In this document: in pieces, positions 1 to 28,641 of the stretch
Numbering within the stretch: position 1 is the first letter of the stretch
Layout of the letters: the number at the start of each line of letters is the position of its first letter
NCBI GenBank assembly: GCA_965215005.1
Contig: CBDCCZ010000013.1
Span: forward strand, 1 to 28,641
Length of the DNA: 28,641 nucleotides
Reading direction: 5' to 3'
Source of the DNA: Kofleriaceae bacterium
Lineage (GTDB): Bacteria; Myxococcota_A; Polyangia; Haliangiales; Haliangiaceae
The notes under the pieces: generated by a model
What the model was told of the DNA's origin: nothing
The model's input: the letters and a program-made list of their open reading frames with translations, nothing else
The model's database searches: none
Position numbers and translations under genes: made by a program

Positions 1-327
1 GCCCACCAGTTTGGCCGCCGGCGCTGCGTAAATAAGCGGCAACGGGTTGTGCGTGTGCACCACGTCGATGCGACCTCGACGCAGCGCCAGCGCAACCCGC
101 GGCGGCAGAGTTAGATCGATGCCCTTGCGCTTGGGTATCGTGATCGTCTCGATGCCGACATCGTGAAACAGAGCCGCCAGCGGCCCATCGGGGGGCGCCG
201 CCAACGACAACGCCACCACGCGATGCCCACGCTTGGCTTGCCCAGCCGCCAAGTCGAGAGCGACGCGTTCCTGACCGCCAACTCCAAACGAGGACAAGAC
301 GTGGGCGATATGTAGAGAAGAGCTCAC
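1..327 (-). CDS. Glycosyltransferase family 4 (GT-B) protein, N-terminal part; runs off the window's left edge
   Basis: Not in the ORF track. Manual translation from GTG at 327 (GGAG RBS upstream) gives VSSSLHIAHVLSSFGVGGQERVALDLAAGQAKRGHRV...RIDVVHTHNPLPLIYAAPAAKLVG; GGxER and DVVHTH are GT4 N-domain motifs. Frame open to position 1. Confidence 0.9.
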   Translation of the reverse strand, partial: MSSSLHIAHVLSSFGVGGQERVALDLAAGQAKRGHRVVALSLAAPPDGPLAALFHDVGIETITIPKRKGIDLTLPPRVALALRRGRIDVVHTHNPLPLIYAAPAAKLVG

Positions 328-389
328 GATGCTCCAATGGTAATCCACCTCGCGCGGCCGCCGGCGGTCATCGAGTACGATGGTGGCGC

Positions 390-980
390 GTGGAGCGCGA
401 AGACGAACGGCTGGCGAGCATCGGCCTGCACATCATCGGTGACGAACAGAACCCGATTGTGCGTGCTGAGGTGATTCGCCTTGCGCGGCGGCTCCACGCG
501 ACGAGTCGCAAAGTCATTGGCTTCATTCCAGCGGCCTCGGATGTGGCGATACCGCCGCTCGCGTTGCAGCTTGGAGTCGCACTCACCGAGCTCACCGGCG
601 CCACGATTGCGGTGGTCGACGCCAATGTCCGCTATCCGGGACTCTCAGAGCTGGCTGCCGCTCCAAGTGATGAGCACTCGCTGTTTACGACCCAGTGGAT
701 TCGCGGCTCGCTCGCGCTGCTTACCCCGCCGCATTCCGAGAGCGCCGGTGAAGCAGTGCCCCAGCTCGCGCGGCTGCTACTAGAAGGCGTGGAGCTGTTC
801 GAGCACGTGCTCGTCGACCTCACCGGCTTCGAGCTCCTCGGCGAACACGCCAGTGCCGCGGCTTGTATGGATGCGGTGATTCTCGTTGGACGCGCGCATC
901 ACACGCGCGAGCGCCAGGTGCTCGCGTTCCGCTCGGAGATGCCAGGCAACCGGTTCTTGGGCGTGCTACTCGTAGGCTAA
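390..980 (+). CDS. CpsD/CapB/Wzc-like tyrosine-kinase-domain (MinD-like) protein with degenerate Walker A
   Basis: VVDANVRYPGLS (cf. A' motif LIDADLRRPSL), FEHVLVDLTG (cf. Walker B FDYVIIDTPP), DAVILVGRAHHT and C-terminal FLGVLLVG match the BY-kinase layout; located in a polysaccharide cluster. Confidence 0.65.
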   Translation: MEREDERLASIGLHIIGDEQNPIVRAEVIRLARRLHATSRKVIGFIPAASDVAIPPLALQLGVALTELTGATIAVVDANVRYPGLSELAAAPSDEHSLFTTQWIRGSLALLTPPHSESAGEAVPQLARLLLEGVELFEHVLVDLTGFELLGEHASAAACMDAVILVGRAHHTRERQVLAFRSEMPGNRFLGVLLVG

Positions 981-983
981 GAG

Positions 984-2102
984 ATGCTCCAGCGCCTCCG
1001 CGACAAGAACCTGCACACCTGGATGCGCGGCTACACGCGCCATCTCATCGATAAGCGCCGCCAGCGCCGCGCGCCCTCGATGGAAGGGCCCCGCCACCTG
1101 TTGTTTGCGCTATGCGATCATTACGAGCCGCTATGGGCGCGGCCGAGTCCCGAGCAGGGCCGCGATCGCGTCGACCGCTGGCATCAGCAATATCCTCAGC
1201 TCGTCGATCGATTTCGCGACGCCAACGGCCGCACCCCGCGGCACAGCTTTTTCTTTCCCGGCGAAGAGTATCGACCCGAGTTTTTGCTACCGCTCGCAGA
1301 CCTCGTGCGCCGCGGCTATGGCGAGGTCGAGGTGCATCATCATCATGATGGCGACACCGCCGCAAATCTGCGCGGCAACTTAGAGCGCTACTTGCGCGCC
1401 TTCGCCGAGCACGGTCACATCAGCCGCGATGCGAGCGGCCGCTATCAGTGGGCCTTCATTCACGGCAATTGGTGCTTGGCCAACGCCCGCCGCGATGGCC
1501 GCTGGTGCGGCGTAGACGAAGAGCTTCCGCTGTTGTTCGATGCTGGCTGCTACGCCGACTTCACGTTTCCCGCCGCCCCCGACGAGAGCCAGCCCGACAT
1601 CGTCAATCAAATCTACTGGCCAACCGGCGACTTGCACAGGCGTCGCGCCTACGAGAGTGGCGAGCGCGCTCGCGTTGGTAAGCGCATGGACGACCGCTTG
1701 CTGATGATTCAGGGGCCCATTGCGCTCGCGCGCCGCCCCGGGTCGCTCAAGGTGCGGATCGAGAGCGCTGCGCTCGATGCCGTCGATACGCCGAGCCCGG
1801 CGCGCCTACGCACGTGGGTCGAGCAAAATATCCACGTCGCCGGCCGTCCCGAATGGCTGTTCGTCAAGGTTCACACCCATGGCGCCCCCGAAGCCAACGC
1901 AGCAACGCTACTGGGCGATGGCGGCCGCACGCTGCACGACGTCTTGACGCGCACCTACAACGATGGCGTTCAGTGGAAACTGCACTACGTCACCGCCCGC
2001 GAGATGTACAACGTCGCGCTAGCAGCGATGGACGGCCATCACGGTGACCCAGCGGCGCACTTCGATTATCACGTCGCGCCGCCGCCGATCGCCCGCGCCT
2101 AA
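984..2102 (+). CDS. Hypothetical protein, His-rich, possibly polysaccharide-deacetylase-like metalloenzyme
   Basis: 372-aa ORF starting 3 nt after the upstream stop; motifs CDHYEP, EVHHHHDGD, FIHGNWCL, VKVHTHG suggest metal binding. Function is inferred from context only. Confidence 0.7.
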   Translation: MLQRLRDKNLHTWMRGYTRHLIDKRRQRRAPSMEGPRHLLFALCDHYEPLWARPSPEQGRDRVDRWHQQYPQLVDRFRDANGRTPRHSFFFPGEEYRPEFLLPLADLVRRGYGEVEVHHHHDGDTAANLRGNLERYLRAFAEHGHISRDASGRYQWAFIHGNWCLANARRDGRWCGVDEELPLLFDAGCYADFTFPAAPDESQPDIVNQIYWPTGDLHRRRAYESGERARVGKRMDDRLLMIQGPIALARRPGSLKVRIESAALDAVDTPSPARLRTWVEQNIHVAGRPEWLFVKVHTHGAPEANAATLLGDGGRTLHDVLTRTYNDGVQWKLHYVTAREMYNVALAAMDGHHGDPAAHFDYHVAPPPIARA

Positions 2103-2199
2103 TCATTACATCTCCGCACATGCGCCCTCGTGTGACCGGGTGTCGCGCGAGCAGCAGCGTGCTAACCTTCGTAGCCGGGCTTCGCGATGAAACGCGCGC

Positions 2200-4071
2200 G
2201 TGGGCGCGCTCCAAAATTTCGTGCATGAGCGCACTCCCATAGCGGGGCAACCGAGCCTCCCCACCGAGCCGAGCGGACGTCTCGCCGCTGAGCCGCTTCG
2301 TCAACAGCTCGGCCGATACGAGCTGATTTCTCGGCTCGGCGTCGGCGGCATGGCCGAGGTCTATCTCGCCCGCCAGCGCGGCATGATGAACTTCGAGAAG
2401 CTGGTGGTGGTCAAGACCATCCACGCGCATCTCGCGCGGCACCGCCGCTTCATCGACATGCTCATCGAAGAAGCGCGGCTATCGGCGCTCATCAAGCATC
2501 CCCACGTGGTCGACATCTACGACGTCGGCGTCGAAGACGAGACCTACTTCATCGCCATGGAGTATCTGCGCGGTGAGTCGCTCTCGTCGGTCATCACCAC
2601 CGGCGCACGTCGGCGCGCACCGATGGACTACTACAGCACCGCGCGCATCGTCGCCGACGCAGCGGATGGACTGCAGGCGGCGCACGAGCTCACGGATATG
2701 GCCGGTGAGCATCTCGAGCTGATCCACCGCGACGTGAGCCCAGGCAACATCATCGTGCTTTATGACGGCGGCGTGAAGCTGGTCGACTTTGGCGTCGCTC
2801 AAGCGCGCGATACCCTCGCCAGCTCGGAAGCGCAGCTTGCCGGCAAGACCGGCTATACCGCTCCAGAGCTGTTCGATGGCGCCCCCGCGGATCAACGCAC
2901 CGACGTCTTCGGGCTTGGAGTGGTCATGTGGGAGGCGTTGACCTCCCGGAGGTTGTTTCGCGCGCGTTCGGAGCGCGAGACCGTCGCGATGATCCGCGCC
3001 GGCGACGTGCGCACGCCTTCGGAGCTGCGCCGCGACCTGCCGCCAGAGCTCGACCGTATCGTCATGCGTGCGATCGCTCGCGACCCCAAGGCCCGCTATC
3101 AAACCGCACGCGAGCTGCACCGCGACCTGGAAGATTTGCTTCATCGTGGCAGCTACCGCCGCGAGGCCAAGAGCATCAGCCGGTACATGCAGGAGACGTT
3201 TGCGGAGCGTATTCGCGGCGAGCGCGATCTCATCCGCAGAGCCACGGCCCCCATCGCCCCCGAGCGTCTCGCCAGCGACGAAGCCGATGTCGTCATGCTC
3301 GACTTCGACTCCTTCGAGATGATAGGCGACGCTACTCGGCAGCTCGAAAACCCGCTCGAGCGTGCTGTCACCGTGCCAGCAGCAGGTTCCAAGATGGAGC
3401 CGCGCCTAGACCTGCCACTGCCAGCGCCCATGGACAGTCGTGGCACGCGCCACGGCGTGATAGACGACCCGCTTGATGCAGACGACGCTCCGACGCTGGC
3501 GGCCTCGAGCATCGCTGCGCTGATTGCACAAGATGGTCATGAGCCTTCGGCCACGCCATTTGCCGCCGAGGCGGTATCCGCGCCCATGTCCGTGAGTGTC
3601 GATCTGCGGCCCACGCGCGGCCGTGTGGTGTGGCTCGCCGGCGGGGCGGCTACGCTCGCGCTCGCGACGATCGCTCTGCTCTGGTGGCGCAGCGCCAGCG
3701 AGTCGTCGGCACAGCCGCTCGTGCTTGCCGAGCCCCAGGTCGTGGCGGGAACCGCAGGCCCAGAACAAGTGCCAACACTCGAGATAGCGCCTGATCTGTC
3801 GACCCCAGAAGCAAAGGCCGCCGTGTTCGAGCGACAGGGCGCGGCCTTGTTCGAGAAAGGCGATCTCGACCGCGCCCAGACCATGTTTCAGAAGGCGCTC
3901 AAGACCGACAGCCAGTTTGCTCCAGCGTATCGCGGGCTGGGGCTCATCTACGAAAAGCGCGGCGACTCGGCGCACGCAACGTGGGCGCTCAACAAGTACC
4001 TCGAGCTCGCACCCCAGGCGGGTGACGCCGAGAACATCCGCCAAATCATCGCTGAGATGGCGATCGAGTAG
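2200..4071 (+). CDS. Hanks-type Ser/Thr protein kinase with transmembrane helix and C-terminal TPR
   Basis: LGVGGMAEVY, VVVK, HRDVSPGN, VDFG, GYTAPE, DVFGLG; TM segment WLAGGAATLALATIALLWW; TPR-like FEKGDLDRAQTMFQKAL...APAYRGLGLIY. Start codon uncertain. Confidence 0.93.
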   Translation: MGALQNFVHERTPIAGQPSLPTEPSGRLAAEPLRQQLGRYELISRLGVGGMAEVYLARQRGMMNFEKLVVVKTIHAHLARHRRFIDMLIEEARLSALIKHPHVVDIYDVGVEDETYFIAMEYLRGESLSSVITTGARRRAPMDYYSTARIVADAADGLQAAHELTDMAGEHLELIHRDVSPGNIIVLYDGGVKLVDFGVAQARDTLASSEAQLAGKTGYTAPELFDGAPADQRTDVFGLGVVMWEALTSRRLFRARSERETVAMIRAGDVRTPSELRRDLPPELDRIVMRAIARDPKARYQTARELHRDLEDLLHRGSYRREAKSISRYMQETFAERIRGERDLIRRATAPIAPERLASDEADVVMLDFDSFEMIGDATRQLENPLERAVTVPAAGSKMEPRLDLPLPAPMDSRGTRHGVIDDPLDADDAPTLAASSIAALIAQDGHEPSATPFAAEAVSAPMSVSVDLRPTRGRVVWLAGGAATLALATIALLWWRSASESSAQPLVLAEPQVVAGTAGPEQVPTLEIAPDLSTPEAKAAVFERQGAALFEKGDLDRAQTMFQKALKTDSQFAPAYRGLGLIYEKRGDSAHATWALNKYLELAPQAGDAENIRQIIAEMAIE

Positions 4072-4294
4072 CGGCTAGAGCGCAGCCTCGGTGCTGCCGG
4101 CGTTTGACGAGGTCACCTCACCAGACGCAGCGATAGCCAACGCGCGCCGGTGAAGAGCGTGTTGCCTACCTCGCGTCCGTTTCTCCGTCGGCGGCCACCC
4201 TTGCCGCTTGCGCCGCAGCTATGGTCTCCTCGGTGGTCGCGATCGTATTCTGCATCAGGCGCCCACGAGCGACTCACACGGAACGGAAGGCAGC

Positions 4295-5581
<1,287 letters not shown>

Positions 5582-6607
5582 GTGTCACGATACGACCAGG
5601 TGAGCGCGGAGCTGCGCCAACGACCGCGCCGCTGGTTGGTCACCGGCGCCGCGGGATTCATCGGTTCGGCGCTCATCGAGCGACTGCTCGAGCTCGGACA
5701 ACACGTGGTCGGGCTCGATGACTTCTCGACCGGGCACCGGCACAACCTCGATGACGTCGCGACTGTCGTGGGGCCCGAGGCGGCTGAACGCTTCACCTTC
5801 ATCGAAGGCGACATCTGTGATCACGCCACCTGCGCGCGCGCCATCGAAGGCGTCGACAGCATTCTTCATCAAGCGGCGCTCGGCTCTGTGCCCCGGTCGA
5901 TTAAAGATCCGCTCGCCACGCATCGTGCCAATGTCGACGGTTTCCTCAACTTGCTCATTAGCGCCCGCGACGCCGGTGTTGGCCGCGTGGTCTACGCCAG
6001 CTCGAGCTCGGTATACGGCGATCATCCGGCGCTGCCCAAGGTGGAGGAGCAAATCGGCCGGGTTCTGTCGCCCTACGCGGCTTCCAAACGCATCGACGAG
6101 ATCTACGCCGGTGTCATGCAGGACGTCTACGGGCTCGAGCTGGTCGGTCTTCGCTACTTCAACGTCTTTGGTCGCAGGCAAGATCCCGAAGGCGCCTACG
6201 CCGCGGTCATTCCGCGCTGGATCGCACTCCTGCTCGCAGGTGAGCGCTGTCAAATCTTCGGCACCGGCGGCAACAGTCGCGACTTCTGCTACGTCGACAA
6301 CGCCGTGCAAGCCAACCTGCTTGCAGCCACCACCACCGACGCTTCAGCGACCAACCAGTCCTATAACGTCGGCGTCGGCGACCGCACCTCGCTCACCGAG
6401 CTATTCGAGCTCATCCGCAACATCCTCGCGCGCAGCCATCCCGCAGTAGCCGCGGCGCAGCCGCAATACACGGATCCGCGCCCCGGCGACGTAACGCACT
6501 CGCAGGCGAGTATCGACAGCATTCGCGATAAGCTGAAATTTCAGCCCACGCACGATATCCGCGAGGGCCTCGAAGAGACTGTCGCCTGGTTCGCCGAGCG
6601 TCGCTAG
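5582..6607 (+). CDS. NAD-dependent UDP-HexNAc(A) C4-epimerase, WbpP/TviC-like
   Basis: WLVTGAAGFIGS, HQAALGSVPRSI, YASSSSVYGD, SPYAASK (YxxxK), LRYFNVFGRRQDPEGAYAAVIP, RDFCYV; starts immediately after the dehydrogenase stop. Confidence 0.92.
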   Translation: MSRYDQVSAELRQRPRRWLVTGAAGFIGSALIERLLELGQHVVGLDDFSTGHRHNLDDVATVVGPEAAERFTFIEGDICDHATCARAIEGVDSILHQAALGSVPRSIKDPLATHRANVDGFLNLLISARDAGVGRVVYASSSSVYGDHPALPKVEEQIGRVLSPYAASKRIDEIYAGVMQDVYGLELVGLRYFNVFGRRQDPEGAYAAVIPRWIALLLAGERCQIFGTGGNSRDFCYVDNAVQANLLAATTTDASATNQSYNVGVGDRTSLTELFELIRNILARSHPAVAAAQPQYTDPRPGDVTHSQASIDSIRDKLKFQPTHDIREGLEETVAWFAERR

Positions 6608-6939
6608 ACGCAGCGCACGCCGCGCCAAAGGCTCAGAACGCCTCCGCGATCCCGGCCGCGGAAAAACGCGCGGTCCAGGCGCTCGAGCTGATCGGCAGAG
6701 AGCTCGATATTCGCAGCGGCGACGTTGGCCTCCACGTGTTCTGCAGTGGCCGCTTTGGGAATCGTAAAGACGCCGTCATGGCGGATGACCCATGCGAGCG
6801 CGATCTGCGCGCTGCTGACGTCATGCTCGCGCGCCACTTCTTCGAGCACGCGATGCTCGGGCAACGAGCCGCTGCCGAGCGGGCTGGAGGCCACCAGTGC
6901 CACGTCATGTCGCTGACACGCCGGCAACACTCGATGCTG
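6604..6939 (-). pseudogene. Aldo/keto reductase C-terminal remnant (5'-truncated)
   Basis: QHRVLPACQRHDVALVASSPLG...AQIALAWVIRHDGVFTIPKAATAEHVEANVAAANIELSADQLERLDRAF is the AKR C-terminal third. In-frame TAG just upstream; the catalytic N-terminal region is missing; the usual YSPL reads SSPL. Confidence 0.85.
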
Positions 6940-6941
6940 CT

Positions 6942-6951
6942 AATTGCAATT
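6942..6951. promoter_or_regulatory. AT-rich perfect palindrome AATTGCAATT upstream of the antitoxin; candidate autoregulatory operator/promoter
   Basis: 10-bp palindrome in a conspicuously AT-rich patch (6941-6960), ~30 nt upstream of the antitoxin ATG. Role inferred. Confidence 0.35.
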
Positions 6952-6980
6952 GAAAGAAATGGGTGTCAAGATCCAAATTG

Positions 6981-7376
6981 ATGAACCCGTCCAGTTCCCC
7001 AAGGGCTCCCGCATCCCGCGCGCAGTCACCTGACGCGATGGTCGTGCTCACAAAGGCGCTGTTTCGCGTGGCCGATCGGCTTGCACTCAGTGGGACTGAG
7101 CTGGCTGAAATTCTCACCGTTAGTCCCGCGACGGTATCGCGGCTCAAAGGAACGGAGCGCGCGCTGGCGCTCGGCTCTGCCGAAATGCAACTAGCTGCCC
7201 TGCTGGTGCGGGTCTATCGAAGTCTTGACAGCCTACTCAATGACGATGAGAAGGCGCGCGCGTGGCTCGTTGCTGAGAACTCGCACATCGGCGGCAAGCC
7301 CCTCGAGCTCATCAAAACGATACGCGGACTCGTCGCTGTTTCAGACTACCTCGACGCCCTGCGCGGCAAGCTCTGA
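6981..7376 (+). CDS. Type II antitoxin, Xre/MbcA/ParS family (HTH + toxin-binding domain)
   Basis: HTH LSGTELAEILTVSPATVSRL; C-terminal VYRSLDSLL...ARAWLVAENSHIGGKPLELIKTIRGLVAVSDYLDALRG typical of MbcA/ParS/Xre; directly upstream of a RES gene. Alternative start 6963. Confidence 0.9.
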   Translation: MNPSSSPRAPASRAQSPDAMVVLTKALFRVADRLALSGTELAEILTVSPATVSRLKGTERALALGSAEMQLAALLVRVYRSLDSLLNDDEKARAWLVAENSHIGGKPLELIKTIRGLVAVSDYLDALRGKL

Positions 7377-7396
7377 GGCTTGCTCTCTCGCCACCA

Positions 7397-8152
7397 ATGA
7401 ACCTATGGAAACGCTGCGACGGCGTGCAGCACATCCGACGCCTCAGCTCCACCCCATGGCGCGTTGTCGATGCGCAACATGTGAACGCCACACGCAAGCT
7501 GGTCGATTCTGATCACGAGCAAGAGCTCCTCGAGCAAGTCTTAGATGCCGCCAAGCCCCCGGCTCCGCGCGGGGCCCGGTTCGACCGCCTGCATTATCTT
7601 CTGACCACGCCATTCCGCTATCCTCCACTGTCTCACGGCTCGCGCTTCGGCACCCGCGATCAGCGCGGACTCTGGTATGGCTCTGAAACGCTCAGCACGG
7701 CTTTTGCGGAAGTCGCCTATTACCGTTTCTACTTACTAGCGGGCACCGCCGCCGACCTGCCGCCCCTCAACGTCCACCTGTCGGCGTTTCGCATTCCCGC
7801 GAGCGGAAATCGCGGCGTCGACCTTACGCGTCCGCCGTTCGATGCTCACGTCCGCGCCCTCACCTCCGTCACGAGTTATGCCACGACTCAAACCCTCGGC
7901 CGTGCAATGCGTGACGCCGGTGTGCAGCTCGTTCGATACACCTCCGCTCGCGATCCCGATCGCGGCAACAACGTAGGCCTGTTCGAGCCCGTCTTCTCTA
8001 AAGACGCTCCCGGCGTGCCCGAAACGTGGCTCTGCACCACCGAGTCCACCGTCGTCGATTTTCGTGCCGTCAATATCGCCAACCGCCGCTCCTATTGCTA
8101 CCCGCGCACCCTGTTTCTCCATAAGGGCGAGTTGCCCAGCCCTAGCAGCTGA
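7397..8152 (+). CDS. RES-domain toxin (NAD+ phosphorylase/ART-like family)
   Basis: R (WRVV), E (AFAEVAYYR) and S (RYTSARD) residues; LHYLLTTPFRYPP..GSRFG motif; 20 nt downstream of the antitoxin. Confidence 0.9.
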   Translation: MNLWKRCDGVQHIRRLSSTPWRVVDAQHVNATRKLVDSDHEQELLEQVLDAAKPPAPRGARFDRLHYLLTTPFRYPPLSHGSRFGTRDQRGLWYGSETLSTAFAEVAYYRFYLLAGTAADLPPLNVHLSAFRIPASGNRGVDLTRPPFDAHVRALTSVTSYATTQTLGRAMRDAGVQLVRYTSARDPDRGNNVGLFEPVFSKDAPGVPETWLCTTESTVVDFRAVNIANRRSYCYPRTLFLHKGELPSPSS

Positions 8153-8210
8153 AGACGGCGCTGTCAGCGGCTTCCGGAAGCGGCGGAGCCTACGCAGGGA
8201 GCGGACTTAC

Positions 8211-9353
8211 TCAATCGAGCGGACCAGCGACGGCGTAGATGATGATGTAGTCGAACGCGACGGCGGCTTCCAGCGTGCGTAGGCCAATCTTTCCACCGTC
8301 GTGGCGCATGTCATCCGACGTGGCTTCGACCCATTGATCGACCCCCGCCTCCACCCCACACCGCTGATCGGTCGCATCGCTGTCGGAGGCGAGGCGAAGG
8401 CGATACGGCTGCGCAGCAGTGAGCGGCCAGGGGAATTCGGCACTGGCAAGCGCTCGGCGCTCGGAATCAGGTCGAGTATCGAAGCCGAGGTTGTGTAGCT
8501 CGAGAAGCGCGGGCTGCGGCTGCCGGTCGCCGCGGCCGCGCAGCATACATGCATAGCCAAAAACAACGCTTGGACCAACGACAGTGCTGGCGACGAGGCC
8601 GGCCGAGCGCAGTGCCGGAGCGGGTAGAATCACGCGATGGCGTACCGTGGTCTCGACAACGATGGAGCCGAACTCGGGCGCATTCCAATAGAGAATTTGT
8701 TCCGCTTCTCCCGTAGCGCGCCGCACCAATCGATCATTCTCAATGAACCAACCACCGATACTGCCTCTGGCAACGGTCCACCTATCAGCAAGTGCAGCGT
8801 GGAACCCGTCGAAGAAAGCGATGCTGTCGCCGGGGCGAGTCGGACGGGGATCACAGGCGTCGCCGACGCCATCGGCTTCAAAGCCGCGCTCGAGCTCACC
8901 GCGATCGCGCTGCGCAAGGTTGGAGATATGCGGACAGTTGTCGCAGACATCGCCGATGGCATCGCCGTCTTCATCGTGCTGATCGGGATTGGCGACCGCG
9001 ATGCAGTTATCGACGAGGTCCAAGACACCGTCACCGTCTCGATCCGGCAACGGAGGCGGCGCGGCATCGGGACGCGGTATCGCCGCATCGGGACGCGGTA
9101 TCGCCGCATCGATCGGCGAGGAAGAACCTCCGTCGTTACGCCCCTGACCGGCGTCAATCATGCCAGCGAAGGCGTCCGCCGCAGCAGCGCCGGCATCCAA
9201 CGAGGCCGAGCCGCCGTCACCCTGACCCGCCAGGCCCAGACCCGAGGTGTCGAATGAACAGGCTTGCAGCACTGCGCTAACGAGCGCGATGCCCACCGCA
9301 AGCGAACCCGCTGAGAACCTTTTCCGCCCTGAGCTCCACCGGACGCCACGCAT
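8211..9353 (-). CDS. Lipoprotein with thrombospondin type-3 (Ca-binding) repeats and a C-terminal beta-sandwich domain
   Basis: Lipobox VLQA-C; Pro/Asp/Ala linker; DRDGDGVLDLVDNC...DEDGDAIGDVCDNC...DGVGDACDP repeats; beta-rich end GGKIGLRT...FDYIIIY. ATG 9353 chosen over 9407 because it gives a better signal peptide. Confidence 0.82.
   Translation of the reverse strand: MRGVRWSSGRKRFSAGSLAVGIALVSAVLQACSFDTSGLGLAGQGDGGSASLDAGAAAADAFAGMIDAGQGRNDGGSSSPIDAAIPRPDAAIPRPDAAPPPLPDRDGDGVLDLVDNCIAVANPDQHDEDGDAIGDVCDNCPHISNLAQRDRGELERGFEADGVGDACDPRPTRPGDSIAFFDGFHAALADRWTVARGSIGGWFIENDRLVRRATGEAEQILYWNAPEFGSIVVETTVRHRVILPAPALRSAGLVASTVVGPSVVFGYACMLRGRGDRQPQPALLELHNLGFDTRPDSERRALASAEFPWPLTAAQPYRLRLASDSDATDQRCGVEAGVDQWVEATSDDMRHDGGKIGLRTLEAAVAFDYIIIYAVAGPLD
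9064..9111. repeat. Coding tandem repeat, 21-bp unit GCATCGGGACGCGGTATCGCC x2.3 (encodes DAAIPRP)
   Basis: Exact copies at 9064-9084 and 9085-9105, plus a partial copy at 9106-9111. Confidence 0.9.
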
Positions 9354-9487
9354 CGCGCTCTCATAACGTGTCGCGCCGCGTGAATCCACGATAAACAAAC
9401 ACAGCATCGCACGCGCGACCGCGGTTCGGCGTCCGATGCGTTCCGTTGGAGCTCAGCTAGCGCTCCGAGGAATGCCTAGCTGGCTGG

Positions 9488-9612
9488 AAGCGCCGTGGAC
9501 GTAGAGGCATCGGATGCCCCGCCCGGCTTTTTGGGCGCCAGCGCGAGAAACCGCCGGGCCCTCGCGCTACCTTACCGGCGTCTCCTGCGCAATGCCCATG
9601 GCATGGGCGTCT
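9488..9612. repeat. 125-bp direct repeat, copy 1 (palindrome-rich)
   Basis: Identical to 11914-12038 except at 9518 (C/T), 9558 (G/C) and 9575 (C/G). Confidence 0.95.
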
Positions 9613-9660
9613 ATCGGTTCGTTCGAGCACTTTCTATTGCCTCCCGCGGCTCGGCTTCGC

Positions 9661-11040
9661 TCAGCGCTCGGCTACTCGCACAGTCGATCGCCGCCACCTC
9701 ACAACCCCGAGGAAGAGAAGCGCGGCTAGCAGCGGAAACAGTCGCTGACGCCCGCCTTCCGCGGCCGAGCACCCATCATCCGAGTCGGGACGATAAAGGC
9801 AATACCTTCGACCACCGCCGAGCACCTGGCAGCTGTGCGCAGCTGGACACGACTCGCCCTTGCCACATTCCTGCACGCATACCCGTCGATTCGGATCGCA
9901 CCCACCGGAGTCGCAGTCGGAGTTCTTCCCGCAGGTAGCTCCTTCCGTTCCGGGTACCTTACCGTCATACACGCAAGCGTACGTGGCGGCATCGCCATCC
10001 TCGGGCGCGTAAGCGGCCGCATTGCTGCATGACATCGCGAATCTTCTGCTCTCGCAAATTCCGGCCGGGACGTCTGGACCGCACGGTAAAGAGCAGTAAC
10101 CCACGCCGTCCTGAGCGACACATTGGCCCGACTCGCAATCGCTATTGCTCACACACCGTTCCTCGAATCGACCTTTCACAGGGCAGTCCAAGTCCAATAG
10201 ACATGCCTCATCGCATGAATCGTTGAAAGCGCACGGATTGCAGTCAGGATCCTCGACCGCGCAAGCAACGGTGGTGCAGCGGCCATCCAAAGGACATTCC
10301 TGCTGCCAGCGCTGAAGCGTCGGCCGAATGAACTCAGCCCAGTAAGGCTGCACGCGTGTATGGACACTCGCGATGTCCGCGCATCCGGCCCGCTCGACTA
10401 AACCGACGATGACGGGATCGGCCCTAGTCTCATCCAAGATGGGCCCCCCAGAGTCTCCAAAGCAAGGACCAACGTCCGCTGTCGAAAAGTAAATGGTTCT
10501 TTGATCGACCGCAGAGACACGGAGATCGATGTAGCGCTTGGTGCCGAAGTCCTCATCAACGCCCCCCTGACCAAACCCGACAACTCGAATTCGATCACCG
10601 CCGCGCAGTTCCTCTGTAACCGATGCCAATGGCAGCGGTTCCGTCGGAGCGGCTTGCGCGAGTCGCAGCAGCGCGATGTCATAAAGCTCATAGCTGTCGA
10701 CATCATAGTAGCGATGCCAGCGCACCTCGACGACGTCGATGACCGCATCAGGGTTAGCATCGTCACCCCAGGTTACAGATCCAAACAGGACCTTCCCCTC
10801 CTGTAGTTCCTCAGCGGATAGTTTCGCAACACCGTGCGCAGCCGTGAGCACCGCCCAAGGAGACACCAGTACGCCGCTGAATTTCACCGACGGGAAGTCC
10901 ACCTGGACGACAGCTGGATACTCAGTTGTCGGCGAGCCGCCGACAATTCGTGAAGCGGGCAACCCGCGCGATTCCGCAAATACATTGCCGGATACGCACA
11001 GAACACAGGAAAAGACTAAGCACGTTATAGCTAAGCGCAT
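9661..11040 (-). CDS. Secreted S1 (chymotrypsin-fold) serine protease with Cys-rich region and MYXO-CTERM-like anchor
   Basis: Signal peptide, R-IVGG activation site, triad TAAH / DIALL / GDSGGP, Cys-rich repeats, C-terminal DDGCSA...LLAALLFLGVVRWRR. Confidence 0.9.
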   Translation of the reverse strand: MRLAITCLVFSCVLCVSGNVFAESRGLPASRIVGGSPTTEYPAVVQVDFPSVKFSGVLVSPWAVLTAAHGVAKLSAEELQEGKVLFGSVTWGDDANPDAVIDVVEVRWHRYYDVDSYELYDIALLRLAQAAPTEPLPLASVTEELRGGDRIRVVGFGQGGVDEDFGTKRYIDLRVSAVDQRTIYFSTADVGPCFGDSGGPILDETRADPVIVGLVERAGCADIASVHTRVQPYWAEFIRPTLQRWQQECPLDGRCTTVACAVEDPDCNPCAFNDSCDEACLLDLDCPVKGRFEERCVSNSDCESGQCVAQDGVGYCSLPCGPDVPAGICESRRFAMSCSNAAAYAPEDGDAATYACVYDGKVPGTEGATCGKNSDCDSGGCDPNRRVCVQECGKGESCPAAHSCQVLGGGRRYCLYRPDSDDGCSAAEGGRQRLFPLLAALLFLGVVRWRRSTVRVAER

Positions 11041-11913
11041 ACAACAATCTCTATTCTGCGAAGCGACCTATTCGGGCAGCGGTCCTGCTTGGGCCAGCCG
11101 GTGAGCGTGGAGCGTCGCGATTGGATGAAGCGGCGCTTTGAACCGATGGCCCTCGCTGTTGAGGTGTAATGGCGCCTGCCGCGCTCAGAGGAGCGTCGGA
11201 CCGGCTGACGCGCTCTTCCGGCGCGGCGGTGAGGGTCTCATCTATTGGCGCGGATGGCGTGTTCGACACGATATGCTCGACAGCGATCGCCTAACGGTTG
11301 AGAACGAGGGCGCAAGCTACTCGACGTTGCTCCATTACGGAAGGCTCGATTGAAGAGCGACAAGCGCTGCGGCGCGATCCGGAGTGGCCCCTGGGTCGCC
11401 CCAAAAGGGTGAGGAGCGGCGCGCAAGCGACCGAAATCACTGTATTTTACCGGTCGGCATCGATTCGGAGGAAGAACCGAACAGATGCGCTCCACTCGGT
11501 GCTGATTTACTTTTGCCGAGGATTGCCACTATCTGGCGCTATAGGCACAGTGTGACGGTTGACGCAGTTGCGAGACGTTGAAAGGAGGCTGCCCGCAGAT
11601 CCCGGCGGAGCTGAGTCGCGCTGATAGGTTGTCGTGCGACGTCAGCCGCTCTTGTCGACGTACCTGAGCTCGCGCCACAAAGGCGTGTTTCTTGAGCGAC
11701 ACGGCCATTATGGACTTGCTCGCCCACGCGATGTCTCGACATCAAGTCTCACAGCGCGGGGACCGAGGCCGAGAACGCCGTCGACGATGGCGACAGCTCG
11801 CGGCGCGCTGCGACGGGCCGCGAGAGGCAGACGGGTTTGAATCCTGGAGCGCGAGCTCATGCGTGCTCGCGAAGATGCCGAGTGCAACGAGCGGAACGAT
11901 GAGTGGCGGCCAA

Positions 11914-12038
11914 AAGCGCCGTGGACGTAGAGGCATCGGATGCTCCGCCCGGCTTTTTGGGCGCCAGCGCGAGAAACCGCCGGCCCCTCGCGCTACCTTA
12001 GCGGCGTCTCCTGCGCAATGCCCATGGCATGGGCGTCT
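11914..12038. repeat. 125-bp direct repeat, copy 2
   Basis: 122/125 identical to 9488-9612, same orientation, offset 2426 bp; ends 32 nt before the HiPIP-like ATG. Confidence 0.95.
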
Positions 12039-12070
12039 GCGATGACCTTCAGCTGCGAAAAGGAAGCACC

Positions 12071-12322
12071 ATGGCAACTGATCCTCTCCCCGTTCCCGAG
12101 CCCAAAGAAATCGATGAGAAGAAGGCCCTCGAGCTCAAGCACTTGGCCGAAGATGCCGTGCTCAAGGGGCAACCCTATGGCGACGAGCGCTGTGACAACT
12201 GCTTGTTCTATCTCAACCCAGACGAGAACATTGCCTACTGCTGGCATCCCAAGCTGCGAATCCTCGTCGGTGGCAACTGGTGGTGCCAGTGGTGGGAAGC
12301 CATTCCCGAAGACCAGAAGTAA
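12071..12322 (+). CDS. HiPIP-like small 4-Cys iron-sulfur protein lacking a signal peptide
   Basis: ATG 12071 with AAGGAAG RBS; C-x2-C-x12-C-x14-C followed by QWW (ERCDNCLFY...YCWHP...VGGNWWCQWW) resembles the HiPIP cluster-binding pattern. Confidence 0.7.
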   Translation: MATDPLPVPEPKEIDEKKALELKHLAEDAVLKGQPYGDERCDNCLFYLNPDENIAYCWHPKLRILVGGNWWCQWWEAIPEDQK

Positions 12323-12358
12323 CGGAGTTCCGCAGCTCGGCGTGCATGAAAGAAGCGA

Positions 12359-13090
12359 GTGATGAGCAGTGAGCGGCGCACAATCGATGATGCGCTGATC
12401 GCACGCGCGACCGAGCAGGACGCCGCGAAGGCCGTCGATACGGCTGGCGCGGCGTCCGCGAGCCCGCGAATGACAACCGACGGCGCCCGATCCGCGGCCG
12501 CCGTCGAGCACGCCGAGCTGGTGCTCGAGGTGCTGTTAGCGGCTCTCGAGCCTTCCAGCACCGCGCTCGAGCTAACGAACGTGCCGCTCGCGAGTCACGA
12601 GCGGCGCGCGGTGACGGCGATTTGGGAGGCGTTCGCAGATCCGCACAGCGCCTCGCTTGCGGGGATGTCGGCGATTGCGCGCAGTAAGCAACTCAACCGC
12701 GGTCTGGCCATTCTCTACCCACAAATCGCGCGCGCCGAGGGGTTGGCCCGCGCGCTTGGCATGCGCTCATTTCTAGTCAAGCGAGCGCGGCTGGCGGAGC
12801 GTATCGCGGCTCTTCGTCACCAGATAAAGCAGGCGATCCTGGTCGAGACCGCGATCAAGTTTCGTAAGAAAAAGCCCGCCGCTAAACCACCCGCGGATGA
12901 TGCGCAGAACGATGATGAGAATGACAAAGGCGCGGACGCAGAGGCCCATATCGAGGAGCCCGAGCACGACTCTGCTGCAGCCACTGCGGCCGATGATGCC
13001 CACGCCGTTGGCGAGGACGAAACTCGCGAAGCGAACCTCGATGACGGCCGCGCCGACAGCACCCGTAAGCGAGATGGAGACCCGTCGTGA
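12359..13090 (+). CDS. Hypothetical protein (helical core, basic patch, acidic low-complexity tail)
   Basis: 243-aa ORF; its stop overlaps the downstream GTG (GTGA at 13087-13090). No recognised motif. Confidence 0.65.
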   Translation: MMSSERRTIDDALIARATEQDAAKAVDTAGAASASPRMTTDGARSAAAVEHAELVLEVLLAALEPSSTALELTNVPLASHERRAVTAIWEAFADPHSASLAGMSAIARSKQLNRGLAILYPQIARAEGLARALGMRSFLVKRARLAERIAALRHQIKQAILVETAIKFRKKKPAAKPPADDAQNDDENDKGADAEAHIEEPEHDSAAATAADDAHAVGEDETREANLDDGRADSTRKRDGDPS

Positions 13091-15159
13091 AGCCGGCGCA
13101 GCTGGCGCCGCGGATCGAGCTGGTTCGACTGCGTGCGGAGGCGGCGCTGCTCGCGCGGCTCGACGCCGGATTCGGTTTTGCTGAGGGGCACTTGGCGTCC
13201 GAGCAGTTCATCGAATCACCCACCATCCGCGAGGCGCTCAGCGATGATCCGCTCCGGCCACGTGGACTGTTCAGCGAGCGCATCGCGGCGTTGACGCTCG
13301 CCATCGCCGCAGCAGAGCGGGTCGAGTCGGCTCCACTCGCCACGCTGGCGCAGCGCTTCGTTCTTGATGCGCCGGCGCAGGCGCTTCTGGCCTGTGGCAT
13401 CGCCTATGAGCTCGATGCCGACGTTCGCGCATTATGCCAACGATTAGCGCCGAATCGAATACCTGGCCTCTACGTCGATACCTGCGCGAGCATCGAGCCG
13501 GCGCTACGCGGTCCCGCTTCACTCACTGCGCTAGCCGCCGATGCACCGCTGCGCGCTGGTGGGCTCGTCACGCTCACCGGCCGCGGCGCGCGCGCGACGC
13601 AGGCCCTCGAGCTCGACCCAGACCTCCTCGACTGGCTCCTCGGCAGTGAGAGCGCACCAGCCTCGCTTGCGGGGTTCTTGCACCTCGGCGCAGCTGTCGC
13701 GCCGTCGTCGCTAGCTGGTGTGCTGCCGCAAACCTTGGGCGCCGAGCTCGCTGCCCTCGCCGAGCGTCTTGCCGGCACCGATTCCACTCCCATGGTGCTG
13801 CTGCAGGGTTCGATCGGCTCTGGCCGGGGCGCCAGCGCCGCCCGACTGGCAGCGGCGCTGCAGCGGCCGCTCGCCCGCCTCGAGCTGCGTCCAGTGCTGC
13901 AGCACGGCAGCGACGCTGCCGCGCTCGTCCGGCGCGCGTTGCTTGCGGCGCGCCTTCGCCACGCTCTGATCTACCTCCCCGACCTCGACGCGCTCGCCGC
14001 TGGTGACGGGCCCAGCGAGGCCATCGCTTTCCAGCTCGAGACGCACGCCGACATCCTAATCGTGGCAACTGCGCAACGCGGCATACCGCAGTTGCCACTG
14101 ACGCGCCCGTACCAGCTCGTTCGCCTCGCAACGGCCGATGTTGCGGCTCGCACCGCCGCTTGGCGGAATGCCCTCGCGGCGCTGCCAACAGCGCTCGAGC
14201 AGCTCGAGCCCGAAGAGCTCGCGAGCCGCTATGTGATTGGCCCCGGAGCAATCGCCGACGTCCTCGCCGATGCCCGCGCGTTTACCACCGCCAGCGGCCA
14301 GCCCTTGCGTCGCACGCATCTCGAAGAGGCCATCGGCCGGCGACTGACGCTGCGGCTCGGTCCCTTCGCGAGCGTCGTCAGCCGCCGCGCCCGCTTCGAC
14401 GACATGGTCCTGCCTGATGACGTTTACGACACGCTGGCAGACATGATTGCGATGATTCGCCAGCGTTCCACCATCCTCGAGCGCTGGGGTTACGCGCAAC
14501 ACCTGGATTTGCCACGCGGAGTCTCCGCACTGTTTTCCGGCGCGCCCGGCACCGGCAAAACCATGGCAGCAAGCGCTATAGCGGGGGTTTTGGAGCTCGA
14601 GCTGGTGCGCGTGGATCTCTCGGCAGTGGTCTCCAAGTGGGTCGGGGAGACCGAGAAGCATCTAGCGATCATTTTTGACCGTGCGCAAACCGCCAACGCC
14701 ATGCTGCTCTTCGATGAAGCCGACAGTCTATTTGGCAAGCGCACCAAGCAAGACTCTGCACAAGACCGCTACGCCAACCTCGAGGTCAACTACATCTTGC
14801 AAAGGATGGAAACCTTCGATGGCATCAGCGTCCTCACCACCAACCTCGAAGGCGGAATCGACCCCGCGTTCCTTCGCCGGCTCAACTTCCGGGTTCGCTT
14901 TCCCGAGCCCGACTTCGATGAACGCCGCGCGCTGTGGCAGCGGCTCTTGCCCCCTGCGCTCGTCATCGACGGGCAGGTCGACTGGGACCTTTTGGCTAGT
15001 CGGTTCGAGATGAGCGGAGGTCACATTCGCAACGCCGTGGTCCGCGCAGCCGTCATTGCTGCGCGCGCCGAGCGGAGCGTCTGCGCCCGCGACTTGCTGG
15101 TCGCGGCGCATCACGAGTACCTCGAGCTCGGCAAGGTCATGCCCTCGCTTTCCGATTGA
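13087..15159 (+). CDS. AAA+ ATPase, Afp15/Pvc15-like (degenerate first AAA module, intact second module)
   Basis: GAPGTGKT (14539-14562), VDLSAVVSKWVGETEKHL, LLFDEADSLFGKRT, DRYANLEVNYILQRME, IDPAFLRRL, SGGHIRNA; degenerate first P-loop GSIGSGRG (13807-13830). Confidence 0.88.
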   Translation: MKPAQLAPRIELVRLRAEAALLARLDAGFGFAEGHLASEQFIESPTIREALSDDPLRPRGLFSERIAALTLAIAAAERVESAPLATLAQRFVLDAPAQALLACGIAYELDADVRALCQRLAPNRIPGLYVDTCASIEPALRGPASLTALAADAPLRAGGLVTLTGRGARATQALELDPDLLDWLLGSESAPASLAGFLHLGAAVAPSSLAGVLPQTLGAELAALAERLAGTDSTPMVLLQGSIGSGRGASAARLAAALQRPLARLELRPVLQHGSDAAALVRRALLAARLRHALIYLPDLDALAAGDGPSEAIAFQLETHADILIVATAQRGIPQLPLTRPYQLVRLATADVAARTAAWRNALAALPTALEQLEPEELASRYVIGPGAIADVLADARAFTTASGQPLRRTHLEEAIGRRLTLRLGPFASVVSRRARFDDMVLPDDVYDTLADMIAMIRQRSTILERWGYAQHLDLPRGVSALFSGAPGTGKTMAASAIAGVLELELVRVDLSAVVSKWVGETEKHLAIIFDRAQTANAMLLFDEADSLFGKRTKQDSAQDRYANLEVNYILQRMETFDGISVLTTNLEGGIDPAFLRRLNFRVRFPEPDFDERRALWQRLLPPALVIDGQVDWDLLASRFEMSGGHIRNAVVRAAVIAARAERSVCARDLLVAAHHEYLELGKVMPSLSD

Positions 15160-15232
15160 CCGAGCGCGGTGGTAGCCTGCCGGCCCCGCAGGCCGCTCCG
15201 TTGCGAGCGGCGAACCAGGCAAAGGAGCCCTT

Positions 15233-16051
15233 ATGAGTCTCGCTGGAAAGACCCTTTTCATCACCGGCGCCAGCCGCGGCATCGGCAAGGCGATTGCTCT
15301 GCGCGCCGCCAAGGACGGCGCCAACGTCGTCATCGCCGCCAAGACCGCCGAGCCCCATCCCAAGCTTCCCGGCACCGTCTACACCGCGGCCGAGGAGATC
15401 GAGCGAGCTGGGGGCAAGGCGCTTGCCTGCATCACCGACATTCGCTTTGAAGATCAAGTCGAGGCTGCCGTAGCAAAGACTGTCGAGACGTTTGGCGGCA
15501 TCGACATTCTCGTCAACAACGCCAGTGCGATCCATCTCACCGGCACCGAGGCCACGCCGATGAAGCGTTACGACCTGATGCATCAGGTCAACACCCGCGG
15601 TACTTTCTTGTGCTCGCAGAAGTGCCTTCCACACCTCAAGAAGGCCAGCAACCCCCATATCCTCAACTTGTCGCCACCTCTCAACATGGAAACCAAATGG
15701 TTTGCGCCACATGTTGCGTACACGATGGCCAAGTTTGGAATGAGCATGTGTGTATTGGGGATGGCCAAAGAGCTCGAGCGCGACGGCATTGCGGTCAACG
15801 CGCTGTGGCCACGGACCGTCATCGCCACGGCTGCCGTGCAAAACCTTCTCGGCGGCGATGCCACCGTACGCGGCTCCCGCAAGCCAGAGATCATGGCGGA
15901 TGCGGCGTATGTCGTACTGGGCCGGCCGAGCAAAGAGTGCACTGGCAACTTCTTCATCGATGACGAGGTACTAGCCTCCGAAGGCATCACGGATCTCAAT
16001 AGCTACGCGATGGATCCGAACGCCGAGCTGATACCCGACTTCTTCGTGTAA
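15233..16051 (+). CDS. Short-chain dehydrogenase/reductase, HSDL2/citronellol-dehydrogenase-like
   Basis: TGASRGIG, AKTAEPHPKLPGT (HSDL2-type signature), VNNAS, YTMAK (YxxxK), NALWPRT; AAGGAG RBS. Confidence 0.92.
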   Translation: MSLAGKTLFITGASRGIGKAIALRAAKDGANVVIAAKTAEPHPKLPGTVYTAAEEIERAGGKALACITDIRFEDQVEAAVAKTVETFGGIDILVNNASAIHLTGTEATPMKRYDLMHQVNTRGTFLCSQKCLPHLKKASNPHILNLSPPLNMETKWFAPHVAYTMAKFGMSMCVLGMAKELERDGIAVNALWPRTVIATAAVQNLLGGDATVRGSRKPEIMADAAYVVLGRPSKECTGNFFIDDEVLASEGITDLNSYAMDPNAELIPDFFV

Positions 16052-16092
16052 ACGCCGCAGACGCATCAAAACGAGCAAGCATCGCTACGCAG

Positions 16093-16121
16093 GGCTCATC
16101 CTCCCCTTCGTTGGGTGAGCC
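16093..16121 (+). terminator. Stem-loop downstream of the SDR gene (possible terminator, no U-tract)
   Basis: GGCTCATCC / GGGTGAGCC 9-bp stem with one G-U pair and an 11-nt loop, ~40 nt after the stop. Confidence 0.3.
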
Positions 16122-16239
16122 ATCACGCGCGTCCCGCTCCCACCAACGACGACAAGGCCTCCCCGAACGGCAAACGCGAGTTCCGGGAGTCGCGCCGACA
16201 GCTTGACCGATTCGGCGCTGAGGCGAGACATTTACTGTC

Positions 16240-17334
16240 ATGGGTGGGGGCACGAGGGGGTCGCATGCCGTGACGCCGTGGGTGGAGTGTCTGGAGGAGG
16301 GCGCCGCGCGCCTGCTCGTCTGTCCCGCCCAGGCGGACGCGTTCGCGGTGCTAACCGCCTATGCGGAAGCTCGCGAGCAAACCGTGGTGGCCACCGAGCT
16401 TGCGGCTGCCGGAAAGAGCAGTGACCTTCGCATCGAGGTGTTGCGGGCGCTCGCCGACGTCGCTCGGCGCTTATGGCCGCGGTGGTGCGGGACCGCCGCC
16501 CGCGAAAGCAGCTCGGCGCAGTCGCCCGCGGAGCTGTTGGCGATCGCCGAATCCACGCCAGGCGTGTCGCCGGCGTGGCTACATGTTGCGTGGCGGTGCG
16601 CAGCGAGTGGCCATCTACCGAGCGACGTGGGATTTAGCCGCGCGGTGCACGCGGAGCAGCTCGCACGAGTCCTAGCAACGCGAATCCTGCTGGTCATCAC
16701 GATGGAAGGCGACGCTTCCGGCGCGCGCCTGCACGGATTAGCGTGCACCGCAGATTGGCTCGCACGCCAGACCCGCTCGCGGGTGATCGTCGTCCTGCCC
16801 CCGCACCTCGCAAGCGCAGCCGAGCTCGACTCGATCTCCTATGGAGCGTTTTGGCTAGAATGCTCCGCCAGTGATGCTGACGCCGGCATGGCACTGCCGC
16901 CATCGGAGTCGCGCGGTGCGAGCGAGGTCGAGCACGCGCAGAGCGGCGAAGCGGTCGGATTTGGGCTTTGGCCAATCTTGGGCCAGCCGCATCCGCTGAG
17001 TCCGGGGGAGCAGCAGCTTGCCGCGGCGCTCGCTCGCGACCCTGTGCTGCGCGACTTGTTTCGCTTCAACGTGCCGCTGAGTACGCGCAAAGGCTCGCGC
17101 GTGGTGGTCGATCTGCTGTGGTCAGACGGCAAGCTGGTAGTGGAGGTCGACAGCTTTCGCTACCACAGTGGCGGGCGCGCGTTCTGTCACGACCGGCAGC
17201 GCGACTACGAGCTGATGATCACCGGCTATCGGGTGCTTCGGCTGCCGCACCAGGAGGTGGTGGCCAACGTCGGTGGTGCGCTCAGCAAGCTTAGAGACGT
17301 GGTGCAGTTTCTACGGAAGGAGAAGGAACAGTGA
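16240..17334 (+). CDS. Protein with C-terminal DUF559/Vsr-like endonuclease domain and uncharacterised N-terminal region
   Basis: SPGEQQL...FRFN...VVVDLLWSDGKLVVEVDSFRYHS...DRQRDYELMITGYRVLRLPHQEV is the DUF559 pattern. Start may be GTG 16270 (GAGGGGG upstream). Confidence 0.85.
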   Translation: MGGGTRGSHAVTPWVECLEEGAARLLVCPAQADAFAVLTAYAEAREQTVVATELAAAGKSSDLRIEVLRALADVARRLWPRWCGTAARESSSAQSPAELLAIAESTPGVSPAWLHVAWRCAASGHLPSDVGFSRAVHAEQLARVLATRILLVITMEGDASGARLHGLACTADWLARQTRSRVIVVLPPHLASAAELDSISYGAFWLECSASDADAGMALPPSESRGASEVEHAQSGEAVGFGLWPILGQPHPLSPGEQQLAAALARDPVLRDLFRFNVPLSTRKGSRVVVDLLWSDGKLVVEVDSFRYHSGGRAFCHDRQRDYELMITGYRVLRLPHQEVVANVGGALSKLRDVVQFLRKEKEQ

Positions 17335-18065
17335 GTTTTCAAGCAACGTCCGGTCAGGCGCTTTTGATTTGGCGGATGATGTTCGTCCCCGGGATGGAAG
17401 AAGTAGGTACCAAGACGGCGCCAAACAAGTTGCGCGCGCCGCTGGTCCGCGAAGGCATCCTCGAGGGCTATGTCGGCAAGAATGAGAAAGGCAATAGGGC
17501 ACAGCGCTTTCGGCTCACAGACCACGCGTGGGCCTGGGGCGAGGCCAACCTCGACACCAAGCTCAATCCTGCGCCAAGCGCCGGCCCGGTTCTGGCAGCA
17601 GTTCTGGCGCGCGTAAAGACCTTGCTAGCCGCGCACGGGCTTCCGCTGGCGGAGCTGGTACGCGAGCAGGACACCGCGCACGAACAAGCCGATTCGCACA
17701 GTCACGCGCAGCACGACAGTAACGGCCAGCACGCAACGCACGACACCAATGGCCAGCATCCGGCGAAGAACGCCGCAATCGGCAACGGTAGTAGCGCGAG
17801 CGAGCCGGCACCTGCGCAGATTCGCCGCGCCTATCTCGCCCACACCCGCGGCCAATTCAACGAATCGCTGTCGCTCGAGGTCCTGCGCCGATCGCTACCA
17901 GAGTTGCCGCGCGAGAGCTTTGATGCCGCGTTATTGCAGCTTTTCCGTACACAAGCCGTCGTGCTGTTCCCCGAGGACAACACGCGACAGCTCACCGCCG
18001 CCATGCAGCATTCTGCATTCGAGCTATCGGGTGAGCCCAAGCATTATCTAAAGCTGGAGCGCTAA
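17331..18065 (+). CDS. Hypothetical protein, probable tandem winged-helix DNA-binding domains
   Basis: Overlaps the upstream stop (GTGA) and has an AAGGA RBS. N-domain LVREGILEG...RFRLTDHAWAW and C-domain IRRAYL...LSLEVLRRSLPELPRESFDAALLQL look wHTH-like and are joined by a His/Asn-rich linker. Confidence 0.75.
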   Translation: MSFQATSGQALLIWRMMFVPGMEEVGTKTAPNKLRAPLVREGILEGYVGKNEKGNRAQRFRLTDHAWAWGEANLDTKLNPAPSAGPVLAAVLARVKTLLAAHGLPLAELVREQDTAHEQADSHSHAQHDSNGQHATHDTNGQHPAKNAAIGNGSSASEPAPAQIRRAYLAHTRGQFNESLSLEVLRRSLPELPRESFDAALLQLFRTQAVVLFPEDNTRQLTAAMQHSAFELSGEPKHYLKLER

Positions 18066-18066
18066 T

Positions 18067-21000
18067 ATGAACGAGCTGACGGTTCTACGCGGCGCCAATC
18101 TGCAATGGACGATGCACCTCGAGCGCGTGTGGCGCGATGTGGACTATCACATCCCCGGCTTTCACGAGCACGTTCGCCAGCAAGTCCTCTACGAACTCGA
18201 AGCGCTCGCGGACGCAGACGATTCTCCTTTGGGTGTCGTCATCACGGGGGAGGCAGGCTCGGGAAAGACCCATCTCGTTGGCTCCATCCGCAGTGCGTGC
18301 GCCGCAAGCCATGCCTATTTCGTGCTCGTCGACATGACCGACGTTCGCGACTTTTGGGAAACCGTGCTGCTCGGATATCTCAAGTCGCTGCAGCGCGAGC
18401 AAAGCTCGGGGCAGCCGCAGTTCCACCGGTTGCTCGCGAGCCTCCCCGGAGTCTCAGTCGAGCCCGAGAAACTCGCCAATCTCCGGCCGCCGCGCCTCAT
18501 CAACGTCACCGATAAGCTCATCCGCGACGTCGGGCGCGGCGCGCACAATCAGCGCATGCTCGAGCATCGTGACGTCTTGCGGGCGCTGGTGCTCTTGGCT
18601 TCCAGCGAGATGCAAATCCAGGCGGTGGGATTCGACTGGCTGCAAGCAACCGGCATCAGTGAAAGTCAGGCGCTCCTTCAGGGCTTCAGTCAGGCGCAGC
18701 CGCATCCGCAAAGCGTGGTGCGAGGTCTCTCTTGGCTGATGAGCTTATCGGGGGCTACCGTGCTGGCTTTCGATCAGCTCGACGCGATCGTCGCCGAGCA
18801 CAACCTCGCGGCCGGTGTCGACGTGAGCGAGATGGCTCCTGGTCTCGCCGCCCGGGTGCGCCTTTCCCAGTCGATCATCGAGGGAATTGGCCGCGGCTTC
18901 ATGGAGCTTCGCGATACCGCCAGCCGTACTCTCATGGTGGTCTCGAGCCTGCAGTCGACGTGGGATATCCTCAAGAAGACCTCGGGTCGAGCCGCCGCCG
19001 ATCGGTTCGGCAGCGAGTACAACCTACAAGCCCAGGTTTCCTCTGAGCTGCAGCGTCTGCTCGTCGAACGCCGCATGGCGGCTACCTTCGCCAAGCATCA
19101 CTTCTCGCCCCCCTATCCGAGCTGGCCGTTTCGCCCAACGGCCTTCGAAGATGTACACCTCACGCCGCGGCTGCTCCTCAAGCGCTGCGACGAGCATCGT
19201 CGGCGCTGCTTACGAGAAGGCAAGATCAGCGAGCTAGAGGCGTTTCAAAGCAATGGCAGCAACGCGCCTGCCGCCGTAGACGACGACGCCATGAGCGCGC
19301 TCGATCAAGCGTATCGCGCAATGATGACCGAGGCACAACCAGCCGAAATTCTCGCGGAGAGTCGTGAAGACGAGCTCGGCGAGCTGGTAGGGAAGGTTGC
19401 TCGACTGATCCCCGAGCAGTACATCATCCCGGATTCACTCGACCTGTTCGTCGACGATCACTTCAAGAGCCGCCAGGCGTACGAGCCGCTGCACGTGCGA
19501 GTGCGCCTCGTCGACCATCGGCAAGATGATCGCGAGGAGCACTTATCGCTGCGGGTATTGCAGCGCGCGCACCACTTGGCGTTTCAAGCCCGGCTCCGCG
19601 CGGCCATCACTGAGTCGGGAATCGACGAAGGCCTCGATTTCCGTAAGCTGGTCATCCTGCGCCATGGCGAGGCGCCCCACGGCACCGTCACGATGCAGCT
19701 ACTCGACCGCCTAAATGCCCGCGGCGGCCAACTGGCTGCACTCGAAGAAATCGACAGCCGCCGATTGTGGGCGCTCAACGAGCTGCGCCGCAAGGCCCCA
19801 GCGCAGTGGCACGCGTGGCTGCAAATCCGCCGGCCGGTCAACGACATCGCCGCGCTCGAGCCGCTCACGCGCTGGGTGCACGGGTTGCTCGAGGACAAGC
19901 GGCCCGGCACGACGACGCAGCCGCCACCTCTTGCCGACAAGAGCACAATCGATAGCGAGCGCGACACGGATGCCAAACCTGTGCCCCCAGCGCGGGACCA
20001 ACCAATTGCCGCAACTGCGATGGACCCCACGCGCTTGCCGATTGGCAGCGCTTACGCGGGCAATCAACTGCTCAACCCGATCTTCTTCGAGACAGCAGCA
20101 CTCACCAAACACCTCGCCGTGCTCGCCGGCGCCGGCTCGGGTAAGACGGTGCTGGTGCGGCGTCTGATAGAAGAAGCCGCGCTCCGCGGTATCCCTTCGC
20201 TGGTGGTCGATATCGCCAACGACTTGGCGATGCTGGGTGATCCATGGCCCGAGCCGCCGCCGCAGTGGCACGAGGAAGACGCCGCCCTGGCCAAGCAATA
20301 TCGCGAGCGGGTGGACGTCCGCATTTTCACGCCCGGTCGCCAATCCGGCAATCCCATGGTGCTGCAGCCACTGCCCGACCTCTCCAGCGTGCGCGACGAC
20401 GCCCAGGAGCTCGACGCAGCTATCTCCATGGCTGCAGACAGCCTGCGCCCCATCGTCGTCACCGGTGGCGGACATGCGAAGTCGGTGCAGGAAGCCATTC
20501 TCCGCAACGCGCTCAACTTCCTCGCCCGCTCCGGGCAAAGCGACTTGAATAGCTTCGTCGAGCTCTTGAGCGACGTGCCGCCGGAGCTCGTCGAAGGCTA
20601 CAGGCGGGGCAGCGATCAGGCGCAGAAGATGAGCGAGGCATTACGCGCGCGCATGACTCTAGACCCGCTGCTCAAAAGCGAAGGCACGCCGCTCGATCCA
20701 GCGCTGCTCTTTGGCGGCAGCAAAGATGGTCGCACACGTGTCTCGGTGATCAATCTGGCTGGACTCGGCGGACTGGAAAGCCAGCAAAACTTCCTGAACC
20801 AGCTCACGATGACGCTGTTCTCGTGGGTAAAGAAGCATCCGCTGAGCTCGCAAACTGGGCTCGGCGGGTTGTTCGTCATCGATGAGGCCAAGGACTTCGT
20901 GCCCGCCAACAGAGCCACCATCTGCAGCCAAAGTATCATTCGCGGCGCAGCGCAGTTCCGCAAGTATGGCGTGGGGATGGTGATCGCCACGCAAGAGCCA

Positions 21001-21273
21001 AAGAGCATCGATCATCGAATCATCGCCAACTGCTCGAGCCAGATTTATGGCCGCGCCAACTCACCAGCGGCTATCGAGACGGTGCGCGACCTCATTCGCC
21101 AAAAGGGCGGCAGCGGCAACGACATCTCTCGCCTTCAGACCGGCCAGTTTTACGTCTACAGCGAAGGATTCCGTGCGCCCATCAAAGTGCAGTCGCGGCT
21201 GTGCCTCACTCATCACCCCAACAATCCCCCGAGCGCGGACTGGGTGGCCGAGCGCGCAGCTCGCGATGCCTGA
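18067..21273 (+). CDS. Large double-ATPase: N-terminal AAA+-like P-loop domain fused to C-terminal HerA/FtsK-superfamily (DUF87/DUF853-like) ATPase
   Basis: Walker A GEAGSGKT (18247-18270) with Walker B VLAFDQLD; second module KHLAVLAGAGSGKT (Walker A 20125-20148), VVDIAND, FVIDEAKDFVP, RKYG, IATQ. ATG lies 1 nt after the upstream stop. Confidence 0.9.
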   Translation: MNELTVLRGANLQWTMHLERVWRDVDYHIPGFHEHVRQQVLYELEALADADDSPLGVVITGEAGSGKTHLVGSIRSACAASHAYFVLVDMTDVRDFWETVLLGYLKSLQREQSSGQPQFHRLLASLPGVSVEPEKLANLRPPRLINVTDKLIRDVGRGAHNQRMLEHRDVLRALVLLASSEMQIQAVGFDWLQATGISESQALLQGFSQAQPHPQSVVRGLSWLMSLSGATVLAFDQLDAIVAEHNLAAGVDVSEMAPGLAARVRLSQSIIEGIGRGFMELRDTASRTLMVVSSLQSTWDILKKTSGRAAADRFGSEYNLQAQVSSELQRLLVERRMAATFAKHHFSPPYPSWPFRPTAFEDVHLTPRLLLKRCDEHRRRCLREGKISELEAFQSNGSNAPAAVDDDAMSALDQAYRAMMTEAQPAEILAESREDELGELVGKVARLIPEQYIIPDSLDLFVDDHFKSRQAYEPLHVRVRLVDHRQDDREEHLSLRVLQRAHHLAFQARLRAAITESGIDEGLDFRKLVILRHGEAPHGTVTMQLLDRLNARGGQLAALEEIDSRRLWALNELRRKAPAQWHAWLQIRRPVNDIAALEPLTRWVHGLLEDKRPGTTTQPPPLADKSTIDSERDTDAKPVPPARDQPIAATAMDPTRLPIGSAYAGNQLLNPIFFETAALTKHLAVLAGAGSGKTVLVRRLIEEAALRGIPSLVVDIANDLAMLGDPWPEPPPQWHEEDAALAKQYRERVDVRIFTPGRQSGNPMVLQPLPDLSSVRDDAQELDAAISMAADSLRPIVVTGGGHAKSVQEAILRNALNFLARSGQSDLNSFVELLSDVPPELVEGYRRGSDQAQKMSEALRARMTLDPLLKSEGTPLDPALLFGGSKDGRTRVSVINLAGLGGLESQQNFLNQLTMTLFSWVKKHPLSSQTGLGGLFVIDEAKDFVPANRATICSQSIIRGAAQFRKYGVGMVIATQEPKSIDHRIIANCSSQIYGRANSPAAIETVRDLIRQKGGSGNDISRLQTGQFYVYSEGFRAPIKVQSRLCLTHHPNNPPSADWVAERAARDA

Positions 21274-21303
21274 GCCGGCAGGCCCGCATGCACGCCCGAC
21301 TCG

Positions 21304-22080
21304 TCAGATCCGCAACGTGTCTTGCGCGCGCGGCGTCACCCTCACCTTGCCGCGGCCCGAACGCAAGAAGTAATACCCGCCAATCGCCAGCGCTGCGATG
21401 GAGAGTGCCGTGCACAGCCCACCCCAAACCCAGTAGGGCAACGCCAAGGCCATCTCCATCTGCTTGACGTCTGAGGGCATGCGGCCCTGCGTGGTATCGG
21501 CCCACTCGGTGAAGAGATAGTCGCTCCGCGCGTAGACGCTGAGCGCCAGCTGCACCGCGAGGAACACCACGGTCGCTTGCACCAGCGAAGCCGACCCACG
21601 CAGCGCGATGAACAGCGCCAACGCCGCTAAGATCCCTACGAACGCCAGGCCAAACCCATTACGAACCACGAATACCAACGCCACGGTCAGCGCTGCACCG
21701 AAGCCGGCTAAGCCGAGCCGCGCGGTTGAGGTTCGCCGCGCGAGCACGAACAAGATAGCCGCACACAGCGCCGGCCCCACCAAGCCACCAGCTGCGGTGA
21801 ACGACCGAGCAAATGCCCCATCGGCGCCGCTGTGCATGGCCACGCCCGAGCCGTTCCACCACATCTTGAACTCGTGGAAGTCGCCCCCTACGAGCAGCGC
21901 CGCAACCCCGTGCCCGAGCTCATGAACGAGCGTGGAGATGAGCAGCAGCGGGTAGGCCACCGTGTGTCCGTAAGGCACCACGAACAGCCCAACCGTTACC
22001 AGGACACTAATGATGAGCGTCCAGCGCGCGCGCCGGGCCACTTTCTGCTCAGTGCTATGTAAGGAACCGGCGGCTGTCAC
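21304..22080 (-). CDS. M50B-like membrane metallopeptidase
   Basis: HELGH (HExxH) within a TM segment, AGGLVGP motif, late SD motif, multiple TM helices. Confidence 0.88.
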   Translation of the reverse strand: MTAAGSLHSTEQKVARRARWTLIISVLVTVGLFVVPYGHTVAYPLLLISTLVHELGHGVAALLVGGDFHEFKMWWNGSGVAMHSGADGAFARSFTAAGGLVGPALCAAILFVLARRTSTARLGLAGFGAALTVALVFVVRNGFGLAFVGILAALALFIALRGSASLVQATVVFLAVQLALSVYARSDYLFTEWADTTQGRMPSDVKQMEMALALPYWVWGGLCTALSIAALAIGGYYFLRSGRGKVRVTPRAQDTLRI

Positions 22081-22135
22081 GCTCCTAAGCTAGCGCACGG
22101 CCTTCGCGCTGTCGAACCCGCCCTTGGCGCCCGGA

Positions 22136-22909
22136 TCAGCGGTGACCCGTGCTGCTCTCGGCAGCCTCTTCGACCCTGGCCTGCGCCAACGCCCGAGCGT
22201 ACGCACGACTCACCCACCAGAACGCGAGAATCAAAGCAGCGACCACCAGGCCAATGGCGCCATACTTGCCGACGGGATGCTGCTGCATGGTGCGCAATCC
22301 ACTCAGAGCCGCCTCGAAGTTGACTGCCGCAAAGGCCATCAACATGCCGCCGAGCAAACCGCCAGCGCTCACCGCGGCGATGACCGTGCGGCGCTCGAGA
22401 CCGAGCAGAATCCCCAAGAACGTCCCGACCATGGCGCCGGTGCCGGCGAACGGAAACAATACGAACAACACCACGCCGATCACGGCGGCGCGCCGGATCC
22501 GCGGATAGGCCCGCAACACCAACCGCGCATTGCTCTGGATATGGTGGAGCCAACGCTCGATACGGCGGCAGCGATAGAACACCTCGAGCCCGTACACCAC
22601 CACCAGAACCGTATAGGTATCGAGTAGCCAGACCACGACTCCGAGCTGCCATGGGCTGAAGTTGCTAGCGCCAGTAACGCCCCAAAGCGGCAGGAACTTA
22701 CCGGCCACGACGACCGAAACTGGAATGATGCCGAGCAGCTCGATGGTGGCGTTTGGCGCGTAGATAAGCCCCAGCACCAGCGCCACGCCCACCAGCCCGG
22801 CGGCAATTCCCATCACGAAAAGACGCTCACGCCAACCAGCCGCCAAGTCGGCGGCAGGTGGCGCAACCAAGGCGGCTGTGGCGTGGGAGGTATGCGTTGA
22901 ATCGCTCAC
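22136..22909 (-). CDS. Putative small multi-drug export family membrane protein
   Basis: [27 protein letters not shown] signature; several TM helices. Confidence 0.78.
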
Positions 22910-23040
22910 GGAGATTGCTCACTGTCTCAACGCCGGTGACGCGGGCTCTATTGCTGAGCATAGCGAGGCCGCACCGCCGAACCAGAGCCGCGCGCAAAAA
23001 CCTTCATCACCGTCATTGGCCGCGCTCCGGCGGGTGCGCT

Positions 23041-24921
23041 ATGACGCGACCGCGCATGCTTCTCTTTGCTCCCTTTCGCGTCCTCGGCGCGGCGCTCATT
23101 GCCATGTTCCTGGGGTTGGCGGGATGCGGCGCCGTGAGCGCTGCACCCAAGATCACGCCTCTGGGGCCGCCGTCGCTGCGCGGTGGCTCGCTCCTCGAGC
23201 AGCCCGCGGCGTTGCCCTACATCGGTCGCGGCGCCATCGCGGCGATCGCCGCGGCGCGTGGCGATGCGCTTGCCTCGCAGGCGCTGGCGCAGCTATGGCC
23301 AGCGTGGCGCGAAGCGCTCGCAGCGCTCGACGCGCTCGGCCCGGCAATCGCCGCGAATGCCCCCGTGGGGCTGGTGTACTTCGATCTCGAAGCCGGCAGC
23401 ACCGCCGCGTTTGCGACGCTGCGCGACCCGCAAGCGTTTGCGGAACATCTCGGCACCTCCAAGAGATGGCGACCGACGCGCGCCGGTGACGCGCGCATCT
23501 TTGCCGACCAGAAGGACTCACAGCGAGCGATCGTAGTTCGCGATCGCAACGTCTTTCTAATCACCAGCGCCGTCGAGAGTCGGCGCAGCCTCATCGCCAT
23601 CGACCTGGCGACCGCCGACAAACCCGAGATGCTCGCGCATTCGCCGGAGTTTCAGAAGTTGGTCGCGGAGCTGGGCTTTGGCACTGAAGTAGCCGGGTTC
23701 GCGGCTCTCGACGTGATTGGCGCCAGCGCAGCCGAAGCGGTTGCAGCGTGGGAGTTCGGGCTGGTCGATATCGTTAGCGGCGCCGCCCATCGCGTCGATG
23801 CCGCGAAAGCCCGCGGCGCCAGCCCCGCAGACCTTGCGCCGCTGCAGGCTGAGCTGCGTCGGCAAAATCAATGGCTCGAGCGAGCCCGCACTATCGCCGC
23901 CGCCGAGAAGACCTTGGCCACCGATGTGGTGAGCGCATTGGGCACGATCGTATTCGGTTTGGACACGACCGAAGGTCCGCTGCGCCTCAAGGCAATCACG
24001 TATCCGCGCGCGGGCTCGCTCGCCGACGAGCTCGTCGCCTCCAGCGCCACCGTCGAGCCGAGCTTGCCCGGTGCGCCGCTCGCGGCGACCGCGAGGCTCA
24101 CGCCAGCGACGCTGCGACGGGTGGTGCGGATCGCGTGGGCTGAGCTTGGCCTCGAACCAGCCGCTGCCGAACAGGCGGTCGCCGCGGCACTCGCGGTGCC
24201 GCCAAGCGATCTATGGGCGAGTTTCGATGGTCGAGTGGAGCTGGCCATCGCCGCCCAAGGGTTTTCGTTGCGGCTCGGCTTGATGCCAACTTCGGCCATC
24301 GCCGGCGAGCACGCGCTAGCCCTCGGCGAGCGATCGATAACGCTGCGTCGCGAGGGCGAGCAGCTGGTGGTGCAGCTCGGTCAAGACCTCGCGAGTGCGC
24401 CTCAACCGGCCGCGTTGCCCGCGGGACGACCGTCGCTGCTGCTGGCGGTCACGGCGGAGTGGCTAGCGCCAGCCACCGACGCCGCAGAGGCCGCGCCGCC
24501 GACGCCGCTTCGCGACGACAACGACGATGTGCCGTTCTCCGACCAATATCTGCGTATCGAGAATGAGCTCGGTACCATCGATAAGAGCATCGTCACCGCT
24601 TCTGCGCAGCTGGCCCAGCTGCGAGCAGCCCACGAGCGCGCCGCGGCGACGGCACTGGGGGCACTGGTGCTCGCGGCGGAGCGCGACGGCGCCGCTTTGC
24701 TGGTGTATGGCGGCTTGCGCGCGAGGCGCGGTGGCGTGGCGCAAATGCTTCAACAGGCGGATGCGGAGCGCAAGCGGTTGGCCAAGCAGCTCGATGCGGC
24801 GGCGAATGCGCTCACCACCGCTCGCGCCCAGCGTCGCGCGCTGTACGAGCAGCTGCTCGAAGTGCGAGTCAAAGACATCGAAGCGCACGATCGCGCCGCT
24901 GTGCCGCGAGGCAAGAAGTAA
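23041..24921 (+). CDS. Hypothetical Ala-rich lipoprotein with coiled-coil segments
   Basis: ATG 23041 gives a basic N-region, hydrophobic core and lipobox LAG-C. The track start (22858) would overlap the divergent gene. Confidence 0.75.
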   Translation: MTRPRMLLFAPFRVLGAALIAMFLGLAGCGAVSAAPKITPLGPPSLRGGSLLEQPAALPYIGRGAIAAIAAARGDALASQALAQLWPAWREALAALDALGPAIAANAPVGLVYFDLEAGSTAAFATLRDPQAFAEHLGTSKRWRPTRAGDARIFADQKDSQRAIVVRDRNVFLITSAVESRRSLIAIDLATADKPEMLAHSPEFQKLVAELGFGTEVAGFAALDVIGASAAEAVAAWEFGLVDIVSGAAHRVDAAKARGASPADLAPLQAELRRQNQWLERARTIAAAEKTLATDVVSALGTIVFGLDTTEGPLRLKAITYPRAGSLADELVASSATVEPSLPGAPLAATARLTPATLRRVVRIAWAELGLEPAAAEQAVAAALAVPPSDLWASFDGRVELAIAAQGFSLRLGLMPTSAIAGEHALALGERSITLRREGEQLVVQLGQDLASAPQPAALPAGRPSLLLAVTAEWLAPATDAAEAAPPTPLRDDNDDVPFSDQYLRIENELGTIDKSIVTASAQLAQLRAAHERAAATALGALVLAAERDGAALLVYGGLRARRGGVAQMLQQADAERKRLAKQLDAAANALTTARAQRRALYEQLLEVRVKDIEAHDRAAVPRGKK

Positions 24922-25097
24922 ACCACGCCTCCTGCTCCAACTCGATGCGCCGACGTCTCGCCGGCAGCTACGATAGTCACTCCTTTGTCCGGCTCTTCGT
25001 ACGCATTGGCGCCGCAGTCTGCGGGGAAAGCCGAAGGCATGACCGCGAAGGCGGCATTGGTAGCCACCTCAGCCATTGCGATGCCCACGCAGCGCGC

Positions 25098-25113
25098 AGG
25101 CACGCCTCTTGCG
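25098..25113 (+). promoter_or_regulatory. Sigma-54 (-24/-12) promoter candidate
   Basis: AGGCACGCCTCTTGCG vs consensus TGGCACG-N4-TTGCW; GG(25099-25100)-N10-GC(25111-25112), just upstream of the lipoprotein gene. Confidence 0.65.
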
Positions 25114-25126
25114 AGGGCCGCGGCGC

Positions 25127-26575
25127 ATGCGGTTCGTAAGCTTGCTGTTTTTGATCCTCACCGTGAATAGCTGCACCGAGATGTCGCTACCCCACAAAGC
25201 GAACGAAGAAGACTCTCTCTTCGGTGACAAAGCCGATTCGTTCTATGAGCCCACCTTGCATGGTGCGCTCGACTTTCGTCACCTGCAGACCGCTGAGTTA
25301 TCCGCCGCCGAACGCTTTCATGCCTGGGACTTCACCCTCACGGATGCGGCGTTTCTATCATTAGAGACGCAGGCAACCTCTGACGGCGACGAAGTAGACA
25401 CGGTCATGTACCTCTATCGCCAGCGCGAAGATGGTCGCTGGGGCTCCTATATCGGCAAGAACGATGACGCCGGCTCGGTTAGGTCACGACTGCAACAAGA
25501 GCTTTCGGCCGGCTCGTATCGGCTGCTCATCAAGGGGCATCGGCGAGCCAGCCGTGGCAACTTCGCCTTGAGCGCCTACTGCGAAGGCCAGGGCTGCCCG
25601 AGCGCGCCGCCTGCGCCCGGCGACTGCCTATTTGGCGCCACCTATGGCGAGCTGTTGGACAATCCGGCGTTCGAGATCACCAGCAGTCGACGCATCACGG
25701 AAGCCACTCAACTTGGCGGCACCGAAGCCGCACAGCTCATTCGCGCCGTCCAGGAGGCCTATCTAGAAGTTGGCACCGCGGCCGACGCCATTGCCGCGGT
25801 CGATGGCGATGAGGTCAACGAAACGCGGCTCCGCTATCGAGCCACTGATGCAGGATTTGTCGCGTATGAGTACGGCGCCGGCGACAACTCCTATGGCGCG
25901 GTGTTCTTCGCCGCAAGCGACGAGCCAGCGGCGGTGATCAACGACCTGGATCTTTATGAGTGCGTTCCGCGGGTGCCCGAAGCGGGCGGCGCGCTCGGTG
26001 CAGACTGCGGCGGCGAGCTGTCCTGCGAAGATGGCCTGGTGTGTCGCGGGATTTCGGACTTTACAGGGGTTGGCTCGTGCGCACCGGCGGTCGATCCGGC
26101 CGGCACCGGCGCCACGTGCCTTGCCGATGCAGCTTGCGGCACCGACCTCGTCTGCGCTGGCCTCACGCGCACGCAGGAGGGGATCTGCGTGCCCAGCTGG
26201 ATGCGCCGCACCTTCGCCAACGCCGACTGGTCCTACCTGGCCGATGGCGCTCGGCTCGAACGTCAGCAGCTAGCGCATGGCCTAGCGACCGTCGACATGG
26301 ACGTCACGGTTCGCATCGAGTTGACCCACCCGCGCCCATCGGGCCTGCGAGTTTGGTTGCGCAACCCCCTCGGCAGTGGAGCGCTGGTGTTTGACGGCAG
26401 CGCAGGCAGCGCCTCGATCACCGGGGATGCGGTCGTCATCGACACCGCCGTGCTCGGCTTCTCCGGCGACGAGCCCGTCAATGGTCGCTGGACGCTCGTC
26501 GTAAACGACGAGGAAGATGGCGCCAGCGGCAACCTCGAGAGCTGGCAGCTAACCATCACCAGTCGCTGGGACTGA
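25127..26575 (+). CDS. Secreted protein/lipoprotein with PPC-like domain, Cys-rich linker and C-terminal proprotein-convertase P-domain
   Basis: MRFVSLLFLILTVNS-C signal, GDKADS motif, PPC-like VDTVMYLY...KNDDAG...AGSYRLLI, P-domain VRIELTHPRPSGLRVWLRNP...GDEPVNGRWTLVVND...GNLESWQLTI. Confidence 0.82.
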   Translation: MRFVSLLFLILTVNSCTEMSLPHKANEEDSLFGDKADSFYEPTLHGALDFRHLQTAELSAAERFHAWDFTLTDAAFLSLETQATSDGDEVDTVMYLYRQREDGRWGSYIGKNDDAGSVRSRLQQELSAGSYRLLIKGHRRASRGNFALSAYCEGQGCPSAPPAPGDCLFGATYGELLDNPAFEITSSRRITEATQLGGTEAAQLIRAVQEAYLEVGTAADAIAAVDGDEVNETRLRYRATDAGFVAYEYGAGDNSYGAVFFAASDEPAAVINDLDLYECVPRVPEAGGALGADCGGELSCEDGLVCRGISDFTGVGSCAPAVDPAGTGATCLADAACGTDLVCAGLTRTQEGICVPSWMRRTFANADWSYLADGARLERQQLAHGLATVDMDVTVRIELTHPRPSGLRVWLRNPLGSGALVFDGSAGSASITGDAVVIDTAVLGFSGDEPVNGRWTLVVNDEEDGASGNLESWQLTITSRWD

Positions 26576-26598
26576 GCTCTGCAAAACCGCTTCGCCTG

Positions 26599-27363
26599 AT
26601 GGACCTTTACACCGCGCTGATGTATGCGGCCCTGGTCGCGGCCGGTGTCGCCGCAGGTTTCATCAACACCATTGCCGGTGGCGGCTCGTTGCTCACGCTG
26701 CCGGCGCTGATGCTCACGGGCCTTCCAGCTGACGTCGCCAACGGCAGCAATCGCCTCGGCATCGTGAGCCAATCGCTCTCCGGCGTGGTCGGCTTCGACC
26801 GCGGCGGCGCGCTCGATCGCAGCGGCATCGCGGCAGTGCTCATTCCCACCGGCATCGGTTCCCTCGCCGGCGCCGTGGCCGCCGCACACGTACCGCCGGT
26901 AGTGCTCGAATACGTCCTGTTGGGCACCATGATCCTAATCGCTGCGGTGATGGCGCTGCGGCCGCAAGCCATCAACGCCGACGCCGGCTCGAAACCACGG
27001 TGGCAGACGCATCGTGGTCGCGCGATAGGCGGATTGTTTCTCGCCGGTCTCTATGGCGGATTCGTACAGGCTGGAGTTGGCTTCGTGTTGCTCACCATTT
27101 TGGGCGGCGTGTTGCGCTACGACGTCGCGCGCGCCAATGCTCTCAAGCTGGTATGCACCTTCGTCTTCGGTGCCGTCGCGCTGGCGGTGTTCATCGTCTT
27201 CAATCAAGTCGCGTGGGCGCCTGCCGCGCTCCTCGCCGTTGCCACCTTCGCAGGATCACAGCTCGGCGTGCGCTTTGCGCTGCGCGTGCACCACGGCGTG
27301 CTGCGCTGGATCATCCTCGCCGCGGTCGTAGCGATGTCCGTAGCCGCGTTGCTACAGCAATAA
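26599..27363 (+). CDS. TauE/SafE family sulfite exporter
   Basis: AGFINTIAGGGSLLTLPAL, ANGSNR, GLYGGFVQAGVG, ANALK; multi-TM. Confidence 0.92.
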   Translation: MDLYTALMYAALVAAGVAAGFINTIAGGGSLLTLPALMLTGLPADVANGSNRLGIVSQSLSGVVGFDRGGALDRSGIAAVLIPTGIGSLAGAVAAAHVPPVVLEYVLLGTMILIAAVMALRPQAINADAGSKPRWQTHRGRAIGGLFLAGLYGGFVQAGVGFVLLTILGGVLRYDVARANALKLVCTFVFGAVALAVFIVFNQVAWAPAALLAVATFAGSQLGVRFALRVHHGVLRWIILAAVVAMSVAALLQQ

Positions 27364-27367
27364 TGCG

Positions 27368-28390
27368 TCAGGGAGAAGCTGCCGGCGCAGTGCGATCCGA
27401 GGGGCTTTCAACCGTGGTCTGAAGACCCAGCAGCAGTCTCGCTTGCACCGGAATGAGCGCGCTGTCGAAGTCGCCAAGATCGGCTTTGATGGGCGTTTGC
27501 TCGAGGTCGAGGGTGAACGTTGCCTTCAAGAGCAGCGCGTGCTTCACGTTGATGCCCAGGCGCGCGCGCGCCGCGGCGTCGAGATACCGCAGCGTTCCCT
27601 GCATCTGGACCGGCTGCGCACCACCCATGAACCCAAGCGTGCCGTGGGCCTCGAACGCCAGCTCTGCCGCCGACACTTGCTCGGCACCTTCTAAGCGATC
27701 GAGGTTGAGCACGACCTCGGGATAGGTCTCGGTCTGGAGATATTCACGGGCGTGGCGAGACCTCAGCTCGATGCCAGTATCCACGGCGCCCGCCGAAGCG
27801 GTGAAGCGCGCGCTCATCGGTTGCTCGAGATCGCTGGGATCGCCGGAAAAGTAGCCCGCGATGCGCGAAGCGAACCGCGCCTCAAAGGTCTCGCCACCGG
27901 CGCTGATGCGCGCGACCAGCGCAACCGTTGGATGATCGAGAAGGTGATAGCGGCCGGCGACACCGGGAAGCCGCGCGTCGATGCCGGAAGCCACCGTCAA
28001 CTCGCTCTGCGGCAACAGATCGCGACCGCCGCTCGGACGAGAACCACTGAATAAAGCCACGCTAGGCACCGCTAGCGGCACCGCCGCCACTAGCCACACG
28101 ACCGCGCGTGCCGCGAATGAGCGGCCTCGGCGCTGCTCCAGACGGCGCAAGAGCCAGATCGCGACCGCAACGACGCCAGCAACGCCAATGATAGCGGCCA
28201 CGGCGTCCAGGCCCAGCCACAGCGGCCCGTCGCTGATGAGCCGCCAACCCAAGTCCTCGTGCGGAACGTAGAAGCGCTTCGCGGGATCGCTGTAGAGATT
28301 GCCCGAGCCTTGCGCCCACCAACGAGCGACGGCCAAAGCGGCGGCAGCCAGCGGCAGGAGCACGGGCCAGAATTTGAGCCGCGGCGGCAT
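27368..28390 (-). CDS. YceI-like domain protein with N-terminal membrane segments
   Basis: About three TM stretches, then VDTGIELRSRHAREYLQTETYPEV...AHGTLGFMG resembling the YceI motif (IDTG...RD.HL...F....YP). Confidence 0.72.
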   Translation of the reverse strand: MPPRLKFWPVLLPLAAAALAVARWWAQGSGNLYSDPAKRFYVPHEDLGWRLISDGPLWLGLDAVAAIIGVAGVVAVAIWLLRRLEQRRGRSFAARAVVWLVAAVPLAVPSVALFSGSRPSGGRDLLPQSELTVASGIDARLPGVAGRYHLLDHPTVALVARISAGGETFEARFASRIAGYFSGDPSDLEQPMSARFTASAGAVDTGIELRSRHAREYLQTETYPEVVLNLDRLEGAEQVSAAELAFEAHGTLGFMGGAQPVQMQGTLRYLDAAARARLGINVKHALLLKATFTLDLEQTPIKADLGDFDSALIPVQARLLLGLQTTVESPSDRTAPAASP

Positions 28391-28404
28391 ACGCAGCGCC
28401 GAGA

Positions 28405-28641
28405 TTACACCGGGGCGAGCTCGTTGCCGTCGATGAGAGCGGCCCAGTCAGCTTCGGGCGGGGTGCGGTGCGGACGAGCTAGATAAAAACCTTGACCGAA
28501 ATGACAGCCCGCATCCACGGCGGCGCGCAGCTCGCCAATGGTCTCGATGCCCTCGGCGACCACTTTGGCACCGAGATCATCGCAGAGTCGAACGATGGAA
28601 TTCACGAGCAGCTGCAACCGTGGCCGTTCGTCGAGCCCGGC
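28405..28641 (-). CDS. EAL-domain protein, C-terminal part; 5' end lies beyond the window
   Basis: AGLDERPRLQLLVNSIVRLCDDLGAKVVAEGIET...GCHFGQGFYLARP; frame open to the right edge. Confidence 0.92.
   Translation of the reverse strand, partial: AGLDERPRLQLLVNSIVRLCDDLGAKVVAEGIETIGELRAAVDAGCHFGQGFYLARPHRTPPEADWAALIDGNELAPV

Follow-up and report, generated by a model that had tools for sequence, protein, structure and literature searches.

What kind of machine is encoded by the three forward-strand genes at 16240..21273 of a 28,641-nucleotide stretch of a Kofleriaceae contig (hereafter the window, meaning the whole stretch of DNA that was analyzed), and does it belong to a class already known? 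A sequence-only reading of the window regarded the trio as a candidate undescribed anti-phage or DNA-processing system. The claim of novelty does not hold, because the domains of the trio fit the Orc/CDC6-coupled "HerA/FtsK capture" neighborhoods, a class put forward by computational prediction in the accessible text of PMC10853773. Judged from the protein sequences, the trio is probably a variant of this predicted kind, and its new part would be the fusion of a putatively dead AAA+ domain to a nuclease.

Organization of the locus

Read directly in the sequence, the three genes share one strand and are joined by a GTGA overlap (17331-17334) and a 1-nt gap at 18066, as the earlier reading had described. 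Gene 1 (16240..17334, forward strand) encodes a 364-aa protein in which an apparently inactive ORC/CDC6/STAND-type AAA+ domain is fused to a Vsr/DUF559 endonuclease. Gene 2 (17331..18065, forward) encodes 244 aa comprising two conserved domains of ~90 aa and a variable linker, probably a tandem winged-helix DNA-binding protein. Gene 3 (18067..21273, forward) encodes a 1,068-aa protein with an ORC/CDC6/STAND-like AAA+ module, a basic central domain, a Pro/Thr linker, and a HerA/FtsK ATPase. Together they are a compact three-gene unit of ~5 kb.

This cassette lies in a variable site (16052..21303, unstranded) between two convergent genes that are unrelated to it, an upstream SDR gene and a downstream gene for an M50B peptidase, without flanking repeats or an integrase. 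The SDR/M50B site is empty in the relatives G006, G008, and G014 and holds different cargo in G011. Searches of the window site for att sites, terminal repeats, a promoter, and a terminator returned repeats and sites at chance level only. The GC (0.62-0.67) and GC3 (0.72-0.78) of the cassette equal those of the host, which argues against viewing it as a recent arrival and led us to rule out recent transfer.

Domain content of the three proteins

The DUF559/Vsr-like endonuclease proposed previously was borne out by a DUF559 match at aa 287-354 of gene 1 (28.4 bits; cut-off, 20.6), within a Vsr-like C-terminal domain (aa 252-360; 16993..17319, forward) in which E257, D291, E302, D304, D318, R321, D322, and R334 are invariant in 42 of 42 sequences and H309 is conserved in 41 of 42. 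The sequence-only reading missed what lies at the N terminus, where modeling predicts that 205 residues adopt an ORC/CDC6/TnsC-type AAA+ fold devoid of Walker motifs. This iSTAND-like domain (aa 5-209; 16252..16866, forward) is predicted to be an alpha/beta AAA+ domain of the P-loop type in which a helical insert follows strand 2, and both the model and the alignment lack Walker A, the Walker B acid, and a conserved arginine finger. As modeled, it shows the traits of a BrxB-type iSTAND, namely, a STAND/ORC-Cdc6 fold that has shed its Walker motifs and has no helical bundle at the C terminus. Fold searches with the model gave TnsC/MuB-clade proteins as the closest structural relatives; BrxB was absent among the matches listed, and these searches give no ranking against BrxB. 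No usable match came from an Atlas search with aa 1-215. The dead-ATPase module suggests how the nuclease is recruited. The true start of gene 1 may be the GTG at 16270, because a purine-rich stretch precedes it and the family profile begins matching there.

The earlier assignment of two winged-helix domains to gene 2 stood for the N-terminal half only, and its tandem part lacks confirmation from a fold. Gene 2 itself has no Pfam match, and profile searches of PDB and Pfam returned nothing significant, including any relation to DndG/SspB; 7 of 44 family members, however, match the winged-helix family DUF6293_C (best E value, 1.9e-5), and the automatic name of one of the top three Atlas clusters is "MarR family." An hhalign comparison gave no sign of paralogy with gene 3 (probability, <0.5%).

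Gene 3 does carry two different P-loop ATPases, each with a Walker A motif, as was claimed: AAA_16 matches at aa 37-155 and DUF87/HerA at aa 675-906. The N-terminal AAA+ module (18067..19266, forward) has Walker A GEAGSGKT (aa 61-68), a Walker B of the form hhhhDQLD, a conserved R313 at the arginine-finger position, and P367-R368 at the sensor-2 position, with motif roles assigned by established AAA+ anatomy. The Asp-Gln Walker B, also overlooked previously, is fixed, with D236, Q237, and D239 invariant in 98 of 98 aligned rows. Profile matches of this module include AAA_16, NACHT, nSTAND, and Hda, and a PDB profile search returned generic AAA+ proteins only. The central domain (aa ~430-610; 19354..19896, forward; ~180 aa) has conserved Arg and His residues and no acidic catalytic triad in the alignment; it has no significant match in Pfam or PDB, shows no paralogy to the gene 1 nuclease (hhalign probability, <0.5%), and is a candidate for an inactive REase-fold DNA-binding domain. 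The HerA/FtsK motor (20032..21216, forward) has AGAGSGKT, hhhhDEA, a Q-x-RKYG arginine finger, and an ATQ sensor; its catalytic residues are conserved, and by these motifs it is intact. Some 245 residues separate its Walker A from its Walker B, a long insert that reads as helical from sequence. DUF87 scores 49 bits (cut-off, 23), HerA structures are the top structural matches, and neither FtsK_alpha nor a HAS barrel was matched.

Relation to predicted and known systems

Rakesh, Aravind, and Krishnan (2024; PMC10853773) predicted, by computation only, that Orc/CDC6-coupled HerA/FtsK capture systems act against invaders. According to the accessible text, the class has an inactive REase lodged after the AAA+ core and ahead of a C-terminal wHTH, an optional gene with two to four wHTH domains, a HerA/FtsK subset that lacks FtsK-alpha and carries a helical insert, and two REase families. 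Much of this recurs in the trio as that text describes it: an AAA+ that is probably of the ORC/CDC6/STAND type and a HerA/FtsK in one operon, a separate gene that probably encodes several wHTH domains, mobile neighborhoods, and no methylase. The candidate REase-fold central domain of gene 3 occupies the place that the inactive REase has in the class. The active REase of the class has its counterpart in the Vsr/DUF559 domain with its invariant acidic and His residues, and the FtsK-alpha-less, insert-bearing ATPase has its counterpart in gene 3. The main text of PMC10853773, in contrast, describes no inactive STAND fused to a nuclease, no Vsr, no DUF559, and no Walker B Gln in a HerA-coupled AAA+. 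A literature search covering titles and the beginnings of abstracts, with subscription papers and bioRxiv supplements mostly outside its scope, found no experimental description of the trio or of HerA/FtsK capture.

The trio also resembles BREX BrxA/BrxB/BrxC in having a probable wHTH protein, a nuclease-linked inactive STAND, and a probable ORC/CDC6-type ATPase (accessible parts of PMC12839542 and PMC13326643), and BRC systems likewise add HerA (PMC12839542). In BREX, as far as the available text of PMC13326643 goes, the inactive-AAA+ protein BrxB associates with the AAA+ domain of BrxC in a manner that depends on ATP, an interaction stabilized by a Walker B E-to-Q change, and bridges it to the nuclease PglZ. 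The differences, within the scope of the same sources, are that the trio lacks the PglZ, PglX, BrxL, GNAT, and TGT of BREX/BRC and that, unlike in BREX, its Vsr-like nuclease is fused to the dead AAA+ and its HerA to the AAA+. The gene 1 domain as modeled has no BrxB three-stranded cap after strand 4, which type-2 iSTAND domains typically also lack according to the text available, and no conserved arginine finger, unlike BrxB. Only one of 46 gene 3 homologs matches a Brx model (BrxD). The sequence-only reading was right that no methyltransferase or PglZ is present (0 among the 22 window ORFs scanned, which also include no PT module); PglZ is likewise absent from the 294 flank ORFs, and we rejected BREX/BR/BRC membership. 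The layout taken as a whole parallels BrxA/BrxB/BrxC with HerA added and the methylase absent.

PADLOC gave mad8 as the best match for all 46 gene 3 homologs, but this model is a generic FtsK/HerA-type profile that matches 389 of 401 genomes and 14 of 14 controls, with 136 to 155 bits among the matches listed versus 100 for gene 3. MADS, in the accessible text of its descriptions, combines MAD6, MAD7, and MAD8, in most cases along with an N6-methylase (10.1101/2023.03.30.534895, PMC13662399); given a nonspecific mad8 and neither another mad gene nor a methylase, membership was rejected. MANTIS (10.64898/2026.09.23.753747) is methylase based, as the part of that report at hand presents it, and is not the trio. 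Sir2-HerA (Nezha), DUF4297-HerA, and NurA-HerA share a HerA motor with RKYG and ATQ motifs (PDB 8xau, 4d2i, 8wiv) beside an effector, but the likeness is limited to the motor, at 21 to 36 bits versus NCBIfam cut-offs of 600 to 970. Gene 3 has an AAA+ module in place of the HAS barrel, the effector of the cassette is other than Sir2, DUF4297, or NurA, and membership in these three was rejected for want of such a partner and of a HAS domain.

A model for function

For the features observed directly, namely, domain content, conserved catalytic residues, gene order, sporadic spread, and a variable insertion site, we judge it reasonably likely that the explanation is a stand-alone, methylase-free nuclease-motor cassette of the HerA/FtsK capture kind, directed against invaders (phage or plasmid) and resembling a minimal BrxA/BrxB/BrxC. 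This agrees with the loader-motor-nuclease complex that the sequence-only reading proposed. Gene 3 would oligomerize via its HerA ring and pump double-stranded DNA. Its AAA+ tier, with a natural Glu-to-Gln change in Walker B, would bind ATP and, because the Gln would slow hydrolysis, may act as an ATP-locked DNA clamp or scaffold, aided by the basic central domain. The gene 2 wHTH pair would target this clamp to DNA or restrain it there, as BrxA regulates BrxC, and the dead AAA+ domain of gene 1 would anchor that protein to an open face of the AAA+ tier, much as BrxB does on BrxC, so that the Vsr-like nuclease could nick or cleave the DNA being translocated. The absence of the arginine finger from the dead AAA+ and the lack of profile similarity between it and the gene 3 AAA+ (hhalign probability, <0.5%) speak against this model. 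With no cognate methylase, discrimination of self from non-self would have to rest on DNA structure (ends or replication or transfer intermediates are candidate cues), on foreign modification, or on abortive cutting set off by infection.

By analogy with BREX, a more specific and rather doubtful version of the model is that a hydrolysis-impaired ORC/CDC6-type ring is stacked on an active HerA pump and that the nuclease is licensed only when the dead AAA+ caps the ring. If true, this would amount to a BrxA/B/C switch like that of BREX, reduced to a minimum and coupled directly to a DNA translocase, and it would be the simplest tractable model of an inactive STAND activating nucleases. A dead-AAA+/nuclease fusion beside a Walker-B-Gln ATPase offers a handle on STAND-nuclease coupling without the six-gene BREX machinery, and it poses the question of how a methylase-free nuclease-motor spares self DNA. 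HerA/FtsK capture was predicted in 2024, and the trio is a compact exemplar in culturable, non-pathogenic carriers, with mutational handles at K67, Q237, K693, E940, and R965 of gene 3 and D291, E302, and H309 of gene 1.

Distribution and competing explanations

The cassette is rare yet widespread among bacteria. Forty-three homologous loci, those with at least 2.2 kb of upstream sequence, were informative; across many phyla the genes are found together in the same order, with 34 of the 43 loci keeping all three and 40 keeping genes 2 and 3 together. The trio is also found in Tsukamurella, Nonomuraea, Methylobacterium, and the relative G016, and homologs carry names from Rhodopseudomonas palustris, Methylobacterium, Beijerinckia, Planctomyces SH-PL62, and Leptolyngbyaceae. 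Of 40 relatives, 2 have gene 3; a strict first look at 400 genomes of the phylum found it in 0, and gene 2 occurred in 0 of 300 genomes of the class, a patchy distribution rather than that of core genes. A scan of genome contigs with a single query protein gave two loci, one a weak HerA fragment.

In favor of the anti-invader reading, RM, McrB, HNH, TIR, WYL, or TA genes are among the nearest neighbors in 8 of 64 loci. The suggested defense-island enrichment stands in an unmatched comparison (defense genes in 12 of 191 proximal versus 1 of 103 distal ORFs; p=0.038) but not within the same 26 loci (3 of 123 proximal versus 1 of 103 distal; p=0.63); it is weak overall and counts against a defense function. 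So do the neighbors, most of which are housekeeping genes, the seven loci in which the nuclease gene is missing, and the host-like GC and GC3 of the cassette.

HerA motors are paired with nucleases in NurA-HerA, and Vsr is a mismatch-repair nickase. By this logic the trio could be an accessory machine for repairing DNA or processing its ends, in which HerA would pass host DNA with breaks or mismatches to a Vsr-type nickase and the AAA+ and wHTH parts would act as loaders. The chromosomal, ameliorated cassette, its mostly housekeeping surroundings, and a WYL gene that overlaps the gene 3 stop in one locus fit this idea. We nevertheless consider it unlikely, given the extremely sporadic distribution, neighbors that differ in nearly every locus, the absence of mre11/rad50/nurA or dcm among the 294 flank ORFs scanned, and the apparently repeated loss of the nuclease.

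The TnsC/MuB kinship of the gene 1 model would also suit a selfish or domesticated mobile-element module, for example, an addiction module, built from a target-selection ATPase, a pump, and a nuclease, as would the variable intergenic sites and the integrase or IS genes that adjoin the cassette in ~5 of 64 loci. The window site, however, has no transposase, relaxase, or terminal repeats; no fourth gene recurs across loci; and in L014 and L029, IS elements stand where the front of the cassette belongs. There was no match among INPHARED phages, and 0 of 91 IMG/VR pattern matches were confirmed; the three PLSDB matches (an 11.85-Mb record, a record with ribosomal-protein operons, and a 1.57-Mb replicon) are all chromosome-like. 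We rejected a phage or plasmid mobility module on these searches and regard the broader mobile-element explanation as quite improbable.

In six metagenome loci and G033, genes 2 and 3 are intact but gene 1 is absent next to them, with no substitute nuclease among the nearest ORFs listed; the rows without it fall in separate tree branches, and the nuclease may therefore be dispensable. Genes 2 and 3 as a functional core, a DNA-binding regulator or nucleoid-organizing ATPase pair that we presume to be akin to cyanobacterial RcaD/RcaG and to which the nuclease is an optional add-on, would accommodate the six gene-1-less loci aligned for gene 3, which keep the invariant motifs of both ATPases, the large gene 2 family (2,815 clusters at E<=0.001), and the tandem repeats of the gene 2 C-domain in the unrelated protein P0141, but it is very improbable, as 34 of 40 gene-2-bearing loci also carry gene 1, in most cases with translational coupling.

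Architecture of the cassette

Three co-oriented reading frames on the forward strand make up the cassette: gene 1 (16240-17334), gene 2 (17331-18065), and gene 3 (18067-21273). The frames named in the sequence-only reading, with their GTGA overlap and 1-nt gap, were borne out on checking the sequence, and Pfam likewise recovered its nuclease and its two ATPases, as DUF559 in gene 1 and as AAA_16 and DUF87 in gene 3. Gene 2 drew no Pfam match, and no methylase or PglZ was found among the 22 ORFs scanned in the window, as that reading had claimed. Each gene is single-copy in the host genome (6.2 Mb, 93% complete), whose Ser/Thr kinase-TPR, TSP3, trypsin, and P-domain proteins point to a probable myxobacterium-like lineage.

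The motifs of gene 3 are observed directly in an alignment of 98 homologues. In the N-terminal AAA+ domain, G61, G64, G66, K67, D236, Q237, D239, and R368 are invariant and R313 nearly so, with a Gln at the normal position of the catalytic Glu. In the HerA domain, the invariance of K693, D939, E940, Q963, R965, K966, Y967, and Q976 marks the motor, as judged from its sequence, as intact. A conserved basic domain (residues ~430-610), for which no database match was found, may by its position and pattern alone be an inactive restriction endonuclease (REase) fold; a variable Pro/Thr linker lies upstream of HerA, and Pfam detected no HAS barrel in gene 3. The best PADLOC match to gene 3 was mad8, which we discount as a sign of MADS: nearly all genomes have an FtsK-sized ORF that this model (PDLC04140) hits (389/401, and 14/14 controls, most scoring better), so lone matches carry no information.

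Two conserved domains joined by a variable linker are evident in the gene 2 alignment. Its family spans 2815 clusters at 50% identity, and 7 of 44 members match a wHTH family; gene 2 is likely a wHTH protein. Tandem copies of its C-domain recur in an otherwise unrelated 1351-aa protein, P0141 (six matched stretches), and this domain is therefore a mobile module; by eye, P0141 also has SAP-type-like repeats and an ADP-ribosyltransferase-like N-terminus.

Comparison with described systems and a working model

The sequence-only reading considered the system a candidate undescribed one, a view we no longer hold: the trio closely fits the main-text description of computationally predicted Orc/CDC6-HerA/FtsK neighborhoods (PMC10853773). 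These mobile neighborhoods couple an Orc/CDC6 ATPase, inactive and active REases, HerA/FtsK, and wHTH in one or several polypeptides, and were proposed to intercept invader DNA; some carry an additional gene of two to four wHTH, and one subset has a HerA without FtsK-alpha and with a four-helix insert. That main text mentions neither Vsr nor iSTAND. The trio is a variant of a predicted, apparently experimentally unexplored kind, and the gene 1 architecture may already be in the supplement of that paper. In the literature searched, no experimental study of the trio came up.

The available text of PMC13326643 reports that in BREX the inactive AAA+ protein BrxB binds the BrxC AAA+ domain at its ATP site, that a Walker B E-to-Q change stabilizes binding, that BrxB bridges to the nuclease PglZ, and that BrxA modulates DNA binding. 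Membership of the trio in BREX fails, as it has no PglZ or methylase, and it is from the behavior of BrxB, BrxC, and BrxA that our working model is drawn. Most probably the cassette acts against invaders. In this model, gene 3 would handle DNA with an ATP-locked AAA+ clamp and a HerA pump, gene 2 would target or restrain them, and gene 1 would dock through its dead AAA+ domain and deliver a Vsr-like nuclease. Its assembly, trigger, and phenotype we infer. The same domains might instead serve an accessory repair machine, which we consider unlikely.

Distribution and genomic setting

The cassette is patchily distributed. Gene 3 turned up in 2 of 40 relatives and in 0 of 400 phylum genomes in a strict first look, so that the count is a floor; gene 2 turned up in 0 of 300 class genomes. 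Its neighbors are an SDR gene upstream and an M50B peptidase gene downstream, and the site between them is variable, because the two are adjacent in the relatives G006, G008, and G014 and lie 3.5 kb apart around unrelated cargo in G011. Of the ORFs in this cargo (L091, 4934-8198), one is like a flavin reductase, one is like a lipoprotein, and one, of 621 aa, looks by eye like DUF4157 proteins. In other genomes having both flanking genes, they sit on different contigs.

A selfish module would be somewhat less likely still than a repair machine. The variable site has no repeats or integrase, and searches of phage and viral collections did not recover the cassette; the three PLSDB matches look like chromosomes or a chromid. 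The GC3 of the cassette is host-like. One such 'plasmid' record, NZ_LR134464.1 from Tsukamurella, looks like a chromosome fragment; there the trio (L089, 7517-13237) is flanked by two ribosomal-protein operons, those of rpsQ and rplN, and has a VapBC pair next to it.

Elsewhere in the window, an Xre/MbcA antitoxin and RES toxin pair (6963-8152, forward) lies 8 kb upstream of the cassette, and ORFs of 196, 372, and 687 aa (390-2102 and 22858-24921, forward) lack Pfam matches. Of three overlapping ORFs (11940-15159, forward), two lack Pfam matches and the third encodes an AAA+ ATPase bearing a winged-helix variant (PF22977); we take this ATPase to resemble the Afp15/Pvc15 ATPases of contractile injection systems, and it is syntenic next to SDR in G006, G008, and G014.

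A Pfam scan covered the 191 flank ORFs closest to the cassette at 64 loci, up to three on each side, as picked with a simple codon model. Uma2-like and IrrE genes aside, thirteen clear defense genes lay in 8 loci: WYL, DNA methylases, HsdS and an AAA_13 gene, three HNH, PIN, MazE, McrB-N, and TIR. The defense-island enrichment expected of an anti-phage system stood over all nearest ORFs (12/191 versus 1/103 more distant at a common cut-off of 1e-8, p=0.038) but not within the same 26 loci (3/123 versus 1/103, p=0.63), genes within a locus not being independent in either comparison. Guilt by association is weak: the majority of copies are solitary, set among housekeeping genes. L013 encodes a WYL-WCX regulator (13201-14259) in a gene that overlaps the gene 3 homologue at the latter's stop codon.

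Conservation of gene order

Among 8000 candidates scored, 555 were gene 3 homologues; the best 120 (40-61% identity, nearly all full-length) bear names from Cyanobacteria, Chloroflexota, and Polyangiaceae, and a profile of the gene 3 centre reached Alphaproteobacteria and Planctomycetes. Keeping the best 80 of 520 confirmed metagenome loci and adding a Desulfobacteraceae locus (L001) gave 81 loci, 43 with at least 2200 bp upstream of the gene 3 ORF. Linkage is plain in these 43: gene 2 is present in 40, and genes 1 and 2 stand in the same order and strand in 34 (31/40 once three near-identical copies are removed). The nine exceptions are L014 and L029, where gene 3 is truncated with IS elements upstream, L049, which has neither partner, and six loci with genes 2 and 3 only. 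Complete trios also occur in Tsukamurella, Nonomuraea, Methylobacterium, and the genome G016; no fourth gene recurs across loci.

Genes 2 and 3 stand without a nuclease gene nearby at L018, L044, L058, L068, L076, L082, and L088, six of them the loci noted above and one in the genome G033, in whose 71% complete assembly gene 1 was not found. That genes 2 and 3 form a regulatory core is the least probable alternative, one we would hardly credit. A quick tree of 50 rows places the six it includes without gene 1 in separate branches, each adjoining gene-1-bearing kin, a pattern suggesting that gene 1 may have been lost repeatedly. At L076, 1.5 kb of other ORFs separates gene 2 from gene 3.
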